In this document: positions 1 to 64,000 of the stretch, in pieces
Layout: every line of letters begins with the position of its first letter
Numbering within the stretch: position 1 is the stretch's first letter
Sequence record: NC_048170.1
Reading direction: 5' to 3' (one strand)
DNA: 64,000 bases
Program-made: the position numbers and the translations under genes
The notes under the pieces: generated by a model
What the model was told of the DNA's origin: nothing
Seen by the model: the letters and a program-made list of their open reading frames with translations, nothing else
The model's database searches: none

Positions 1-340
1 ACATGTCTTCATCAGACATCCCCAGGTTAGCTGCTGACGTCGAAGCAATCTGGCGGATAAGGGCGATGTCGCTCGCACGTGCTTCAGGGATCGTAGGTGC
101 GATCATGTACGCGGTATCTTCCAGCGTTGCTGAGGTACGCACCGCAATTTCAGCCAGTTCGCTGGATTCGTCGATCGTCTCGTCGGTGCGTCGAATCACC
201 AACTCAACTTCGTCCTCTTCAATTTCTGCGTTAGGATCGTTCTGCTCCGCTGGAATTGCCGCAAGAAGATCTTCGGCGCTGAGCAGTGCGAGTTCGAATG
301 CGTTTTTATTGACGTTATCAAAAAGAGAAATGCGGGCCAT
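1..340 (-). CDS. Internal head (ejection) protein paralog, partial; runs off the window edge
   Basis: Manual translation from ATG at 340: MARISLFDNVNKNAFELALLSAEDLLAAIPAE...IAPTIPEARASDIALIRQIASTSAANLGMS, which aligns with IAPTIESANYSDVALVRNVQESASIALGLPS of the adjacent 350..1690 protein. Not in the ORF track. Confidence 0.75.
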   Translation of the reverse strand, partial: MARISLFDNVNKNAFELALLSAEDLLAAIPAEQNDPNAEIEEDEVELVIRRTDETIDESSELAEIAVRTSATLEDTAYMIAPTIPEARASDIALIRQIASTSAANLGMSDEDM

Positions 341-349
341 GTTAGTTCC

Positions 350-1690
350 TTAACCTTTGGTATAAGCGTTAACGAGAGTGTTGATAAATGAAGTCAGTGC
401 GCGAAGATACTGGTAAGCGAATTGGTTTTCAATACGGTTCTCTTTACCGCAAAGCAGAATCGCACGCTTAACGAGTTTAGGATAGATCTCGACATACGGT
501 TGGTAGCTTGCATCAAAATTCTGCTCGTTGAAGCGTTTCATGGTGATTTCCTGGATACGCTCCATGGTGCGAATTTTATTGCGAGAGAATATCTCAGAGA
601 AAGCACGTCCGCGTTTTGTTACCATCAACAAATCTTTCGCGAACGTCAGTTGTCGAACGCTACGTAATTCGTCAGGTGTTGGCAGGACATACGTTTCTGG
701 ATCGTTATCCCATTCAACATCTTCAACGATAATATCCAAGTCGAGGTAACGTTTAACAGCATCGATGATGTTGTCTTTTGACGCATCGAATTCTTTCAAG
801 AAGACTGCGCCGTTGATGTAGCGGATGCGTTTCCCAGAAACTGTTGGGGTGATAACATCAGCACCTTCCACGGAACCGCGATTTTCCAGTGTCGATTTGA
901 CAGCGTGCAAGAAAGACAGATAATCAACAGGAAGTTTTTCAACCTTATCTAAATGGAAGTCGATGATGTTTAATCCTAACCCATCAATAACTGAATAGCC
1001 GTCCGATTTAAGGAACATCTGATTGAAGGTATCGATGTTGCTTTTCAGCGTGTCTACGCCACCAACGCTGTTACGGTTAGGGAAAAGTGTCCGCCACTCC
1101 GCTTTAAACGCAACCTCTTTATTTTCCTCGTATTTGCCTTTAGGCATTTGTTCGAGGTCTGCAACGGCTTTCTGAAAATTGCGCGTCTCGTCGTAAACAA
1201 GACGGGTAAGCTTCTCGAAGGCTGCTGCCAAGGTCAGGGCAATATCAACAATGATATCCCAGATCTTTTTCATGGCTTTTACAACGGTGTCCTTAAACCC
1301 CTCAACAACCAAAGCTTCTCCAACCTCAACACGATCGGTTGGCGTCAGCAATGCTTCGGAGGGTAGACCCAGAGCAATCGACGCGGATTCTTGAACGTTA
1401 CGAACCAACGCAACATCACTGTAGTTAGCCGATTCGATAGTCGGAGCAACATCAAAACTGATTTCCCGTAATGCAGCAACAGCAGGGAAAGCACGATCAA
1501 GCGCATCTTCATGTTCGTCGATTGCCGCCAAACGTAATTCGACGCCATCGGCATCGATGACTTCAGCGGCAGGCTCCACAGCAAGCGCCTCAGCAACAAT
1601 AGGATCTTTTTCAAACGCCTCAAGGCTGATATCGCCTTGGGTCGCAAATAGCGGTATGTGTACCATGTGTTGTCTCCAGTAATGATTCAA
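350..1690 (-). CDS. phiKZ-like internal head protein with acidic propeptide
   Basis: Acidic N-terminus with SLE/AVE/VVE-type protease sites, followed by the amphipathic helix FKDTVVKAMKKIWDIIVDIA. Paralogous to its neighbours. Confidence 0.65.
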   Translation of the reverse strand: MNHYWRQHMVHIPLFATQGDISLEAFEKDPIVAEALAVEPAAEVIDADGVELRLAAIDEHEDALDRAFPAVAALREISFDVAPTIESANYSDVALVRNVQESASIALGLPSEALLTPTDRVEVGEALVVEGFKDTVVKAMKKIWDIIVDIALTLAAAFEKLTRLVYDETRNFQKAVADLEQMPKGKYEENKEVAFKAEWRTLFPNRNSVGGVDTLKSNIDTFNQMFLKSDGYSVIDGLGLNIIDFHLDKVEKLPVDYLSFLHAVKSTLENRGSVEGADVITPTVSGKRIRYINGAVFLKEFDASKDNIIDAVKRYLDLDIIVEDVEWDNDPETYVLPTPDELRSVRQLTFAKDLLMVTKRGRAFSEIFSRNKIRTMERIQEITMKRFNEQNFDASYQPYVEIYPKLVKRAILLCGKENRIENQFAYQYLRALTSFINTLVNAYTKG

Positions 1691-1706
1691 AAGATAAACC
1701 TGAGCG

Positions 1707-1753
1707 GCATAGAACCCTCTCCCAACCCGTGAGGGAAGGGAGAGGGAATATGT
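1707..1753. terminator. GCATA-flanked GC-rich two-tier hairpin (recurrent terminator-like family)
   Basis: GCATA-GAA-CCCTCTCCC-AA-CCC-GTGA-GGG-AA-GGGAGAGGG-AA-TATGT, directly downstream of the 1769..3091 stop. Confidence 0.65.
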
Positions 1754-1768
1754 CAGTTTATTAACTGA

Positions 1769-3091
1769 TTACTGCTGTGCTGCGTCAGCCGGTTTCTCAG
1801 CCGCCTGGCCGCCGTACTCTTTCAGCATTTTAGCAACGCCATCCAGGACAGCGTTACCTGCCTGAACACCGTATTTCATCAGACCGGTCTGCGGGTTCAC
1901 GTAGCAGGAACGTGCGTCTTTCAGTGCAGACAGTACAGCTTGAACACGCTGTTTTTCCTGAGCGGAAACTTCGCCTTTCTTAGACAGATCGGCTTCCATA
2001 TCGTCACCGAATTTAACAGCGTCTTTGAAGCCCTGGGATTTCTTACCGATGTTGCCTTTCAGCGCCAGCAGTTTGTCAGCCAGTGCTTCAACACCGCTAA
2101 CCGCAGCAGCCAGCTGATTCAGGGACAGGACGGTAGCTTCAACTTCTTTTGCTTCGCCAGAGCGTTCCCAGGTTACTTTACCATCGTTGGCTTTGAAACC
2201 CCAACCTGCCGGACCAGCAACGTCAGCGATCGCCGGAGCGTTCAGTTTATCAGCGTACTCGGTGTGAGACTTAGCAACAACGGTACCAACGAATTTATCA
2301 GCACGATCGTCAGCAGCCTTCATTGCTTTCTCGAAGGTGTCGGCGATTTTAGTTGCGCCGGTAACCAGATCGTCGCCACCGATGTAGCCTGAAACGCCGC
2401 CACCCAGTTTAACTTTGGTATTTTTAGCAGCGCCTTTACGCTTGCCGATCATTTCTTTCAGTTTAGCGGCACGTGCTTTCAGTTTGGTTGCGCCGTCGAA
2501 GATACGATCCATGAACTTCACGAAGGTTTCCCAGGAAGTTTTCAGGAAGTTCTTGATGGTTGCCCACAGTTTCTGCCACCATTTTTGTTCTTCCAGGAAG
2601 ATCATGTTGGTCGCATCGTAACGGGAAGCGGAACCACCGAAGCTTTCGAAGGACGGCATGGTTTCCGGCAGTTTGAAACCGATAGTACCACACAGACGTT
2701 TCAGATTACGCATGTGTTCCTGAGCGGTTTGTGCAGACATACCACCGTCTTTCAGGTAGCTTTCGGTTGCAACAACGGTTTCCGTCAGTTCATCCATGGC
2801 TTCATCCATGGCTTCTGCGGTTTCGTCGTCTTTTGCAATTTCGATAACAACAGCATCAACCTGCTCGATATCACCACGAACTTCGATAGCCAGTTCGGTT
2901 TCAGCTGCGGTATCTTCAGCGATTTCAGCACGTTCGGTCAGTTCAGCCACAACGGTTTCATCCGCTGGTGCAGCATCAGCTGCCGGTTCTGCTTCAACGG
3001 TTGCCGCTGCATCCGGATCGATCTCAGCAGCCAGTTGAACCAGCTGTGCGTTAGATGGATTTGCGACAAGACGATCAAAAATAGAAGGCAT
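1769..3091 (-). CDS. Abundant phiKZ-like internal head/ejection protein
   Basis: Very acidic Ala/Glu propeptide with many A-x-E sites (ATESY, PSFESF), then the amphipathic helix KWWQKLWATIKNFLKTSWETFVKF. Strongly biased codon use. Confidence 0.7.
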   Translation of the reverse strand: MPSIFDRLVANPSNAQLVQLAAEIDPDAAATVEAEPAADAAPADETVVAELTERAEIAEDTAAETELAIEVRGDIEQVDAVVIEIAKDDETAEAMDEAMDELTETVVATESYLKDGGMSAQTAQEHMRNLKRLCGTIGFKLPETMPSFESFGGSASRYDATNMIFLEEQKWWQKLWATIKNFLKTSWETFVKFMDRIFDGATKLKARAAKLKEMIGKRKGAAKNTKVKLGGGVSGYIGGDDLVTGATKIADTFEKAMKAADDRADKFVGTVVAKSHTEYADKLNAPAIADVAGPAGWGFKANDGKVTWERSGEAKEVEATVLSLNQLAAAVSGVEALADKLLALKGNIGKKSQGFKDAVKFGDDMEADLSKKGEVSAQEKQRVQAVLSALKDARSCYVNPQTGLMKYGVQAGNAVLDGVAKMLKEYGGQAAEKPADAAQQ

Positions 3092-3155
3092 AATTTGTTT
3101 CCTTTACAATAAATTGCACATTAGCTAATGTGGCTTAAGTGAACCGTCAGCTCAC

Positions 3156-3686
3156 TTAAAAGCCCTTAAAACCCGGTGCCATAGGTTGCCCAAACACCGC
3201 ATTCAAAGTACATATGATGTCCTGGATGCCATTGTCCCAATGGAGCCAAGTACGCACCATCTCTTCGTCTGACAACGTGATATAACTCATAAGTTTACCG
3301 CTGCTTTCCAGACGTTGGTGTGAACTTAACGACTGACGATCTGACCAGTTATCAATCAATTGACCAGCAATCTGAACGTTCGTGTCTCGTCTACCCGTGT
3401 GAATGAACCGTAGTGTATCGCGGATAAACTCCAGACTGGTGAAATTCAGATTTGGGTTATGGCTGTTCATTTCCACCCAATCGGTGATGGGGTACATCAA
3501 ACGATAAAGGGTAGAAAGAACCTGACGTTCATATTTCCAGTCATCGAGAGGAGTACCGTCGACCAGACGCTGATACAAACTAACAACGTCGCGATCGTAG
3601 TTCTCCTGGCGTTTTACGCCGTTAACCGGAAATCCGAAGAACCCGGTACCGTATAACGTTAAAGGGACGTCACGAAGTGCACTCAT
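3156..3686 (-). CDS. Conserved hypothetical protein of the head operon
   Basis: 176-aa ORF translationally coupled (4-nt overlap) to 3683..4585. Confidence 0.6.
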   Translation of the reverse strand: MSALRDVPLTLYGTGFFGFPVNGVKRQENYDRDVVSLYQRLVDGTPLDDWKYERQVLSTLYRLMYPITDWVEMNSHNPNLNFTSLEFIRDTLRFIHTGRRDTNVQIAGQLIDNWSDRQSLSSHQRLESSGKLMSYITLSDEEMVRTWLHWDNGIQDIICTLNAVFGQPMAPGFKGF

Positions 3687-4585
3687 ACAGCCGCCTCTTC
3701 TTTTCGTTTGATGTCGTAACGAAGTTTCTTCAGTCGCTCTTCGTGATATTCGATCTGTTGCTGGATTTTTGGATCGTTGCCCGCATTCTGTTGCTTTTGC
3801 TTCAGTGACAAAATCCAGTACTCCAACGCTTGGGCTTCTTCTTTGGCTGCTTGTAACGACGCTTCTTCACGTTCGCTGCGCCAGATGCGATAACGGTAAA
3901 TAAGCGTGTTGGTCATTTGAGTGTCGGACCATGAGCCCATACGCATCGGGTCAGTATTACCCGCGTTGTATAAGCCATTACCAACACCGTCTTCATCAGA
4001 AACCACAACATCCGGGATTTTATCCAACCCAGCAAGGATCTGTTGTTTCTGTCCACACAGCACCTCGGTGGCAATGGCGAAACCGTACATGTTGGCGGTT
4101 AGGTAAGCAATCTCGTTTTTGGTGAAGAACTCACCAAGTGCTTTATCACCACCCGGCATGCTTTCGCAGATGACCGTCGCACGAAGCAGCGTACGAGCGT
4201 AGCTAACGTAGAAGCCCAGGGACTCAACAAGACGTACCAGAGCGGCTTCTTTGAAACTCAGACCGTCGGCAGCAACATCGATTTCCAGGTTTTTGTTAAC
4301 ACGTTTAACAATTTCTGGAATCAGATCAACAGCATTACGTAGCGCTAAGTGAACGTTTTCTACCCAGCTTCCAGAGCGAACGCGGGTTAAACGCTGGTGC
4401 AGATCCTTATCAGCAAGTTTCCATAAGGCGCTTTCCCCTTTTTGGAGAAGCGAAGCGGATGTCTCGTAGTAAGGAATCGCGGTGTTGTTGATTTCGTCAC
4501 GGATTGATTCAAGTGCGTCAGCAACACCGGTGCGTTTAAAAAGCGGTTTCAAACCGCGAATGAATTCTTTAAAATCAATTGCCAT
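3683..4585 (-). CDS. Putative virion structural protein
   Basis: 300 aa with a C-terminal coiled coil; lies within the structural cluster. Confidence 0.55.
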   Translation of the reverse strand: MAIDFKEFIRGLKPLFKRTGVADALESIRDEINNTAIPYYETSASLLQKGESALWKLADKDLHQRLTRVRSGSWVENVHLALRNAVDLIPEIVKRVNKNLEIDVAADGLSFKEAALVRLVESLGFYVSYARTLLRATVICESMPGGDKALGEFFTKNEIAYLTANMYGFAIATEVLCGQKQQILAGLDKIPDVVVSDEDGVGNGLYNAGNTDPMRMGSWSDTQMTNTLIYRYRIWRSEREEASLQAAKEEAQALEYWILSLKQKQQNAGNDPKIQQQIEYHEERLKKLRYDIKRKEEAAV

Positions 4586-4624
4586 GAGTGAGCACCTATG
4601 CTATTTCGAAACAGGTTACGTGTA

Positions 4625-5731
4625 TTAACGAATCTGTGGGACGTTTCCGGTACGGAGCGCCTGGAGGATCGTCAGAAGATCGGAACCCGAAGTTGACGAA
4701 CTGTTGGATTTTTCCAGTTGCTTGAAGCTTACGGTGGTCCCTTGATCCAAGCTGTGGAAATAGAAGGTCACCATCTCTTCAGCTTCGTCGATGATGATCA
4801 ACTGCATTGCGAGGGCTTCAGCCATGACTTTCTGACGTGTGGTATAGTCAGATAAACGACGTCCGATCTTACGCTCGATGGCTTCCTGGTTAGCCTTAGA
4901 GATGATATAGGTGGAGGCGATTGCTCCAGAAGAAGGGATCTTTGTGCTCGCTGCAGCTTTTGCGGCATTGATGCGCGCAGCATTAACAGCCTTGCGGATA
5001 CCCTCTTTATCCATGCGTGAGATTCGTTTATGTTCACGAACCAGATCGCTAAGCAGGATCATATCGCTCCAGAAAGACAGCTCACCAGCCATCATGCGAT
5101 GCCAACGTGCTCGCCAGGTGTTCTGTGGGCCACCGATCGCTAAAATCGATGCAAGCACTTCCGCTGGAGAGCTTGCAATACGCATGCTGATGTTCAACGG
5201 CATTTTCATCGTTGCCTGACCATCGGTCAGCGTCACGGTTAAGAACTTGCCGGTGACCGCGTTCGCATCTTTGTTCAGCAATTCGATCGCCGCGTCGCTA
5301 GCTCCAACATCGAGGCTATTTTTTTGTTTCCCCTGCAGGTTGAATCCTTTGTCATCAAGGAAAACAAGGCTTTTGCTATCCGCACTTTCCAGCGCTAATT
5401 TGATAGCCTTATCCGTCAGATTAGCATTACGATTTGGGTTCACACGACCCAGCGTTTTATCTACACTGATGTTACCCACCTGCATGATGGTATTCAACGC
5501 CAGTAAATAGAACCCGGTATACATGTTTTCAGCGGTGCGCATGCAGTTGCCTAACGCATTGCGTGCGTCGCTATAATACAACTCACGTTCAAAGATCAAC
5601 GGCGCGATAACGCGTGAAGGTTGTGAGAGTTCAACCAGCGAACCTGGCTGGATAAGTTTATTAACTTCGTAGACTTTAGCGATACCGGACGCAACAACGT
5701 TAACAGCGTCGGCAATTTCTGATGCTACCAT
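4625..5731 (-). CDS. Putative virion structural (head) protein
   Basis: 368 aa with an ALES cleavage-type motif; structural cluster context. Confidence 0.55.
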   Translation of the reverse strand: MVASEIADAVNVVASGIAKVYEVNKLIQPGSLVELSQPSRVIAPLIFERELYYSDARNALGNCMRTAENMYTGFYLLALNTIMQVGNISVDKTLGRVNPNRNANLTDKAIKLALESADSKSLVFLDDKGFNLQGKQKNSLDVGASDAAIELLNKDANAVTGKFLTVTLTDGQATMKMPLNISMRIASSPAEVLASILAIGGPQNTWRARWHRMMAGELSFWSDMILLSDLVREHKRISRMDKEGIRKAVNAARINAAKAAASTKIPSSGAIASTYIISKANQEAIERKIGRRLSDYTTRQKVMAEALAMQLIIIDEAEEMVTFYFHSLDQGTTVSFKQLEKSNSSSTSGSDLLTILQALRTGNVPQIR

Positions 5732-5765
5732 ATTGAAATCCTTATTTACAAATAAAGGAAAGAAA

Positions 5766-6971
5766 ATGTCTAATTACTACGACCAAGCTATTCAAACCAT
5801 TCAGGAGAATAATGCGTCGTTAACACCCGAAGCTGTGGAGGCAGCGGGCAATGCGGTGTTATTCACTGATTCGGATTGGGCAATAGCGCGGAAGAATATT
5901 CGTACCAGTGTCGGTCAAGGGACATACGAGGACAGTATCGCCAGACGGTATCGGAACGTGTCACCTATTCCAGGTAACAGCCCGATCCCGATTAACCGCG
6001 ATCATTCCGGTATTACCTTCTTTACACGACCTAATTTACATCTTACCGACGCGAACTTAAAACGAGATCGACGTTTGTGGTCGTTACGCACGGATAACCC
6101 TAACAGTATTCAGGCTGTTGTCCGCGACTACTTGGACCCTGTGGGTGCCAGAAAGCGGAACCATCGAGGACGTGCCATCGTCGATGAGCGCAATCCATTC
6201 ATAAGTATACTGACGGACAACCTGACGGATATCAGCGGTTTCAATGACATGGAAATGCAGGTCTATCAGGGTAAACCGGGATTACGCCAAGAAACCGTTG
6301 TGATGGCTGACGGTTCAGTGGATATGTTTCAACCCTATAACCTGAACGCGACGTTCAAGAACATCATGGGTAACCCCATCATGTTCCTTCATTATATTTG
6401 GTTGATTTACATCGCTGGTGTGCATAATGGCGAACTGACGCCAAGCCCTCAGGCCATCATTGATAATGAAATGGATTACTGGACAAGATGTTATCGTATC
6501 ATCTTGGATCCGACTGGGATGTATGTTCGTTATATCTTCGCGCCGACCGCGATGTTTCCGGTTGGGCTACCGATTGGTAATATGGCCAACTACAGCATCG
6601 ATAAACCCTTCACGCAAGATAACGAACGTATCACTATTCCATACCAAGCGGTTGGTAACAACGCATTTGATGAGATTCTGAAGGATGAATTCAATCGACT
6701 TGTCCTGATGTTCTATTACGGTGAGAACGATACCCGTACGTTCCTTGAAGATGAGGAGTTGGTACCTATCTCACCCTACGAGCGTCGAATCATGTCGTAT
6801 CGTGTCGATATGTATCCATTTATTCATCCGTTGACCTCAGAGCTTCTTTGGTTCGTACCCGCTGATGATTACAACGAATTCTATCTGGACCTTGAGCCGT
6901 CGGCGTTACCACCGGATACGTTCAGTCGCGATCTTGTCCGTACCACCATTCCGCAAAATTACGAGGGATAA
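5766..6971 (+). CDS. Putative virion structural protein (baseplate/tail-associated)
   Basis: Start moved to ATG 5766 after an AAAGGA RBS. Divergent two-gene unit with 6975..9968, an arrangement I recall as typical of phiKZ-like phages. Confidence 0.55.
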   Translation: MSNYYDQAIQTIQENNASLTPEAVEAAGNAVLFTDSDWAIARKNIRTSVGQGTYEDSIARRYRNVSPIPGNSPIPINRDHSGITFFTRPNLHLTDANLKRDRRLWSLRTDNPNSIQAVVRDYLDPVGARKRNHRGRAIVDERNPFISILTDNLTDISGFNDMEMQVYQGKPGLRQETVVMADGSVDMFQPYNLNATFKNIMGNPIMFLHYIWLIYIAGVHNGELTPSPQAIIDNEMDYWTRCYRIILDPTGMYVRYIFAPTAMFPVGLPIGNMANYSIDKPFTQDNERITIPYQAVGNNAFDEILKDEFNRLVLMFYYGENDTRTFLEDEELVPISPYERRIMSYRVDMYPFIHPLTSELLWFVPADDYNEFYLDLEPSALPPDTFSRDLVRTTIPQNYEG

Positions 6972-6974
6972 TAA

Positions 6975-9968
6975 ATGAGCGTAACCAACAAAGATCTTGC
7001 TGAACAGCTCAATCGCTATATGCTTTCACCTATTGAAATGCAGGCTGTTGCAAGCGATATGATCCGTTTGGCTTCTGATGGTGAATTAACCCTGGTTGAC
7101 CCCAGCTGTCCGTTTGTTTATCTGCTGGAGGTTGCAACGGCGACGGCGGCGAACCAGAACGCACGGGATGAATCCCGTGTTCGCGAACTGTATCCGAAGC
7201 TCGCAACGAACTGGAACCAGCTCTATCGTTGGATGTATGATGAGTCGTACGTTGGACGTTTCGCAATGCCGGGTAAAACGGAAATCATCTATTCGTTAGG
7301 GTATCAGGAAATCCTCGATCGCGCTGTAGAGATTCCCAACACCATCGCCTCCGATGATTTAAGCCGTTCTTACAGCCGTAAGTTAGTGATACCACGTACG
7401 ACGGCGTTTACGGTGGCTGGAATGGATTTCGGGTTGCATTATCCCATCGAAATCCAAGTACAAGCGCACGACCAGATCCGCGTCGTTTATAACACCGATA
7501 ACATCAGCCCATTGCAAACCTTGGAGAGTAACCAGGTTGAGTACGGGGTTGTTCGTGTAAAAGCGGGTAAAGTGTTGGTGATGCGTATTCCGCTGTTCCA
7601 GTTTAAAACACTGGTAAAAGATGTGCCGTTTAACAGCGTTCACGGGATGAACAGCAGCATTACCTTCGAAGATCAGTTTTACCATTGTCGTGCGTACATG
7701 TCGTCGGATAACGATACCTGGACGGAGATAGCGACAACACACAGTCAGCAGATCTACGATCCGTTAACACCAACCATCGCGTTACAAGTAGAAGGGAACA
7801 AACTTAACTGGCGTGTTCCTGAAATTTATTTGTCTCAAGGTACGATGGATAAAAGCACCATTCGACTTGAGGTGTTGACGACGAAAGGGAAAATCAGCGT
7901 CGACCCGTCTGATTACGACGTGACCGATTGGAAAGATAACTACATCGATTTGTCACCAAAAGCTGAACAGAAATACAGCGCGCCGCTAAGCGCATTCAAC
8001 ATTAAAGGGATTTATAGCGAAGGGGCATTGTCGGGTGGACGATCTGCATTAACGTTCGAGGAACAACGTGAACGTGTTATGGCGGGTGTGAACAAAACCA
8101 AGGTACCGATCACGGGAACGCAGGTAGAGCTGGTGCTTCAAGATGCGGGTTATGGGATGGTGACCACCATCGACAACGTAACCAATCGTTCGTTCCTGGC
8201 AACCCGAGATTTACCGCAATTGAGCGACAGCGTGCCGCAAGCCGGTTCGTTGATGGGGTCTTTCTATACGTCAGCTGCAGCATTGGTGAAAAGTAAGTTT
8301 GTCGCCGATAACGGCGATCGTATTACAATTAAACCTGACTGCCTGTATCGCGACAGTAACGGAAGTATCACGCTGTTGTCGGACGATGAAATTGACCGTA
8401 TTAATGCAGGCAACTCCGATGCGAAGTTGAACGCGGTAAACAACGCCATGTTGTTCTACAGTCCGTTTCATTACGTATTAGATGCAACAAGCGATTTCGA
8501 CATCCATGCTTATTACCTGGATGCCCCTAAGATCGGCACACAAGCATTCCTCGACGCGAACGAGACGATCCCGTTAACCGCTATGGTGACCGGATACCGT
8601 CTGGATCGTATCGCTGAAGGATATCGTCTAAGCCTCATTGTAGAAGGTAACGACGCATGGAAGGCGCTCGACGATAAAAACGTGCACATCCAGCTGGGAT
8701 TCAATCCGCGGGGTGAGGGTGATTATGCGACGATGCTGGCGTCACCGACAACCGATGAACAAGGTCGTCGTTTGTTCACCTTCGATATCACCACGAATTA
8801 CGATTTTACACGAATCCTGGCCGATGATTCCACGGCGTATGAACCGTATATCGCATTGACTTCGTTCTCGATGTATGAATCAACACCGCGGGATTATTGG
8901 GCATCACTGCAGCAGTATTTGGAAATCTTCCATGTGGTGACGGATTACGCGCCTGAAGATGTCGACGGTATCTTACACAGCGCTTCCGATAATTACCTGG
9001 TTAAGAAACTCACGCTTCAAAATGGGTATTGTTTCTACCGTGAACGTCTCACCGCAACCTTTGGTTATGATCTGGATGGTCTTTGGATGCGTTCTCGTAC
9101 GGTGGCCTCGGAGATCACGTATAAACGTTACACCGAGAACATTCCGTGGGTGTATGATGAAGATATCCCAGCGACGGATGAGACCGGTTCTGTTATCATT
9201 GAGCCGGGTGACGATGGTACGTTGTCGGTTAAATATCTGCATCGTAAAGGAGATCCGAAATTAAACAGTGATGGGAGCCAAGCCTATCGTTATCTGAAAG
9301 GCGACATCATGAAAGATAATTACGGTAATCCGATCCCCGTCGATGAACGTGAGGTTCTGCGTAACCTGGATATGTTCTTTATTGATGCATCGTATCTGTT
9401 AGCGAACGATACAGACGTGATTGAGTATCGTAATGCGATTCCTACGCAGCTTATCGAATGGATCCAGAACGATATCGACACGTTCAGGAATTTCTGTTAT
9501 GAAGAAACAGAGATTTCATTGTATCCTAAGCAATCGCTGGGGTATGTGGATGTTATTGTGGAAAACGGATTGGAAACGACGCTTCCTGCTGCCCTATCGT
9601 TCAACGTGACGCTGTACTTACCAGCTAAGCAATACGCTGACCTGGATTTACGTCAGGTCCTTCAAGCGATGGTATCGAAAGTCATCAATGAATGCTTAAC
9701 ATCCCGTACAGTGGCGAAAGCAGAAATGATCGCGATGATTCGTGAGGAGGGCGGTGACGACATCCTTAACGTTGAAATCGATGATTTTGGACCAGGTAAG
9801 AACCTCAGTGTTTATACCGCGAAGAACGATGGTGTTCGTTGTGCGGTGAAGAAAGAGCTTTATGTTAAAGCGGATGGTATCTTGTCCGTACGTGAAGCGA
9901 TCGATGTAAGTTTTGTGAAACATGCACAAAGCAACAGCACAGCGTTAGCGCAAGGCCTCCGTGTCTAA
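6975..9968 (+). CDS. Large virion structural protein, probable baseplate wedge component
   Basis: 997 aa. N-terminal DPSCPFVYLLE...LYPKLA and internal LSGGRSALTFEEQRERV resemble baseplate J/gp6-like signatures. Confidence 0.5.
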   Translation: MSVTNKDLAEQLNRYMLSPIEMQAVASDMIRLASDGELTLVDPSCPFVYLLEVATATAANQNARDESRVRELYPKLATNWNQLYRWMYDESYVGRFAMPGKTEIIYSLGYQEILDRAVEIPNTIASDDLSRSYSRKLVIPRTTAFTVAGMDFGLHYPIEIQVQAHDQIRVVYNTDNISPLQTLESNQVEYGVVRVKAGKVLVMRIPLFQFKTLVKDVPFNSVHGMNSSITFEDQFYHCRAYMSSDNDTWTEIATTHSQQIYDPLTPTIALQVEGNKLNWRVPEIYLSQGTMDKSTIRLEVLTTKGKISVDPSDYDVTDWKDNYIDLSPKAEQKYSAPLSAFNIKGIYSEGALSGGRSALTFEEQRERVMAGVNKTKVPITGTQVELVLQDAGYGMVTTIDNVTNRSFLATRDLPQLSDSVPQAGSLMGSFYTSAAALVKSKFVADNGDRITIKPDCLYRDSNGSITLLSDDEIDRINAGNSDAKLNAVNNAMLFYSPFHYVLDATSDFDIHAYYLDAPKIGTQAFLDANETIPLTAMVTGYRLDRIAEGYRLSLIVEGNDAWKALDDKNVHIQLGFNPRGEGDYATMLASPTTDEQGRRLFTFDITTNYDFTRILADDSTAYEPYIALTSFSMYESTPRDYWASLQQYLEIFHVVTDYAPEDVDGILHSASDNYLVKKLTLQNGYCFYRERLTATFGYDLDGLWMRSRTVASEITYKRYTENIPWVYDEDIPATDETGSVIIEPGDDGTLSVKYLHRKGDPKLNSDGSQAYRYLKGDIMKDNYGNPIPVDEREVLRNLDMFFIDASYLLANDTDVIEYRNAIPTQLIEWIQNDIDTFRNFCYEETEISLYPKQSLGYVDVIVENGLETTLPAALSFNVTLYLPAKQYADLDLRQVLQAMVSKVINECLTSRTVAKAEMIAMIREEGGDDILNVEIDDFGPGKNLSVYTAKNDGVRCAVKKELYVKADGILSVREAIDVSFVKHAQSNSTALAQGLRV

Positions 9969-9982
9969 AACAAAATAGCGTG

Positions 9983-10029
9983 AGCATAACCCTCCTCCAA
10001 CCCGTAAGGGAAGGAGGAGGGAATATGCT
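9983..10029. terminator. Bidirectional GC-rich hairpin between convergent genes
   Basis: AGCATA-A-CCCTCCTCC-AA-CCC-GTAA-GGG-AA-GGAGGAGGG-AA-TATGCT. Confidence 0.7.
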
Positions 10030-10030
10030 G

Positions 10031-12823
10031 TTATCTTACGTTATTGCTATTCTGCTGTTCGCTGAACCAGCCATACACCTTGAGATCGGTACCGTATTTC
10101 AATGCGATATACGCATTCAGCGCAGCGCAGAACAAAGACGCGAATGCCCATATCAGCGAAGGATCGACGTCTTCCGTTACCACTGGGAGAGTATTATCCG
10201 GTTCCCATGATGGTGAACTGTCCATGAACGTCGCGTACCATCCCCGCCGTTGTTCTTCGGTGGTAAAGTCGCTATGGGGTTCCAATGCTTCTTTTGCCAG
10301 ACGTCGATATTCGAACATATGCGTTGCTAAAGCCGATGAGTTACCAGATTCGCCCTCATAGTTCGGATCCACCGCATAACAGAGTTCTGTTGAATCTAAC
10401 AAAGCAACCGCCTGTGTGATGCTGTCGGCAGTGCCTGCACCATAGAGCTCGATAGACCGCGAAAGCTTTTCACAGAACGCATTTAACGCGGAAGGATTGG
10501 ACACCTGAAGGTCAAGGCCTAATGTCCACGGATAGTTACTGAATACACCCGTAAACCGTGGCATAACACCCAACAGATGCTGTCCGATTACGGCACGGTT
10601 ATAAACAGCCCTGTTATAGACTTGAAGCGCGGCCTCCAGGGCTTGGTTATAATGACGACGAAGCTCGTCACGAGAGTTGCGGAACCTGTTTGCCGCAAGA
10701 CTTGTGGCTGCGACGCTACAAACATCGTAATTGGTGGACGAGAGCACAACCTCGTTAAGATCGAACGCTTCCTGTTTCAATGTTCCGCTAACAGCCGCTG
10801 CTTCGCTGTTCGCTTTATCGACAACTGTACTCAAAGCGTTAATATAACGTTTAGCTCGGACCTCCAACCATTGTGCGATACCGAGAATATCCACCGCAGC
10901 TTTAGCAAGATCACGTGCATTCACGATTTCGTTCTTCAATGCCCCTAAACCTTTATTTTCAGGCGATGAGGCTTGTTGACGAATCATGCTGTTCAACATG
11001 GTAAGCAGATTATCCAACTCATGTCCGCTGACCTTGTTACGTGCATCGGTAATCGGCCCTTGCAGGAATTTACGGCAACCGTCGTTGTATCGAATCAGTT
11101 TATCCACATCGATAGATTCGTTCGTGGATTCCTTGAACTGATCCTTCAATTCTTCACGGTAATCATGGATTTCACTTGCGAGATTATCGATAGTGATACC
11201 ATCATGTCCAAGAAGAACTTTATTGAAGTTACCTTTCTCGAATGCAAGAGTAAGACCTTCACGAATCTTAGCGAGTTTGTCCTGATCAAGTTCACGACCG
11301 TTCGATAGCTCTTTCACTTCCGAGCTGATTAATGCCGAAACGTTACCCAGATTGTCGGTAACCCCTTTGAACGCTCCCGACCAGATCGTTCCTGCTTCAG
11401 CATATTTCGCAATGGTCTGAATACCGACGGTATGTAACGATGCTAAGCGTTTCTTCGTGCCTTCGGTAAGCAGTGCGTCTTTAGCTCGCGTAAGCTGACT
11501 GTTATTAGCTTCCGCCTGCTGAATCGCTGCTTTCGCACTTCCATTACGCCAGCTCTTAACCAGCCAATCAACCAAACGTTTTAGGATATTGACGGTGTAT
11601 TCCATTGTCCGCCGTAACGTTTCCCACGCGCTTTCTGCGGTATAGATGCCGTACCCTTCCATCTTCGTTGGGTCAAAGAAACCTTCCTGCACGAGATCGG
11701 TACGTGTGTAGCCATCAGCAGCTTCTACTTCCGCCTGGGTTTTATCCCAGAAGTCGTCGCTCTTTGCAGCAATCGCTGTATCTTTAACGTCCAGGATGAT
11801 CTGACCAACCGTTTGTGCAAACAGCAAGGCTGCACGTACCGATTGTGCGAACATCCGCTGATATTTGATTCGAACGCATTGCATCTGGGTTAGCAGATTC
11901 AGTTGTGCGATCCCATCCAAGGTGCTATCCTGAGCAAGTCCTTCGGCTTTAGCGATAACCTGTTTTACACGTTCAGCGACATCACCGTACTGCTGGCAAA
12001 CATCCCGCAGAATACGTGCCGCGAAGACCCCGGTACCGATATAGTTCAATAGGTCTTTTAACGACCATTCGGTCGGACAATCGGTCGGCGCAATAGGGAG
12101 TAAGCAACCATCACCGTCCATGAATCTCTCTAATGCGCTAATATCCTGATTTTCTACGCTCATGGGGATATCGACATCAGCCGCTTGCAGATCCAGCATC
12201 TGTTGTAGGATGTTGGTATCGGCTTGTACAAGCGTCGCAAGCGCTTGGCTGTGTGCGATTATTGGTAACGCAGGTGACCATACTGCAGCAAGCTTGTCGG
12301 CGTGACGTTGAATGGCATACCCCATATCCTCGATCACATCGGGATGCTCGATAACCCCCTGAAGCGTTTGATGTAGCTCACCGAGTTGCTGAGACAGATC
12401 GACCATCATGGTGTTGAAGGTTTCGTCATCCTCTTTGTGGTTGTCCAGACGCTCGAGTTCATGTCGAAGCAATGTAACGAGCTGTCCGTTGCCTTCTTGC
12501 TTCAGCTTGCTTTCCATTAACGTAATGGCTTTATCGACGATCTGACACGCTTCACGAAAACCGGTTGTGGAAGGAAGCTCTGTCCATAACGCCAGCGGTT
12601 TACCGTCAAGGGCTTCCGGCATCGATAACGAAAGCATAGACAGTTGTTGACGTGATACTTGCTGTTCACGGTGTAATGTTTCTTTTAACGCCAGGAGATC
12701 GTCAAGAAACGCGCCGTTAAGGGTGGTCGTACGTGGTGTTGAATTAATACCGTCAGTTAACGATTCAAGCACCAGGAGACCGTTATCAGCTGAAGAGAGT
12801 CCCGCGGCAAGATATTTGTTCAT
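10031..12823 (-). CDS. Large internal head protein, probably proteolytically processed
   Basis: 930 aa, helical, with internal VQEGF, TAESAW and KQEAF sites each followed by an amphipathic segment. Confidence 0.55.
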   Translation of the reverse strand: MNKYLAAGLSSADNGLLVLESLTDGINSTPRTTTLNGAFLDDLLALKETLHREQQVSRQQLSMLSLSMPEALDGKPLALWTELPSTTGFREACQIVDKAITLMESKLKQEGNGQLVTLLRHELERLDNHKEDDETFNTMMVDLSQQLGELHQTLQGVIEHPDVIEDMGYAIQRHADKLAAVWSPALPIIAHSQALATLVQADTNILQQMLDLQAADVDIPMSVENQDISALERFMDGDGCLLPIAPTDCPTEWSLKDLLNYIGTGVFAARILRDVCQQYGDVAERVKQVIAKAEGLAQDSTLDGIAQLNLLTQMQCVRIKYQRMFAQSVRAALLFAQTVGQIILDVKDTAIAAKSDDFWDKTQAEVEAADGYTRTDLVQEGFFDPTKMEGYGIYTAESAWETLRRTMEYTVNILKRLVDWLVKSWRNGSAKAAIQQAEANNSQLTRAKDALLTEGTKKRLASLHTVGIQTIAKYAEAGTIWSGAFKGVTDNLGNVSALISSEVKELSNGRELDQDKLAKIREGLTLAFEKGNFNKVLLGHDGITIDNLASEIHDYREELKDQFKESTNESIDVDKLIRYNDGCRKFLQGPITDARNKVSGHELDNLLTMLNSMIRQQASSPENKGLGALKNEIVNARDLAKAAVDILGIAQWLEVRAKRYINALSTVVDKANSEAAAVSGTLKQEAFDLNEVVLSSTNYDVCSVAATSLAANRFRNSRDELRRHYNQALEAALQVYNRAVYNRAVIGQHLLGVMPRFTGVFSNYPWTLGLDLQVSNPSALNAFCEKLSRSIELYGAGTADSITQAVALLDSTELCYAVDPNYEGESGNSSALATHMFEYRRLAKEALEPHSDFTTEEQRRGWYATFMDSSPSWEPDNTLPVVTEDVDPSLIWAFASLFCAALNAYIALKYGTDLKVYGWFSEQQNSNNVR

Positions 12824-12838
12824 AAAACACTCCGTTGG

Positions 12839-12869
12839 CCTAGGGGAAGGTTTTCAGCCTTCCCCTAGG
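12839..12869. terminator. Hairpin, 12-bp stem
   Basis: CCTAGGGGAAGG-ttttcag-CCTTCCCCTAGG, intergenic. Confidence 0.6.
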
Positions 12870-12882
12870 GTTATAAACACAA

Positions 12883-15687
12883 TTAAGCTAATTTACCGAA
12901 ACCGGCTTTCTGCAGTTTCTCGTTGATGATTTTCGCTTCAGCGAAGACGTAATCGCGGTAGGCGGTCACTAACGCATCCACACGTGAACGCAAGGCTTCT
13001 TCGAAGCTATACCACGCAGCGATTTCACGAATCTGTGCGTTGATATAATCAACGGTTGAGCGAAGCTCGGTTGCGTTTTCCTGCGGGATGGCTTTCACCT
13101 GGCGAGCAACGTCATTTAAACGACGGAACTGTGTTTCGATTTCTTTAAACTTATTGTCGGCAAGTTTGCTGAATTCGTCACCAGAACGGGTAAATAACAG
13201 ATAGCTGTTGCCATCAAGTGCGGTCGCTAACTGCTGAAGTACGTTGGTGTCCGGATACACAGGAGTACCGCTTTGCAGTACCTTCTCACCGAATTCCGCG
13301 AAGTCCTTCGGTGGTAAGTGCGCAGACGTTGTCAACTCGTTGAAACGGAAAGTCAGCGAACTATCATACAACATCCGGTACGCTTCCATACCCTGCTTCA
13401 TGGTGCCAGCCAGGTTGGCCAGACGCGGAGCAATCTCACCCTCTTTAGCGCGTTTCTGGTCTTCTAACGCCCCTTCGAGTTCTTTACACTGGTCGTTCAG
13501 ATACACGATACGATCGGGACGCAGACGACGCATCTCACGAAGAATGGTATCCAGCTTACCTTCCTGGAAATAACCTAGCGTTAAAGACGTACACGCTTGC
13601 TGAAGACGATCGAACACCGGTAAGGTTACCATCTCCTTACGGATACCATCAACAATCGCAGAAACAGCCGAAAGTTTCTGTTCTGTCGTTAATGGAACAT
13701 CAGAGACCGACTTGCTGGGCGCACCAACAACGTTACGCATTGCGTCGGTATCCTCGGTTTTATCAACCTCTTTACGAACATGCTCATCAGGAACATAAAC
13801 GTTCGCATTACGTTTCGCCTGCTTGATGGCATCGTTGGCCGCTTTTTCGGTGGCTGCTACGCTATCGGCACGTTTCTTCAAGAGTTCAATAATCCAGAGC
13901 ACCAGACGACGAATCGCAGTATAGGCCGTCGTGATGATGACACCGATAACAGCCATCTTCATGATACCGAACGATTCCATGGTCGGCTCTAATGCCTGGT
14001 CTGGCATATAGCGTTCACGCAGCTCCAGATAGATCTGCTCATCCGGTTTGCTGATCTCGCCACGATGCGAAGTCCGATAGATGGCTTCGTCAATCTCAAC
14101 AAGATCTTTGCGTGCCTGACGGTCTGTTTCGGTCAAATAAGCGCAGCCGGATACGTCGTCTTCAAAACTTTCGAACTTAAAGAAATCGACAACCATCTTG
14201 GCAAGCGCCTCTTTCTTAGCAGGATCGAGTGTCTTCGCATCTTCTTTTTGCTTATCCATTTTTTCCTTGAATTTCTCTTTGTAGTCATTCAAGGGTTTTA
14301 CCGCTCTTGCTTTCAACGCGTTATAGATAGCTTTCCACTCATCGTTACGTTCGAGGACAATGAAATGGTTTTTGAGTTCGAAAGCGCGATAGCGTGCAAC
14401 GAGCTGTTCTACCTGAATATGAGCGAGTTGGATATCCATTAACCAACGCGACATCGCCGAGATCAAACGGCTATAAGCGAACAACGTTTGGTAGGTTAAC
14501 TTCATGTATGTTTCATACAGCTCAATATCGCCGCTCTGAATATTGGCTGTTGGATTCATTTCCTTTGTTGCCTTGAAGACCTGTTCTGCTTCTCTCAGCG
14601 TCTTTTCGAACTTAACGTCATTAAACGCAGTGAATGGTTCAGCCAACTCATGCATTTTATCGTGGAGTTCGCGGATCCAAGCTTCCTTGCTGTCGCGGAT
14701 GGTGTTTTCATCATGGAGCACGGTTTGATGTTTTCGTACCCATTCTTCCACGATATCAGCAGCGGAAACAATCGGAACGCGATCTGAAATGAGCGGGACG
14801 ATCGTGTGAAGCGCCCCGACACATTCTGGCGTGTCCCAGTGTTTCTGGAGTTCATCACGGAAACGGTTAATGTTTTCTAAGGTGGTACCTAAATCAAGGA
14901 AAGTGCCGCCATTATGACTCATCTGTGCAACCAGATCGGCAAATACCTTTTGTTTTTCGATGACAAAAGGAACCATCCGCATAAGCCATTCAGCAGTTGC
15001 TTTAGCCTTTTCTTTCAGGTTCTTATCGGCGATTTCTTTAAGGTTAATCGCGCTACCGTATCCTGCAAGTTCGTTGTAGACGTCGTTAACCGTCATCTCT
15101 TTATCCAACATTTCTTTGAAACGTGGATAATCTGCACCTAACGCGTCGATGACTTCTTGGATGATGTCGTCTGTGGTAGCGATAAATTTATTTGTGCCGC
15201 CGTAATGGTTCCAGATTTTCTGTAGCGTCTTCTTAAAGAATTCGAAGACGAATGTCCAGATACGCTTAATGAGTTCCCAGACTTTCTTCGCACCATCGAC
15301 AAACAGTTTAGAGACTTTGGCAACGAATCCTTCCTGCACCAACTCAACGCCGTTACGTGATGGAATTTCGGTGAAGAAAGCATCTGGCAGTTGTTTCGGG
15401 AACGCGTCACCAAGACGCATACGCAATTCGGGTACATCGGCACGAGAAATACCGCGCGTCGTTAACTGCTCGTGAAGACGAACGTTTTCTTCACCAGAGG
15501 CTACGAATTCGTTAACGTCAAATGACACCAGTTCTTGATCTTCGGTGGTGACGACGCTTGAACCATCACTGGTTTGGATGTCTTCGTCAGGGAATGCCAT
15601 GAGCATACCGTGACGCATTTCAACCACTCCGTAATCGGTTGCTAAACCGAATTCGTTGTGATCGGGGGTAATAACTGGGATACTCAT
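12883..15687 (-). CDS. Large internal head protein with two paralogous modules
   Basis: 934 aa. VQEGF and TMESF sites are each followed by an amphipathic W/F-rich helix. Confidence 0.55.
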   Translation of the reverse strand: MSIPVITPDHNEFGLATDYGVVEMRHGMLMAFPDEDIQTSDGSSVVTTEDQELVSFDVNEFVASGEENVRLHEQLTTRGISRADVPELRMRLGDAFPKQLPDAFFTEIPSRNGVELVQEGFVAKVSKLFVDGAKKVWELIKRIWTFVFEFFKKTLQKIWNHYGGTNKFIATTDDIIQEVIDALGADYPRFKEMLDKEMTVNDVYNELAGYGSAINLKEIADKNLKEKAKATAEWLMRMVPFVIEKQKVFADLVAQMSHNGGTFLDLGTTLENINRFRDELQKHWDTPECVGALHTIVPLISDRVPIVSAADIVEEWVRKHQTVLHDENTIRDSKEAWIRELHDKMHELAEPFTAFNDVKFEKTLREAEQVFKATKEMNPTANIQSGDIELYETYMKLTYQTLFAYSRLISAMSRWLMDIQLAHIQVEQLVARYRAFELKNHFIVLERNDEWKAIYNALKARAVKPLNDYKEKFKEKMDKQKEDAKTLDPAKKEALAKMVVDFFKFESFEDDVSGCAYLTETDRQARKDLVEIDEAIYRTSHRGEISKPDEQIYLELRERYMPDQALEPTMESFGIMKMAVIGVIITTAYTAIRRLVLWIIELLKKRADSVAATEKAANDAIKQAKRNANVYVPDEHVRKEVDKTEDTDAMRNVVGAPSKSVSDVPLTTEQKLSAVSAIVDGIRKEMVTLPVFDRLQQACTSLTLGYFQEGKLDTILREMRRLRPDRIVYLNDQCKELEGALEDQKRAKEGEIAPRLANLAGTMKQGMEAYRMLYDSSLTFRFNELTTSAHLPPKDFAEFGEKVLQSGTPVYPDTNVLQQLATALDGNSYLLFTRSGDEFSKLADNKFKEIETQFRRLNDVARQVKAIPQENATELRSTVDYINAQIREIAAWYSFEEALRSRVDALVTAYRDYVFAEAKIINEKLQKAGFGKLA

Positions 15688-16124
15688 GCATTCTCTCCTT
15701 GCAGTGCGTTAGCGAAAGCTGTTGCGAGCTGCGCAACCAGTTTCGGATCAACGCCTTCGATAACGTCAGGCAGCCCTGCGGTTTCTTGGTCACGAACAGC
15801 GGAGGCTAATAACAGCATGGTTTCAGGCGCGGTTGGCTCATGCACCATGCGGTAACGCAGGCACCAGAAGTAGCGGGCAACGTCTAACGCATCAGCCAGC
15901 CCAATAACCAGCACCTTGTTCAGTTTATCCAACCCGTCACGGATTTTAGGGAGATGTTCACGAACGAAGATGCTATCCGCAGTCAGATCTTCTTTTTCAG
16001 CGAATACCGGCATGCTGTAACCGGCGATGTAACCTGCGGCAATACTTAACGCGCGGGTCTGTTGTTCGGCTGGGAAGTCACGTACCAGGTCTTTCAGCTG
16101 AACGGCGAAATCAGAAATATTCAT
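15684..16124 (-). CDS. Conserved hypothetical protein
   Basis: 146-aa ORF coupled to 12883..15687. Confidence 0.6.
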   Translation of the reverse strand: MNISDFAVQLKDLVRDFPAEQQTRALSIAAGYIAGYSMPVFAEKEDLTADSIFVREHLPKIRDGLDKLNKVLVIGLADALDVARYFWCLRYRMVHEPTAPETMLLLASAVRDQETAGLPDVIEGVDPKLVAQLATAFANALQGENA

Positions 16125-16157
16125 GTTAAATTCCTTTATAGTAAAAAATAGAAGAGA

Positions 16158-17468
16158 TTAGGCGATAATGGAATCAAGAGTCGCTGCTGTTTTGAACAGA
16201 TCGCTGTTCATTGTAGAAGAAAGGACTTGCTGAATTTCTTCCTGTTTAACGGCTTTACGAACTCCAGGACGAAGGATAAGCGTAACCATCTGCATAAATG
16301 TACGGTTGTTGTTCATCGCGCTTAACGTTTCATCAATTGTTTTGATGGTATCTAACGTAGTGGAGCGTATGTCGCTAGGGAGGTCACGATCTTTCAGACG
16401 TATAATCAAATCTTGTTTGATTTTTCTGAATCGTTCCATATCGTTGTCATAGATGCTGTATGTCGGATCTAACCAAACTGCAAGCGCCATAGCAGCAACA
16501 AATATTGCCATACCAAGAATATTAACCGAGGTGAAGCTGATCGCTATCAAAATTGTCACGGCTGCATCTTTAATGAAGGAGAGCCAGAACATCGTTTTGG
16601 ACTTCATGGAGTTGGTGCCATAAAGCCGAAACATTTTAGCAAGCCCGCTAACGAGATACTCCCCACTGCCGTGACGTGTAGCGAACTGATCGGCCATGAA
16701 TTCGGAAGCAACGTCGGTATATCGTCCAGCGTTGTTTACATTTCTTAACTGCATCGCTTTGTTAGACACGTAAACCGTGTACCAGACACTACCATCGTCT
16801 GAATCACTGATTTTATTTACGTCGACGTTAGTATCTAGCGTTTTGTTTAACGCTTTCGCCAGTTCGATACGTTTTACCTTATCGGTTGTTCCCAACAGTT
16901 CGCGCTGCACGGTCATGATTGAGGCTTCGACACGAACCGTTTCCGACAATGTTTCAAGGAAAGTAAACGCATGACCGATTTCATGCAGCATTATGGCTGC
17001 TTTTTCTTCCGGAAGAAAGGGTTCTGTCGCTGTTAGCAATTCATACGTGATGGCAGAACGAATCTTCAACTCCTCAAAAATACCGTAAACGCGACCTTTT
17101 TCTAAATCGACGTAACCGACAGGTGCATCTTTAATCTTCTTAAGAAGTGCGACACCATCGACACCACGCATCCATAATCGATGATAGTCTGCCAATATCG
17201 CGTTGTTTGTTGAAATATCCGGCGGGTACACGTAGGCATTCATCTGGCCCATTTTCACGTCAACCGAAAATTCGATGTTCAACCCCGTATAGCGTTTAAC
17301 CATCTCGGTTAAACGACCGTCCTTGAAAACGTTTAAAACCTCTTTTTTATCCAGTCCCTGTTTGCTTCTGAAGAACTCGGTCATTTCCTTGAACAAGGAA
17401 CCATCCTGAAACTTGATGGCCTCCATCGTTAATTCGTCATGACCATACACGCGTTGTAGTAATGACAT
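16158..17468 (-). CDS. Virion-associated zinc metalloprotease-like membrane protein (M48/M56-like)
   Basis: HEIGH (HExxH) plus downstream SEFMADQFATRHG (ExxAD), two hydrophobic helices near the C-terminus, and an N-terminal TME cleavage-like site. Confidence 0.55.
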   Translation of the reverse strand: MSLLQRVYGHDELTMEAIKFQDGSLFKEMTEFFRSKQGLDKKEVLNVFKDGRLTEMVKRYTGLNIEFSVDVKMGQMNAYVYPPDISTNNAILADYHRLWMRGVDGVALLKKIKDAPVGYVDLEKGRVYGIFEELKIRSAITYELLTATEPFLPEEKAAIMLHEIGHAFTFLETLSETVRVEASIMTVQRELLGTTDKVKRIELAKALNKTLDTNVDVNKISDSDDGSVWYTVYVSNKAMQLRNVNNAGRYTDVASEFMADQFATRHGSGEYLVSGLAKMFRLYGTNSMKSKTMFWLSFIKDAAVTILIAISFTSVNILGMAIFVAAMALAVWLDPTYSIYDNDMERFRKIKQDLIIRLKDRDLPSDIRSTTLDTIKTIDETLSAMNNNRTFMQMVTLILRPGVRKAVKQEEIQQVLSSTMNSDLFKTAATLDSIIA

Positions 17469-17689
17469 TGTACACTCTCTAAATTTACGTAAATTTAAGG
17501 GCTAATGGATCGGCTGGCCGCACCAATCACAATGTGTCCGCTGCTATGCAACGGCATTCATAGAAATACCTTTTGACGGTAACATCACCCATCACACCCC
17601 AAGCAATAAGAGTGGTCGGTTAAAAACAACAGAACGTGAGGATGATATAGAAATTCACCTTTTAACACCTATTACGAGTTTATCAAGCC

Positions 17690-19186
17690 ATGAGCGAACA
17701 AGAACGAAAACCTAAGAAGAAACTGCTCGGTATTCAATGTCGACACATCAGCTATAACGAAGCGAACGATGGCAGCAAGAACGACCTCATGATCGCAAAA
17801 GAGATCATGTTCTTTGATGATAATACGCAAGCGACGAACCTTCGCTTCTTTGAGAATTACAAACGTCCGTTTTGGGTGACAGTAGAGAGTAAACGTAAGA
17901 ACAAATATAAAAAGGAAAGCGAGAAGCTGTCACATGTGCGACGCTACGATGTCCGTCAAAGTGAACTGGTTGAAAAGATCAGTTCGGTGCTTTATAAAAG
18001 ACGTGCCGATGATAACACCCGTTTACAGCAGCTTGCACGGAGTCCATACCTCTATGGAACGGACGTTAGCGCCAGCTGTTATTTAAAAACCCAATACAAT
18101 ACAAAATGGCCGGAATACGTCGATAAATTACCCGCTTCTATCGCCTGTTTCGATATCGAAACTGACGTTGTCCATGGACACGGTAAGATCGTCTGTATGT
18201 CTATTACAATGGGATACAATGCGATACTTTGCTATACCAAGGACTTCGTTGGTCATATTCCGAATGCGATTGAGAAAACTCATGAGAAGATTCGATATTA
18301 TCTGGCCGAACGTCTGAATACCAAAGAAGATCCTCACGCGTTCGAAAAATATCATTACGATGTGCGAATCGTAGAAAGTCCGGCACAAGCGGTCATCCAA
18401 TGCATGCAAAAGGTTCACGAATGGCAGCCGGATTATCTCCTCGGCTGGAATATCGCGTTCGATATTCCGCGCATGCTCCAGGCACTGAACGAGGAAGGGT
18501 ATCGTCCCGAGGATGTTTTCTCCGATCCTCGTGTACCACCTAAATATCGTATTGCTCGCTGGGTACCACCGAAGACCGACAAGGTATCTGCTTCAGGTCG
18601 TAAAACCAACCTTACCCTCGAGCAGACCTGGCCGATGTTTTATACGATGGCTACGTATCAGGTTATGGATGCGATGTGTGGCTATAAGTTCGTTCGTTTA
18701 GGAAGACCGGATGAAGGACGCTATTCACTCGATGCGGTATTAGAGCGAAATAAATGCCATACGAAATTAAAAGCGATTCCTGGTACAGAAGGGTTCACGG
18801 AGCTTGCGTGGCACGAAGAAATGCAAACGAACCATCAAATCGACTACGGCGTATATAACCTTTGGGATAACCAAGGCATCGAGGCGTTGGACCAGAAAAC
18901 AAAAGACTATTCGATGACCATCCCTATCCGTTTAGCGGCGTCGGATTTGAAAGATTTCAGTTCTAACCCTAAACGTATCTGCGATAAACTTTTCTTCGTT
19001 TATCTTAACCGTGGGGAAGTCATGGGATGCACCGCCGACGACATGACCCAGGAAGAAGATAAGTGGGTTATCTCACGAACCGGACATATCGTCACATTAC
19101 CATGCGATCTCATGGCGGACAACGGCATTCATCTCTTCTGGGATATGCCTAATTTAAGGAGCTATATTCGATTATTTGTTGCGGAT
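17690..19186 (+). CDS. Family-B DNA polymerase N-terminal subunit (3'-5' exonuclease part), exon 1
   Basis: ExoI CFDIETD, ExoII GWNIAFD, ExoIII YNLWD. Ends ...RLFVAD at the intron 5' splice site (U19186). Confidence 0.85.
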
Positions 19187-20948
19187 TAACCTTCGTTCTG
19201 TAAAAGTTTACTTCATGTAAGAATCGTGTGCGGCATAAGAGAGGCCGATACATCTAGATGTTACATGAGGTTTACGAGATGGAAAAATCTATACATACTC
19301 AAACTGGAACTATTGACTATCGCGATTCAGCATATTTGCCGTACACAAATCATCGTTATCGTATATTTGAAGATGGCGAGTTGTACGACTATAAAGAAGA
19401 TAGGGTCGTCCCTTACGAAGTTGTAGACGGTGTCCCTTATGTTGAAATCGATTGGTATAGAGGCATTGGAAAATACGATCTCGGTATGATCATTCTCACC
19501 GTTCTTGAACGGGTTGCTTTACCAGATCACCTTTACGATGAAATTGAATCGTTGTTTGTGGACGGAGATCCGACTAACTTTTCGTATAGCAATCACATCT
19601 ACCGTTTCCGTAATGGGCCGTTAGAAGTTGAGGGATTCGAAGGTTATTGTTATATTCCGTTTGCATCTCGTTACGCGATAAATAAAGAAGGACATTGTAT
19701 TAGTCTTCTTTCGTTGGATCCTATCACGTGGACGAAAACGGTTCAGCAAGGCACACGTCTTGGCGGATACGCTTATCGTAAAGTGGTTCCCGACAGCGGG
19801 TTTACACCGCAGTTATATCGTCACCGAGCTATCATGTTAGCGTTTACGAGATATGATGCTAACGTTGTGAACTTAACTGTAAATCATAAAAACGGAATTA
19901 AAGGTGACGATTGGTTTGACAACCTCGAATGGGCGACATATGCCGAGAACAATCAACATGCTCGTATGGCAGGGTTGTGTATAGGTACGTCAAAACCTGT
20001 TTTGGTTTATGATTACCGTGCACGAATCGAACGTCGTTTTAATAGTATCGCAGAAGCGGAACGTGCTTATCCGTACGTGCCGAAAGGACGTTTCAAATGG
20101 TGGGTAAACAATCCTCCGAAACGTATCCCAGAATGCGATTTATACATCAAGTTTGCCACGGACAATACGCCTTGGCCGGAGTGGAAACTTGGAGAAGATC
20201 GTCGTGTCGAGGACACCGACGGTCGCGGTATTCTCGCTATTAATAAAGAGACGAACGAACGACATGTGTTTCCATCAGTAACTGCTGCCGCAAATGCGTT
20301 AGGAATCTCCTGGATTACCGTAAGACGTCATTGCGATCGTCGTGCAGTACCTACGAAACAGCCTTGGTGTTTTCGTTACGCTGATGATATCGCTGCCATG
20401 CCTGATTTCGATGTTAATAAATTAGTTCCTAAGAAGAAGCGTGTATTTAATGTCCCATTAGAACGATAACAGGTCCCCCTACTTGTAATGAGTGGGTGAA
20501 CTCTCTTTAATTGCTGGAAACCTTTAATGCCCCTCCACACCACAACGCAATCCGAAAGGGTAAACGTGATGGTTGTCGAAAGACAGAAAAAAGTTGGAGG
20601 GGATTACCTATGTTGCAATAAAAGCCACCGCTTTCTTGGATAACGAAAGATGACGGTGGTACTAAGGGTAGAAGATAGAAATAAGGTAACCGTAGCAGCG
20701 AAGACCCTACGGACTGTCGTGACCGACTCGATGAGTTGGCGTGGTTAACACGGACAGGCTACGGGTAACGTTCAACGACCATCCGGTTGCGCGGAGTAGG
20801 AGAATTAGGATGTTCTCTGAAAAGGGAGAAGTCGGTCGAGGTGTTGTAGAAACACCATTCGGTTTGCTAACGCAAACCTAAGGCAGGCTAAGATATGGTC
20901 TATTTTTCGTTGTGTTCATGTATAGAAATTACTGAACCATCGTAAGAG
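19187..20948 (+). mobile_element. Group I intron (IA-like) with homing endonuclease in the P1 loop
   Basis: P AATTGCTGGAAA 20509-20520; Q GTAGCAGCGAAG about 20692-20703; R GTTCAACGACCA about 20770-20781; S AAGATATGGTCT about 20892-20903. P7 GACCA/TGGTC; P3 CTCTCTTT/AAAGGGAG. Exon ends in U and intron ends in G. Removal restores AD|LDISSSYP. Confidence 0.92.
19258..20469 (+). CDS. Intron-encoded HNH homing endonuclease with NUMOD-type DNA-binding repeats
   Basis: VNHKNGIKGDDWFDNLEWATYAENNQHA (HNH_3-like) and C-terminal HVFPSVTAAANALGIS (NUMOD1-like). True start may be ATG 19279 (GAGG RBS). Confidence 0.88.
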   Translation: MLHEVYEMEKSIHTQTGTIDYRDSAYLPYTNHRYRIFEDGELYDYKEDRVVPYEVVDGVPYVEIDWYRGIGKYDLGMIILTVLERVALPDHLYDEIESLFVDGDPTNFSYSNHIYRFRNGPLEVEGFEGYCYIPFASRYAINKEGHCISLLSLDPITWTKTVQQGTRLGGYAYRKVVPDSGFTPQLYRHRAIMLAFTRYDANVVNLTVNHKNGIKGDDWFDNLEWATYAENNQHARMAGLCIGTSKPVLVYDYRARIERRFNSIAEAERAYPYVPKGRFKWWVNNPPKRIPECDLYIKFATDNTPWPEWKLGEDRRVEDTDGRGILAINKETNERHVFPSVTAAANALGISWITVRRHCDRRAVPTKQPWCFRYADDIAAMPDFDVNKLVPKKKRVFNVPLER

Positions 20949-21203
20949 CTCGATATATCTTCAAGCTATCCAAATGGGCAGATACTGCTCAATCTATCCA
21001 GAGCATGTGTTTTTCGTGAGCTCTCACGCATTGAGGGCGTCTCTGACTATCAATTCAGGAAGCTAGGTATCAACTTTATCACTGGAGGTAAAACGAACGC
21101 TGTAGACTTCTGTAGAATCGTTTATAAAGCGCCATCGATGTTTGAACTTTTAGAACATTTCGATGCGACGCGTCCAAAAGAGGAAGCGCGGACCATCGAA
21201 TGA
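20949..21203 (+). CDS. DNA polymerase exon 2 (84 aa, carries motif A)
   Basis: Manual translation LDISSSYPNGQILLNLSRACVFRELSRIEG...RTIE*. Spliced product is 583 aa. Absent from the ORF track. Confidence 0.88.
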   Translation, partial: LDISSSYPNGQILLNLSRACVFRELSRIEGVSDYQFRKLGINFITGGKTNAVDFCRIVYKAPSMFELLEHFDATRPKEEARTIE

Positions 21204-21240
21204 ATCAAGTATGTTGATCCTCGTTTAACAAAAAGAAAAC

Positions 21241-21294
21241 GCATGCGAAGCCCCTCCCCCTGGCGGAAGCCGGAGGGAGGGGTGAGGTTTATGC
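21241..21294. terminator. GC-rich hairpin between convergent genes
   Basis: CCCCTCCCCC-TGGC-GGAA-GCCG-GAGGGAGGGG followed by TTTATGC. Confidence 0.65.
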
Positions 21295-21774
21295 GCGTTC
21301 GTTGCCAACCGTTACTTTGTAGTCAGCGTCGGTTAAGAAAATAGACAGGAATCCATGTTCTTTGCAAATCTTACTAAGGATGTCAGCAATGATTTCGTTG
21401 ATCATCGGCTTGTTTGCAAGGGCATAGATGTACCCGGGTGTAAAAGAAAGTGCGTGATTGATCATAGGCTCATGAGAAGCCAAGATAAGGATCACGTGAT
21501 GCTTCCCATCGTCGGTAACGACCGCTTGCGTAGACACGAAGAAATCAGTGAAGCAGCAGCGATCACAGGCTTTAGGTATATACAAGTCACCCAGAGCTTC
21601 GTCACGTGCTTTTACGTGTGTTTCAGGGGTAATGCTGCTAAGTTGATCTTCAGCGAGATCCAAGACATCCTCAATCGTTTTAAGAATAGCGTTGCGGAAA
21701 TCCTCACGGTAGAATGGGATGATATCACGATCGTTCATGTAATCGCCGGATTCGATAGTAAAGTTGATGTTCAT
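21289..21774 (-). CDS. Hypothetical protein
   Basis: 161 aa, AGGAG RBS. Confidence 0.6.
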   Translation of the reverse strand: MNINFTIESGDYMNDRDIIPFYREDFRNAILKTIEDVLDLAEDQLSSITPETHVKARDEALGDLYIPKACDRCCFTDFFVSTQAVVTDDGKHHVILILASHEPMINHALSFTPGYIYALANKPMINEIIADILSKICKEHGFLSIFLTDADYKVTVGNERA

Positions 21775-21884
21775 TGAATGCTCCTAGTGGTTATGTCGAT
21801 TGATTGATGTGTTAATTTATGTTTGATGGGGTATACTTGAAACTACAAATAAGGCTCTTGGCGTTGCTGTTATGGTTCAGTTCT

Positions 21885-22361
21885 TTATCCCTTGTTGGAT
21901 TCGTCAATATACTTGGTGTCGTAAGACAAATGCTGAATTAATTTTCTAGGTCTGATGAAAATACGACATGTGATAAACACATCGGGATCGTATTGTTCCA
22001 CGCAACGTCCGAAGGCTCGTTTTGCGGACTGACGCATCAAGGCTAATTCCTGATCGTTCATCTCATCATCAAATTCGATGAGTATTGTTATTTTATCGGG
22101 AAATAAATAGATAGAGTAATCGCTACCGATATCACCGTCGTCAAAACGATAATCGTTGTGGTAATGGCGGAGCTTACCTTCGTGCTCCGCCTGGTACCAC
22201 CCGACGATACTATCAAGGCCCATACCCAGGCGTCCGAATGCCTGATTAATAATATCATCAACGACGGATGCAGGTGTGGGGCCATTGAATAATCTATCCA
22301 GACATTTTTTCATCGATTTGGTTTTCACGTTCATTGTTTCTTTTCCTGTTATAGTCAACAT
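21885..22361 (-). CDS. Hypothetical protein
   Basis: About 150 aa; part of a tandem array of similarly sized genes. Confidence 0.6.
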   Translation of the reverse strand: MLTITGKETMNVKTKSMKKCLDRLFNGPTPASVVDDIINQAFGRLGMGLDSIVGWYQAEHEGKLRHYHNDYRFDDGDIGSDYSIYLFPDKITILIEFDDEMNDQELALMRQSAKRAFGRCVEQYDPDVFITCRIFIRPRKLIQHLSYDTKYIDESNKG

Positions 22362-22423
22362 ATAGCCCTTCCCCGGCCTTGACGGCTAGGGAAGGGGCTA
22401 GGTACGTTATTTATGCTTCATTA

Positions 22424-22909
22424 TCAACCAGAGATGTTGCACGTTTCTTCTTCGTCGAGTGCGTACTCCATTGTGTAGAATTCATAACCATCGGAAAACT
22501 TGAGTGTTACTGTAATAGGGAAATCGCACGGCATAGCTGATTTCTTAAATGCGTTATTAGCAACATCAGCCAACCGACGTATAGCATCAGTCCCGCTGAC
22601 ACTGAATGGTAGTTGTATGTTGATAAGGATGCGGTGCTTGTAAACATAGAAAACAACGGTGCTGTCAAGATAAACGCTATGGAACGGTATTGTTGGGATG
22701 CGTTCCACGATGGTAAAATACGTCCCATCAATATCACTATTTCCCACTGACCACTTATCGGATTTGCGTAGATTTTCTTTGAGGAATTCGACGCTTCGAG
22801 TGACAGCCTCAGTAGTAGGTGCGACGTATGCGTCTTTATGCGTGTCGAAAAGTTCGTTGACGTTAGATTTGAATGAATACGCTGTTGCCATTTTGATAAC
22901 ACCGGTCAT
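22424..22909 (-). CDS. Hypothetical protein
   Basis: About 155-161 aa; weak C-terminal similarity to 22952..23449. Confidence 0.6.
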   Translation of the reverse strand: MTGVIKMATAYSFKSNVNELFDTHKDAYVAPTTEAVTRSVEFLKENLRKSDKWSVGNSDIDGTYFTIVERIPTIPFHSVYLDSTVVFYVYKHRILINIQLPFSVSGTDAIRRLADVANNAFKKSAMPCDFPITVTLKFSDGYEFYTMEYALDEEETCNISG

Positions 22910-22951
22910 GTTTAATTGATGAGTATTCCATCTAGTAAGGGAATACGTTAT

Positions 22952-23449
22952 TTAGCTATCGATCTCGCCATCTTCAGGATGGTAGTGGAATTCGAATAGC
23001 CCTGAACCATCGTGCCCGCTGATTGTTAATGTAACAGGCATATCGAATCCTCGTACGCGTTTATGAAAACACTCCGCTAACTTACGTTCAGCGTAATCTA
23101 CTATTTCATCGGTTGCTTCGACGCCACCTGTTACGCTGAGCGTGATATCGATACTAATGATGTTATCATGCAACGCAAACCGCCAACGATCGATACGATT
23201 ATTATCTTCAGCAGGCGTCTCGTTTACAAGATAGATTTTATCGTCAGCTGACAAAGCGGGACTCCAGCAACGTTCGTTTATTAATTTCGCCTGGAGTTTT
23301 AGTATCGTCTGATCAATAATATCCCAACACGTAACCAGCGTGACGTCAGGCACTGAATTGAGAAGGGCGAGCACTTTATCCTTTATTTTAAGTGCTTCCG
23401 CAGGACGCCCGCAAATACCATGCATTTCAACTTTCTTATCCATATTCAC
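22952..23449 (-). CDS. Hypothetical protein
   Basis: 165 aa; weak similarity to 22424..22909. Confidence 0.6.
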   Translation of the reverse strand: MNMDKKVEMHGICGRPAEALKIKDKVLALLNSVPDVTLVTCWDIIDQTILKLQAKLINERCWSPALSADDKIYLVNETPAEDNNRIDRWRFALHDNIISIDITLSVTGGVEATDEIVDYAERKLAECFHKRVRGFDMPVTLTISGHDGSGLFEFHYHPEDGEIDS

Positions 23450-23495
23450 TTCTTCACTTCTTTCTTAATCTAAATGTTAGTTGGGGATGGGATGC

Positions 23496-24128
23496 TTACA
23501 TGCTTTCTAACATATCGATGATCATGGAACCCATACCGAAACTCGGTCTCTCGCCGATGTACTCAGCAAGCTGACGATGAACGTCTTTTGGATTTCCTTC
23601 TTCACCGTCGGCATCGATGTAGACCGAAAAAGAAAATGAATCGGAATCCACGCTGATAACCAGACGGCGTTCATTGCGTTCCTTGAGTGTATCGACAATA
23701 GCCGCTTTCAGTACCGCGATCGCATTCATCGCGTGCAAGATGTCTCCATCGGGTTTCGGTAGATCGATCTTTTCTTTCAGGTCGATATTGATGTTGGTTA
23801 CAATTGGATTGAGGTCGACCTTGACATAATCGTTAGGGAAAACGCGAATAATTGCACGATCGATATCTGAACCGTAAAAGTCAACACGTGGCTTTAACAC
23901 TTCTTTGTTTGGATCCATGTTTTCATCCATCCCGGCCTGCAAGAAACGTTCTACGTTATCCAGTTCACGATAAACTGACGCTTCGATTTCTTTCAGATAG
24001 TTGGCTGCGGTTTCATGTTCTTTACGCAGCTCGTCTTTAAGGAGCTGTACGGTGACTTCACTAGAACGAATGCTGTTCGCGAATTGGGTAATTGACATAT
24101 CGAATTCCTTAAATTCTCTTGAGTTCAA
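23496..24128 (-). CDS. Hypothetical protein
   Basis: About 200 aa with an N-terminal coiled coil. Confidence 0.6.
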   Translation of the reverse strand: MNSREFKEFDMSITQFANSIRSSEVTVQLLKDELRKEHETAANYLKEIEASVYRELDNVERFLQAGMDENMDPNKEVLKPRVDFYGSDIDRAIIRVFPNDYVKVDLNPIVTNINIDLKEKIDLPKPDGDILHAMNAIAVLKAAIVDTLKERNERRLVISVDSDSFSFSVYIDADGEEGNPKDVHRQLAEYIGERPSFGMGSMIIDMLESM

Positions 24129-24146
24129 TTAATGATGAAAAGCTGT

Positions 24147-24172
24147 AAAAAAAAGGTGGGGCGAACCCCACC
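24147..24172 (-). terminator. Classical intrinsic terminator
   Basis: Minus strand GGTGGGG-TTCG-CCCCACC-TTTTTTTT. Confidence 0.8.
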
Positions 24173-24196
24173 AAAACGTCAGACACACGCAGAAAA

Positions 24197-24622
24197 TCAA
24201 TTCAGTGATGCATATAACGCATAACGACTGTAGATCTCAACCGCCGGTCCGTTATGCGTTAACAGACCATCCCGGTTGTAATACTGGAAAAATGAATAAC
24301 GTTTGTCGAAGTGATAAACAAAAGCAATGTCTTTGCCGTCAAAACCTGTGATGCGTGGTCTGTTTTTATCTAACAATGCTTTGACTTTTAACAGTGTTGC
24401 CGCACGTGCTTTAACGTTAGGGATTAATCCATCACAGTCGATATAAACGGTGTAACCTGTTTCAGATGTTGCGACGGTTGTATTACGATTGACGCGGAAG
24501 ATTTTTGTTTCGTATGTACTATCTTCAAGAATTGGGTTTTGTTTTTCGTATTTTCGTTTACGTAGAAATTCTACAACGGTGATATAGTTAGCGGTAATAT
24601 GCCCGGTTATAGCTTGTAACAT
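24197..24622 (-). CDS. Hypothetical protein
   Basis: 141 aa, AAGGA RBS; its leader is shared with 51399..51716. Confidence 0.65.
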   Translation of the reverse strand: MLQAITGHITANYITVVEFLRKRKYEKQNPILEDSTYETKIFRVNRNTTVATSETGYTVYIDCDGLIPNVKARAATLLKVKALLDKNRPRITGFDGKDIAFVYHFDKRYSFFQYYNRDGLLTHNGPAVEIYSRYALYASLN

Positions 24623-24697
24623 CTCGACATCCTTTTATATTGGATTGATTGCAATTGTCTTAAATAGATGATAAGATATTTTGCTCTTATCACTAAG

Positions 24698-24714
24698 GTA
24701 ATGTAGTCGTGAAA
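24698..24714 (-). promoter_or_regulatory. Putative phage early (virion RNAP) promoter
   Basis: Minus strand TTTCACGACTACATTAC, 15/17 identical to 51790-51806; resembles the phiKZ early TATATTAC motif. Confidence 0.55.
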
Positions 24715-24797
24715 TAAACTGCGTTAACAAGAAATAAAAACAGCATAGAACCCTCCTCCCCCATCCTTCAAGAGGACGGTGGGAAGAGGGAGAGAGA

Positions 24798-25199
24798 TTA
24801 AATGTCGTGGACGGCATTGCCGTTTAACCAGCAATACAGTTTAACGCGACAGGAATACCGCTTCGTTGCAGCAACCATTTCATCGCGTAAACGCTGGTAG
24901 ATTTCATCCTGGTGTTCACGTTCAATGGGGTAATCAGCCCAACATTCGATCATGACGTCACCATTAGTCAGAATCGTCGTACGCATCCTGTCCTGGACAC
25001 GACGATCTTTCCCAGCATTAGGGAAATACATCCCTTCAGTACGAATAAGGTCGCCGCAGGGCATGACTAACCATTCGTTCGTTTTGCCGGTATTCTTATA
25101 ATCCATTACAGCTTGCATTGCGGTGTCAACGCTAAAAGAAACATAATTCCAAACGGATGTCCAACGATAGATTGCGGGTTGTTCGAGTGTTTCGTTCAT
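24798..25199 (-). CDS. Hypothetical protein
   Basis: 133 aa, flanked by family hairpins. Confidence 0.6.
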   Translation of the reverse strand: MNETLEQPAIYRWTSVWNYVSFSVDTAMQAVMDYKNTGKTNEWLVMPCGDLIRTEGMYFPNAGKDRRVQDRMRTTILTNGDVMIECWADYPIEREHQDEIYQRLRDEMVAATKRYSCRVKLYCWLNGNAVHDI

Positions 25200-25412
25200 G
25201 GAGTGCTTTTCCTATTTTTATTTTCTGCACAGGATAAATTCAACGGCATAAAGCCCTTCCCTGCCCTTATATGGGGCGGGAAGAGTTTATGACCGCAATG
25301 AGAATCTCTCACGACAAGCTCACGACGATTATCGCATCACCCCGCGAGTGAGGGAGATCAGGATCACCTCCTACGTCGTAACGACAGCAATCCCGTTACG
25401 TCGCATTAGACG

Positions 25413-26051
25413 TTATGCAAAGCGACGCATGTAACCTGCCAGGTAGTTACGTGTATCGAAGTAGGCAATTTCAGGAATTGCGATATTAAGGTCGATAGCA
25501 CGGATTTCAACTTGGCGACGGCTTTCATCATAGATCGCATCCATCAGACGCAGTACTGTCAGGAAAGCCATGCGGGTATGGTAGTCCAGCGGCATGTTAT
25601 CGATACCGCGATACAGATAACGGTTTGCGTTAAATGCCCCTTCGCTGTTATCTTTCCAGATCTTCAGAATATCAGCAAAGGCGGTGCGGAAAACCTCAGG
25701 ATTATCCACATCCAGTAACGCACGGAAAGCAGACATTAAAGACCGCTGATGACGGATCAACGACTGCGGTGTTTGCGGCATGGTTGGACCCATTTCTTCC
25801 GCATATTTCTGGAACGGGGCAACCAGGGTTGCGGCACGAGAAGCCACGATAGAAACAGCAGGCGATTCTTTCACCGCCGGTTTCGCAGGCTTTTCTTCAA
25901 CAACGGTTTCCTTCTTCTCAACAGCGACCGTTTCCGGCTGTGCTACAACGTTGTTGGTCGGAGCAGCAGCCGCACCATTTTCCACGGCGGTCTCTACTGC
26001 TGTAATCTTTTCGTCCATTTGTGCGGAACGTTGGTCTTTATTCTTGCTCAT
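25413..26051 (-). CDS. Conserved hypothetical protein with low-complexity N-terminus
   Basis: 212 aa, AAGGA RBS, co-oriented downstream of the RNAP subunit. Confidence 0.65.
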   Translation of the reverse strand: MSKNKDQRSAQMDEKITAVETAVENGAAAAPTNNVVAQPETVAVEKKETVVEEKPAKPAVKESPAVSIVASRAATLVAPFQKYAEEMGPTMPQTPQSLIRHQRSLMSAFRALLDVDNPEVFRTAFADILKIWKDNSEGAFNANRYLYRGIDNMPLDYHTRMAFLTVLRLMDAIYDESRRQVEIRAIDLNIAIPEIAYFDTRNYLAGYMRRFA

Positions 26052-26076
26052 GTTTATTTCCTTTCATTTAACAAGG

Positions 26077-27378
26077 TTAACTAATATAAAGTTCAGGATC
26101 GTAAGGCGCTAACGATACACTGGCGTTATGCATTGCTTTCATCATAGTGTTCATGAAAACGTTGTTTACACCGGTGATCTCCGCCCCGATCGCGTCTGGG
26201 GTTGGAGCCATCGCGTTACCGCAACAGGTAGCACAGTATTCCAACGGACCCGCTTTACAGCGCTGAGGATCGCGTAACTTGATGGTTTGTCCTTCCAAGG
26301 AAGCAAGTAATTCAGCATCAATAAGTTTAAGCGCCGCACCGTCGATCATGTAACGGCCGACAAGCAGCTTATCTTTGATATGATCGCGGTTTACCGTGAA
26401 CAGAATATGTTCTTGGGTACCACAGTCGTCCATCGTGATTTTAAGGTTCTGTGTCGCACGTTGTGATTCTTTCGCCGTCTGTCCCGCTAAAGCGGTCAAC
26501 GCACCACGTGAGAACGAACCCGCACGTGCACTGTTGTTGTACTCCGCCCAATGGTCGACACGCATCCCTTCAGCCAGGCTGTGCGTGATAACGTTACGTT
26601 TACCAGGGTCAACGAAGTCGGCTTCAACCCCCATCATGATGTGCGTTTTCTTTCGAGTATTACCGAAACTCTTGCCAGGGTTAATATAGAACCCTTCCGA
26701 TTCGTCGCCCTTAAAGGATTCCTTATCCATTTTGGTTAGCGTGGCTTCGAGTTTAATAAGTTCTTCAGGCGTGAACTTACCTTCCTCTTGCAGACGCGCT
26801 AACTCTTTATCACGATAGGCAATAATATCGTCATCGACCGTTAACGCTTTATCGCTCATCGATGGGACAATTAAACGGTTGATGGCGGTTAATGCGCTGA
26901 TATTGTTGGTGAATTTCTTCACTTCGCTTGCGTACAGCGGGCCAATAGGACGTTCGTTAGGATCGGGTATCCCCTCTTCGGGATCGTCCGCTACGCGCGG
27001 CGCAATCAGTGATTCCAGTGTACCGCTGGTCAACCGTCCTGCCTGATATTCAATCTGAATACCGAAAGCATCATAAAGGACGTACATATTGAACAACGCT
27101 TCACCGAAGGTTGTGGTGGTCGTATTCTTAACCGACGGTAGATCACCAGGTGCGAGCTCCAATGGCTCCCAGAAACTCAACAAGGGTTTTGTTGGCTCGG
27201 TTTCCCATTGATGTTCCTCACCGTCGATGGTAACCGTAACGACGTTACCTTGACGACGTAATTTGGGCTGATACTTCTCAGCACCACCTTCCGTAAAAGC
27301 AAATGCGTCGTTAATCCATTCAAGATAACGGTAGTGCCCTTCACGCATCGCGTAAAGGAAATATTCACGAGGTGTCAT
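26077..27378 (-). CDS. Virion RNA polymerase beta' subunit, C-terminal part (phiKZ gp80-like)
   Basis: Bridge helix ARAGSFSRGALTALAGQTAKE, then ITMDDCGT, a Zn site LRDPQRC...YCATCCG and a trigger-loop-like MNTMMKAMH. Confidence 0.85.
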   Translation of the reverse strand: MTPREYFLYAMREGHYRYLEWINDAFAFTEGGAEKYQPKLRRQGNVVTVTIDGEEHQWETEPTKPLLSFWEPLELAPGDLPSVKNTTTTTFGEALFNMYVLYDAFGIQIEYQAGRLTSGTLESLIAPRVADDPEEGIPDPNERPIGPLYASEVKKFTNNISALTAINRLIVPSMSDKALTVDDDIIAYRDKELARLQEEGKFTPEELIKLEATLTKMDKESFKGDESEGFYINPGKSFGNTRKKTHIMMGVEADFVDPGKRNVITHSLAEGMRVDHWAEYNNSARAGSFSRGALTALAGQTAKESQRATQNLKITMDDCGTQEHILFTVNRDHIKDKLLVGRYMIDGAALKLIDAELLASLEGQTIKLRDPQRCKAGPLEYCATCCGNAMAPTPDAIGAEITGVNNVFMNTMMKAMHNASVSLAPYDPELYIS

Positions 27379-27391
27379 GTAACAACTCCTT

Positions 27392-28270
27392 TTAAACCTG
27401 GGTCAGGTCGCCGCGACGTGAAACGAACTCTGATAACGCTCGGGTTGCTTCTTTGGATTCTTCAGCCATCGGGAAGTTTGCGGTAATAAGTTCTCGTAAG
27501 ACGGGAATAATTTCATTATCTTCGAGATCAGAAGCTAAAGCGAATGCAATCAGTTCTTGGGTGTATGCATACGGTTGCTGGCGTAATGTAGCCAACTGAT
27601 TCCGACACTGCGCCATCAGCAAGTCTAGTGGAACCGCTATCGTACCCCCTTCATCAATATACTGGCTGAACACCGGTGGGAACGCATCGCTGATGACACG
27701 AATTCGTCGACGAATATGATCCGGAATCAGGACGTTTTCTTCGTCGGTGATATTTTCGCTGTCTTTCTCCAGCTTCTTGGTCAGTACCTGTTGAATGCGT
27801 GGAAGTAAGCTTGAATGTACGAAATTGATTAACGGTGTTACGTTAACAGCATCAACGCCGTAAATATGATGCGCGCATTCCGCCAGCACTTCAGCTGTGG
27901 TGTAGTCTTCATCTTCAACGATAGCGAGTAGAAAAGCGGTATCGTCGTGTGTTTCCAGGTCTAATAACGTAGACGCCAGTGCATGAAGATATTTCAGGCT
28001 ATCCAGAGTTAGCTGTCCTTCGTTAATTCGGATCCCGAAGGCAAGCAATTGTTGTTTATAAAGTTCGATACATCCGTTTGTTAAAATGATATCTAATTCG
28101 TTTAAATCGTATTGTTCCCCAGCACCTGATAACATCGTACTGCAGAACGTTTCCAGTTGTTCGCATTTAAAATCTTGGTATAAACGATGCATGCAGTGCT
28201 GTAACAGCGTACGCCTTGTTTCAGGGATCTTACCTTCTAACAAAGCCAAGACGGAATCAATCATATCCAC
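27392..28270 (-). CDS. Conserved hypothetical protein adjacent to the vRNAP subunit
   Basis: 292 aa, helical and acidic; same operon. Confidence 0.6.
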   Translation of the reverse strand: MDMIDSVLALLEGKIPETRRTLLQHCMHRLYQDFKCEQLETFCSTMLSGAGEQYDLNELDIILTNGCIELYKQQLLAFGIRINEGQLTLDSLKYLHALASTLLDLETHDDTAFLLAIVEDEDYTTAEVLAECAHHIYGVDAVNVTPLINFVHSSLLPRIQQVLTKKLEKDSENITDEENVLIPDHIRRRIRVISDAFPPVFSQYIDEGGTIAVPLDLLMAQCRNQLATLRQQPYAYTQELIAFALASDLEDNEIIPVLRELITANFPMAEESKEATRALSEFVSRRGDLTQV

Positions 28271-28360
28271 TCCGATGCGGTAAATGTCTACTAGCTCTCA
28301 TAATCTATTGAAGAAACTACCAGCTTACGCCAACTTAGATTAATCAGGAGTAACCATCCC

Positions 28361-28834
28361 ATGCCAGTTTCATCCAAACCAAGAAAAAAATCCGTAGGAA
28401 ACCCTAAAGCTCAGGAAACAACAGCAATTCGTTGGGACGAGTTACGTGAACCTATCGAAAACTGCGAATTGTTATTGGGCACCCTGGGTGCGGCTATTTA
28501 CCAAGCGACGCAACCCTGTCGTTTACGATTAACCCAAAACAAACGTGATGAGTTCGTTGCGTTATCAACGAGCACGAATAAAGATCTGACCGAACTTCAA
28601 ACCGAGTTGACGACGATCAAGAACTCCATTACGCCGATGTATGGTAAAGAAGTCGATGAACAAAGTATTCTGTTACAGTACAACTACGGGATGTCGTTAA
28701 TGAACATCCTGGAACGCGCATCCGATATTCTGCGTCCTGACGTTGCACGCCTGAGCCAACTGCGTGTTGAAGGGATGGAGAACCAGATCCGATTCGCTAA
28801 CAGTGTTAAATCTCAAGGAGCCACCGAAGCATGA
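28361..28834 (+). CDS. Conserved hypothetical protein (coiled coil)
   Basis: 157 aa, AGGAG RBS, basic N-terminus. Confidence 0.65.
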   Translation: MPVSSKPRKKSVGNPKAQETTAIRWDELREPIENCELLLGTLGAAIYQATQPCRLRLTQNKRDEFVALSTSTNKDLTELQTELTTIKNSITPMYGKEVDEQSILLQYNYGMSLMNILERASDILRPDVARLSQLRVEGMENQIRFANSVKSQGATEA

Positions 28835-30495
28835 GCGAACAAGAAAAAGAAGTCGTGACGAATCAGGAAGCCACCGAACGTTCAGAGTCGTCCGTTGAAA
28901 CTACGATTCCGGCAAGTTCCGAGCCGGTTGGTTCCGCACAGCAGGAAAGTAAAGAAGATGTAGTGGCTCCAGAAGCAACCCGTGAAGAAGAACCATCACA
29001 TCCACCGCTAATCGATTTCTCGAAGGCGACGATACGTTTCCAATGCGAAGACATTCGTCCTAAGAGTCCGAAGAAAACAAAACGTCAGCCGTTGGTGTTA
29101 CCGCTGTATTCTCCGCGTGTACAGACAGCGTATTACCGGGAATACATCAACGAAGCAATGGATACCGTACAAGCCATTGTCGCTCAACGCGGTAAACCGA
29201 CAGACGAACAGTTTGATAAATTCAGTAAAGCGGTGGTGCAATCGGTTGCTGATGGACAATATCATCCGCGTGGTCCAGCTCACGATCGTGCGTTGGAACG
29301 TAAGGGCAGTCAGTGGACTAACGTGCCCGTAGACTCATCGGGTGTTGGTCGCGTTATTCCTGGCATCCCGCAACCGAACCATATTCCTGATGATGTCGAA
29401 GCGCCGCTGACAGGAACCGATGCGATCTATTTTGCCATCCGTAATACGAAATCAGGTGCGCCTGCGGTAATGCCGTTATGGCATAGCGGTATTAAGCTGC
29501 AGTTTAATCCGCCGTCAAATGAACGTGTCGCAATTATGCACGAACGTATTGCCCGCGATAAAATCCTGGGTGGACGTGATAGTACCGGTTTCCTGTTTTC
29601 GGCAACCTCGATTATCACCATGAAGCACGCAATCGAATTAGCATTAGAATGCTGCTACATGGCCAACGTACCTAACCTGGATATCCAGCGTTTGAAAGAC
29701 ATTATTCCGGTTACCGATGTTCCAGCGTTATTGTTGAACGTGCTGGTAACCATGTATCCGTACGGATATCCTTACGTACAGACCTGCTATCAGAATCCAG
29801 AAACCTGCGACTATCGTGTTGAAGATACCGTAAGCTTTGCGAAACTCTATCAAGTTGACAACAGCGCAATAACCAAACGTATGCGACAGATCATGACCGA
29901 AGGTCCGGTCATGACAGATGAACTTTTGCGTGAGTATGCAAACGAACTGGGTGAAACAAACTCCCGTACGTTGGATCTGTCCGACAACGGTTCTGTTATC
30001 ATTGAACTTGAAGTACCGAAGATTTCACGTCAGATCGCCATGGGCGAACGCTGGTTAAGCGATACCCTGGAAGATCTGCGTGATATTCTATCGCGTCCGT
30101 CAATGACCGAAGAAGAGCGTGATCGTGTTATTCGTGAACGTCAGTTCTATAGCTGGATGCGTCAGTATGATGCATGGATCAAATCCATGCACGTGTCAGT
30201 AAACGGCACCATGCGTCGTGTAAGCGATGCGGATACAGCAACGGTATTAGCGCAGCTGTCTCGTGATAGCGATCTTCGTGAACGCTATATCGATGGGTTG
30301 ATGCAATTCATCGGTGATTCGACGATTGCGCTCGCAGCGATGCCTGCCTGGAAATGTCCGAAATGTAATACCGATATTGCCGACAATCTGCGTGACCAGA
30401 AATACTACGATCTGATTGCTTTGGATGTACCCCAGCTTTTTTTTACCCTAAACTCCGTCCAATCTCTTCAGGAGGGGATGGACGCGGTATTCTAA
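28831..30495 (+). CDS. Putative tail/baseplate assembly chaperone (G-like product)
   Basis: 554 aa with two CxxC-like pairs (TCYQNPETC, KCPKC); ends shortly after a U8 slippery run. Confidence 0.5.
   Translation: MSEQEKEVVTNQEATERSESSVETTIPASSEPVGSAQQESKEDVVAPEATREEEPSHPPLIDFSKATIRFQCEDIRPKSPKKTKRQPLVLPLYSPRVQTAYYREYINEAMDTVQAIVAQRGKPTDEQFDKFSKAVVQSVADGQYHPRGPAHDRALERKGSQWTNVPVDSSGVGRVIPGIPQPNHIPDDVEAPLTGTDAIYFAIRNTKSGAPAVMPLWHSGIKLQFNPPSNERVAIMHERIARDKILGGRDSTGFLFSATSIITMKHAIELALECCYMANVPNLDIQRLKDIIPVTDVPALLLNVLVTMYPYGYPYVQTCYQNPETCDYRVEDTVSFAKLYQVDNSAITKRMRQIMTEGPVMTDELLREYANELGETNSRTLDLSDNGSVIIELEVPKISRQIAMGERWLSDTLEDLRDILSRPSMTEEERDRVIRERQFYSWMRQYDAWIKSMHVSVNGTMRRVSDADTATVLAQLSRDSDLRERYIDGLMQFIGDSTIALAAMPAWKCPKCNTDIADNLRDQKYYDLIALDVPQLFFTLNSVQSLQEGMDAVF
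30437..30484 (+). promoter_or_regulatory. Candidate programmed -1 ribosomal frameshift site
   Basis: In-frame T TTT TTT heptamer (30438-30444) plus a downstream stem CGTCCA/TGGACG. The -1 frame is open into the next ORF. Confidence 0.6.
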
Positions 30496-30917
30496 TCGAT
30501 CCGCGATACGGGTTACACGACGGGCAACTTGTTCGTAATGATGAAAAAATCTGGGAATTGCTGTTAGCGCGTAAAGGCGATGGTGGCATGAAGCTGAACA
30601 TCGAAATGGGTATTGCGTACGATACCATGTTTGGCTTGTACGATCGTGTTAACGACTGGACGCCGTTGAAATGGGTGGCTCAGCATCCCGCTGAAGATCC
30701 CTGGGACAGATTAGGGATTAAACCCTTAATCGAGGATTATGTCCGATTCGGTATTAAAGAGTTCATGACGCTGGATGCGTTTTTAAAAGCACCGTATCCT
30801 TACGCGCAAACGGTACTCAAAATCGCACAAGACGAACTGCGGAAACGTAGTGCGGTACTGGACGACGATGAGGACAAGTTACGACGAGAAGAAGAACGTT
30901 TACGAAACGGAAAATAA
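30444..30917 (+). CDS. GT-like C-terminal extension reached by -1 frameshift (track ORF 30558..30917)
   Basis: The frame is open from 30396 to 30917, with its first ATG only at 30588. Confidence 0.55.
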   Translation, partial: YPKLRPISSGGDGRGILIDPRYGLHDGQLVRNDEKIWELLLARKGDGGMKLNIEMGIAYDTMFGLYDRVNDWTPLKWVAQHPAEDPWDRLGIKPLIEDYVRFGIKEFMTLDAFLKAPYPYAQTVLKIAQDELRKRSAVLDDDEDKLRREEERLRNGK

Positions 30918-30918
30918 A

Positions 30919-31428
30919 ATGGCGAGATTTACCAGTTTGATTGGATTGGACATTTGGGAAACACCGGCTGACGTTCGGGTTATTCCTGTCAACACCGTCG
31001 GTGTGATGGGACGTGGTCTTGCCAAGCAGGCTGCCGAGCGCGTGCCCGGTCTTCTTGAAGCGTACCGCAAGCAATGTCGAGATGGGTTTACGGTGGGTGA
31101 AGTCGTGTCATATCAGCATGGCGAGAACGATCAGCTCACCTACGTGTTGTTTCCATCAAAATCGGATTGGCGTGAAAGAACACGACGCGAGTATATCGTT
31201 AACGGTTTACTGGCGTTAAAAGCATGGTTATTGGAGCTTCAGTTCGAAAGAGACGGCTTCTCATACCACCGTCCGGCTGAACCGTTGATTGTCGCAATTC
31301 CTCCGGTTGGTTCTGGTTGCGGTAATATCGGTTACGGACAATCCGAAACAATCCAGCCTCAGTGGGTACGCGCACAAATCAAACAGTATCTTGCCACCGT
31401 ACCGAACGTTCATTTCTACTTGTTCTAA
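30919..31428 (+). CDS. Macrodomain protein (Poa1p/TARG1/DarG-like ADP-ribosylhydrolase)
   Basis: DIWETPADVRVIPVNTVGVMGRGLAKQ and IAIPPVGSGCG-type loops. Start moved to ATG 30919. Confidence 0.8.
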   Translation: MARFTSLIGLDIWETPADVRVIPVNTVGVMGRGLAKQAAERVPGLLEAYRKQCRDGFTVGEVVSYQHGENDQLTYVLFPSKSDWRERTRREYIVNGLLALKAWLLELQFERDGFSYHRPAEPLIVAIPPVGSGCGNIGYGQSETIQPQWVRAQIKQYLATVPNVHFYLF

Positions 31429-31438
31429 TGCAACGGTA

Positions 31439-31483
31439 ACATAACCCTCTCCCAACCCAGCAGGGAAGGGAGAGGGCTTATGC
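31439..31483. terminator. Bidirectional family hairpin between convergent genes
   Basis: ACATAA-CCCTCTCCC-AA-CCC-AGCA-GGG-AA-GGGAGAGGG-C-TTATGC. Confidence 0.7.
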
Positions 31484-31493
31484 TGTTATGCTA

Positions 31494-31868
31494 TTAATGT
31501 TCGTTCCAGATGGCATCTTCCGGTGGAACAATAGGATCTTTCCTTGGCATTGACGGCACTTCATGACGATGCTTACGGAACTGCCTATCAATAACCTCAC
31601 GAAGCCGGTACGCGTCAACCCATGTTGATTTATTGAACAGCTCCAATGTCACAGTTAATCGTGTTCTTGACATTGAATAGCTTTTCTTTGCAATCAAATT
31701 GGGATAATTCAGTTGAGCGAACCATGCACGTATTTGTGCTTCGGTAAAAGCGATGCTGTAATAACTAAGTTTACCGTCATTAAAATCGTGCGCGTGGGTG
31801 TAGCGTCCAGCGTAACGCCAGACAAGATGCACATTCAGATCGATCCATGGTGGGGTGGTATCAGCCAT
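31494..31868 (-). CDS. Conserved hypothetical protein
   Basis: 124 aa at the end of the tail-fibre operon. Confidence 0.6.
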   Translation of the reverse strand: MADTTPPWIDLNVHLVWRYAGRYTHAHDFNDGKLSYYSIAFTEAQIRAWFAQLNYPNLIAKKSYSMSRTRLTVTLELFNKSTWVDAYRLREVIDRQFRKHRHEVPSMPRKDPIVPPEDAIWNEH

Positions 31869-31877
31869 GTGTTACCC

Positions 31878-32447
31878 TCAACGATTCTTCATCACTTTAC
31901 CCAGGCTTTCGATATTATCCCAAAAGCGATTTTTACTTGGTGCATCGCCAACGATGACCGACATCAAATCGCGACGTTCACGACTGATGATGCCTTGTGA
32001 TTTCCAGATCACCATCGTCCAGCAAGCTGCCAGAACGAACAGATGGTTAATGCTCGGTTTGGTTTGTGCGATGAACGCAAGCCATGCCCAGATACCGGTA
32101 TATACTATCGTCACTAAAAAGAGGGAGATTGTTGCAACGACAACAACGAAGTTTTGGACAGCGGGTTGATTCGCGTTATCATGAATAGCGGTAAGATCAG
32201 GAAGGTTACCTTCAACTGAACTCGTTTCATCGATTTCCAATTCTTCGATTTCTTTTCGTGTGTCGGGAGCTAATCCGGCATCATCAAGATGCTTTTTTAA
32301 CCGCTGTATACTTAATCGTTGACCGACAGGAATGTTGATGTTGTCGTAACTATTAAGCGCATCAACCAGGGAGCGTCCATCAACGAGAACCAAGCTCGCA
32401 GTACCCATTGTCTGCGGTTTTATTTTGTAAAGGTCTTTTACTTTCAT
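31878..32447 (-). CDS. Two-TM membrane protein, possible holin-like
   Basis: Two hydrophobic helices (FVVVVATISLFLVTIVYTGIWAWLAFI; LFVLAACWTMVIW) and a basic C-terminus. Confidence 0.45.
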   Translation of the reverse strand: MKVKDLYKIKPQTMGTASLVLVDGRSLVDALNSYDNINIPVGQRLSIQRLKKHLDDAGLAPDTRKEIEELEIDETSSVEGNLPDLTAIHDNANQPAVQNFVVVVATISLFLVTIVYTGIWAWLAFIAQTKPSINHLFVLAACWTMVIWKSQGIISRERRDLMSVIVGDAPSKNRFWDNIESLGKVMKNR

Positions 32448-32468
32448 GTAGACACCACCTCCAACGTG

Positions 32469-35081
32469 TTAAGCGTCTGGTGTAAAATCAAAAGGAATGT
32501 CCGTACGAATGATATCATAACGTTTTCCTAATAAATAGAACTCTTCGGGAACCTGGCCGGGAATAATGCTATCGCCGATGAACTGCGGATACGCCCAGAT
32601 GTACTGAGTGAGTCCTTCGAACATATCCAGGTTATTTGCGTGGTTACCCATGATACGTTTCCAGAGTTCGCGTTTATACGGTGTTTTAACATCGAATCCA
32701 TAAAGCGGTGCAAGATCTTCACCAGGAACAAATCCCAGGTAATAATGGATCTGACTAACCGGGAAACCAAGCGTATCTCGCGGAATGGTGATCGCTTGCT
32801 CAGCCTTGGTGACATGCGTTTCAATAATCCAGTCGTAGCACTCCGAATAGAACCGATCGAATTTCTCTGGGTTATACCACGCTTTGGGAAGATTCAGTTT
32901 CTCCGTGAACGCGTTCGACATGATCGTCGGCAAGAACGGAAGAACGCCGGTTTTGATCTGCGTGTATTTCGATTTTACCCGGTTAACCAAATTCCAGCAA
33001 CTGTATCCTAATTGGTCGTTACAAAACTCAACGTAGAGATCGTAGTCACCACCGGATAACGGGTTGTTAATATCACCGATGTCTGCGGCGTATTTGTTGG
33101 GATATCGGTTATTGAAAGCCAGTTTGGTTTGGTAATCGTAGATACACGGTTTGTTGTTCGCTGTATTGATCCACCACCAGGGTTCACCTACTTGTACACA
33201 AATGTCCTGGACATGGGGGTAGATGATATCAGCAAACGCGGTTAACACATCCCCTAACCACGCCATCGCCTGTTGGTTACATGGAGACAGCAACCAGGAC
33301 GGTGGTGTATATCCGGTTGCTGCGATGTTTCCTTCCCAATCCTGCTGCGCCCACTCGAATGGACACGCCGTACTCATCAATTCGTAACTTAAACTGATGG
33401 TGACAGAGAAATGGTGTTTTGCAGCATATGCGGCGAAAGCTTCATGCCACGCGATACAGGGTGGATTTAATACATCCGTGGTGTTCACCAGTAACTTACC
33501 CGCACTTGGCGTCCAGACAGTATCGTAGAAATGCGACATTCCAACATAATGCACTAATTCATCCTGATATCCCGCATAAACCAGGTTTTCAAATACACGC
33601 TCTGGCGTGATGTTGTAATGGTCATCGTAAGCGGTTATCGCACGAAGTTCGTGTGGCGTACAATGATGGCGATTAACCGTCATTTCCTGATACACCCCAT
33701 CGATAGGAAGAATCTCGAGGGTTAAACCGAGGTCGATTGGCGTTTCCAGATAGGTCGTTTCAGTCGCATCTTCCTTATAATGTCGAGAACTCATGCTGAA
33801 CATCAACGACGTTACCGATTCAAGTTCGATAGGTTCGTCAGCATAGAACCCCGCCATTGCGTCATTGAAATCGATCGTCACGATTGCGCTTGTACCGTCT
33901 TCAGAGACGTCGGTCGCATATCGGGTTAATGAGATATACTGACGGCTATCGTCTTTGTGTACGATGGTTAGAACCGGCGGGTTTTCGGTATCTGCAAAGT
34001 TACGCTGATCGCCAGTAAACGTGATCTTCGCTTTAAAGATCAAACCGAATAACGACGTCATGGGATCATACGCAATACAACCGTGATCCAGCGTATCCGT
34101 TGTCCGCCATTCTATCCCGACCAACCCGTTAGCGGTATGGCATCGCATATACGCATTAAGGACCATGTCTTCACTGACAACCGCGAAGTTCTCTGTTGAC
34201 TGACCGTTGATAATCCAATACATCGGTTGCCAGAGGTTACGCGTACCTTTTGCGTAGCGGTAGGTTGGTGCGCCTTTAGGGTTGCCATTATTGAGATGGA
34301 ATACGGCAGTACCTTGATAATGGTCGTTCGTATTAATCGGAACACTGTAAGCATCACCGAGATCCGTACGTTCCACCTTCGTGACTGTTGCGTTTTCAAA
34401 CAACCCACGTAGCGCCGGTAAACCGATATCTTCAGGTGCGTTTTCTCGACGAATCGCATCCGCGATGCGGTGGGCTAAGGCGGGGTAAATGGCCTCACCC
34501 TGCTGTAGGTTTGCAAGACCTACAAAGCGATCGGGGTCGATGCCAGCAATCAATAACTCGACATCACCCTTCGTTCTATCGTCGTTAAGATATTTCAGTC
34601 CGGTAAGGTCAAGATGCTGAATAAGCGACAACAGGTTGTATTTACGGTTTTCAACAGTTAGTACAAGATCGCCTGCCCAAACCAAACTTCCCTCATCCGC
34701 TGTTACTTTAACGGATTGTCGGCCTGTGGTAGACGTTGTTGTCGTTTTATTTAATTGTCCTTGTAGGAAGTCGGTTGCGAGGTCAAAGGCAATGCCGTAA
34801 CGGTCAGCGACCGCTTGCATGATTTCACGTAACTGGGTATCTTCTTCAATGATAATCTTGATAGGTATTCCCAAGAACGCTTTAGCGAGGTCTCGTTTAA
34901 CCAACGAGACGAATACGGATTTGTAGTATCGGCTTCCATCTTTCCCTTTAAAAAGAATGGAGGTTGTTTCGGGTGCCGATAGAACACGTGCAAATTCAAC
35001 ATCGTCGAATGTAAGAGAAAGTCCGTTTTTCTCGTTGACCAATCTTAGTATTTCATTTTGCGCGGTTTCATGTAACTTCAT
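32469..35081 (-). CDS. Tail-associated protein: jumbo-phage N-terminal adaptor plus TIM-barrel (GH-like, DUF2460/NCTSP-like) domain
   Basis: N-terminus shared with 40868..41395. C-terminal motifs YVGMSHFYD, ISLSYEL, TGYTPPSWLLSP, QVGEPWWW and WAYPQ. Confidence 0.5.
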   Translation of the reverse strand: MKLHETAQNEILRLVNEKNGLSLTFDDVEFARVLSAPETTSILFKGKDGSRYYKSVFVSLVKRDLAKAFLGIPIKIIIEEDTQLREIMQAVADRYGIAFDLATDFLQGQLNKTTTTSTTGRQSVKVTADEGSLVWAGDLVLTVENRKYNLLSLIQHLDLTGLKYLNDDRTKGDVELLIAGIDPDRFVGLANLQQGEAIYPALAHRIADAIRRENAPEDIGLPALRGLFENATVTKVERTDLGDAYSVPINTNDHYQGTAVFHLNNGNPKGAPTYRYAKGTRNLWQPMYWIINGQSTENFAVVSEDMVLNAYMRCHTANGLVGIEWRTTDTLDHGCIAYDPMTSLFGLIFKAKITFTGDQRNFADTENPPVLTIVHKDDSRQYISLTRYATDVSEDGTSAIVTIDFNDAMAGFYADEPIELESVTSLMFSMSSRHYKEDATETTYLETPIDLGLTLEILPIDGVYQEMTVNRHHCTPHELRAITAYDDHYNITPERVFENLVYAGYQDELVHYVGMSHFYDTVWTPSAGKLLVNTTDVLNPPCIAWHEAFAAYAAKHHFSVTISLSYELMSTACPFEWAQQDWEGNIAATGYTPPSWLLSPCNQQAMAWLGDVLTAFADIIYPHVQDICVQVGEPWWWINTANNKPCIYDYQTKLAFNNRYPNKYAADIGDINNPLSGGDYDLYVEFCNDQLGYSCWNLVNRVKSKYTQIKTGVLPFLPTIMSNAFTEKLNLPKAWYNPEKFDRFYSECYDWIIETHVTKAEQAITIPRDTLGFPVSQIHYYLGFVPGEDLAPLYGFDVKTPYKRELWKRIMGNHANNLDMFEGLTQYIWAYPQFIGDSIIPGQVPEEFYLLGKRYDIIRTDIPFDFTPDA

Positions 35082-35103
35082 TAAAAACCTCTGCCCTTTA
35101 GAA

Positions 35104-35745
35104 TTAGATGTACTGCTTACCGCCCACGAAGGAAGTTAACCAGTTACCCGAAACAAGCTGCGAAGCCCAGCCAGGCACTGCCCTACCGTTCTGACTCATG
35201 ATGTTACCACACCAACCAGGGAATCCGGGACGGATGTAATAGAAAGTTAAATTGTAGAGATGGCAATTCCATACCGCAACGTTATGTTTACCAGAAACCG
35301 CTTTAAAGATAAATGCGACAGGTAACGGAGACGATAACAATTCGGTCACAGGGACGGCTGACCAGTTCGCATTCGCGTTCCATGGCTGCCAGGTATGGCT
35401 ACGCGAGTCACCGTTGACGTTACCGTTGCTACCGCGTCCGCCCGCGTTCCACCATAGCGACGGACTCATGTTCTTAAGTGAGGTAAATTGCTGCGGTGGA
35501 ATATTCGGAATGATAACAGGGTTGGTACCTTGTCCGTGTTTCTTTTCTTTTGCGTTCACATAGCCGTTTATCGATTCCAGGTATTTGACACCAGGATAAT
35601 TGTTCTGGACTTGTGTCGCAATATCACGAACGTCGAACGTCCAGCAGATCATGGTGTTGTAGTAAGCGTCGGTGTTATCGTGCCATGAGTTACCATCTTG
35701 TAAACGTGCGCCACTATTCGGTGTTTTATCTGTACTTATAGCCAT
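35104..35745 (-). CDS. Putative tail-associated beta-rich protein
   Basis: 213 aa, Trp/Asn/Gly-rich, within the tail operon. Confidence 0.5.
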   Translation of the reverse strand: MAISTDKTPNSGARLQDGNSWHDNTDAYYNTMICWTFDVRDIATQVQNNYPGVKYLESINGYVNAKEKKHGQGTNPVIIPNIPPQQFTSLKNMSPSLWWNAGGRGSNGNVNGDSRSHTWQPWNANANWSAVPVTELLSSPLPVAFIFKAVSGKHNVAVWNCHLYNLTFYYIRPGFPGWCGNIMSQNGRAVPGWASQLVSGNWLTSFVGGKQYI

Positions 35746-35884
35746 GGTCTTGTCCTATATGTTGGTGGTTGAGGTGGCGGATATCGGATGCGTGCTGGAC
35801 GTGAACCCTATAGTTCGCGCTATCGCCATTTTCTACCTCGTTTCTATTCTCAAAAAGGAAATTTCATACGATGACGCCATAGCA

Positions 35885-35914
35885 GCTCCTCCTTCCCTGA
35901 CGGGTTGGAGGAGC
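35885..35914 (-). terminator. Family hairpin, opposite orientation
   Basis: Minus strand GCTCCTCC-AA-CCC-GTCA-GGG-AA-GGAGGAGC, then TGCTATG. Confidence 0.6.
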
Positions 35915-35922
35915 ATACTTAA

Positions 35923-36426
35923 TTACTTACTGATAACCTCAACGGAATTGGGATCAGCGATCAACGCACGATCGGTAGAACAATTGAAGAAGACCATGCC
36001 AACACCATCGCCGTTCGAGTTCAGGGTTGAACTTGCGTAAGACAATGTTGGTTTATTCATGCGGTAGAAGCGTTCGCTGGTTGCGGTATTGAACCCCAGA
36101 TCAACGTAGTCTTTCACCGTGGTATACAACTGGGTGGACTCGAAAACGGTTACCGGAGAGTCGACGGTAAACTGACTACCTTCATCCACAACCAGAACTT
36201 TATCGTTCCAGATTTCAGTGGTTGAAAACTTCGGTTTCCAATGTTCGAATTCCTGGGTTGCGCCCCAGCAGGAATACACAGCGAGATTGCTGTTCTTCTC
36301 AACAGGTTTCAACCCCACCAGTTGTGTCAGGTCTTTATCCAGGTTCGGTAAGCCTTCCAGCGTAGCGCACCCACCCAGAGAAAGCACCATCAACATACCA
36401 AGAATAATCGCGCAAAGTTTCTTCAT
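35923..36426 (-). CDS. Lipoprotein
   Basis: Signal peptide II with lipobox: MKKLCAIILGMLMVLSLGG|C. Confidence 0.7.
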   Translation of the reverse strand: MKKLCAIILGMLMVLSLGGCATLEGLPNLDKDLTQLVGLKPVEKNSNLAVYSCWGATQEFEHWKPKFSTTEIWNDKVLVVDEGSQFTVDSPVTVFESTQLYTTVKDYVDLGFNTATSERFYRMNKPTLSYASSTLNSNGDGVGMVFFNCSTDRALIADPNSVEVISK

Positions 36427-36470
36427 CGTCGGATTTCCTTATGTGTTAACGGAAGTGATTTCCATAGTAA

Positions 36471-36887
36471 TTACTTAGCAGCAGGAAATTCCGGCCAATC
36501 GATATTTGGTGCAGCATCGGTATCGACAGCCGACACCGCGTCAACGTAATCCAAAACGGCGTTAAGTCGGGTCGTTTCTTCCGGAGTCAGTTTTCGCCCA
36601 GCCCGTAATTTTAACTGAATAAGATCGATGGAAGCCAGCGAAGAATCAATCAAAGATTGTTTTATCTGTTCTGCCTCGGCGACAAGTTCTTCGTGTTGCC
36701 GCTCGGGTTCCGGAGGCGCGATAAACTCGCCGTTTGAGTATAACCAACCTATTCCAGGTGACACAGCTGCCGTATCGCTAATGCTAACCAGCTGCTGATT
36801 GTCGAATATATCGAGCTCTGCTTCACCATCGTAAACAATCGTGTTTACTACCACTCCATTTTCAATAACAGCGTATAATGTACTCAT
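36471..36887 (-). CDS. Tail fibre assembly chaperone (Tfa-like)
   Basis: C-terminal QLKLRAGRKLTPEETTRLNAVLDYVDAVSAVDTDAAPNIDWPEFP is typical of enterobacterial prophage Tfa. The ATG overlaps the fibre stop (TAATG). Confidence 0.85.
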   Translation of the reverse strand: MSTLYAVIENGVVVNTIVYDGEAELDIFDNQQLVSISDTAAVSPGIGWLYSNGEFIAPPEPERQHEELVAEAEQIKQSLIDSSLASIDLIQLKLRAGRKLTPEETTRLNAVLDYVDAVSAVDTDAAPNIDWPEFPAAK

Positions 36888-39800
36888 TACATAAACTCCT
36901 CGATGATGCAAATCCCATTAGCACCACGCCCACCAGGCTTAGCGGTTCCTGAGTAAGAGTTATCGTAAGCACCACCACCACCCGAACCAGGCGCGAGGCC
37001 GTTATGGGCGGTGCCAACACCAGCGCGACCGCCACCGCCCCAATATGACGCACCCCCACATCCACCGACGGCAATAGTACCGGCTTGTCCATCGCTACCG
37101 TCTCCGCCCGGAATGCGTATATCCCCGGTAGCAGGTGCGCCCCCATAGCCACCGCCAGTGTTTGTGACAGTTGTTTTTCCTGCGCCTTGCCCGCCGGGAG
37201 CAGTTAGCAGGGATGCAAATTTACTATCCCCACCCCCGTTCCCAGACGTCGCCCCAGAGCCACCGGAACCACCAGAACCAATTATAACAGAATAACTAGC
37301 AGCTGTTACCGTTATAACCGAAATTACTGTTCCGCCAGCTCCTCCCCCAGCACCAAAAAACGTTTCGCTGTTGGAATAAGCCTGACAGCCACCGCCGCCA
37401 CCGCCGCCACCGGTTATTGTTACTCTAATCCGTTTTGTTCCTTGTGTTGGAGTGTACGTCCCTGACGATGTGAAAACACGCATGTTCAGTAAACGTCCGA
37501 CATATCCGCTAGAATCGGCTAAACCAAGATCTTTAGCTGCTAACGTGATATTAGCTGTACCATCGAAAGGTTTACCGTTAATCGTGCGCGCAGTTTGCAA
37601 CTTCGTCGCCGTGGCTGCGTTCCCTGATGTATTCTGGTTCCCCGCGACGTTAACACCTGGTAGATTGATGTTCGCACTACCGTCGAAAGACACCCCACCA
37701 ATGGTGCGGGCTGTTTTCAGTTTTGTCGCCGTGGCGGCATTCCCCGTAGTGTCTTGGTTTCCTGCTGCGTTAACACCCGGCAGACTGATATTTGCCGTAC
37801 CATCGAACGCGACACCGCCAATCGTCCTTGCCGTTTGTAGTTTTGTCGCCGTGGCGGCATTACCGGTTGTGCTTTGGTTACCGGTGGTGTTTACCCCAGG
37901 TAGGCTGATATTTGCTGTTCCGTCAAATGAAACGCCGCCAATCGTCCTTGCCGTTTGCAACTTCGTTGCGGATGCCGCGTTCCCCGTGGTGTTTTGGTTA
38001 CCTGTTGCATTCACACCAGGGATACTATCCTTAGATGTATAGATCTGTGCCCATTCCGACCAATTCGAATCGGCTGCATCCCGACGAGAACGAAGATAGG
38101 CTGGCGCATGCGCCCCCGATGTACCAGACCATCCAATAAGGATCTCACCTTCACCTACTGCGGTTGCGCCTTTAAGATGAATAATATTGCCGTACGCTGT
38201 AGGGTATCCGTTATTGTACGCTTCATACATCTGGATACCCGTATTGCTACCCTGGGTCGCATTAGCTAAAGCGGTGACCCGTCCCTTGGAAGCGAGCACG
38301 TTAATGCTAAAGCTAATATCAGTTGTACCGTCAAAGGCGACCCCATTAATCCTCCGTGCCGTTTGGAGTTTCGTGGCAGTAGCCGCATTACCAGAAGTGC
38401 TCTGGTTACCCGCTTTGTTCACACCCGGTAAATCAATGTTGGCAGTCCCATCAAACGACACACCCCCTATGGTTCTCGCCGTCTGGAGTTTTGTTGCTGA
38501 ACCGGCGTTTCCGGAAGTGCTTTGATTGCCCGCGGCGTTGACACCAGGTAGGTTAATGCTAGCAGAACCATCAAAAGAAACTCCACCGATCGTAATGGTC
38601 GTTTGCAACTTCGTGGCTGTCGCAGCGTTACCCGTCGTATTCTGATTACCAGCTGCATTGACGCCAGGTAATGCGATATCAGTTGTACCGTCAAAAGCGA
38701 CACCACCGATTTTACGGGCGGTCTGTAGCTTGGTTGCGCTTCCTGCGTTTCCGCTGGTGTCTTGGTTTCCTGCAGCGTTAACACCCGGTAGACTGATGCT
38801 GACCGAACCATCGAAACTCACACCACCGATCGTAACAGCGGTTTTCAATTTCGTGGCAGTAGCTGCGTTACCGGTTGTATTTTGATTGCCTGTCGCATTA
38901 ACGCCCGGTAATGCAATATCCGCTGTTCCGTCAAAGGCAACGCCACCGATTCTACGTGCAGTTTGTAGCTTGGTCGCTGTAGCGGCATTACCGCTGGTAT
39001 TTTGCGTGCCTGCTTTATTTACACCGGGAAGATCGATGTTAGCAGAACCGTCGAAGCTAACGCCACCTATCGTTCTTGCCGTAGCAAGTTTAGCTGCTGT
39101 AGCAGCGGCGTTACCGACTTTTAACCATTCGCCCCATGGACCATCCTGGCCGTTCCATGATGCCGTTAAACTACGTACGTAAATATTGCCGGTACGTACA
39201 GTGTAACGTTGTGTTCCACCGAATTGCCCGGTTGGGAGCACTTCAATGTAACCTGCGGCGTTTGCTTCAGGGAAATTGTGGGCGACGTCCGCGTTCGTCG
39301 TTATTGGTTTAGACCAAATACCCACAGATGCTTCGACTGGACCGAAGGTATTCAGATTTGCGTCCGTCGCCATAGCACCATTAAATTTCAGGTACGTCTC
39401 TGGCGATAATCCGATCGTTTTAGCAAACGCAACTTTATCTACGATATCACTACCGTTATTCCCTGCCTGCAATGCTGTCTTAGCTGCCTTTATGGTTTCT
39501 GTCAATCCAAGATACAGTAAGACCGCATCAACGCTTCCTTTGCTTAGCAGATTCAGACCTGTTGACGTTACGTTAGTTAGCCCGATTTGGTTCCGTCCAG
39601 TAAAATAAGGGAGTTTATTCGCATCTGTTGTTAGGTTAGACCACGCGGTCAGCAACGCGTTCAACGGTTGTTTACCCGCCAACGCATTGGTTACTGTCGT
39701 TGCGAAATTAGGATCGTTCCCTAAAGCTTGAGCCAGCTCATTAAGCGTATTTAGCGCTTCTGGAGACGAGTCGATCAGCGATGCGATAGCACGCATCACA

Positions 39801-40861
39801 AATTCCGTGTTGGCAATCTGTCGACTGCTATCGTTCTCTGCAGCCGTAGGCGCTGCCGGGATACCGGTGAACACAGGGCTATTAAGATCTGCCTTGAGAG
39901 CGATGAGACGTTTAAGTGCGTCGACATCGACTTTCAGGTTTTCCCATCCGATGAGAGAACCACCACTGGCGTTATGATAACGGTTGTACCAGAAGTCGCC
40001 GTTAACGCCAAAAAAGAATATACCTTTCTCTTCGTATTGTGGGCCAGAACTATTTCGTGATGTTTCGATATATTTGATTTCAATAAGACCGCTAAACACC
40101 ACTCCTGGGATTATATTGTTGTTTCCAGCTGACTGTGATACCTGGTAAATCCCCGGGGTTGCGGCTTTAACCCATGTTAAGAATTCTGTTACTCCAGCGG
40201 CACCGCTAAAATTCTTAACGTCGGTAAGTATCGCCCCATAACCGAACATACCGGGTAGAGCCACTCGTTCGCTGGTACGGTCACGAATATCTGTCGCAAC
40301 AACGGGCAATTGTTTACGAACAGCATTAACCGCTTTAGGCGTGGCCGATTTTGTCTCGTCGTCGCTATCGGTTTCATTACTTAGAATAGTTAAACCGCGT
40401 GTAGCAGTAGTTGCATCAGGAAGAAATGCGTTATCCAACACCTTAAGCTGTATTGCACTCGTATTACTAACAACGACATGCACCTGACAGTTAAGAACGC
40501 TGGTTGCGCCTTCGGCAGGCGTAGGCTTATATCTTTCTGGCGCACTGCAGACGGCAATCAGAACACCTTGGTCATCATACAGACCGATCTCACGTACCCA
40601 GAACCCACCTTGACCAGCGGGAATAATACCCTCAACGATAATCCTGGTTGTGCTATCACCATCCGCATGGATATTAGAAACTTCCCCACGATAAACTTCG
40701 TGAACAAGCGCTGTTTGGCTGGCGGTCGGGGTTGGGATCGAGCCGTTACCATCACCAACGGCAAAGTGTGTGATTTTTAGTTTCTCACCGTCGGGAAGTA
40801 ACGCAGCGGTGATACGTTCTGCTCCTTTATCGGTAACTACCGTTATATATGCTGTACTCAT
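36887..40861 (-). CDS. Tail fibre protein, P2 gpH-type N-terminus (DUF3751-like), with a Gly-rich tip
   Basis: YITVVTDKGAERI...ITHFAVGDGNG; PEALNTLNELAQALGNDPNFATT; 40-aa repeats; C-terminal TSSGTYTPT...GGGGGGG. Confidence 0.9.
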   Translation of the reverse strand: MSTAYITVVTDKGAERITAALLPDGEKLKITHFAVGDGNGSIPTPTASQTALVHEVYRGEVSNIHADGDSTTRIIVEGIIPAGQGGFWVREIGLYDDQGVLIAVCSAPERYKPTPAEGATSVLNCQVHVVVSNTSAIQLKVLDNAFLPDATTATRGLTILSNETDSDDETKSATPKAVNAVRKQLPVVATDIRDRTSERVALPGMFGYGAILTDVKNFSGAAGVTEFLTWVKAATPGIYQVSQSAGNNNIIPGVVFSGLIEIKYIETSRNSSGPQYEEKGIFFFGVNGDFWYNRYHNASGGSLIGWENLKVDVDALKRLIALKADLNSPVFTGIPAAPTAAENDSSRQIANTEFVMRAIASLIDSSPEALNTLNELAQALGNDPNFATTVTNALAGKQPLNALLTAWSNLTTDANKLPYFTGRNQIGLTNVTSTGLNLLSKGSVDAVLLYLGLTETIKAAKTALQAGNNGSDIVDKVAFAKTIGLSPETYLKFNGAMATDANLNTFGPVEASVGIWSKPITTNADVAHNFPEANAAGYIEVLPTGQFGGTQRYTVRTGNIYVRSLTASWNGQDGPWGEWLKVGNAAATAAKLATARTIGGVSFDGSANIDLPGVNKAGTQNTSGNAATATKLQTARRIGGVAFDGTADIALPGVNATGNQNTTGNAATATKLKTAVTIGGVSFDGSVSISLPGVNAAGNQDTSGNAGSATKLQTARKIGGVAFDGTTDIALPGVNAAGNQNTTGNAATATKLQTTITIGGVSFDGSASINLPGVNAAGNQSTSGNAGSATKLQTARTIGGVSFDGTANIDLPGVNKAGNQSTSGNAATATKLQTARRINGVAFDGTTDISFSINVLASKGRVTALANATQGSNTGIQMYEAYNNGYPTAYGNIIHLKGATAVGEGEILIGWSGTSGAHAPAYLRSRRDAADSNWSEWAQIYTSKDSIPGVNATGNQNTTGNAASATKLQTARTIGGVSFDGTANISLPGVNTTGNQSTTGNAATATKLQTARTIGGVAFDGTANISLPGVNAAGNQDTTGNAATATKLKTARTIGGVSFDGSANINLPGVNVAGNQNTSGNAATATKLQTARTINGKPFDGTANITLAAKDLGLADSSGYVGRLLNMRVFTSSGTYTPTQGTKRIRVTITGGGGGGGGCQAYSNSETFFGAGGGAGGTVISVITVTAASYSVIIGSGGSGGSGATSGNGGGDSKFASLLTAPGGQGAGKTTVTNTGGGYGGAPATGDIRIPGGDGSDGQAGTIAVGGCGGASYWGGGGRAGVGTAHNGLAPGSGGGGAYDNSYSGTAKPGGRGANGICIIEEFM
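37540..39115 (-). repeat. Eleven 120-bp (40-aa) coding repeats in two blocks (7+4)
   Basis: Unit GNAATATKLQTARTIGGVSFDGSANINLPGVNAAGNQNTS; 9 full and 2 truncated copies, split by a globular insert at about 38020-38310. Confidence 0.9.
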
Positions 40862-40867
40862 GGTGTT

Positions 40868-41395
40868 TTATCCTGGATAAATAGTGATGATATCACCAAT
40901 GACGGTTGTGGCACCGGCGTAAAGATGAGCCGGAGATACATCGTGTTGGTTTGTCACAGTAAGATCCAATCGACCACGCCAAACCACGGAGGTATTCGCG
41001 ATGGGGATAGAAATCTTTTTGGATATATCGTCACGAAAATCAATAACAGTGGCAAGGGTAACCGCATCAAAATCAACGTCGGGGTCAAAGACGAACCCGT
41101 ATTGATCTGAAATCGCCCGAATAATCGCATGTATAGTTGTTGTCTCGACGGACTCTAAAACGATTTTTACCGGTATTCCTAAAAATGCCTTCGCGATATC
41201 GCGTCGAGCGTAAACGATAAAACTTTCACCACACCACTTTGTTCCTTCATTTGCTGTGACGATCACTTTTGCCCTGTTAGCACCAGAACTCCCATCCAAG
41301 GTTAATGTAAGATCGGAGTTGCTGAACACGCTACCGTTACGTTGGTTTATCAACGTAATCAGTTCGTCTTTCCATGGCGGGTAAAGTGAACGCAT
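40868..41395 (-). CDS. Stand-alone jumbo-phage tail adaptor domain protein
   Basis: YARRDIAKAFLGIPVKIVLE nearly matches LVKRDLAKAFLGIPIKIIIE of 32469..35081. Start moved to 41395. Confidence 0.7.
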   Translation of the reverse strand: MRSLYPPWKDELITLINQRNGSVFSNSDLTLTLDGSSGANRAKVIVTANEGTKWCGESFIVYARRDIAKAFLGIPVKIVLESVETTTIHAIIRAISDQYGFVFDPDVDFDAVTLATVIDFRDDISKKISIPIANTSVVWRGRLDLTVTNQHDVSPAHLYAGATTVIGDIITIYPG

Positions 41396-41600
41396 AAGCG
41401 CACCCTCCTCCAATAATCAAATTAAAATGTAAAACGCCTCGAAACCGGAGTGCGATTCGAGGTAAACGTAAACAGTCCAGACGACCGCATAAAATTCCGC
41501 GCATATTGCCCCTCTACCCCGACAAAGCGAGATAGAGGGGAGGATAATACGATTATGCTACTACACTCCAAAGTTCATGGGGCGGTAATCGCCCCATCGG

Positions 41601-44600
41601 TTAAATTGTTGGTTTTACATCGCGTAATAGGGCGATATAATAGCCTAATCCTCGGAGGATCTCCCCGCTCCAGAAACCAAAATACATTCCGTCTCTGCCG
41701 AGATTAGCGCTATCTGGTGCAGGACTCCATCCACCATTCATTACGTCATCAACGGTGTAGCGGTTGATGTAGTTTTCAACGATTTCGTTATAAGCATTAA
41801 CCGCAACAGAATAGCCTTTATCGTTGGGATGTCCGTACAACATTGCTAACGACGCACCCGCCAACCATAATCCTGCCATATGACCAGTAAAGTCGTTCGG
41901 GATAAAAGCAGGAGGTTTATCCATCGGAAAATCCGTAGGTGATTGATAAGCGTTTTCCTGTTGATACGTAAACAAGAAATCAATCCAATGACTGATGTAA
42001 GTGGTTAACTTCTCAGGGACAGCCAAACCACGATCGAGCAGTCCAGCATAAAGCCTCACCGCTGAAAAGAAAGCCCTCGGCTGATAACCAGACCATGCTG
42101 TCTGATCGCCGAAATGGTACATCGTAAAATCATTAACTTTTGATCCGCTTGGCGCATCCCAACGATCCCACACGTACGCACTTGCCCCTGGCCCTAAAAC
42201 CCCGAATTTCTGATAATACCACTGCTGTGAGTCATACCAGAAATTCACAACATTCTGAATCATGAGGTCACGTCGTTCAGCCGATACGTCCATATCCAGG
42301 AAGACCCATGGATGCTGGTAGCCGGGATAAGGCTGACCGCGCCAACTGTCGAACGTCGGTGCGTTAGGGATATAGTTGTTAGAGAACGGAATAATACCCG
42401 GAGTATAAGGCAATGGATCCAGACGTTGGTTGACAATCGTACAATCGCCAACACGCAATGTGCCCTCTGCCTCAAAGATTGCTTTTAACGTAAACAGCAT
42501 GGTATATCCGTCATCCGTGGTGTAAGTTGACGGTGGATTGTTGATGGCGTAAAGCTTAAATACCCCTTCAGCGATATCGCTGCCATCAGGCAAGAACAGA
42601 ATTTCAGTTGAACCGTCGCCCCACACAGGTGCGGAAGGTTTAGGGTCAGTATCAGCATGGCCAGGTTGATACCCTGAGAGCCTCCATCCGTTCGCCGAAA
42701 GCGTCAATGTATTTCTTGCTGTGGTGGCCGGTAGCATATACCACCATCGCCAACCATTTGCATCTTCTACACGAACGTTGTAGTCAATCGACGCGAAATA
42801 ACTGACCTGTCTTACGATCTGTTTTGCGGTTGGATTGAATTCAAATTGCCCGCCTGCCGCAGTAAGCTGCGCTTTTAAGAACAACCCATCCCAGGAATCT
42901 TCCGCTGCTTCGCTGAATTCTGTTGTGATTGCGACATCGTCTTTCCAGCCGACTTTATCAGCCGATATCAACACAGAACCTGTAACAGCATCACCGGTTG
43001 GCGTTGAAACTTCATCAACCGCATCAGCAGGAATCAACGAGCCTATTTTGAAATCCCATCCTTTCGGTTCAGCGCTGGAAGGTAATACCAGCTTGTACGT
43101 TTTGGCTTTCGCTTCGGTTTTGTCCAAAGAAAGCGAAAGTGAAATCTCAACCGGAATTGCAATACCTGCCGTATCCTTACCTCCGCAGGTTACACGAAGA
43201 ATTGAATCACGATTGACGCGGAACGGAATGGCCTGCTGTTCAAGATAAATTTGTGCTGAAGATGCTTGAATCACGATCCAGCCATCGGCATCACGTGTGA
43301 TTGTGAACGGTGCTTTCGATGGATAGGTATACGTGTAAGCGATACCATCGGTGTCGTAACGATCGGTTCCTTTTACCTGACGGAAGAACTTATCGTTGGC
43401 GTCGATACGGGTATATTCTTCAATCGTAAACAAAGATGCCTTGTACGCTTTCTGATAACGCTCCTGCTGCGTTAAACGGTATAAGGTGTAGGCTGCTTCA
43501 CAAAACCACTGTTCAGCGTCTGACGCGTTTCCCATGTAGTCTCTGGTGACCGGCACCTGGATCGGTCGGTTATGCTGACACTCGTTCGTTTTGATGAGGT
43601 ATCCGCCATATTCGACAGGAACGCGGGGTGCCCACGCAACCAAATAAGAACCGCTGACGGATTTATCTTTGAGTACGATGGTACCTACCTCATCGTCAGT
43701 ACACGCTTCAAGATCGTCCCCGTCAGCACTTACGTAACGTTTTGTGCGTAACGCAACTTTCTCGATAGGGAACACCGTACCCTTTGTATCCCAGTCAATC
43801 GTCCCATCATCATTGGTTTTGAACACATCGGCGTTCAAATTCTGCCAGCCGAGTTTACCCTCATAGACCTGAACAACAAGATCCATGTATTCCCCGAACG
43901 TTGGTGCCCCATGTGTTATTTTCCCGATACCGTTGGTGAATGTAACCGCTGTGTCATGGAAACCCCCGTGTGTTGGGTAATCGTCTTTTGCAAGAGGATA
44001 ATGAGCCAACACCGGTTGCTTACCATTAACGATCCAGTTAGCGATCCAGCGTGTCGGTGTATCCGGTGGTTCAAGGCCTGCGTAGAACGCTTTTATATAC
44101 GCATCGAACGATGACTCTGCTAATGCGAGATAATGCGCTTTAAGCTTGGTATCATCCGTTGTATGACTGAATATACCCGCACCCAGAATTAACAACGACT
44201 GTCCTTCTGTTGTTGCGTCACCATCCGGTTGTGCTTCTTGTCGTGTTGCTGCAATGAAATGGCGGTTGTTTACCATCACCCCGCTTTCATTTAACACGTA
44301 ATGATCGGTTTCTGGATCGGTAAACGTTCCTGTGTTTCGGGTTAAGAATCTTGCATGACCATAACCAACGAAATTAACCGGCGACGCTGTAATCATCCAT
44401 TTACCGATAAGTTGAGCAACATCATTATAACGCTCGGATGCGGTGATTTGTTTCACGTACCAGTCTTTATGGTTAAATGTCCAAAGCAGGAAGTAATAAG
44501 TTGTATCGATTTCCATCACCGGGAACGTTGGTGTTAACGGCTCCAATGTTAAGTAGTTGCTCCAGTCAATCTGTCCGCCAACAACCGATGGGGTAATCTC

Positions 44601-45197
44601 TAATAACTGACACCATTCATAACGGTCCGGTACACTACTGGACGTTGTTGGTAAAGGTAACTTGTATACACCAGTACGATTCAGATTGAGTGCTTTTCTA
44701 GCCGATCCTAAATCAACATAAATGCTCGATGATACGCTTGCACTATATGCCCCCAAAGCACCTAGCGTTGACCGATACATTGAGATGAACAACGTATCTT
44801 TCCAGTAAGGGTTATCCTTGGTTGGTTCTAAAGCGATTTGTGCGGAGATGCTGTTCCATGTCCCTAACTGGTATGTTGCATTTAAAGATTCTTCCGTGAA
44901 ATAACTTTCTGCAATTGCCAGATGGAACCGCTCGTTCAATAATGCGAGTGCGGCGCGTCCTGAGATATCTTCATTACCCGTTTCCTTCTTCATGATTGCG
45001 CCGAATGGAAACAGTGTCGCGAATGACCGTTTTGGTTTATTAACCGTAACCGTCCCCGTGTAGTTTCCAACACCGTCAAGTTTTTGACTATCGCCAACAG
45101 CAGTGACTGCGATACCATCAACCGGGATATCTGTTTTGTTTAGTGTATTGAGTTGGTCAACCAGATCCTGCTTATCGTCAGGTAAGAATGTCGCCAT
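41601..45197 (-). CDS. Tail-associated protein with GH8-like glycoside hydrolase motifs
   Basis: ATTEGQSLLILG (cf. GH8 TSEGQSY) and GNASDAEQWF (cf. ASDGD), behind an adaptor-like N-terminus. Confidence 0.5.
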   Translation of the reverse strand: MATFLPDDKQDLVDQLNTLNKTDIPVDGIAVTAVGDSQKLDGVGNYTGTVTVNKPKRSFATLFPFGAIMKKETGNEDISGRAALALLNERFHLAIAESYFTEESLNATYQLGTWNSISAQIALEPTKDNPYWKDTLFISMYRSTLGALGAYSASVSSSIYVDLGSARKALNLNRTGVYKLPLPTTSSSVPDRYEWCQLLEITPSVVGGQIDWSNYLTLEPLTPTFPVMEIDTTYYFLLWTFNHKDWYVKQITASERYNDVAQLIGKWMITASPVNFVGYGHARFLTRNTGTFTDPETDHYVLNESGVMVNNRHFIAATRQEAQPDGDATTEGQSLLILGAGIFSHTTDDTKLKAHYLALAESSFDAYIKAFYAGLEPPDTPTRWIANWIVNGKQPVLAHYPLAKDDYPTHGGFHDTAVTFTNGIGKITHGAPTFGEYMDLVVQVYEGKLGWQNLNADVFKTNDDGTIDWDTKGTVFPIEKVALRTKRYVSADGDDLEACTDDEVGTIVLKDKSVSGSYLVAWAPRVPVEYGGYLIKTNECQHNRPIQVPVTRDYMGNASDAEQWFCEAAYTLYRLTQQERYQKAYKASLFTIEEYTRIDANDKFFRQVKGTDRYDTDGIAYTYTYPSKAPFTITRDADGWIVIQASSAQIYLEQQAIPFRVNRDSILRVTCGGKDTAGIAIPVEISLSLSLDKTEAKAKTYKLVLPSSAEPKGWDFKIGSLIPADAVDEVSTPTGDAVTGSVLISADKVGWKDDVAITTEFSEAAEDSWDGLFLKAQLTAAGGQFEFNPTAKQIVRQVSYFASIDYNVRVEDANGWRWWYMLPATTARNTLTLSANGWRLSGYQPGHADTDPKPSAPVWGDGSTEILFLPDGSDIAEGVFKLYAINNPPSTYTTDDGYTMLFTLKAIFEAEGTLRVGDCTIVNQRLDPLPYTPGIIPFSNNYIPNAPTFDSWRGQPYPGYQHPWVFLDMDVSAERRDLMIQNVVNFWYDSQQWYYQKFGVLGPGASAYVWDRWDAPSGSKVNDFTMYHFGDQTAWSGYQPRAFFSAVRLYAGLLDRGLAVPEKLTTYISHWIDFLFTYQQENAYQSPTDFPMDKPPAFIPNDFTGHMAGLWLAGASLAMLYGHPNDKGYSVAVNAYNEIVENYINRYTVDDVMNGGWSPAPDSANLGRDGMYFGFWSGEILRGLGYYIALLRDVKPTI

Positions 45198-45210
45198 TAT
45201 TTACTCCACC

Positions 45211-46041
45211 TTAATCGTAACTAAAATAAAGTTTGCTGCTGACGCCGCTATCGGAACGAGGTTTTAATACCAGAACAGAGCTTCCGAACGACGGAAGTAT
45301 TGGAACATCTAAATCGTTCGCATCGGCAACTTTTCCATTATAAACGACATTGGCTGTTGTGATGAGTTCCCAAGCTAAGGTATAACTCATTGAAATCAGC
45401 GACGAGGCTAAACGGAATGCGTTGTATCCTTCTGGAGTATCTCCAACCGACATCGAACGTATCGCATCTTGCGGCGGTAAATTTAGCTTGATGCCGTAGG
45501 TGCTGAATGTGTGGAAATCCCCTTGTTTACTATCTTCTGGATAATACGAGGTTAGCGGTTCTCGCACCGTAATCAGTTCGCTAATATCGGTACTTACATC
45601 TTTTCGTGCGAGGAATTGAAACGTACCGTGCCATGATGCCGACGCGTCAGAACGAACGGGAACAGATATGGTTTTCTCGCCGCTTTCAAATTTAACCTGT
45701 GACGCTAACGCTGAAGAATCAAAGATCGTTAAATCGATCTTCAACCCATACTTCTTAAACAGCTGCGTTAAGCAGTCTGCTATCGTCGTCTTATCAGCAA
45801 CGACAATAAAAGGTTGGTGTTTGATAAAGAGCTTATTAATGTCTCGACGTTGAAGATAAACCTGTACGGGGTCTTCGACGTAGTAAACCGATTGTGGTGC
45901 AGGGGCTATAGAAAGGCGTAACCGACCCGATGCACCATACCAGGCTGGCGTTAACGTAATGTCTGACAGGGACAACGGATGCTGGAGATAGGCGTTTATT
46001 TTAGATAACACTTCCTCCTGCCATGATGCTTCAGGATACAT
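45211..46041 (-). CDS. Tail adaptor-domain paralog
   Basis: WQEEVLSKINAYL...YLQRRDINKLF...LFKKYGLKID...WHGTFQF aligns with 40868..41395. Confidence 0.65.
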   Translation of the reverse strand: MYPEASWQEEVLSKINAYLQHPLSLSDITLTPAWYGASGRLRLSIAPAPQSVYYVEDPVQVYLQRRDINKLFIKHQPFIVVADKTTIADCLTQLFKKYGLKIDLTIFDSSALASQVKFESGEKTISVPVRSDASASWHGTFQFLARKDVSTDISELITVREPLTSYYPEDSKQGDFHTFSTYGIKLNLPPQDAIRSMSVGDTPEGYNAFRLASSLISMSYTLAWELITTANVVYNGKVADANDLDVPILPSFGSSVLVLKPRSDSGVSSKLYFSYD

Positions 46042-46100
46042 GCTGACCTCATAGATGATCGTTGATAGGAAAGAAACCTAATTCATACCATGGGAACCTC

Positions 46101-46162
46101 AAAAAAAAAAACGAAAAAAAAAATAGGAAAACGGTGTTCATCCCTAAAAAGGATGAACACCG
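46101..46162 (-). terminator. Classical intrinsic terminator closing the accessory region
   Basis: 12-bp stem CGGTGTTCATCC/GGATGAACACCG followed on the minus strand by long T runs. Confidence 0.8.
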
Positions 46163-46182
46163 CGTACCGTTATATCGAACGA

Positions 46183-46761
46183 TTAGTAAGGAATCAGATC
46201 GTTAAGCTTTTCTTCTTCAATGACAAAGAAGTTGTTCTGGTCGTCTAAATCTGTTAACATGACTTGTCCGACAGTAAAGCACGTGCCGCCCTTCTTAGGC
46301 ATCCATACCGGCTCATTCGTTACCTTATCGGGATACCATTTGAAACGATTGGTATCCAAGAAGAACGCTGCTTTGTTCGCTTTATCGGTTGAACGATAGC
46401 TAACCAATGCAGGCCACTCAATCCAGGTATTCGTACACGGTACATGTAAAGGATACCAGGCACGCCAGCGTTTGCCTGGGTTGCTAGGATCAACCCAATA
46501 CTCGGCAGTCAATACAGCATCTTTATAGTGTTTCTGCATTAACATTTCGAGCACAAGCTCATTGCCTTTTGATGCATCTAAAGTCACTTCCGCCATATAA
46601 AGAGATTTAGGTAATCCAGACTGTTTTGCGGCTGGCGTTACAACACCGGTAACCAACGGTCTGCTCGGTTTACGTTTCTGTTCTTTCCGACGGGTGTAAA
46701 AGAATAGTCCGACAGATACGGCAACAAGTATAATAAACAACACTACCTTAATCCAATTCAT
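46183..46761 (-). CDS. N-terminally anchored membrane protein
   Basis: TM helix IKVVLFIILVAVSVGLFFY followed by a basic stop-transfer segment. Confidence 0.65.
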   Translation of the reverse strand: MNWIKVVLFIILVAVSVGLFFYTRRKEQKRKPSRPLVTGVVTPAAKQSGLPKSLYMAEVTLDASKGNELVLEMLMQKHYKDAVLTAEYWVDPSNPGKRWRAWYPLHVPCTNTWIEWPALVSYRSTDKANKAAFFLDTNRFKWYPDKVTNEPVWMPKKGGTCFTVGQVMLTDLDDQNNFFVIEEEKLNDLIPY

Positions 46762-47525
46762 TCGTCAATATCTCCTTCTACAAACAGAGTCAATTTGATT
46801 TCAGGGTCATAGAACATAGTAATCACATCATCCTGCTCTACTGAACGTTGCGCTGTCCATATTAACTGTTCATCCCGAATATCAAATTTATGTCGTTCGT
46901 CACTCACCACAGCTTCCGCATCAACGTAATGGTAAACTTCACCGAGAGGATTCTCAATCCAGCCGCGTACCATCAAACGTTCTTTTTGTTTACGTGTAAA
47001 GAAGCGATAAGGATCTTCGCACGTGCGCCATACATCCCCGTTCTCGTTAACCAGTTCATCATAAACTTTAGAGAGTTCGTCAGGTACCGGAATCAAAATG
47101 TTATCTTGATAGTTCGACCAGAAACGACGTACGTCTTGGATCAACTCATCGTCTGGGAGTTTAGTCGCTATGTTACTATAATCGATTTCAACAGTATCGA
47201 TATCAAGACGGGTAAACGGAAGAGCGTCTAGGTTTCCCACCATGACCTCGATATTATCATGATGAACACGAATCCATCCATCGAACCATCTGTACCCATC
47301 AGCTTGATATAACGTTGTATGATAAGTGACGACATTGATGTCTTCGAACGATTCTAATAAGGCTTTAGCTGCTAAAAGCGGTGAAAAGTTCTTCGATTGT
47401 CCTGGTTTACGTATTTCTTCTTTGATAAACAATTTACCAAGTATCGGGTGTTCGATAACAAAACCACAGGAAAGCATGATGCTTCCTTGATAACGTGCTT
47501 CTTGCATTTTCCATTCCTCAAACAA
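46758..47525 (-). CDS. Hypothetical protein
   Basis: About 250 aa, coupled to its neighbour. Confidence 0.6.
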   Translation of the reverse strand: MFEEWKMQEARYQGSIMLSCGFVIEHPILGKLFIKEEIRKPGQSKNFSPLLAAKALLESFEDINVVTYHTTLYQADGYRWFDGWIRVHHDNIEVMVGNLDALPFTRLDIDTVEIDYSNIATKLPDDELIQDVRRFWSNYQDNILIPVPDELSKVYDELVNENGDVWRTCEDPYRFFTRKQKERLMVRGWIENPLGEVYHYVDAEAVVSDERHKFDIRDEQLIWTAQRSVEQDDVITMFYDPEIKLTLFVEGDIDE

Positions 47526-47584
47526 AAGATTGTCTTTTACGCGACATGCTTACAAGTACACAGGTTACTGAATTTCTGTAAAAG

Positions 47585-48085
47585 TTAATTCTTGTTCTTT
47601 ACGATCTCTATCGCTTCCAGAATAGCGGTGTTTAATCGTTGACCACGTTCCTCCATTGTCCCGCCATCGCGATGTCTGAAGTTAACCGAGTGGATATCCC
47701 AAGCCCAATAGAGTGTCTCCGACGTGTCGTCTTCTCTGGTGGGATCGCTCAATCTGTTAACCCCAATTTGCCAAATATAATCAGCGGATTGTCGCTGCAA
47801 GCATTCTCCGATAGCGCTTATATAAGACAACCCTTCGGTCGTCACAGCGACGACAACATGTGGGTGTTTTTTGACTTCTTTGGTTGTTTGTTTGCCGTCC
47901 AATGTCACGCTGATCTTTTGAATTTCGTGCCCTTCACATGACCACATCGGTGCAATACCGGGCGCATCCAACAATGCCTGGCATGCGGGTAAAATTCCAG
48001 GTTCTATGATTTCTTCCTCTATAGCGGCACGCGCACGTGCTTTAAAACGGACTAATTGTTCTTCGGTGACAACAAAAGAAAACAT
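47585..48085 (-). CDS. Hypothetical protein with SCEGH motif
   Basis: Start at ATG 48085 after AGGAG; contains APMWSCEGH. Confidence 0.6.
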   Translation of the reverse strand: MFSFVVTEEQLVRFKARARAAIEEEIIEPGILPACQALLDAPGIAPMWSCEGHEIQKISVTLDGKQTTKEVKKHPHVVVAVTTEGLSYISAIGECLQRQSADYIWQIGVNRLSDPTREDDTSETLYWAWDIHSVNFRHRDGGTMEERGQRLNTAILEAIEIVKNKN

Positions 48086-48156
48086 GATTACTCCTTTCTG
48101 GTTCTTCCCCTCCACAGCCTCAGGAAGAGAAGAACCGTTTGCTAAGTTGTTATGTA

Positions 48157-48414
48157 TTAAAATGCATTGATTGGACTGTTCAACGCTTTATCACGGATTT
48201 GAATCGCCGCCAGCATTGCTTTCTGGTACGAATCGTAGGCATCGACAGAAACAGTCGTATCAACCAATTCCTTTAATGCGGATTCAGCCGCTTTTACGCG
48301 GACGCGGAACTTGGTGATTGCGTTATCTTTGTTACGATAAACCGTGATGTGGTGCAGCGGTTGAACGTTAGTTTTATTGGTTTTAACAGATTTAGTTGCT
48401 TTGATCGTTTTCAT
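48157..48414 (-). CDS. Small basic protein, possible stand-alone AP2-like domain
   Basis: FRVRVK...TVSVDAYDSYQKAMLAAIQIRDK pattern. Confidence 0.4.
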   Translation of the reverse strand: MKTIKATKSVKTNKTNVQPLHHITVYRNKDNAITKFRVRVKAAESALKELVDTTVSVDAYDSYQKAMLAAIQIRDKALNSPINAF

Positions 48415-48460
48415 GATGATTTCCTTCTTTATTAGGATGATTACATTTAGTCAGTTTAAC

Positions 48461-48493
48461 AGCATAAACCCTTCCTGCGTAAGGCAGGAAGGG
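48461..48493 (-). terminator. Family hairpin
   Basis: Minus strand CCCTTCCTGC..GCAGGAAGGG then TTTATGCT. Confidence 0.6.
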
Positions 48494-48507
48494 CGTACGG
48501 ATTTGTT

Positions 48508-49005
48508 TTACGTGTGTCGTCGTTTACCAAAGAAAATGTGGCTATCTACCACGGTGATATTGGTAGCATGTTTTCTGAAATGTTTAGGGCGAAGATGTTT
48601 CGCGTTAAAGAATACGGCTCCTCGTGTTGGGTCGGCTTTATGGTAAGCCGCAATGTCAGTATAACGTAATGTTGCGACCTCTCGTGCTATTGCTCTTGCT
48701 CGCTCAAAAGCAGCACGATCGCGTATGACAATACGCCTTTGTTTTGTCCAGGGGAATTGACCTCTTTGCAGTACGACGTCTTTGACGTTCGTAGGGAATC
48801 GGTAGTCCATAGATCGATTATGTATTAAAAACGCCACGGAGTATTGCCCTTTTACAGATTCGCCTCTGGCTTCCATATACACAGCACATGCGACGATCTC
48901 TTTCCGGCAATCGATTCTAGGTCCTGCGTTCACTGATGCTTGACTGAACGGTGTAATAAGCAACATAACAAGCCCTAAAATCAACGTGTGTAAAATACCT
49001 TGCAT
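48508..49005 (-). CDS. SleB-like cell-wall hydrolase (Hydrolase_2) with signal peptide
   Basis: AVYMEARGES..GQYSVAFLIHNR, VVLQRGQFPW, DPTRGAVFF, HIFF. Confidence 0.85.
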   Translation of the reverse strand: MQGILHTLILGLVMLLITPFSQASVNAGPRIDCRKEIVACAVYMEARGESVKGQYSVAFLIHNRSMDYRFPTNVKDVVLQRGQFPWTKQRRIVIRDRAAFERARAIAREVATLRYTDIAAYHKADPTRGAVFFNAKHLRPKHFRKHATNITVVDSHIFFGKRRHT

Positions 49006-49097
49006 CTTAATAACCTCACGATAAGGTGCTGTCCACTGGCGTCTTGATAACGCATCCCGTCATCGGGTTGTTCTATTCAGCGGGCAGCAGGTTAGCG

Positions 49098-49310
49098 TCA
49101 GATGTTTGCCCGACATCCACGACAGAAATAAACGGTACTGAAAATACGGTCTCCTCTGGTTTGGCAATAAACATAACGTTGGATAACAGAACCCATTTCC
49201 CGCATCCAACGCGGTAAAGGTGTACATCGTTTGAAGTCATATAGTTTCTCAAAGATGTTAACCTCTACCGTCGAGCCATAGGTTGTATTTATCCCGAAGG
49301 TATGGCTCAC
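49098..49310 (-). CDS. Small hypothetical protein
   Basis: 70-aa ORF co-oriented with the operon; overlaps its neighbour. Confidence 0.35.
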   Translation of the reverse strand: MSHTFGINTTYGSTVEVNIFEKLYDFKRCTPLPRWMREMGSVIQRYVYCQTRGDRIFSTVYFCRGCRANI

Positions 49311-49578
49311 GATAAATACGTCGATAGACTTGATGCGGTATAAACTTACAATTTACGAGTTCGTCGCTTAATTTATGCCGTCGCTCCATACCGTTGTGAA
49401 TACGACGTATCTCCCGGATATTAAAGGTTGTTTTATTCAAGAGAATAGACATAATGGCGGATCGATGATCCAGATTAAAGATCGCCATCACGCTTCGTAT
49501 CTCGCGTAAAACAACTTCTCTATCGACAAGGATGCGACTGTTGAGCTTAAGATTCTCCGTGATACCCATAACCTTCAT
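49258..49578 (-). CDS. Basic hypothetical protein
   Basis: Likely start at ATG 49578 (MKVMG); Arg-rich. Confidence 0.45.
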   Translation of the reverse strand: MKVMGITENLKLNSRILVDREVVLREIRSVMAIFNLDHRSAIMSILLNKTTFNIREIRRIHNGMERRHKLSDELVNCKFIPHQVYRRIYREPYLRDKYNLWLDGRG

Positions 49579-49918
49579 CCTCGACACGACGACACATCGG
49601 TAAAAATAAACACCAGCTTGTTGCACTGAGGATCGCCGTTGCGATGATATTTGCGATATCACTCAGTCGAGCATCGACCTGCCACATAACAAGCATAAAA
49701 AGAACGTACGCGAACCCATACACGACAAACCGTTTTATGTTACGTGTCGACCATGTACAAATATACAAAAGGGGAAGCTGCCCTACAACACAAACGATGG
49801 TTCGGATAACGTAATAAACGCGTTCCGTCGATGTTTCAAAATCGATACCCACAGCAAAAATCCCAATCAGTATAAAAGTGATAAAGCAATAGATTTTTGC
49901 GTATTCTTTTAAACTCAT
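49547..49918 (-). CDS. Multi-TM membrane protein
   Basis: About four hydrophobic segments in 123 aa. Confidence 0.6.
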   Translation of the reverse strand: MSLKEYAKIYCFITFILIGIFAVGIDFETSTERVYYVIRTIVCVVGQLPLLYICTWSTRNIKRFVVYGFAYVLFMLVMWQVDARLSDIANIIATAILSATSWCLFLPMCRRVEDEGYGYHGES

Positions 49919-49934
49919 AACTTTTCCTGTTCGT

Positions 49935-50168
49935 TTATTTGCGTTTTCCTACATTCCTCAACAAGGAAACGATAACGAATACCGCTATCATCAAAAAGAC
50001 GAACCATAACCCTACGTTAATTCGGGCAGCCGGTTCATCTACCATGAAGAACATCATTCCACAAAACCCAATCGCCATCCATGCTAAGACCATTCCTGTT
50101 AATCCCCGTAGTAGCATATGTCCCATCATGAACTCCTTCTTACTTTTTCTGATAAAGCGACGATTCAA
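49935..50168 (-). CDS. Two-TM membrane protein
   Basis: 77 aa with two hydrophobic helices. Confidence 0.55.
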   Translation of the reverse strand: MNRRFIRKSKKEFMMGHMLLRGLTGMVLAWMAIGFCGMMFFMVDEPAARINVGLWFVFLMIAVFVIVSLLRNVGKRK

Positions 50169-50302
50169 ATTTTAGAAACACCGCTAACGCGAGTGCGATT
50201 AATAACGCACGTACCCACATACCTCCTTGACAACTGTTATACAACATAAAGACCAGAGCGATGCCGCCCATATGCAGGCGGCACTTATCGAACAGTGTTG
50301 GT

Positions 50303-50530
50303 TTATACATAAGAGATTAAACGTTGAATGATTTTTACTTTACCTTTACCTGGGCCTTTCTTGCAGCGATTCAACAGACGGATACGGGTTCGAGTTACCA
50401 CGTCGCCATCATAATCAGCCTGGAACTGTGATAAAAAAGCAGGCTGTATCGGATCGACACCAGGATTGCTATAGAAAGGATTGAGACTTAAAAGAGAGTT
50501 AGCTGGAATCATCGTATTGTCCTTACTCAA
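50303..50530 (-). CDS. 75-aa protein containing an RNAP catalytic-loop-like motif (QADYDGD)
   Basis: FLSQFQADYDGDVV; ATG directly follows the upstream stop. Confidence 0.55.
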   Translation of the reverse strand: MSKDNTMIPANSLLSLNPFYSNPGVDPIQPAFLSQFQADYDGDVVTRTRIRLLNRCKKGPGKGKVKIIQRLISYV

Positions 50531-50881
50531 TTATTTACCCAGATAGAGGTATTCACCACCCTGAACAACACCGGTTGCCGGATCGACAAGTATACGAACC
50601 CGTGCGTAGGTCTTGAAAGAGGGGTTGAAAACTTCGAAGTCTGCCACTTTCAATTTCACGCTGGGGTTGGTCGGGTTCTTAACTCCAGGGAGTTCTTTCG
50701 GGGTACCGAAATCAACACCGCATTCTTCAAGGTCTGCTGGTGTCATGCTCTCCATGGCCATGTAGATTGCTTTTGCTTTATCGTAAACTTCTGGGCTATC
50801 CAGCAATCCAGCCTGCGCTGAACCGACAACACTACCGAACAGAATAGCAACAGCAACAAACAATTTAGTTAACGTTTTCAT
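50531..50881 (-). CDS. Secreted/periplasmic protein
   Basis: Signal peptide MKTLTKLFVAVAILFGSVVGSAQA; GAGG RBS. Confidence 0.7.
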   Translation of the reverse strand: MKTLTKLFVAVAILFGSVVGSAQAGLLDSPEVYDKAKAIYMAMESMTPADLEECGVDFGTPKELPGVKNPTNPSVKLKVADFEVFNPSFKTYARVRILVDPATGVVQGGEYLYLGK

Positions 50882-50917
50882 GATATTTTCCTCGAAAGTA
50901 AAATGTTACAATACCTA

Positions 50918-51340
50918 TTAACGTACGGCCACTACACTGTTAGCGCATGCCTGAATATCATCGGTATTTACGATGATGGTTTCGTTAAACGCACGAATAC
51001 GCGCACGACGTGCTTCTTTAAGGCTGGCGATTGCATTAGCAGCTTGATCTGTATTCGCAAGGCTAATAACCGGGATCAAACGCATGTCAGGACTACAGAT
51101 ATTCAATGCTTGGTATACACGTCCATTGATTCCTACGGTATCAGACATCGGATAGTGCGCACGGCATTGAAATTGACCCATGACAACAAGCGAACGATCG
51201 GAGATACCAATCTGATAACGACCGTCTTCGCTGTAGGCGTAGCAGTTATTCCCACGAGCCATCCAGTTAGCCTGTGCTTGCGTGCTAACAAAAGCCAGGG
51301 TGGTGACGATAGCGAATACGATATTTTTGAACAGTTTCAT
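50918..51340 (-). CDS. Secreted/periplasmic protein
   Basis: Start moved to ATG 51340: MKLFKNIVFAIVTTLAFVSTQAQA; four Cys. Confidence 0.7.
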   Translation of the reverse strand: MKLFKNIVFAIVTTLAFVSTQAQANWMARGNNCYAYSEDGRYQIGISDRSLVVMGQFQCRAHYPMSDTVGINGRVYQALNICSPDMRLIPVISLANTDQAANAIASLKEARRARIRAFNETIIVNTDDIQACANSVVAVR

Positions 51341-51398
51341 GATAAAGATCCTTATTGAAATAAAATCGGTATAAAGGCCCCCATTTAGGGGGACCTGA

Positions 51399-51716
51399 TT
51401 AGTTTGCACGTAAGAAATGACCCAGAACCGTTACGATTGGAAACAGCCCCGTAACAGTATTATCACCCGAAAACATCATCATTGTTCCGTTAACGGTGAT
51501 GAAACGGATGTCGGTTGCGGACCCATCGATAGCGACAAAACGCATCGAGTTCGGTGGAAGGTCCTCAACCACTTCCACGAGGTACTCGCGATTATCAAAG
51601 GCTTCTTTAACACGACGCATGAAACGAATCAAGGTTCCTTCCGCGTCAGCTTCCAAATGACCTAAGATATCGCGATTATTACGAATAGCAAATACAGCCA
51701 TTTTAAACATACTCAT
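51399..51716 (-). CDS. Hypothetical protein
   Basis: 105 aa; leader nearly identical to that of 24197..24622. Confidence 0.65.
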   Translation of the reverse strand: MSMFKMAVFAIRNNRDILGHLEADAEGTLIRFMRRVKEAFDNREYLVEVVEDLPPNSMRFVAIDGSATDIRFITVNGTMMMFSGDNTVTGLFPIVTVLGHFLRAN

Positions 51717-51789
51717 CTTGACATCCTTTTATATTGGATTGGTTGCTAATAATTCAAGGTGAAGCTGATTACTGCATTGCTTCACCTAA

Positions 51790-51806
51790 GTAATATAGCC
51801 GTGAAA
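51790..51806 (-). promoter_or_regulatory. Putative phage early promoter
   Basis: Minus strand TTTCACGGCTATATTAC contains TATATTAC, the phiKZ early promoter core. Confidence 0.6.
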
Positions 51807-51824
51807 ATTAATGTATTAACCCAT

Positions 51825-52835
51825 TCACGCTTTTGCTAAGTAGGGTTGGATCTCATTAATCCGTTTAACCACAACCTCAGGGAAAAGTTTGAGTATTTCA
51901 TCAGGTGGTATCGTACCTTCTGTCCAACGATAGCGTTCGACCATCTCGATGCGTGGACTCCCTCCGACATCAGCGATACGAAAGATACAGGCGATGCCTA
52001 AATCGAAGCATACGCTGTAAATATCTTCCGTACCTCCTTTATCAGCAAGTATTTTCGCAAAATGCTCGTTGTCAGGAAGAATGGCTAAATTACGGATACA
52101 CCAAACATTACTACCCATTTCTTCAAGTTTTGGGTAAGTTAAAGTGTGTCCGTATTGTGTTAACCATCGATGACTTTCGAGGTAGAAGTCCTTATCCCCT
52201 GGTCGATAACCCAATATCACTCCCGTGTAGAAGAGATTGGGCATATCGAGCAGTTCTCGAATCGTTGGGCCGGTATGCTCCCAGAGACAGATTTGTTTAC
52301 GGTCTATATCGTAATCTGTGACGTTACTCACCTCCCAACTTATCGTAAGTTCATCGGCAACACGCCAACCTAAAGCATGTTCGCCACCAAGCAGATTAAC
52401 AATGGCCGATATTTCATACTTGTCAAATACGCCTAAATTACGCGGTGGTTGCATCGTACGTAATGGCTCCCACAGCACACTGTAATCATAGAGCAAATGG
52501 CGACATAAACTTTTTGTTAGGGGTGTCTGTTCAGTGAAAAGTGGAAGAATCACCGTATCCAATAACGGGCGTAACGGATGATCGTTCGGTGGTAACGGGG
52601 CAGCCAGCCGACCTCCTTCTTTGGGGTAATCGAGACCAAACCCGTAACGCTCCGAAATAAGCGCAACCAGCACTTTTGCTACGCGGTTACGTAGCATGCG
52701 ATGGATATCATCACTGTAACTGAATTTCGGTTTATTTCCGCAAACGAAGGTGAAGTATCTAGGCGATAGCTTAACCATAGTCTTTTCCTTAATCCAGATA
52801 GTACGTGATGGATAGGTCTTTTCCATCGAATACAA
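51825..52835 (-). CDS. Hypothetical protein
   Basis: About 320-336 aa. Confidence 0.6.
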   Translation of the reverse strand: MYSMEKTYPSRTIWIKEKTMVKLSPRYFTFVCGNKPKFSYSDDIHRMLRNRVAKVLVALISERYGFGLDYPKEGGRLAAPLPPNDHPLRPLLDTVILPLFTEQTPLTKSLCRHLLYDYSVLWEPLRTMQPPRNLGVFDKYEISAIVNLLGGEHALGWRVADELTISWEVSNVTDYDIDRKQICLWEHTGPTIRELLDMPNLFYTGVILGYRPGDKDFYLESHRWLTQYGHTLTYPKLEEMGSNVWCIRNLAILPDNEHFAKILADKGGTEDIYSVCFDLGIACIFRIADVGGSPRIEMVERYRWTEGTIPPDEILKLFPEVVVKRINEIQPYLAKA

Positions 52836-53235
52836 TATCCGTGCAGTCGTGGATGGTCGGTAATACCATTTTTGCTGCTATTGGGACGTATGCTTGCAAC
52901 TCCATGAAGTTATTCATACGGAACGCACGACGTACCATCAACGGCGTTAGTGTAAACGTTACGCTAACGTTACCGCTTGGGAGCAGGTGCATTATCGCAT
53001 GCCCGTGATCGCACCAGCAATGGTTTTCGATCCATCCGGTGTAAATCAGAATATCTTTATCTTCGTCGTAATAAGCAATACCGGTCTGCTTTAAGTGGCT
53101 GGTAAATCGAGAGGCTTGCTCGTAGCCTGCACGCAACATTCGAGCAACCAGTCGAGTATTGTTAGCGATTCGATTCTGTTCGTTGGTTTTTGTGGTTTTG
53201 AAAATTTCGATACGTTCTGCTTTTGTAATTTGCAT
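52789..53235 (-). CDS. Hypothetical protein
   Basis: 148 aa. Confidence 0.55.
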   Translation of the reverse strand: MQITKAERIEIFKTTKTNEQNRIANNTRLVARMLRAGYEQASRFTSHLKQTGIAYYDEDKDILIYTGWIENHCWCDHGHAIMHLLPSGNVSVTFTLTPLMVRRAFRMNNFMELQAYVPIAAKMVLPTIHDCTDIVFDGKDLSITYYLD

Positions 53236-53237
53236 GG

Positions 53238-53654
53238 TTACTGTCCTATTGAATTGTGTTTAAATAATTGGATAAATGGGGTACCAAATAAAGGGCTATA
53301 TGAATGTATTCGGTTCTCCTCCGATTCGTAATACTCGATAGGCCACGATATTGGTTTAGGTAGACGATCTAATGCTTGCAACACAGCGTGTTTAACATCA
53401 TTACTTTCGATCGGATACGGAAGTACCGTCGACGAACAGAACACGCGTGTTCGATGTAAATAAATGAGATGCTGCTGTAGCTTAGACAAACGCCTACGCT
53501 TGATTAAGAAACCGATTACGCGGCAATCGGGGTGATCGTAGTGATAACGTGCGCTATCGAAATAAGCCCGTTCCCCTTTAGCAATGAGATACTTTATCGC
53601 TTGCATGAAAGAGTAACGGCGTAATTCTCCATCAGCCAACATAACACGAATCAT
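53238..53654 (-). CDS. Hypothetical protein
   Basis: 138 aa, coupled. Confidence 0.55.
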   Translation of the reverse strand: MIRVMLADGELRRYSFMQAIKYLIAKGERAYFDSARYHYDHPDCRVIGFLIKRRRLSKLQQHLIYLHRTRVFCSSTVLPYPIESNDVKHAVLQALDRLPKPISWPIEYYESEENRIHSYSPLFGTPFIQLFKHNSIGQ

Positions 53655-54253
53655 TACTTAGGTTCCAGTGTTGGTCCGAACAACCAGAATGTCAGACGCT
53701 GGTAAACCTGTTCGATGACTGCGGCTTCTGTTTGCTCTTCTAGTGCTTTCCCTTTCTTATGTTGTATTTCTGGCGGGATGTCGCCGTTGTAAACATACTC
53801 TGTTGAGAAGTCCCACGCCAGCCGTTTACCGAAAGTGGGTAAGAACACCTCTTCGAATCGGAACGCTTTCGAATTCCAATGAAGCAGCTGATCGGATTCA
53901 ACATGTAAAGCTTTATTACGTTTGCTTGGCATGTTTCCGAAGTACTGAACGATAGCTGATTTCATAACCTGATCTGCGAAGTCTTTGGCTTCGGCCTCAT
54001 CGAGGGGAGGCAGACGATGCGACAGATTCAGCTTGCGTTGCTCAACATCGATCTTACGCATTGCTTTAATCAAATCACCAGGAACGATTTTACCCTTATG
54101 GCCTTCCTGTCGATGTACGAAACACCCCTGGAATAGCACGCAAAGTTCTTGAGGTGCGGTACTTTCCATTCGTCCGTAAGCAACGATCACCGATCGACGA
54201 CGATCGATAACTTCACGGATAAACCGCGGCTCAGTAATACTCACCACTGTCAT
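53654..54253 (-). CDS. Hypothetical protein
   Basis: 199 aa, AGAGG RBS. Confidence 0.6.
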   Translation of the reverse strand: MTVVSITEPRFIREVIDRRRSVIVAYGRMESTAPQELCVLFQGCFVHRQEGHKGKIVPGDLIKAMRKIDVEQRKLNLSHRLPPLDEAEAKDFADQVMKSAIVQYFGNMPSKRNKALHVESDQLLHWNSKAFRFEEVFLPTFGKRLAWDFSTEYVYNGDIPPEIQHKKGKALEEQTEAAVIEQVYQRLTFWLFGPTLEPK

Positions 54254-54297
54254 TTAAAGCCCTCTTTATCTTTTTCCATTTCTCTTTACATAACCAC

Positions 54298-54984
54298 TTA
54301 AGACGTTGCCATCTTACCTTCCAGAGACTTCTTCGGTAAACCATGGATAACTCCTTCCGGGGTTAAGAACACACAGTCTGGATTCTGCGTTCGTGAACGG
54401 TCTTCTGGACTGTTCAACGAGAACAACAACGCAGAAATACCTTTTGTCCGATTTAACGTTGCGACGATCACATCAAGCTGCCGTAGCGCATCCGATACGG
54501 TTCGATGTGGAACGATTCGCGACTGTTTGAAGCTGGCTAACCGCCAAGTCTCGAACAAACAACGCAGTTTAAACACGTCGGACGGAATAGCTGTAGATCC
54601 CTGTTCGATAACCTCAACCCGATCAGCTTCAGGATAACCTACAGCAACCGCACTAAAGTGTCTTACCCCATTATGAAAATCATCGATAGACGCTTCAGCG
54701 TATTTACATACCGTACCAGAAACGACCATCACTTTTGCTAAACCGCGATAATTGATCGTTAACGGAATACGAAATACACGTAAAGCATGTTCCGGATTTA
54801 ATGAGACGTCATTCACTTTCGCAGATACCAGCGCACCTCGTTCATATCGAGCTTTGAACGGCAGCCCATTATAAACGGGATTGATCACAACGCCCCCTGG
54901 GGAGGCGTTAGCGTTAAGATGAGTGTTAAGCCAATCGGATACTTCCTGTCTGCTGGTTACGATCAACATAAAACGGTCCTCCAT
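54298..54984 (-). CDS. Degenerate NAD-dependent ligase adenylation-domain paralog
   Basis: VINPVYNGLPFKARYERGALVSA vs [23 protein letters not shown] of ligA; the catalytic Lys is replaced. Start moved to ATG 54984. Confidence 0.5.
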   Translation of the reverse strand: MEDRFMLIVTSRQEVSDWLNTHLNANASPGGVVINPVYNGLPFKARYERGALVSAKVNDVSLNPEHALRVFRIPLTINYRGLAKVMVVSGTVCKYAEASIDDFHNGVRHFSAVAVGYPEADRVEVIEQGSTAIPSDVFKLRCLFETWRLASFKQSRIVPHRTVSDALRQLDVIVATLNRTKGISALLFSLNSPEDRSRTQNPDCVFLTPEGVIHGLPKKSLEGKMATS

Positions 54985-54994
54985 TTCTTTTCCT

Positions 54995-55645
54995 TCATTC
55001 ATGACGCATATCTTCCAAATCATCCTTTTGTTTTGTAAATTCTGATTGCTTGCGATAAACCGTCCATAAGTCGTATATACCGTGAAAGTTAAGATGGCGC
55101 GCATTTAAGTTAACGGTGAATTCTTCCACAGAGGCAAAATCCGAACGAAGCATCGAATGGAAGGTGTCATCTCCAGTGCAGCCTCCGTATCCTTCACCCT
55201 GATAGACCAAAAGCTGGTGAGGTTGGATACGTGCGGCAACCAATGCAGCTTGTGGTTCGTCGTAAGGCGGCCACGACAGTAGAATAACGTCGTACTGTGA
55301 AAGATCGATGTTTGTGTAGTCGGCTTGCTGGATATCATCAATAAACGGATGGGGATGTATTGCGGTGTCGTACGCGGTAACGTCCTCAACACCAAGTTTA
55401 CGTAACACGTAAGTCAGATAACCTGTCCCACAACCCAAGTCAGCGATGCGTCGTCCGTAACAGATGTTCGCTAACTGGAGCGCGGTATCCATGGTTAACA
55501 ACGACCATCCGATGTGCTGAGTGTATTCTTCACGCATATCCCATTGTTGTCGATACGGCATCGGTTCTAAGATAGCAGCAAGCTGCTGGTACGGCAACGG
55601 CATTTTGGTTTCGCCTTGCGTGAGTAATGCGATAACATCGTTCAT
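54995..55645 (-). CDS. Class I SAM-dependent methyltransferase
   Basis: IADLGCGTGYL motif I, VTAYD and LLSWPPY. Start moved to ATG 55645 because a family hairpin lies at 55663-55688. Confidence 0.8.
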   Translation of the reverse strand: MNDVIALLTQGETKMPLPYQQLAAILEPMPYRQQWDMREEYTQHIGWSLLTMDTALQLANICYGRRIADLGCGTGYLTYVLRKLGVEDVTAYDTAIHPHPFIDDIQQADYTNIDLSQYDVILLSWPPYDEPQAALVAARIQPHQLLVYQGEGYGGCTGDDTFHSMLRSDFASVEEFTVNLNARHLNFHGIYDLWTVYRKQSEFTKQKDDLEDMRHE

Positions 55646-55693
55646 TTTGTTTCCTTTTATCGGCATAAGCCCTCCCATGCCGGGAGGGTACAA

Positions 55694-56122
55694 TTATTCA
55701 TTTTCAATAACTTTAAGATTCGGTGTACCGAGCGTTTTCTTCACCAACGCTTCGGCAACACGTTTCTCGATGAAATCGGTTGCATTGCTTCCGTCTATCG
55801 TACGCATATCGCCACGGAAATTGCTGAAGACCATAAACAAGTCACAACCATCGATAGGTATCGCAAGATCATAACTGACTTGTGATGCTGTGAAATGGAC
55901 ACCCACGACAACGGCGGGAACGAATTTAACCGCTATGTTATCTCCTTCTTCTCCGGTTCCGAACGGAAGCTCAACACGATCACCGATAGAGAACTGTGAG
56001 ACATCATTAATCGCGTGAGTTAGTGCGATTCGTTGCATGTCGGCGATCTTTTCCTTATTCGCGTCGCAAGGTAGGTCCAAGACTTCTTCCAACGTGAAGA
56101 ATTTACGATCGAACCAGCTCAT
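55694..56122 (-). CDS. Hypothetical protein (SH3-like beta motif)
   Basis: FSIGDRVEL...AVVVGVHF...SYDL. Confidence 0.55.
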   Translation of the reverse strand: MSWFDRKFFTLEEVLDLPCDANKEKIADMQRIALTHAINDVSQFSIGDRVELPFGTGEEGDNIAVKFVPAVVVGVHFTASQVSYDLAIPIDGCDLFMVFSNFRGDMRTIDGSNATDFIEKRVAEALVKKTLGTPNLKVIENE

Positions 56123-56123
56123 G

Positions 56124-56657
56124 TTAAGCTCCTTTGTGTTTTACGGACGATGTTAACCAGGACGATCTTACCGTGAAACCCTCAGACTCGTAGAACGCCT
56201 GGGCTTCGTCGTTATCAGCACGAACATCCAGACCGATAGAATGACCACCGCATCGGTAAGCGATGTTACGTGCTTCATTCATCAAGGCGTGGCCGATCCC
56301 GCGTCCACGGTATTCCGGTTTTACAATAATCGATGTAACATCGTGAATACCCATATGGCTCTCTGTATTCACTTCCAAGAGACCCACTGGTACTGAAGCG
56401 ATAGCATCGATCATAACGACCAACTTTGCGGTGTCTGGTAAACGCTTTTCTAATTCTAAAGCATCGTACTCGCGTTTTAAATCGGGGATATTCTCAAACA
56501 TAAACGTGGTAGCCCATGCCTCTGATTCTACATCGTCGAGAATACGGTACAGCTCACGAATCTGTCGTTTATGTGGGTAAAGGTGTGGATCGGCAGCCGT
56601 TGAGGCGATAACGCAATAGAACGGTCGTTCATTAATAACTACTGTTTTGATGCTCAT
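56124..56657 (-). CDS. GNAT acetyltransferase
   Basis: IIVKPEYRGRGIGHALM and DNDEAQAFYESEGF. Confidence 0.9.
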   Translation of the reverse strand: MSIKTVVINERPFYCVIASTAADPHLYPHKRQIRELYRILDDVESEAWATTFMFENIPDLKREYDALELEKRLPDTAKLVVMIDAIASVPVGLLEVNTESHMGIHDVTSIIVKPEYRGRGIGHALMNEARNIAYRCGGHSIGLDVRADNDEAQAFYESEGFTVRSSWLTSSVKHKGA

Positions 56658-57160
56658 GCTAAAATTCCCTCATTACCTAACAGTCGATTACGATGACGTC
56701 GGTACATTTGACAAAGTGTTGTGATTTGATAATGTTTGTTGTAACGTACCTCGATACGTTTTTGCACCTCTTTCCATGGAAGTTTATCGTATTGCCGATA
56801 ACGATGGATTTCATTTAACATACGAAGACGAGTAGGATCGGTGTTCTTTATCGTCGTGAGCTTCACACGTTGATATCCACGCTGTAGTCCCGATTCGGAA
56901 TACGTGACGTCAAACTCATCTTGAATGATGGTAATGATCTCCCGCCACCGACGGTTCTCGCCGTCACGTAAATGGACAACCCGTGATAAGATATCGTTCC
57001 GATTACGATGACTCAGTTTAATGTTAAGCATTGAAGCAATCGCGCTAATTGCTCTCTGACTCCGTCCTAACGCTTCACCTATTTCTTTCGATGTCATGAC
57101 GCCCGCGTTTCGGCGTATGAATGCGATTTCGGTTGTTGTGTATTCTTTACCTGCTGCCAT
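56654..57160 (-). CDS. Multi-repeat Myb/SANT-like HTH protein 6
   Basis: YTTTEIAFI...EIGEALGRS plus two W..I...I...F..Y type repeats. Confidence 0.7.
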   Translation of the reverse strand: MAAGKEYTTTEIAFIRRNAGVMTSKEIGEALGRSQRAISAIASMLNIKLSHRNRNDILSRVVHLRDGENRRWREIITIIQDEFDVTYSESGLQRGYQRVKLTTIKNTDPTRLRMLNEIHRYRQYDKLPWKEVQKRIEVRYNKHYQITTLCQMYRRHRNRLLGNEGILA

Positions 57161-57624
57161 TTCTTACCACGTGTGTTATAATAGTAACGCTGACAAAGAT
57201 GTGTGTGATGGTACTCCCGTTTGAACTCGACGCTGATAATGCGAGCAACTTCTCTCCAGTTAACTCCTTCATGCCGGAGTGCTGTAATACGGTCTGAAAT
57301 TTTGCACCATTCATCTGGATCGTATCGTCGTAGCTTGAGTCGTCGTATTACGGAGGCGACACTCGCTCTCGATCGGCCAAGATGATTTGACAGTTGTTTA
57401 ACCGAGTATCTGTGGATATTGTCACGAATATAGGAAATCTCGTTGTTCGTATATGCCTCATTGGTTCTCGACGAAGGGAACAGCATATACAACTTATTCT
57501 TAATCGCGCTTTCTGTGCGTTGAAATACAGAAGCCAGCTCACTAACCGGTGGTCTGGGTATCTGGTCCGCGTAATTCTCGAGGCGTGAGAGTTCCTCATC
57601 TGTCCAGCGACGGTATTTGCGCAC
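57094..57624 (-). CDS. Three-repeat Myb/SANT-like HTH protein 5
   Basis: GTG start after AAGGAG; WTDEELSRL, YTNNEISYI, WREVARII. Confidence 0.7.
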   Translation of the reverse strand: MRKYRRWTDEELSRLENYADQIPRPPVSELASVFQRTESAIKNKLYMLFPSSRTNEAYTNNEISYIRDNIHRYSVKQLSNHLGRSRASVASVIRRLKLRRYDPDEWCKISDRITALRHEGVNWREVARIISVEFKREYHHTHLCQRYYYNTRGKKWQQVKNTQQPKSHSYAETRAS

Positions 57625-58099
57625 GGGCAACTCCTTTGTTTTTCGTGTAGTAACACCAACGTTGATACAACGCATGTTTATTCGTCGTAATCCCAAATTT
57701 AACAACAACGTCGTATGTGATAACATTCCAATTTTGGGTAACGTTAAGTCGTTCCGCGATAAACGCGATAATCGCTTCCCGTTCTTGCTTTGTTAACGCA
57801 CGACGAATTCCATTAAGCCGTATAAACTGACGAACCGAGTCATACGAACGGTTTAAATCGTACGCAATCTCCCTCAACGATTTTTGTTTGATTACGGACT
57901 TGATGTACGCGCGTTCTTCTTCCGTATACGGTCGATGCTTTTGGCGTTGACGTATTCCCAAACGTCCCAGACGCGCGTCGATGCTGGCGCGTGTTCGTCC
58001 TGTCCGTTGTGCGATTTCATCAATCGTCAGCGACGTGTTCAAGTACAGGTGTATAACATCTTTTAACTCATCGTTACGCCACGGCCGAGGTCGTCCCAT
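57596..58099 (-). CDS. Three-repeat Myb/SANT-like HTH protein 4
   Basis: WRNDELKDV, YTEEERAYI, WNVITYDV. Confidence 0.7.
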   Translation of the reverse strand: MGRPRPWRNDELKDVIHLYLNTSLTIDEIAQRTGRTRASIDARLGRLGIRQRQKHRPYTEEERAYIKSVIKQKSLREIAYDLNRSYDSVRQFIRLNGIRRALTKQEREAIIAFIAERLNVTQNWNVITYDVVVKFGITTNKHALYQRWCYYTKNKGVARAQIPSLDR

Positions 58100-58577
58100 C
58101 TTGTATCCCTCTTTTCTTTCTATGATGCCACCAACGCTGATAAACAGCCTGCTTCGTACGTGTTATACCGAAATGCGCATTAACCCGTTCAGCAATGTGG
58201 TGCCAATCCTGTGTTTCTTCTAACAATGTATCAACGAAGGCTATGAAGATCTTAGTATCATCCTCGCTTAACCGCTTGAAACCATGACGGTGTGCTATCG
58301 TTCTAATACTGTTTGGATCCCTGTTTAAATCGCGTGCGAGTTGTTTGTAACTTTTGTGTTTGCAGTGCACTCTGATATATTCCAACTCATCGACACTGAA
58401 ACGTTTATGCGGTTTACGACGTTCAACATTTAAGTATATCAACCTCGATTTAATTGCACCGTACGTTGTTTCCATGATTTCTGCGATTTCACGGATTTTT
58501 AATTTCGGGTGACGATAGTACAATTCCAGCAACTGTTCATCATCCTTACGATTCCATCGTCGTACTGGAGGTTTCAC
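58074..58577 (-). CDS. Three-repeat Myb/SANT-like HTH protein 3
   Basis: WNRKDDEQL, FSVDELEYI, WHHIAERV. Confidence 0.7.
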   Translation of the reverse strand: MKPPVRRWNRKDDEQLLELYYRHPKLKIREIAEIMETTYGAIKSRLIYLNVERRKPHKRFSVDELEYIRVHCKHKSYKQLARDLNRDPNSIRTIAHRHGFKRLSEDDTKIFIAFVDTLLEETQDWHHIAERVNAHFGITRTKQAVYQRWWHHRKKRGIQDGTTSAVA

Positions 58578-58590
58578 AACGAGATTTCTC

Positions 58591-59058
58591 CTATTCTACG
58601 CGTTTTAATGCTTGAGTGTAGTAGAGGGCATGAACACCGCTTAACGTGTAATGGGTGTTAAATTCGTTATTGATGATATTCTGTATTCTCTTCCAGGTGT
58701 TATTCTCTTTTCTAAGGGTGTGTATTCGATGATAGATCATCTCTCGACGTTGCGCTTTGCATGCAACAATACCGTAACGGTAGCAGAGTTTAGCGATTGC
58801 GTCCACGCTACGGTTGAACATCGCTGCAGCTTCTTTCACGCTATGTGTCTTAAGATAATCGGCTAACATCACACGTTCTTCGAAACAACAATAGCGGTGA
58901 CGCGACATGAGTTTCCAGCGCTTGCGATTGCGGTTAATTCGACCTTGAACAGAGCCTTCGGTTCGGTCAAGCCGTGCCGCAATCTCTTGCATCGGGATAC
59001 CGTTTCGGTACAGGGTAATCAATATCGCGTCTTCTTCGGGTGTCCAGTCCTTGACCAT
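58591..59058 (-). CDS. Three-repeat Myb/SANT-like HTH protein 2
   Basis: WTPEEDAIL...EIAARLDRTEGSVQGR, then two further repeats. Confidence 0.75.
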   Translation of the reverse strand: MVKDWTPEEDAILITLYRNGIPMQEIAARLDRTEGSVQGRINRNRKRWKLMSRHRYCCFEERVMLADYLKTHSVKEAAAMFNRSVDAIAKLCYRYGIVACKAQRREMIYHRIHTLRKENNTWKRIQNIINNEFNTHYTLSGVHALYYTQALKRVE

Positions 59059-59070
59059 AGCGCCACCCCA

Positions 59071-59391
59071 TCAACGTCTTACTTTAAGCGTTATCTTGTT
59101 TCGAAAACAATAACACCGGATGGCGTGTACGCTACGATTCATTATTTCAGCAATCTCTTTTAGCGTATGTTTCTTTGCAAGCGTGGCAACCCTAACCCTT
59201 TCTTCTGGCGTGTATACTCCCCCGCGAGGTGGTAGATCACCCCATCGTTTCCTCAACTTGAGGTAACGTGCGCGAATAGAGCACGGTGTTCGATTCATGC
59301 TTCGCGCTACTTCTTTATAGCTCGCTTTTGGTGATGTACTAAGAATAAGCAGCAACGTTTCATCTTCTTTATCTGTCCAACGTTTACCCAT
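59071..59391 (-). CDS. Two-repeat Myb/SANT-like HTH protein 1
   Basis: WTDKEDETL...EVARSMNRTPCSIRARY; YTPEERVRV...EIAEIMNRS. Confidence 0.75.
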   Translation of the reverse strand: MGKRWTDKEDETLLLILSTSPKASYKEVARSMNRTPCSIRARYLKLRKRWGDLPPRGGVYTPEERVRVATLAKKHTLKEIAEIMNRSVHAIRCYCFRNKITLKVRR

Positions 59392-59395
59392 TTTC

Positions 59396-62473
<3,078 letters not shown>

Positions 62474-62553
62474 AAAATTGTCAAAATGTACATCAGCATA
62501 ACGCCCGTGCCCGCCCGCGATGGGAGGGACACAGGCAATACGCTTTTATTTCG

Positions 62554-63186
62554 TCAAGACTTCACAACACATTCGACTTCGTCGTTCATATAAGCTTCGT
62601 ATAACGACAGCACTTCCTTCATTTTAATTTCAGGTAGCGCAACGGAACGAATCGCTTTCAGGATATTCCGTGTTTGATGGTGTTTAACCTTCGCTTCACG
62701 TAGTTTACAGAATTGACGGATGCAGGTATTAACCTTACCCCCTTCCGCACGTTCGAGGGCGACATGCAGTTTCAGGTCCAGTAATACTTCCGTGAGTTCC
62801 TGGGTGGCAGGATCGTTACGAATAAGCCGCACTGTACGTTCATCCGGATTCAGCATCTCGAGATACTGAAGCTTGATATGTTCAGGTACGGGTTTCGTGT
62901 TCATCATGATGGCATCAAGCTGTTCCTTAACACCCAACTCATTGAACACGTAACGTTCGATGTTTACGACGTGTGCTTTTCCTGACTCGCCATAAACCGC
63001 CATCGCACGATAGTCATCAAACAACACAGCATACAACAAATCCTGTTCCGGTCCGATGGTACCATCGATGAGCTTCGGCGCATGCTTCTTCAGGAAGCCA
63101 TAGCGAATCGCCTCATCCGGCATGAGCGTCCACGCATTAACGGGTTGCTTTACGAGTTCCATGTAACACCTCATCAAGATTATCAC
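62554..63186 (-). CDS. Hypothetical protein
   Basis: About 200 aa; a family hairpin lies downstream at 62496-62542. Confidence 0.55.
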   Translation of the reverse strand: MIILMRCYMELVKQPVNAWTLMPDEAIRYGFLKKHAPKLIDGTIGPEQDLLYAVLFDDYRAMAVYGESGKAHVVNIERYVFNELGVKEQLDAIMMNTKPVPEHIKLQYLEMLNPDERTVRLIRNDPATQELTEVLLDLKLHVALERAEGGKVNTCIRQFCKLREAKVKHHQTRNILKAIRSVALPEIKMKEVLSLYEAYMNDEVECVVKS

Positions 63187-63457
63187 TTACACCTGGCGGT
63201 ACCACGATACCGGTACGAATCACAGCAGCAACTTCCTGCATGCCTTTACCTTTCAACGCGTAGGTTTCATATACCGTATTACGTCGCGTCGTTAATCCAA
63301 CAAATTTACATACAACCATGTTGTTTTCTGAAAGGTAGGCGGTGTCGAGTTCGCCGTGCAACAATTCTTTTTCTTTGGTATCAATGCCTAATAACGCAAT
63401 TTGATAAGCAGAAAGTTTCCAATAGCGCATGTTATCACCCAAACTGTTAAGAAGCAT
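63137..63457 (-). CDS. Hypothetical protein
   Basis: About 100 aa. Confidence 0.5.
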   Translation of the reverse strand: MLLNSLGDNMRYWKLSAYQIALLGIDTKEKELLHGELDTAYLSENNMVVCKFVGLTTRRNTVYETYALKGKGMQEVAAVIRTGIVVPPGVSDNLDEVLHGTRKATR

Positions 63458-63863
63458 CCTGTTTAATGTCGATGACTATTTCCGTTCGAACCGGATTAGT
63501 CAGCACAGCACGCATGCGTTCAAGCATCATTGGGTTATCCGTAACCACCACATCGGCGTAACACAATGGATGACTTTCGAACGCTTCAGTGTCGCTTACT
63601 AACAGAACACCCATCACATTTACGTATTGCGGTATGCGTCCACGGATGCGTTGCCACATGTCTTGAGTAAGGTCTTCGTTTTCTAATGCGACCACGACAA
63701 CAGGACTGATGTTTACCGGGAAACGCGGGTGCACCGTACGACGAAATGTTACCCAGTTTTCGACGTGGGATAATGCAAGTTCAAGAGAACAGCATTTTGG
63801 AGAAATCTGTATGTTTATTTGCTGAATCAATGAAAGGGGGTTTTGTACAGTCGCTTCAGCCAT
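63447..63863 (-). CDS. Hypothetical protein
   Basis: 138 aa. Confidence 0.55.
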   Translation of the reverse strand: MAEATVQNPLSLIQQINIQISPKCCSLELALSHVENWVTFRRTVHPRFPVNISPVVVVALENEDLTQDMWQRIRGRIPQYVNVMGVLLVSDTEAFESHPLCYADVVVTDNPMMLERMRAVLTNPVRTEIVIDIKQDAS

Positions 63864-64000
63864 TTACTTTTTCCTGAAAATCAATGTCGGTAAGCCGTTT
63901 CTTACAGCATAATACAACACTAAGAGGTTAATCTTGCCTGCGGATACCGTAAGCATTTTACGACGACGTGGTAAACTAACCGGTACGGTAGATGCCATCG
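63864..64000 (-). CDS. Small or partial CDS at the window edge
   Basis: Open frame ending in TAA immediately before the ATG at 63863. Confidence 0.4.
   Translation of the reverse strand, partial: MASTVPVSLPRRRKMLTVSAGKINLLVLYYAVRNGLPTLIFRKK

Follow-up and report, generated by a model that had tools for sequence, protein, structure and literature searches.

The DNA polymerase gene gp068 of Escherichia phage vB_EcoM_Goslar (here Goslar), a nucleus-forming phage of E. coli, is interrupted by a 1762-nt intron that is excised precisely in infected cells, position 19186 being joined to position 20949, which gives a 583-aa protein, DNAP-N. Positions are those of the window, i.e. the whole 64,000-nucleotide stretch of DNA that was analysed, which is 100 % identical to Goslar and in which the window coordinate equals the record coordinate minus 62000. 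The joint reading of the evidence presented below, which we hold with high confidence, is that of a mobile IA2-like group I intron in gp068 that is precisely removed, that would catalyse its own excision and that would home by means of the endonuclease-like protein gp069 encoded within it. It has to be noted that the intron is already known, since a bioRxiv preprint of October 2026 lists identical, independently inferred exon coordinates in its Methods (10.64898/2026.10.01.755736), and that it matches in kind the DNA polymerase introns of SPO1 and SP82; the new context lies in the frequency with which introns occupy this site and in the three allelic states found among Goslar-like phages.

The exons of DNAP-N are joined in infected cells

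The gene consists of the following parts, each given with the evidence for it:

17690..19186, plus strand: exon 1 of DNAP-N (gp068), 499 codons (ORF list, GenBank 'DNA polymerase', tblastn, RNA contig)
19187..20948, plus strand: group I intron, 1762 nt (RNA-seq joint, missing in allele L003, RF00028)
20949..21203, plus strand: exon 2 of DNAP-N, 84 codons and stop (translation, tblastn, intron-less allele, RNA contig)

A sequence-only reading of this DNA had proposed that the ORF stops after FVAD at a TAA and that its frame resumes after 1762 nt ending in G, and both statements are correct: exon 1 terminates in ...RLFVAD with GAT|TAA at 19186/19187, U19186 being the 5' splice-site U and the UAA of the intron's 5' end serving as the stop for exon 1, and the gap covers 19187-20948 with G20948 (omega-G) as its last nucleotide. 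The same reading placed the insertion in motif A, which holds only in so far as the frame resumes at 20949 with LDISSSYP (LDISSSYPNGQ..., comprising the motif A Asp and SxYP; stop at 21201-21203), but DxxSxYP is not split and lies entirely in exon 2, the intron being positioned two codons upstream of the motif A Asp. In GenBank, only the 499-aa ORF is annotated for gp068, and exon 2 carries no annotation.

When the exons were used as separate tblastn queries, exon 1 matched in 290 phage records, with alignments stopping precisely at its final codon, and exon 2 matched in 283, with no annotated feature beneath the Goslar match. In intron-less phiKZ-like genes, the two match immediately neighbouring codons, as in phage kmuB (exon 1 at 78155-79828, exon 2 at 79829-80038), and the exon 2 motif D-I-S-S-S-Y-P is conserved in 62 intron-less loci. 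For the junction itself, the evidence comes from alleles that naturally lack the intron and from the joint seen in RNA. One such allele (L003/P0001), 99 % identical, lacks exactly the intron and encodes 583 aa (499+84), the protein being the same as that of Goslar over the junction and in the exon 2 part.

The predicted junction, whose absence from infected-cell RNA had been named as refuting the splicing claim, is present in public RNA-seq contigs, namely in three of four runs (X1, X3, X4; scored as 'skips 1762, ends TA..AG, both = 0'). It takes the form of a 60-nt graph contig with a depth of 103-176 across the three runs, its 30+30 nt flanks being identical to Goslar and its position free of ambiguity, while one contig ends or branches at 19186 and another starts or branches at 20949. 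These are assembled contigs from one sample of one study, which demonstrate the presence of the joint and not the efficiency of its formation. The intron-less allele differs from Goslar at 10 of 50 nt upstream and 17 of 50 nt downstream of the site, and contamination by that allele therefore cannot explain the joint. The contigs also contain an unspliced path, which may represent DNA, pre-mRNA or free intron.

With regard to the function of the spliced product, the data support the assignment of gp068 as the N-terminal subunit (exonuclease and motif A) of a two-gene, highly diverged family-B-like DNA polymerase. PF03104 matches DNAP-N weakly (16.1 bits, under the cut-off of 23), PF00136 has no match anywhere in the Goslar genome, and motif C (DTDS) was found, via annotation and motif search, in gp244, some 91 kb from gp068. 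[quoted passage not shown] With the codon for the motif A Asp confined to exon 2, it is a sound inference that splicing is essential for the polymerase, i.e. that it would be required for a catalytically competent enzyme. Small minus-strand ORFs further downstream (21289-23449) showed no mutual similarity when checked for tandem paralogy.

The intron ORF and the allelic states of the site

The intron carries one gene:

19279..20469, plus strand: gp069, HNH/NUMOD1 homing-endonuclease-like protein, 396 aa, in the P1 loop (Pfam, weak I-HmuI 1U3E match)

An in-frame ATG upstream, at 19258, offers an alternative start that would give 403 aa (GAGG at 19267-70). The protein contains a NUMOD1 module (PF07453, 29.6 bits, cut-off 22.8) located C-terminal to the nuclease, the latter scoring just under its own cut-off (PF13392 HNH_3, 23.3 bits, E 5e-5, cut-off 24.8), and a sequence search of the PDB yielded no more than a weak similarity to I-HmuI (1U3E, E 0.54), in which the motif His and Asn align. 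Its identity to phiKZ gp179 is 29 %, and it also matches an unannotated stretch of PhiPA3.

Among Goslar-like phages, whose exons are ~97 % identical at the nucleotide level, the site is found in three states: without an intron, with this intron, or with a different one, which in L012 encodes an HNH protein 41 % identical to gp069 that passes the HNH_3 cut-off (32.7 bits). Sequence differences crowd around the site, their density within 50 nt of it being raised 5- to 10-fold, and in exon 2 every one of them is synonymous. The motif A region of DNAP-N is a group I intron hot spot across uncultivated chimalliviruses, and about one fifth of chimallivirus DNAP-N genes have introns there.

It is plausible that gp069 targets intron-less alleles, which fits both the allele polymorphism and the piling-up of synonymous changes at the site; in such a scheme gp069 would nick or cut those DNAP-N alleles that lack the intron, in Goslar-like phages infecting the same cell, leading to homing and to co-conversion of the flanking exon. 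A different view would be that the intron splices and is immobile, gp069 being an inactive or repurposed remnant and the flank differences ordinary divergence. The sub-threshold HNH_3 score speaks for it, as does the finding that the PhiPA3 homologue is kept out of a rival phage's nucleus (PMC12908238), and yet the gp069 ORF is full length, its HNH His and Asn residues align with those of I-HmuI, phages with exons of ~97 % identity have the intron present, absent or replaced, and the clustered, in exon 2 wholly synonymous, differences are what recent homing with co-conversion would be expected to leave. An immobile intron is thus rather unlikely, and a homing role for gp069 remains the preferred reading.

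Predicted ribozyme core and a proposed P1 helix closed around the ORF

The predicted secondary structure comprises the following elements, the paired strands being separated by colons:

19183..19200, plus strand: P1 5' strand (19183-19187, GGAU|U), internal loop and P1-extension 5' strand (19193-19200) (duplex fold, covariation)
20459..20476, plus strand: P1-extension 3' strand (20459-66), internal loop and internal guide sequence GGUCC (20472-76) (duplex fold, covariation)
20477..20948, plus strand: ribozyme core (Rfam alignment, domain folds, P7 covariation, MAFFT of nine cores)
20478-84:20490-96, plus strand: P2
20502-08:20823-29, plus strand: P3
20512-17:20690-97, plus strand: P4
20521-24:20683-86, plus strand: P5, with a 157-nt extension
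20698-20770, plus strand: P6
20777-81:20896-900, plus strand: P7
20782-85:20792-95, plus strand: P7.1 (domain folds)
20799-804:20813-18, plus strand: P7.2 (domain folds)
20830-89, plus strand: P8, branched
20914-18:20933-37, plus strand: P9

That a group I intron lies between these exons is supported by Rfam, by the intron-less allele and by the spliced RNA joint. The search with group I models, which the sequence-only reading had suggested, bears it out in part: RF00028 matches the core over the full model (1-253) with E 1.2e-9, and five introns at the same site in related phages score above 50 bits (L045 90.1, L012 70.4, L010 64.3, L008 59.8 and L068 57.1), but Goslar itself reaches 44.7 bits, below the gathering score of 50. 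A default scan of the whole window at Rfam gathering thresholds gave no match, and the intron surfaces only under an E-value threshold.

The compensatory pair noted earlier in P7, GACCA (20777-81) with TGGTC (20896-900), is upheld by comparison, all five P7 pairs being maintained in ten same-site introns via compensatory changes (GACUA/UAGUC in six, GACCA/UGGUC in Goslar, GGCCA/UGGUC in two and GAAUA/UAUUC in one). An alignment of nine cores with MAFFT showed conserved blocks at J3/4-P4, P4'-P6, J6/7-P7 and J8/7-P7'; it misaligns P8-P9 of Goslar, and the pair tables were computed by script instead. Between P7 and P3' lie the hairpins P7.1 and P7.2, with equivalent inserts of 66-114 nt in all same-site relatives. 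This arrangement we take, after Michel and Westhof (1990) and the Twort structure, to be a hallmark of subgroup IA2, and the Goslar intron is accordingly of a putative phage IA2-like type, an assignment based on P7.1/P7.2.

The 5' splice site would be defined by a long-distance pairing, in which the exon end GGAU meets the guide GUCC located 1.29 kb downstream and immediately 5' of P2. As proposed earlier, GGTCC (20472-76) pairs with GGAT+T (19183-87), U19186 facing G20473 in a U.G wobble, and TCGTTCTG (19193-200) pairs with TAGAACGA (20459-66) as the P1 extension, the whole duplex amounting to -14.8 kcal/mol. Each of the ten same-site introns has a motif (A/U)G-GUC abutting P2 on its 5' side, and changes at exon positions -4 to -6 are matched by changes in the guide (GGUGAU/GUCACC in L008, GCUGAU/GUCAGC in L045, GGGAU/GUCCC in L071). 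In an unbiased duplex scan over the whole intron, the proposed P1 partner ranked top on energy for L010, L012 and L071 and not for Goslar. This noisy scan was replaced by a test of cognate against permuted partners, in which cognate P1-extension duplexes averaged -13.6 kcal/mol and permuted ones -7.75 (sd 1.1), none of 20000 permutations reaching the observed value. The P1 assignment in Goslar is made because of comparative position and covariation, not on energy alone.

The gp069 gene is thereby looped out of P1, as had been claimed: the ORF lies between the strands of the extension helix, its final codons and stop overlapping the 3' strand, and the ten same-site introns agree. Where the ORF is absent (L068, L010, L055), the homologous position is taken by a P1 hairpin, plain or extended, and introns with an ORF have differing yet complementary strand pairs on either side of it. 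In seven of the ten, an endonuclease gene lies within P1 and runs at its 3' end into the guide sequence, P2 or P3. A speculative extension, which we consider doubtful, is that P1-placed endonuclease genes are routine in chimalliviruses and may be tolerated by virtue of the ribosome-free phage nucleus: with transcription and splicing taking place in it, translation would have no chance to disrupt the ribozyme. Exported unspliced RNA or free intron RNA would then be the only template for the nuclease, and gp069 and its 41 %-identical counterpart in the sister phage L012 would be rival weapons among Goslar-like phages at the DNA polymerase locus, in the manner of gp210 for PhiPA3.

In the proposed mechanism, the extended P1 would hold the gp069 gene in its loop, and the RNA would act autocatalytically, with guanosine attack at U19186 and use of omega-G20948. 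Against this best explanation stands a P10 of only 2 bp, and no more than 48 nt follow P7', an unusually short 3' domain in which the P9 block conserved among the relatives is missing. Together with the Rfam score under threshold and a P1 that must span 1.29 kb, these features are what one would cite for an intron removed in vivo by other means, i.e. by a phage or host protein (maturase-like or a chaperone) or by another RNA-processing route. This is improbable, given that all elements of the catalytic core are present and covary (P3-P8, P7 with the J6/7 and J8/7 consensus, the U.G pair and omega-G) and that, to our knowledge, the phage IA2 introns of this kind examined to date (T4 td, SPO1, Twort) self-splice. 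The last alternative is that nothing is spliced: the 499-aa gp068 and the downstream frame of 84 codons would be two genes, independent or in decay, and the joint would stem from faulty assembly or from an intron-less contaminant. This view would accommodate the lone GenBank ORF and the shortness of the graph contig and is effectively refuted by the independent recurrence of the joint in three runs at high depth with Goslar-identical flanks, by the many flank differences of the known intron-less allele, by the direct continuation of exon 1 into exon 2 in the 283 records and by the same gene model having been reached by the preprint authors.

Relation to known introns and significance

The nearest parallels are the introns of SPO1, SP82, phi-e (I-HmuI, I-HmuII) and Bastille (I-BasI), cited in PMC11620839 and PMC12908238. 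Like these, the Goslar element is a group I intron placed in a conserved stretch of a DNA polymerase gene that is essential, and it carries a predicted HNH endonuclease with NUMOD-type DNA-binding modules; as among these phages, close relatives share similar introns at one site while their ORFs have diverged strongly (41 % identity between Goslar and L012), and the exon sequence flanking the site is replaced. It differs in that it interrupts the gene for the N-terminal half of a split family-B-like polymerase that is highly diverged, and in that its phage is a nucleus-forming jumbo phage with a Gram-negative host. In Goslar, the ORF lies in the P1 loop and overlaps the P1 3' strand. Nicking activity and marker exclusion have been shown for I-HmuI, whereas for gp069 both are putative.

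Within the Chimalliviridae, PhiPA3 gp210 belongs to a putative group I intron that interrupts the gene for a beta subunit of RNA polymerase (Birkholz et al. 2024, PMC11620839), and a competitive ('weapon') role was shown for gp210. This system likewise combines an HNH endonuclease with an intron beside the catalytic residues of an essential polymerase gene. The Goslar target is a DNA rather than an RNA polymerase, and a weapon role of gp069 is conjecture. The phiKZ gp179 and gp72 elements are grouped with gp210 as related chimallivirus systems, and the phiKZ 072.1 region shares 94 % identity with a 32-nt block of the Goslar intron (J6/7-P7-P7.1). Two further group I introns of Goslar itself interrupt genes for RNA polymerase beta; unlike the DNAP-N intron, they are annotated in GenBank (RF00028; record positions 211817-212245, 67.7 bits, and 169269-169645, 46.9 bits). 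The former shares with the DNAP-N intron the order exon, HNH gene (ORF179-like gp206), ribozyme core, exon, whereas in the latter the HNH gene follows the core. The cultured chimallivirus HPP-Temi, a Pseudomonas phage (PP968062.1), shows the Goslar succession of DNAP-N exon 1, HNH gene, gap and 'DNA polymerase' fragment, with an HNH protein 31.5 % identical to gp069; its exon 1 ends in ...HVADLD, which places the insertion 6 nt downstream of the Goslar site.

Among IA2 introns, P7.1 and P7.2 between P7 and P3' are shared with those of T4 (td, nrdB, nrdD) and Twort, and P3-P5 is 74 % identical by blastn to introns of Twort-like Staphylococcus phages; compared with T4 and Twort, the Goslar intron has a large extension of P5 and a short P9 region. 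The T4 introns carry their ORFs in P6a or P9.1, in contrast to the P1 position in Goslar.

What is known of group I introns as a class is unchanged by these findings. Their practical consequence concerns gp068, which in GenBank/RefSeq is truncated and devoid of the motif A aspartate, so that the two-exon model is needed for cloning, modelling and knockdown; the preprint authors had to derive it for protein expression (10.64898/2026.10.01.755736). For the biology of these phages, the near-identical Goslar-like phages offer an E. coli-based system in which competition between intron endonucleases and splicing in the phage nucleus can be tested.

The interrupted polymerase gene and its spliced RNA

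The stretch 17690-21203 matches positions 79690-83203 of the Escherichia phage vB_EcoM_Goslar record with 100 % identity, so that the window coordinate is the record coordinate minus 62000. In GenBank and RefSeq alike, gp068, the N-terminal DNA polymerase subunit (DNAP-N; "DNA polymerase" in RefSeq), is a 499-aa ORF, which ends at ...RLFVAD, with a GAT codon followed at once by TAA, and whose frame resumes for 84 codons from 20949 (LDISSSYPNGQ...), both as noticed in the sequence-only reading. Both databases annotate gp069 (19279-20469) as a NUMOD1/HNH_3 protein and leave 20470-21288 without any feature. Queried alone by tblastn, exon 1 finds about 290 jumbo-phage records and exon 2 finds 283, and in phiKZ-like genes that lack the intron the exon 2 match follows the exon 1 match with no nucleotide between them, as in the following genes.

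Exon 1 and exon 2 matches in intron-less genes (tblastn)
kmuB: 78155-79828, then 79829-80038
9Ps-7B: 229629-227956, then 227955-227746

A word-based protein search found P0001, a 99 % identical protein of 583 aa (499+84) encoded on a 237-kb metagenomic contig; its locus, L003, is without the 1762 nt, and the protein is the same as Goslar's across the junction (...FVAD-LDISSSYP...). The interval from the exon 2 stop (+ strand) to the convergent gp070 (- strand) contains an unannotated, G+C-rich inverted repeat (21246-21290, CCCCTCCC ... GGGAGGGG), which looks like a two-way terminator.

The spliced junction, on which the claim of an intron depended, was looked for over 18700-21400 in assembled contigs of four RNA-seq runs (X1-X4) from one sample of one study. 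It is present: a contig joining 19186 to 20949 ("skips 1762, ends TA..AG") occurs in three of the four runs, with 30 nt on each side, 0 differences from Goslar and an unambiguous position. The unspliced path (19157-20978) adjoins this contig, and the flanking RNA contigs stop or start exactly at 19186 and 20949; spliced and unspliced paths of this kind are what two RNA forms leave in an assembly graph. The joint cannot derive from the intron-less allele, which has 27 differences within 50 nt of the site. The RNA contigs demonstrate the existence of the spliced form, not the efficiency of splicing.

Predicted ribozyme fold and the position of the ORF

The default Rfam scan gave no match; with an E-value threshold, the group I intron model RF00028 matches 20405-20923 over its whole length (44.7 bits, cut-off 50; E 1.2e-9), and the structural elements were placed from this alignment together with domain folds. 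Three pairings read earlier from the sequence recur in this fold: P1, in which GGAU and the first intron U (19183-87) pair with GGUCC (20472-76); its extension, UCGUUCUG (19193-200) with UAGAACGA (20459-66); and P7, GACCA/UGGUC. P1 and its extension are separated by a 5x5 internal loop, the whole duplex having -14.8 kcal/mol. Hairpins P7.1 and P7.2 lie between P7 and P3', a position which we take to mark the phage IA2 type (Michel-Westhof scheme, Twort structure). P10 has just 2 bp, and the region 3' of P7' is short (48 nt). In blastn, the intron is similar to those of Twort-like Staphylococcus phages over P3-P5 and to the phiKZ 072.1 intron region over J6/7-P7-P7.1.

Many metagenomic DNAP-N homologues end at motif A. 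Contigs encoding such homologues were compared together with an IMG/VR scan, in which 17 of 79 DNAP-N loci are interrupted. Ten introns occupy Goslar's exact site (exon 1 ends ..xD, with GAU then UAA or similar), with lengths of 297, 380, 430, 1536, 1718, 1762, 1772, 1775, 1778 and 2434 nt, and all ten end in G. Nearly all start with UAAC or UAAA, so that the truncated exon 1 ORF takes its stop codon from the start of the intron (window position 19187-19189 and its equivalent in relatives), and this explains the clean ORFs of ~480-500 aa reported by gene callers. RF00028 matches directly after the break, mostly above threshold, in 10 of the 11 interrupted IMG/VR loci scanned, the Rfam scan giving no match in the remaining one (L071); three same-site relatives (L008, L010, L011) also match.

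The five pairs of P7 are all kept through GACUA/UAGUC, GACCA/UGGUC, GGCCA/UGGUC and GAAUA/UAUUC. The guide, always immediately 5' of P2, tracks the exon (GGAU/GUCC, GGGAU/GUCCC, GGUGAU/GUCACC, GCUGAU/GUCAGC), with a pairing of only 3 bp in L010 and L031. P1 is a plain hairpin with a 10-nt loop in the minimal intron L068 and is extended in the ORF-less L010 and L055; in ORF-bearing introns the ORF is flanked by differing yet complementary strands (for example 13 bp in L012, 10 bp in L011, 9 bp in L031). Cognate 5' and 3' segments average -13.6 kcal/mol, versus -7.75 (sd 1.1) with permuted partners, and 0 of 20000 permutations reached the observed pairing. These strand pairs and permutations place the ORF in the P1 loop, upholding the earlier proposal that it loops out there. 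In several relatives the ORF extends past the guide and reaches into P2 or P3 at its 3' end. The 2434-nt same-site intron L011:5465-7898 has two P4-like motifs and, downstream of its HNH gene, a second ORF of 224 aa with no Pfam match; it may be nested or composite.

Putative endonuclease, insertion points and allelic states

In gp069, NUMOD1 scores above its cut-off and HNH_3 just below, and the HNH motif aligns weakly with that of I-HmuI. The gp069 protein is related to phiKZ gp179, to an unannotated stretch of PhiPA3 and to the HNH of Pseudomonas phage HPP-Temi, which lies within a DNAP-N intron inserted 6 nt further downstream than Goslar's. Insertion at +6 nt is seen in L006, L078 and L097, and at +16 nt, within the Tyr codon of SxYP, in L004, whose intron is ORF-less and where a free-standing HNH_3 gene (6081-7043) sits just past exon 2 on the opposite strand. 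Different chimalliviruses have at least three distinct insertion points within 16 nt of the motif A region. A second DNAP-N hot spot lies ~40-45 codons upstream, with ORFs ending after a conserved ..W(I/M).. (L056, L085, L088, L090). In Goslar itself, RNA polymerase beta-subunit genes contain two additional group I introns, annotated as ncRNA (L094, L095).

Other group I introns
L056, 5855-6206 and 6360-6693: two introns in one gene, 91.8 and 86.7 bits
Goslar record 211817-212245, - strand: first RNAP beta intron, RF00028 67.7 bits
Goslar record 169269-169645, - strand: second RNAP beta intron, RF00028 46.9 bits

The first RNAP beta intron has the order of the DNAP-N intron (exon, ORF179-like HNH gp206, core, exon), whereas in the second the HNH gene gp186 is 3' of the core.

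Three states are found among Goslar-like phages: without an intron (L003), with this one (the window, L013) and with another (L012:5998-7533, IMG/VR UViG_3300045988_173921), a different intron of 1536 nt at exactly Goslar's site. The L012 exon 1 protein is 99 % identical to Goslar's; the two introns have the core blocks alone in common, and their HNH proteins are 41 % identical. Exon divergence between Goslar and L003 is ~3.5 % overall, but 10 of the 50 nt before the site and 17 of the 50 nt after it differ, and exon 2 has no amino-acid changes. Among the upstream changes, GAC to GAU and GCA to GCG give P1 its U.G pair and a G-C pair. The intron-bearing alleles of Goslar and L012 have an identical upstream exon flank and differing downstream flanks, that of L012 partly resembling the intron-less allele. 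Such a pattern would be expected after homing with co-conversion, for which it is indirect evidence, and it parallels that of SPO1/SP82.

The two-gene polymerase is borne out by motif C (DTDS) in gp244 (record 174314-176467). A bioRxiv preprint of October 2026 (10.64898/2026.10.01.755736) shows gp068 and gp244, with Rhc, to form the polymerase, and gives the same exon coordinates as the sequence-only reading, whose observation of a group I intron splitting DNAP-N near motif A is confirmed and whose interpretation is supported. The element is of a textbook kind, a phage intron of IA2 type that carries a putative HNH homing endonuclease and sits in the polymerase active-site region, and this intron is already on record in that preprint; new in the present analysis are the joint in public RNA, the P1-loop architecture with its covariation, the census of the hot spot and the distinction of three allelic states.

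What the first reader, a model, noticed from the sequence alone, without database searches (positions are those of the whole stretch)
28831..30917. Unannotated lambda G/GT-style -1 frameshift: U8 slippery site fusing a 554-aa protein to the next ORF
Seen: ...CAG CTT TTT TTT ACC... puts T TTT TTT exactly in X XXY YYZ register, 17 codons before the stop. The -1 frame (YPKLRPISSGGDGRGILIDPRYGLHDGQLVRNDEKIWELLLARKGDGGMKL...) is open without stops into ORF 30558..30917, which has no ATG until 30588. A 6-bp stem (CGTCCA 30456-61 / TGGACG 30479-84) with an inner hairpin starts about 11 nt downstream. Predicted products are 554 aa and about 695 aa. Known: long-tailed phages make tail assembly chaperones G and GT this way. 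Inference: this conserved phiKZ-like pair may be the giant-phage tail chaperone system.
Basis: partly seen in the sequence, partly recalled or inferred. Interest (0 to 1): 0.75.

Follow-up and report, generated by a model that had tools for sequence, protein, structure and literature searches.

The report
Conserved frameshift in jumbo-phage core gene
Near the end of a core gene of phage Goslar, ribosomes most likely slip back one base at a run of T's to make a second, longer protein; the signal is kept across phiKZ-like phages but annotated in none of the four records read.

Summary
The window is Escherichia phage Goslar, GenBank bases 62001-126000. A T8 run puts T_TTT_TTT in the reading frame of gp081, 17 codons before its stop. 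The -1 frame is open from there to the end of annotated gp082.

Comparison shows this is a signal, not chance or a sequencing error:
- Of 64 distinct related loci (21-99% protein identity), 54 have T_TTT_TTY in register, 5 have G_TTT_TTY and 5 have T_TTT_N.
- The codon before the site encodes 11 different amino acids but ends in T in 59 of 64 loci (background 29%).
- The -1 frame stays open for 152-194 codons in every locus measured.
- In 54 of 63 loci there is no ATG, GTG or TTG upstream of the extension's first conserved block.
- None of the 150 best family representatives is an in-frame fusion.
- The 93 nt before gp082's annotated ATG evolve as -1-frame coding sequence.

Most likely this is a programmed -1 ribosomal frameshift giving 554-aa and 695-aa products of chimallivirus core gene cg18 (phiKZ gp77).

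The "lambda G/GT tail chaperone" reading is only partly supported. The logic is the same, but the protein is not a G/GT family member. A fold search gives a moderate lead to the T4 gp26/gp51 baseplate-hub assembly chaperones. No paper reporting the frameshift was found.

The parts
28361..28834 (+). gp080 (157 aa; phiKZ gp78 position). It is the first gene of the rightward operon, and its stop overlaps the gp081 start (ATGA).
   Evidence: synteny with phiKZ, Noxifer and LucasX
28831..30495 (+). gp081, the 0-frame product (554 aa, 62.6 kDa). It is chimallivirus core gene cg18 and the homologue of phiKZ gp77. It has a confident predicted fold and four conserved Cys.
30438..30444 (+). Slippery heptamer T_TTT_TTT in the 0-frame register, inside a T8 run at 30437-30444. 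This is a natural recoding signal, not a lesion.
   Evidence: conserved in register in 54 of 64 loci as T_TTT_TTY
30396..30917 (+). Open -1 reading frame (174 codons plus stop). It overlaps the last 100 nt of gp081 and has no ATG before 30588.
30444..30917 (+). The part of the -1 frame read after the slip: a 157-aa C-terminal extension (PHROG 12109). It starts with a variable linker, followed by a conserved, mostly helical domain that ends in a long charged helix.
30588..30917 (+). gp082 as annotated in GenBank/RefSeq (109 aa). This is only the 3' two-thirds of the extension.
   Evidence: the coding signature extends upstream of its ATG
30454..30505 (+). Two adjacent predicted hairpins starting 9 nt after the heptamer (30454-30482 and 30483-30505). 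They are specific to the Goslar clade, and their role is unproven.
   Evidence: not conserved in the family and no covariation

Best explanation
gp081 and gp082 are one recoded gene. Most ribosomes translate gp081 in the 0 frame and stop after 554 aa. A minority slip back one base on the U_UUU_UUU heptamer. The two Phe-tRNAs re-pair perfectly in the -1 frame, and translation runs on to the gp082 stop. This gives a 695-aa protein with the same body plus a 157-aa, mostly helical C-terminal extension.

The gene is not broken. It has no stops or disabling frameshifts, only one programmed frame change that is the conserved native state of the family.

Shown:
- the site, its register and its family-wide conservation;
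- the -1 ORF is coding and has no start codon of its own;
- no in-frame fusions occur in nature.

Inferred:
- the shift is ribosomal;
- both products are needed in a set ratio, of the order of one long to ten short;
- the protein acts in virion or baseplate-hub assembly, with the extension supplying a second binding surface, as in other phage short/long chaperone pairs.
For: Site and its conservation:
- Among 64 distinct loci, 54 have T_TTT_TTY, 5 have G_TTT_TTY and 5 have T_TTT_N. All lie 10-39 codons before the 0-frame stop.
- The first Phe codon is TTT in 64 of 64 loci (background 45%).
- The preceding codon encodes 11 different amino acids but ends in T in 59 of 64 loci (background 29%). 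That position carries 1.62 bits, against 0.05-0.6 bits for the other third positions upstream of the site.
- The base three positions after the heptamer, a 0-frame third position that is the first base of the second -1-frame codon after the slip (mostly Pro), is 78% conserved. So the -1 frame is under selection from the site onward.

The -1 ORF:
- It is open for 152-194 codons after the site in all loci measured.
- Its first start codon lies anywhere from -310 to +368 nt of the 0-frame stop. Two loci have no ATG at all, and in L041 the -1 ORF opens exactly at the heptamer.
- 54 of 63 loci have no ATG, GTG or TTG upstream of the first conserved block of the extension, and 60 of 63 have no ATG.
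- In the 93 nt between the gp081 stop and the gp082 ATG, changed codons (synonymous/non-synonymous, -1 frame) are 7/0, 4/0, 7/0, 8/3 and 11/3.

No fusions, no separate expression signals:
- The family ends where gp081 ends (PHROG 4585).
- None of the 150 best of 1221 representatives is a fusion.
- Goslar-like members listed are 552-567 aa (plus two partial calls of 84 and 93 aa), with separate 109-119 aa ORFs (plus one partial call of 92 aa); sequences of the two clusters were seen on hundreds of contigs.
- No promoter-like or terminator-like site lies between the two ORFs.

Protein evidence:
- Published virion mass spectrometry detects gp081 (24 peptides) and gp082 (1 peptide), with an area/mass ratio of about 0.14 (doi 10.64898/2026.04.21.720040, Table S4).
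Against: - No peptide crossing the site, and no peptide from the stretch upstream of the annotated Met, has been seen. The published search used the annotated proteome.
- There is no family-wide stimulatory RNA structure (mean z = +0.2) and no covariation in the Goslar clade.
- Ten of the 64 loci have weaker sites.
- The Phe-Phe pair is itself conserved in the 0-frame protein, so part of the T-run is explained by protein constraint.
- A T7-8 run could also support RNA polymerase slippage.
- The functional assignment rests on a fold match to predicted, automatically named models plus sub-threshold Pfam hits.
Confidence: 0.8

Rival explanations
1. Transcriptional slippage. The phage or host RNA polymerase stutters on the T7-8 run, and a share of the mRNAs carry a different run length. 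Ordinary translation of those mRNAs yields the same long protein.
For: The run is T8 in Goslar and T7-8 in 38 of 64 loci. No conserved stimulatory structure is present. The T before the Phe-Phe pair also lengthens the run, so that conservation fits both models.
Against: 16 loci have T6 followed by C, 5 have T5-type G_TTT_TTY sites and 5 have only T_TTT_N. Those runs are too short for efficient polymerase slippage, yet all keep the ribosomal register.
Confidence: 0.1
2. Two separate genes. gp082 is translated on its own, from the annotated ATG, from TTG 30558, or from a rare start such as ATT or ATC downstream of the AGGAGG at 30470-30475. The overlap with gp081 is incidental.
For: An AGGAGG lies 13 nt upstream of an in-frame ATT in Goslar. 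Records annotate separate genes with ATG, TTG or GTG starts. Three loci have an ATG early in the -1 ORF.
Against: No start codon is conserved in position. 54 of 63 loci have none upstream of the conserved block. The coding signature reaches upstream of every candidate start in the Goslar clade. The AGGAGG is clade-specific. This model does not explain the conserved third-position T or the heptamer register.
Confidence: 0.06
3. Artefact or decay. The frame change is a homopolymer sequencing error in the Goslar record, or a recent disabling mutation of a gene that was originally single.
For: Homopolymers are error-prone, and only two phage database records hold this exact DNA.
Against: Independent assemblies from ENA, Logan, NCBI and IMG/VR show the same run and frames. 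Hundreds of contigs carry the split calls. Relatives down to 21% identity keep the same two-frame layout, and there is no fused homologue.
Confidence: 0.01

Closest known systems
Lambda G/GT, and the equivalent pairs such as P2 E/E+E': tail assembly chaperones made by a conserved -1 frameshift (Xu, Hendrix and Duda 2004, cited in PMC9024508; details from my own knowledge)
   Same: A -1 slip on a heptamer near the 3' end of a phage morphogenesis-type gene. It gives a short major product and a long minor product that share the N-terminal body. The two-frame layout is kept across very distant relatives rather than being fused.
   Different: The gene is not between the tube and tape-measure genes. 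The protein is 554 aa, not about 140 aa. It has no sequence or fold membership in tail-assembly-chaperone families. It is detected in purified virions, whereas G and GT are absent from virions.
T4 gp26 and gp51, the hub assembly chaperones (Pfam PF12322; Leiman et al. 2010, PMC3004832)
   Same: The predicted fold of gp081 matches viral models named baseplate protein or T4-like baseplate hub assembly protein (E = 5e-5 to 3e-3, probability 1.0). PF12322 is the only family recurring in both Pfam scans. Both families carry conserved Cys pairs, including a C-P-x-C. T4 gene 26 also makes two products (26 and 26').
   Different: gp081 scores below the Pfam cutoff. The profile-profile alignment covers only the CxxC segment. 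A T4-family HMM hits the two halves in swapped order. gp081 is twice as long. T4 makes its second product by internal initiation, not by a frameshift.
E. coli dnaX tau/gamma -1 frameshift (my own knowledge)
   Same: A bacterial-type -1 slip on a homopolymeric heptamer that sets a fixed ratio of two forms of one protein.
   Different: In dnaX the shifted product is the shorter one. Strong stimulators flank that site (an upstream Shine-Dalgarno sequence and a downstream hairpin), and no such conserved stimulators are seen here.

Membership tests
Programmed -1 ribosomal frameshift site (X_XXY_YYZ class) | Slippery heptamer in the register of the upstream frame | tested here: met
   T_TTT_TTT at 30438-30444 in the gp081 frame. 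In register in 54 of 64 loci as T_TTT_TTY, plus 5 G_TTT_TTY.
Programmed -1 ribosomal frameshift site (X_XXY_YYZ class) | Overlapping -1 ORF that is open from the site and lacks its own conserved start | tested here: met
   Open for 152-194 codons in all loci. 54 of 63 loci have no start codon upstream of the conserved block.
Programmed -1 ribosomal frameshift site (X_XXY_YYZ class) | Conservation of the site beyond what the encoded protein requires | tested here: met
   The third-position T before the Phe-Phe pair is present in 59 of 64 loci, although that codon encodes 11 different amino acids. The first Phe codon is TTT in 64 of 64.
Programmed -1 ribosomal frameshift site (X_XXY_YYZ class) | Stimulatory RNA structure 5-9 nt downstream | tested here: inconclusive
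   Goslar has a hairpin after a 9-nt spacer (z = -2.4). The family mean z is +0.2, there is no covariation and no Rfam match.
Programmed -1 ribosomal frameshift site (X_XXY_YYZ class) | Trans-frame protein observed | not testable with these tools
   Published virion mass spectrometry lists gp081 and one gp082 peptide, but it was searched against annotated proteins only.
Lambda G/GT-type tail assembly chaperones | Gene pair located between the tail tube and tape-measure genes | tested here: not met
   The neighbours are virion RNA polymerase beta, the phiKZ gp79-like and gp78-like genes, and a macro-domain gene. The Goslar tube and sheath are gp217 and gp218.
Lambda G/GT-type tail assembly chaperones | Sequence or fold membership in tail-assembly-chaperone families | tested here: not met
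   No Pfam, PHROG-function or NCBIfam hit. Foldseek hits to models named tail assembly chaperone appear only at E >= 0.75.
Lambda G/GT-type tail assembly chaperones | Short and long products from a -1 frameshift near the 3' end | tested here: met
   Predicted products of 554 aa and 695 aa. The layout is conserved.
Lambda G/GT-type tail assembly chaperones | Absent from the mature virion | tested here: inconclusive
   gp081 is estimated at about 22 copies and gp082 at about 3 copies per virion in purified Goslar. Non-structural enzymes are at similar levels in the same table.
T4 gp26/gp51 hub assembly proteins (Pfam PF12322) | Pfam model scored above its gathering cutoff | tested here: not met
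   No hit for gp081. 3 of 157 relatives score E = 0.0011-0.014, below the cutoff. T4 gp26 and gp51 themselves score E = 1e-52 to 1e-64.
T4 gp26/gp51 hub assembly proteins (Pfam PF12322) | Shared fold | tested here: inconclusive
   Foldseek against BFVD gives E = 5e-5 to 3e-3, probability 1.0 and TM about 0.5 on the target length, to models named baseplate or hub assembly protein. There is no solved structure to compare with. hhalign aligns only 13 columns.
Chimallivirus core gene cg18 | Listed orthologue of phiKZ gp77 and RAY gp267 in the core-genome table | tested here: met
   The supplement of Prichard et al. 2023 lists cg18 as Goslar gp081, phiKZ gp077 and RAY gp267, 'hypothetical protein'. 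tblastn confirms PHIKZ077.

The most novel reading that the evidence does not exclude
The cg18 short/long pair is the so far unrecognised tail/baseplate-hub assembly chaperone of nucleus-forming jumbo phages. It would be an enlarged relative of T4 gp26/gp51 that uses the G/GT frameshift logic. That would tie the T4 hub chaperones and the frameshifted chaperones of other tailed phages into one functional class.
Probability: 0.25. Interest if true: 0.75.

Novelty: new member of a known kind. Interest (0 to 1): 0.62.

Why it matters
- It adds a protein of about 695 aa to the proteome of every phiKZ-like (Chimalliviridae) phage examined, including the model phages phiKZ and Goslar.
- It corrects the downstream ORF in four named phages (phiKZ, Goslar, Noxifer, LucasX), where it is annotated as a separate small gene with an arbitrary start (ATG, TTG or GTG); in most of the 63 loci tested that ORF has no plausible start of its own.
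- Core gene cg18 has no assigned function. A conserved short/long product pair, virion association and a fold lead to the T4 hub assembly chaperones give concrete, checkable hypotheses.
- It is a clean natural example of a U-rich -1 site that is kept without a conserved downstream structure.

Tried and rejected
Searches that gave nothing:
- Sequence searches of solved structures with profiles of both parts found nothing.
- Foldseek of the confident gp081 model against the PDB gave no match (best E = 0.9).
- Pfam, NCBIfam and PHROG functional labels were empty for gp081, the extension and gp080.
- Rfam found nothing.

Inconclusive or unusable results:
- hhalign of the family against T4 gp51, T4 gp26 and a small T4-family alignment aligned only the CxxC segment.
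- AlphaFold of the extension with a 6-sequence alignment was poor (pLDDT 52.7). No fold search was run on it, and one fold-search slot was left unused.
- A family-wide stimulatory hairpin was looked for and rejected. Goslar-clade covariation was looked for and not found.

Rejected readings:
- A sequencing error and a single fused gene were rejected.
- Reinitiation after the gp081 stop was rejected, because no start codon is conserved near the stop.

Technical points:
- The first locus scan, with the close-relative alignment, returned only Goslar-like contigs.
- One Pfam call exceeded the size limit.
- One alignment reference had the wrong frame.

Full report
IDENTITY AND OBSERVATION

The window matches Escherichia phage vB_EcoM_Goslar at 100% identity (MK327938 / NC_048170; window position + 62000 = record position). 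The finding covers gp081 (28831-30495, 554 aa) and gp082 (annotated 30588-30917, 109 aa).

The sequence shows a T8 run at 30437-30444. The heptamer T_TTT_TTT (30438-30444) is in X_XXY_YYZ register of gp081, followed by 16 sense codons and the stop. The -1 frame is open from 30396 to 30917. Its first TTG is at 30558 and its first ATG at 30588. The minimum-energy fold uses a neighbouring register with a 9-nt spacer: -21.9 kcal/mol, z = -2.4. The predicted products are 554 aa and 695 aa.

IS IT MORE THAN CHANCE?

A T-run of this length is not remarkable in itself. The window has six runs of 7 or more, fewer than shuffles give. The comparative evidence decides the matter.

I collected these loci:
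- Goslar-like contigs at 98, 88, 86, 55, 52 and 52% protein identity;
- phiKZ, Noxifer and LucasX;
- 60 IMG/VR loci at 21-31% identity.

Results across 64 loci with distinct junction DNA:
- 54 carry T_TTT_TTY in register, 5 carry G_TTT_TTY and 5 carry T_TTT_N. All lie 10-39 codons before the 0-frame stop.
- The first Phe codon is TTT in 64 of 64 loci, against 45% TTT among Phe codons of the same genes.
- The codon before it encodes 11 different amino acids but ends in T in 59 of 64 loci, against 29% of codons in general.

Column by column, that third position carries 1.62 bits, while the other third positions upstream of the site carry 0.05-0.6 bits. The base three positions after the heptamer is a 0-frame third position and the first base of the second -1-frame codon after the slip (mostly Pro). 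It is 78% conserved. Selection therefore acts on the -1 frame from the site onward.

THE DOWNSTREAM ORF IS NOT AN INDEPENDENT GENE

- In every locus measured the -1 frame is open for 152-194 codons from the site.
- Its first ATG, GTG or TTG lies anywhere from 310 nt before to 368 nt after the 0-frame stop.
- Two loci have no ATG in the whole ORF. In L041 the -1 ORF opens exactly at the heptamer.
- The extension family (PHROG 12109) has conserved blocks. In 54 of 63 loci no ATG, GTG or TTG lies upstream of the first block, and in 60 of 63 there is no ATG.
- Database records start the ORF at whatever codon is available: ATG giving 109 aa in Goslar, ATG giving 80 aa in phiKZ (PHIKZ076.4), TTG in Noxifer and GTG in LucasX. 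In Noxifer and LucasX the start lies inside conserved -1-frame sequence.
- In the Goslar clade, the 93 nt between the gp081 stop and the annotated gp082 ATG change almost only synonymously in the -1 frame (7/0, 4/0, 7/0, 8/3, 11/3). This matches annotated gp082 itself (31/4, 34/4).
- No promoter-like or terminator-like site separates the two ORFs.

NOT AN ERROR, AND NEVER FUSED

The gp081 family ends where gp081 ends (PHROG 4585 profile). A search of 1.84 billion representatives found 1221 relatives. In the 150 best (apart from one 108-aa N-terminal fragment), the match to the C-terminal part of gp081 ends within about 10-15 residues of the protein's end, with a few matches stopping earlier. 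The longer proteins have N-terminal additions.

Full-length Goslar-like members listed are 552-567 aa, next to separate 109-119 aa ORFs; sequences of the two clusters were seen on hundreds of independent contigs. The gene is thus not broken. It has no stops and no disabling frameshifts, only one programmed frame change, which is the native state of the family.

MECHANISM

The best explanation is a programmed -1 ribosomal frameshift, in which both Phe-tRNAs re-pair perfectly after the slip.

No conserved stimulator was found. Downstream folding energy is ordinary across the family (mean z = +0.2). Goslar itself is in the 4th percentile of its own gene. The Goslar-clade alignment shows no convincing covariation, and Rfam has no match.

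The 17 nt after the heptamer are almost invariant between clades that share only about 52% protein identity. Dual coding can explain this, but an RNA-level role is not excluded.

Polymerase slippage on the T-run would give the same protein and cannot be excluded for the T7-8 sites. However, 26 of 64 loci have runs of only 4-6 T that still respect the ribosomal register.

Published virion mass spectrometry of Goslar (doi 10.64898/2026.04.21.720040, Table S4) lists:
- gp081 with 24 peptides and 49% coverage, about 22 copies per virion;
- gp082 with one peptide, about 3 copies per virion.

The area/mass ratio is about 0.14. This is compatible with a minority long product. It is weak evidence, because it rests on one peptide, the annotated proteome served as the database, and non-structural enzymes appear at similar levels.

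WHAT THE PROTEIN IS

gp081 is core gene cg18 of nucleus-forming phages (phiKZ gp77, RAY gp267), listed as hypothetical. It lies in a conserved block next to the virion RNA polymerase beta subunit and the phiKZ gp79-like gene, which are transcribed divergently.

With 148 sequences, AlphaFold gives a confident model (pLDDT 85.5, pTM 0.84). Four Cys (319, 326, 509, 512) are conserved in at least 90% of the family. No solved structure resembles the model.

Against predicted viral structures, the model first finds its chimallivirus homologues. It then finds a graded series of shorter proteins, including models named 'Baseplate protein' and 'Baseplate hub assembly protein, bacteriophage T4-like' (E = 5e-5 to 3e-3, probability 1.0, TM about 0.5 on the target length).

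T4 gp26 and gp51 both belong to Pfam PF12322. Leiman et al. 2010 (PMC3004832, Table 2) list both as hub assembly chaperones. PF12322 is the only family recurring in both Pfam scans. It scores E = 0.0011-0.014 in 3 of 157 members, all below the cutoff. Profile-profile alignment covers only the C-P-x-C segment. A T4-family HMM hits the two halves in swapped order with low scores. I rate this link as a lead of moderate strength.

The extension could not be modelled well (pLDDT 52.7). It looks helical, with a long charged C-terminal helix after a disordered linker.

This works like lambda G/GT: a short and a long product from a conserved -1 slip near the 3' end. But it is not a member of that family. 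The genomic position is wrong, the size is wrong, there is no family match, and the protein is detected in virions. The tail or baseplate chaperone idea survives only as the T4 gp26/gp51 lead.

NOVELTY

Eight full-text searches and several targeted look-ups found no report of this frameshift. The four named phage records I examined (Goslar, phiKZ, Noxifer, LucasX) annotate two separate genes. It is a new member of a known kind of recoding, in a core gene of an intensively studied phage family.

In my private reasoning I once spelled a short string spanning the two frames. All searches used each frame separately.

Noticed in passing
window 30850-31428 (gp083, macro domain): RefSeq starts gp083 at 30868, overlapping gp082 by 50 nt. 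Gene calls on relatives start it at the ATG at 30919, one base after the gp082 stop, and the N-terminus from that Met is conserved. The RefSeq start is probably 17 codons too far upstream.
   Followed up: partly
L008 (GCA_007261085.1 contig, 180 kb) and the clusters of P0001 and P0013: Goslar-like jumbo-phage genomes appear as 235-260 kb contigs in many isolate assemblies labelled E. coli (including O157), Salmonella enterica (Typhimurium, Anatum, Panama) and Shigella. This points to a carrier state or to carry-over in cultures.
   Followed up: no
window 46101-46123, - strand: Two long T runs (11 and 10 bases) lie side by side. Otherwise runs of 7 or more T/A are rare in the window: 6 runs, and 15 overlapping hits against 26.8 expected.
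   Followed up: no
L012 and L013, 4662-5564: The same 49-kb contig assembled from two sequencing runs differs in gene calls at the end of the extension ORF and the start of the macro-domain gene (128 + 170 aa against 150 + 141 aa). This suggests an indel between the two assemblies.
   Followed up: no
L074 5803-7229 (phage T4 genes 26, 26' and 51): T4 gp26 and gp51, adjacent and divergently transcribed, are paralogues of one Pfam family (PF12322). Gene 26 is annotated with a second, shorter product, 26'.
   Followed up: partly
window 28831-28834: The gp080 stop and the gp081 start overlap (ATGA), which suggests translational coupling in the gp080-gp081 operon.
   Followed up: no

Follow-up and report, generated by a model that had tools for sequence, protein, structure and literature searches.

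The D5 protein of phage T5 is encoded by a single 255-aa gene lying directly downstream of an NAD-dependent DNA ligase (ligA/ligB). Its record annotates it as a DNA-binding protein that replication and late transcription require and that takes part in shut-off. The helix-turn-helix (HTH) of D5 also binds the msDNA of retron-Kva2, a type IX retron, which leads to abortive infection, and escapers carry D5 mutations. Archaeal Cbp2 contains two HTHs and Cbp1 three imperfect HTH repeats, and a basic linker tethers these domains on DNA (PMC3597662). Among jumbo phages, lineage-specific expansions of Myb-type HTH proteins have been described in the Bacillus phage G group and were proposed to act as phage-specific transcription factors (Iyer et al. 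2021, PMC7824862).

The window, that is, the whole 64,000-nucleotide stretch of DNA analysed here, corresponds to positions 62001-126000 of the genome of Escherichia phage vB_EcoM_Goslar (Goslar). Goslar is the E. coli model for the nucleus-forming phage family, and tools for RNA knockdown exist. Current accounts of how nucleus-forming phages regulate their genes invoke two phage RNA polymerases, and we know of no transcription factor characterised in these phages. Six consecutive minus-strand paralogs, gp119 to gp114 (window positions 56654-59391), now provide six candidate site-specific DNA binders in Goslar that are open to direct testing. All six genes gain a family assignment. Five genes annotated as "hypothetical" are now tied to T5 D5, a protein of classical genetics recently found to trigger retron defence. 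No mention of gp119 to gp114 themselves was found in the literature searched, and the phage G study (PMC7824862) does not mention Goslar.

Organization of the array and its surroundings

The array and its neighbours comprise the following features, in which R1, R2 and R3 denote the three module types.

56124-56657, minus strand: gp113, GNAT acetyltransferase (Acetyltransf_1, E 7e-15)
56654-57160, minus strand: gp114, slot 6, 168 aa (long form), R2R3R3
57094-57624, minus strand: gp115, slot 5, 176 aa, R1R2R3
57596-58099, minus strand: gp116, slot 4, 167 aa, R1R2R3
58074-58577, minus strand: gp117, slot 3, 167 aa, R1R2R3, GTG start
58416-58565, 58269-58409 and 58098-58265, minus strand: R1, R2 and R3 of gp117, respectively
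58591-59058, minus strand: gp118, slot 2, 155 aa, R1R2R3
59071-59391, minus strand: gp119, slot 1, 106 aa, R1R2, pI 10.5
59396-60130, minus strand: gp120, accessory insertion in the interval between ligase and array, not of the HTH family
60090-62165, minus strand: gp121, NAD-dependent DNA ligase, upstream boundary of the array

The six proteins are small (12-20 kDa), very basic (pI 9.8-10.5) and contain 17 modules in total, comprising 11 of the R1/R2 type and 6 of the R3 type. BLASTP establishes their paralogy, with E values down to 1e-29 and none of the six lacking a partner at E <= 5e-8, at an identity of only about 20-35%. No DNA-level repeat was found in the array, which indicates that the duplications are old. 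Module HMMs run against the whole 237-kb Goslar genome in six frames detected no further copy beyond the array. A sequence-only reading of this DNA had proposed six very basic paralogous multi-HTH genes at 56654-59391, with one R1R2, four R1R2R3 and one R2R3R3 architecture. The coordinates, the paralogy, the basic character and the exact set of 17 modules all agree with that proposal.

The genes are tightly packed, with junctions of +12, +13, -26, -29 and -67 nt within the array and -4 nt from gp114 into the GNAT gene. The GTG start of gp115 is preceded by AAAGGAG, and the region encoding the C-terminal tail of this protein overlaps the start of gp114. The deposited gp114 start at 57097 interrupts the R2 HTH; it is corrected here to the long form of 168 aa, which is the gene call in a relative (L004). 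Linkers between R1 and R2 are basic-rich by sequence in four of five proteins, and their net charge, for the segments as cut, is +3 or +4 in three and 0 in two.

In relatives, the array directly follows the NAD-dependent DNA ligase. The interposed gp120, present only in Goslar and one relative (L019), gave no family match and is now recognised as an accessory insertion. At the opposite end, gp113 begins within the end of gp114, a 4-nt overlap of start and stop seen in each of the three lineages (3/3), and the SAM-methyltransferase-like gp111 lies two genes past gp113. The array sits near a GNAT and a methyltransferase-like gene, as had been noted earlier, and a functional link between gp113 and the array may be envisaged.

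Modules, predicted folds and distant relatives

Judged by their sequences, R1 and R2 are versions of a Myb/homeodomain-like HTH repeat of roughly 48 aa, and their mutual homology is clear (hhalign 97.6%, E 2.6e-12). R3 stands apart from them: its three helices are longer, it is SANT/trihelix-like in character, and it is specific to this lineage. Profile comparison detected no sequence relationship between R3 and either R1 or R2, and searches with R3 by sequence and by fold returned no significant match. An AlphaFold2 model of gp117 (pLDDT 85.5, pTM 0.48) contains nine helices arranged as three three-helix units (residues 10-22, 28-34 and 39-48; 62-71, 77-84 and 88-98; 105-121, 125-136 and 142-159), which supports the multi-HTH claim of the earlier reading. 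The predicted helices form three-helix HTH bundles of about 50 aa, as in Myb/SANT, and the low pTM suggests flexible tethers between the units. R3 predicted alone reached a pLDDT of 87.8 and a pTM of 0.70. Foldseek neighbours include c-Myb R1R2R3, the SNAPc4 Myb repeats, Reb1, Pax, Tc3 and Cbp2, all of them multi-HTH, site-specific DNA binders, although no whole-chain comparison with the PDB gave a significant E value (best 0.056).

The resemblance to eukaryotic Myb/SANT proteins lies in the tandem three-helix HTH modules and the WTxEED first helix, and c-Myb R1R2R3, SNAPc4 and Reb1 are the top PDB fold neighbours of the Goslar model. With the Pfam Myb/SANT families (PF00249 and PF13921), gp119 R1 scores 34.1 and 30.4 bits (Myb threshold 24.4) and gp117 R3 exceeds the PF13921 gathering threshold with 27.3 bits; gp118, gp116, gp115 and gp114 fall below the gathering thresholds. 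In the alignments, no single module carries the three regularly spaced Trp residues of Myb. R1 has the first Trp only, the second and third being replaced by Ile/Val and Leu/Tyr; in R2, Tyr/Phe takes the place of the first; R3 keeps the second and usually the third. To describe the array as a eukaryote-style three-repeat Myb system would mislead. Its nearest kin are tandem-HTH proteins of phages and prokaryotes, and R3, rather than a third Myb repeat, is a distinct module without detectable relationship to R1/R2. For GcrA (PF07750), the best score was 14.1 bits against a gathering threshold of 26.9.

A closer connection leads to T5 D5. The PHROG family phrog_323 ("transcriptional regulator, D5-like") matches all six proteins (E 1.1e-18, 7e-18, 1.2e-14, 1.4e-16, 8.1e-19 and 8.4e-10) and D5 itself (E 1.2e-71), and also takes in gp65 of Listeria phage B054 and gp44 of B025. 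The Goslar R1/R2 HMM finds three repeats in D5 (residues 73-100, 135-164 and 208-234) and four in B054 gp65, and D5 aligns with the Goslar module at 88.9% in hhalign (E 2.4e-6). Both systems share the tandem repeat of roughly 48 aa with the pattern WTxEE...EIA...GR..x.V..R, and both lie directly downstream of an NAD-dependent DNA ligase. They differ in that D5, a single gene product, starts with about 70 additional N-terminal residues, absent from the six shorter Goslar proteins, and in that R3, present in five Goslar proteins, is absent from D5 (R3 HMM E 0.06). The full-length D5 architecture (profile positions 3-270) is not matched, as the Goslar proteins cover only positions about 81-270. 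At 32% identity, the ligases of T5 and Goslar do not demonstrate that ligase and D5 were inherited together as a module. At the sequence level, homology with D5 is remote and confined to the repeats, and gp119 to gp114 are anciently duplicated members of a phage "D5-like" tandem-HTH family distantly related to T5 D5.

Cbp2 (2LVS) is the solved structure that matches best, aligning across both HTHs and the linker (E 2e-9), and a weak match to Cbp1 spans the three modules of gp117. The likeness is that of small basic proteins built of imperfect HTH repeats with a basic linker. However, the Goslar array has no CRISPR context, and its R3 is of another type rather than a further copy of R1/R2. Membership in the Cbp1 family itself is excluded by NCBIfam HTH_Cbp1 scores of 20.2 and 16.0 bits, where the cutoff is 140. 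Further relatives of R1/R2 are poly-repeat proteins of prokaryotes, which number in the thousands. The Bacillus phage G group likewise combines a jumbo phage with a multi-copy Myb-type HTH set, but it is another phage group with RsfA-like proteins, and NCBIfam gave no RsfA match in the Goslar proteins. Goslar differs from it in its fixed six-slot tandem array, tri-module architecture, cassette alleles and nucleus-forming lifestyle.

Slots and alleles in Goslar-like phages

Exactly six slots occur between the NAD-ligase and GNAT genes in all 11 full-length Goslar-like loci, and one additional short contig contains the last four slots only. Each slot forms its own clade in the tree. The array was earlier envisaged as a feature to be surveyed across Chimalliviridae; the survey found it only in Goslar-like phages and not across the family. 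All slots are under purifying selection, with dN/dS between 0.06 and 0.33. Across lineages, slot 2 (gp118, 88-92% aa identity) and slot 6 (gp114, 87-91%) are nearly invariant. Slots 1, 3, 4 and 5, on the other hand, occur as deeply divergent alleles (39-50% aa identity, dS saturated), the most divergent being slot 4 (gp116, 39% between Goslar and L006). The flanks of these alleles are 93-97% identical, with sharp breakpoints that coincide with gene boundaries. Such divergence within near-identical flanks indicates that four slots exchange alleles by cassette-like recombination. Slot 1 has also lost R3 in Goslar-type genomes, while its relatives retain R1R2R3 in 152-157 aa. This allele turnover within a fixed six-slot frame constitutes a natural experiment on the evolution of DNA-binding specificity or immune visibility in a phage population.

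The putative recognition helices follow the slots. For helix 3 of R2, identity is 58% among members of one slot, including alleles of 39-47% overall identity, and 19% between slots; for helix 3 of R1, the values are 51% and 25%. The helix-3 strings on which the sequence-only reading based its view of diversified paralogs (TPCSIRAR, TEGSVQGR, TYGAIKSR, TRASIDAR and TESAIKNK) were correctly read, and the contrast between within-slot and between-slot identities strengthens that view.

A putative panel of DNA-binding regulators and competing explanations

Building on the demonstrated homology, fold, paralogy, six-slot conservation, purifying selection, slot-specific helices and recombinational mosaicism, we infer DNA binding, specificity and a regulatory role, and the six proteins probably represent a panel of site-specific DNA-binding regulators, which is the most likely reading. 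Each would be a chain of two or three three-helix modules, which fold independently and are connected by short linkers of mostly basic character, and would bind double-stranded DNA as a monomer. The third helices of R1 and R2 may occupy successive major grooves, tethered by the basic linker, as in c-Myb R2R3, Pax, Tc3 and Cbp2, an arrangement that would read an extended asymmetric site. R3 could add a third DNA contact or a protein-protein surface. The six proteins may read six different sites, since helix 3 differs from slot to slot but is maintained between deeply diverged alleles. As a subfunctionalised panel, they would regulate phage DNA transactions, for which T5 D5 suggests replication, late transcription and early-gene shut-off as candidates. 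A search for candidate binding sites found none, with a terminator-like hairpin as the only over-represented DNA word, and allele cassette replacement at four slots, unusual for housekeeping regulators, counts against this reading.

The basic character and multiple copies of the proteins, together with the cooperative binding of duplex DNA by D5 described in the older T5 literature, would suit a non-specific coating of the phage DNA in the nucleus by chromatin-like or nucleoid-organising proteins. The sequence-only reading had likewise raised chromatin-like organisers in the phage nucleus, and also host-takeover factors, as possible roles. Bulk coating is quite unlikely, as identities of about 20-35% with slot-specific conserved helices form the pattern of specific rather than bulk binders, and a coating role would make six distinct genes redundant. 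A role as sigma-like, RNA-polymerase-binding factors, in which mimics of sigma region 4 redirect phage or host polymerase, draws on Sigma70_r4_2 scores above the threshold of 25.7 bits (gp116 28.0, gp117 27.6 and gp118 34.4), weak ECF-sigma matches in NCBIfam, and the suggestion that phiKZ-like phages may use transcription factors with their own polymerases (Iyer et al., PMC7824862). It appears highly improbable: Pfam detected no sigma region 2 or 3 in the six proteins, the NCBIfam scores of 16-22 bits face cutoffs of 43-212, the matches reflect a generic HTH, and phiKZ-type infection is independent of host RNAP (PMC4666361). Phage homing endonucleases (HNH, LAGLIDADG) have DNA-binding regions built of the same repeat type as R1/R2, which raises the idea that the array consists of orphaned DNA-binding arms of such enzymes or of mobile elements, kept for site protection or competition between co-infecting phages. 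The repeats match the HNH families phrog_1891, 8446 and 7545 (E down to 2e-8, HTH parts only) and occur in mycobacteriophage HNH endonucleases and methylases; predicted phage endonuclease structures, including one of the chimallivirus BcepSauron, match the Goslar model, and the alleles are mosaic. Nonetheless, none of the six proteins (0/6) matches a Pfam nuclease family (HNH, GIY-YIG or LAGLIDADG), slot order is fixed in 11/11 full-length loci, and each slot is a clade, so that inheritance is positional rather than mobile. Intron or intein context is also lacking, the Goslar group I introns and HNH gene lying elsewhere in the genome, and this origin is very unlikely.

An interface with host immunity deserves more weight, yet it is still unlikely as the main role of the proteins or of some slots. 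The HTH proteins could be sensed by nucleic-acid-sensor defences or act as decoys or blockers of defence nucleic acids, and the allele cassettes would then reflect escape. This agrees with four of six slots bearing deeply divergent alleles between near-identical flanks, with Cbp2, the closest solved structure, binding the DNA repeats of a defence locus, and with the sensing of T5 D5 by a type IX retron through msDNA. On the other hand, dN/dS is below 1 in every slot, slots 2 and 6 hardly vary, PADLOC gave no match, and the link to D5 is remote. The recognition helices are also among the best-conserved elements within a slot, which points to a conserved target rather than escape. Sensing is in any case compatible with the preferred reading as regulators, which can themselves be sensed. 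Speculatively, and apart from immunity, the six proteins might instead be the missing factors that give promoter specificity to the sigma-less RNA polymerases of chimalliviruses in this lineage. A view closer to the immunity reading, to which we likewise give a small chance, regards the array not as ordinary regulators but as a modular panel for recognition where phage meets host or another phage. In that view, a core job would fall to slots 2 and 6, and slots 1, 3, 4 and 5 would pass from one co-circulating Goslar-like phage to another as cassettes of a whole gene each, because host nucleic-acid sensors such as type IX retron msDNA may detect HTH surfaces or because the HTHs may neutralise those sensors.

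Layout and module content of the gp119-gp114 array

The 4.2 kb surrounding the array match Escherichia phage vB_EcoM_Goslar, a jumbo phage that forms a nucleus, at 100% identity, and the window spans positions 62001-126000 of its genome. The deposited record carries gp119-gp114 as six consecutive minus-strand genes. They lie within a co-directional block, listed here in order with window coordinates:

gp121: NAD-dependent DNA ligase
59396-60130, minus strand: gp120
56654-59391, minus strand: gp119-gp114, the array (slots 1 to 6)
gp113: GNAT acetyltransferase
55694-56122, minus strand: gp112
gp111: SAM-methyltransferase-like protein

Only gp119 is named in the record ("SANT/Myb domain-containing protein"), and gp118-gp114 are entered as "hypothetical". 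The six proteins measure 106, 155, 167, 167, 176, and 168 aa, have pI values of 9.8-10.5, and match one another in pairwise BLASTP with E-values down to 1e-29. Multiple alignment resolves three modules, arranged as R1R2 in one protein, R1R2R3 in four, and R2R3R3 in one. Module HMMs count 17 copies (11 R1/R2 and 6 R3), all inside gp119-gp114, and six-frame searches turned up no further copy elsewhere in the window or the 237-kb genome. The sequence-only reading of six consecutive basic paralogs of 106-176 aa, with these architectures and about 17 repeats, was thus correct. R1 and R2 are homologous (hhalign 97.6%, E 2.6e-12, with modules pooled from three phage lineages). Kinship of R3 to R1 or R2 is not detectable (hhalign probability 3.9% and 25.5%). 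No DNA-level similarity exists between the six genes, which indicates that the duplications are old. Notable DNA-level tandem repeats are absent within 56000-60200, as are Rfam families and tRNAs across the whole window.

The start of gp114 should be corrected. The deposited position (57097, minus strand, 147 aa) drops the first two helices of the N-terminal HTH, and the proposed ATG at 57160 (168 aa) has GGTAAGAA just 5' of it. The long N-terminus, which shares 67 nt with the tail of gp115, is kept in all three lineages of Goslar-like phages (Goslar, L003, and L006 types), and the 168-aa form is called in one NCBI assembly. Programmed frameshifting at gene overlaps was ruled out because the overlaps are not kept in L006.

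Fold and relatives of the modules

In Pfam, R1 of gp119 exceeds the Myb thresholds, R3 of gp117 exceeds PF13921, and gp116-118 exceed Sigma70_r4_2, with many other HTH families falling just short of threshold for the array proteins. Such a pattern marks a generic three-helix HTH. The AlphaFold2 model of gp117, built on an alignment of 15 sequences, contains nine helices in three three-helix units (pLDDT 85.5, pTM 0.48), the low pTM being expected for beads on flexible linkers. Foldseek matches the whole model exclusively to multi-HTH site-specific DNA binders, namely SNAPc4 Myb repeats, c-Myb R1R2R3 on DNA, the Tc3 and Mos1 bipartite domains, Reb1, DUX4, Pax6, and Cbp2; their E-values are non-significant because the inter-domain geometry differs. 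Modelled alone, R3 forms three longer helices (pLDDT 87.8, pTM 0.70). Its nearest PDB folds are SANT (DMAP1), plant trihelix GT-1, small-terminase HTH, and Mu/TnpE HTH subdomains at TM 0.63-0.68, none of them significant (E >= 0.78), and the R3 profile has no significant match among PDB sequences.

Of the three Myb tryptophans, the alignments show just the first in R1, and the second and usually the third in R3. This pattern, together with closer prokaryotic relatives, rules out membership of the eukaryote-type Myb family; sigma factor, GcrA, Cbp1, and RsfA membership was ruled out on profile scores. R3 is a module distinct from R1/R2, and no eukaryote-type Myb repeat occurs among the array modules. 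The earlier description of Myb/SANT-like multi-HTH proteins therefore stands at the fold level (AlphaFold2, Foldseek, and Pfam) and fails in the sense of eukaryote-type Myb repeats.

PHROG 323 ("transcriptional regulator, D5-like") already covers the R1/R2 repeat family, and all six array proteins match it at E 8e-10 to 8e-19. The top solved structure by sequence is 2LVS (E 2e-9), with c-Myb behind it at 1.6e-4. The 2LVS entry is archaeal Cbp2, which binds CRISPR DNA repeats and has a basic linker tethering its two HTHs; its relative Cbp1 has three repeats (PMC3597662). Searched exhaustively with a profile, 1.84 billion representatives yielded 10,098 matches at E <= 1e-3, of which 61 reached E <= 1e-30. 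The top matches beyond Goslar-like phages are proteins of 300-900 aa with up to nine stretches of the same ~48-aa repeat, sometimes helicase-fused, found in bacterial chromosomes and prophages. Among the closest, the metagenomic protein P0012 (807 aa) places nine WTQEEDxxL-type HTH repeats after an N-terminal ResIII/Helicase_C helicase. This prokaryotic poly-HTH family is large and essentially unstudied, and may merit separate study.

GenBank phages with the R1/R2-type repeat include Listeria B054/B025 ("D5-like"), Streptococcus, Geobacillus, and Leptospira phages. Goslar is the sole chimallivirus among 31 matching records, and no array was found outside Goslar-like phages. In tblastn against 50,697 phage records, gp116 and the R3R3 part of gp114 matched Goslar alone; word-seeded homolog searches gave nothing beyond Goslar-like orthologs, and the divergent ortholog P0031 matched nothing in IMG/VR. 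Across the phage-record, word-seeded, and profile searches, R3 and the short R1R2R3 architecture turned up only in Goslar-like phages.

A remote relative is phage T5 D5 (255 aa), annotated in its record as a DNA-binding protein that takes part in shut-off and on which DNA replication and late transcription depend. D5 matches PHROG 323 strongly (E 1e-71) and contains three repeats by the Goslar R1/R2 HMM; its profile alignment with the R1-R2 pair reaches 88.9% probability (E 2.4e-6). D5 lies directly downstream of the NAD-dependent ligase genes of T5, and in Goslar relatives the array directly follows its NAD-dependent ligase. However, the T5 and Goslar ligases are just 32% identical, so the common gene order amounts to a hint at most, and a co-inherited ligase-D5 module is unsupported. 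In Goslar and the related locus L019 only, gp120 (235-244 aa, 86% identity) stands between ligase and array. It has no Pfam or PHROG match, and neither the L003 and L006 types nor four other Goslar-type genomes carry it, a distribution that indicates an accessory insertion.

Slot conservation and allele mosaicism

Twelve loci were gathered with the neighbouring GNAT as anchor and by exact-protein look-ups; 11 are full-length (genomes of ~209-249 kb), and L022 is a 4.4-kb contig carrying the last four array genes. All 11 full-length loci have exactly six genes, and the order of modules is the same in each. Slot 1 is R1R2R3 in the L003 and L006 types, which implies that R3 was lost from Goslar-type gp119. 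In a maximum-likelihood tree every slot forms a clade (support 86-100%), with slots 1 and 2 and slots 3 and 4 as sisters; the six-fold duplication is thus older than the three lineages. Purifying selection acts on all slots (dN/dS 0.06-0.33).

Recognition helices follow the slots. With AlphaFold2 helices projected onto an 18-sequence alignment, R2 helix 3 is 58% identical within slots (deeply diverged alleles included) versus 19% between them, and R1 helix 3 51% versus 25%. The contrast is far smaller in scaffold helix 2 (R2, 55% versus 36%; R1, 43% versus 38%). The proposed diversification of helix 3 between paralogs emerges strengthened, and the pattern supports a prediction of slot-specific DNA recognition.

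Unexpectedly, alleles are distributed as a mosaic. In the flanks L006 is the nearer to Goslar (ligase 93%, GNAT 97%, dS 0.25-0.42). Between the same two, slots 2 and 6 are 90-92% identical, and slots 1, 3, 4, and 5 only 39-47%, with saturation of synonymous sites in slots 3 and 5 and high dS (1.6 and 2.2) at slots 1 and 4. Sliding-window nucleotide identity changes in sharp steps at gene boundaries:

Nucleotide identity between L006 and Goslar by segment
Ligase: ~90%
gp119: 46-64%
gp118: 88-93%
gp117-gp115: 46-64%
gp114 and GNAT: 88-99%

Judged from these alignments, the mosaic is one of whole-gene allele replacement via recombination and not of fast drift. Just past the GNAT, gp112 shows the reverse mosaic: the L003 and L006 copies share 92% identity with one another and 62-63% with Goslar, and L019 carries the non-Goslar allele type.

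Candidate roles and neighbouring features

The best-supported reading, built on the demonstrated homology, fold, conservation, and slot-specific helices of the array proteins, is a subfunctionalised panel of six D5-like proteins that bind DNA site-specifically. Two tethered HTHs, with R3 in addition, would let each protein read an extended asymmetric site, and the panel as a whole would regulate phage DNA transactions. In the hunt for binding sites, scans for sigma-70 promoters and terminators showed no enrichment, and genome-wide k-mers returned only a terminator-like hairpin. In all three lineages the gp113 GNAT shares 4 nt with the last array gene; speculatively, it could modify the lysine-rich array proteins.

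The allele cassettes at the array slots suggest that the proteins may also, or instead, act at an arms-race interface, and a precedent makes this concrete: according to a 2026 preprint, the T5 D5 HTH binds type IX retron msDNA and sets off abortive infection, and phages that escape are mutated in D5. Simple escape, however, fits poorly with helices conserved within slots and dN/dS below 1. PADLOC defence-system libraries gave no match to the array proteins. Descent from homing endonucleases is a less likely reading. HTH portions of HNH endonuclease families in PHROG match the array proteins more weakly than PHROG 323 does, and mycobacteriophage HNH endonucleases and methylases carry the R1/R2-type repeat at their N-termini. 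Sigma mimicry, to which the Sigma70_r4_2 matches might point, is also less likely. The same grade applies to chromatin-like coating by these basic proteins with slot-specific helices.

A general description exists of phage-encoded transcription factor sets in jumbo phages, among them a Myb-type HTH expansion of the phage G group (PMC7824862), and no literature mention of gp114-gp119 was found. What appears undescribed is the tandem array fixed at six slots in a lineage of nucleus-forming phages, together with its lineage-specific R3 module, the cassette-like turnover of alleles, and the link to T5 D5 by homology and gene order.

Several further features were noted. A D12-class (Dam-like) DNA methyltransferase lies a few genes upstream of the ligase in L003 (4426-5250) and L006 (4379-5206); the matching Goslar region is upstream of the ligase at window ~63100-63900, and whole-genome tblastn found no homolog in Goslar. 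Two annotated group I introns interrupt RNA polymerase beta-subunit genes outside the window (Goslar genome 169269-169645 and 211817-212245), one of them adjoined by the HNH endonuclease gp186, which lacks R1/R2 modules. A conserved GC-rich hairpin, CCCTCCTCCAACCCGTAAGGGAAGGAGGAGGG, occurs at no fewer than eight intergenic sites, several annotated as terminators:

Window: 9988-10023 and 35887-35915
Goslar genome: ~4156, 27746, 48107, 49783, 61012, 134585, and 174274

Copies also lie less than 50 nt from both record ends (12 and 237264), beside poly-A runs.
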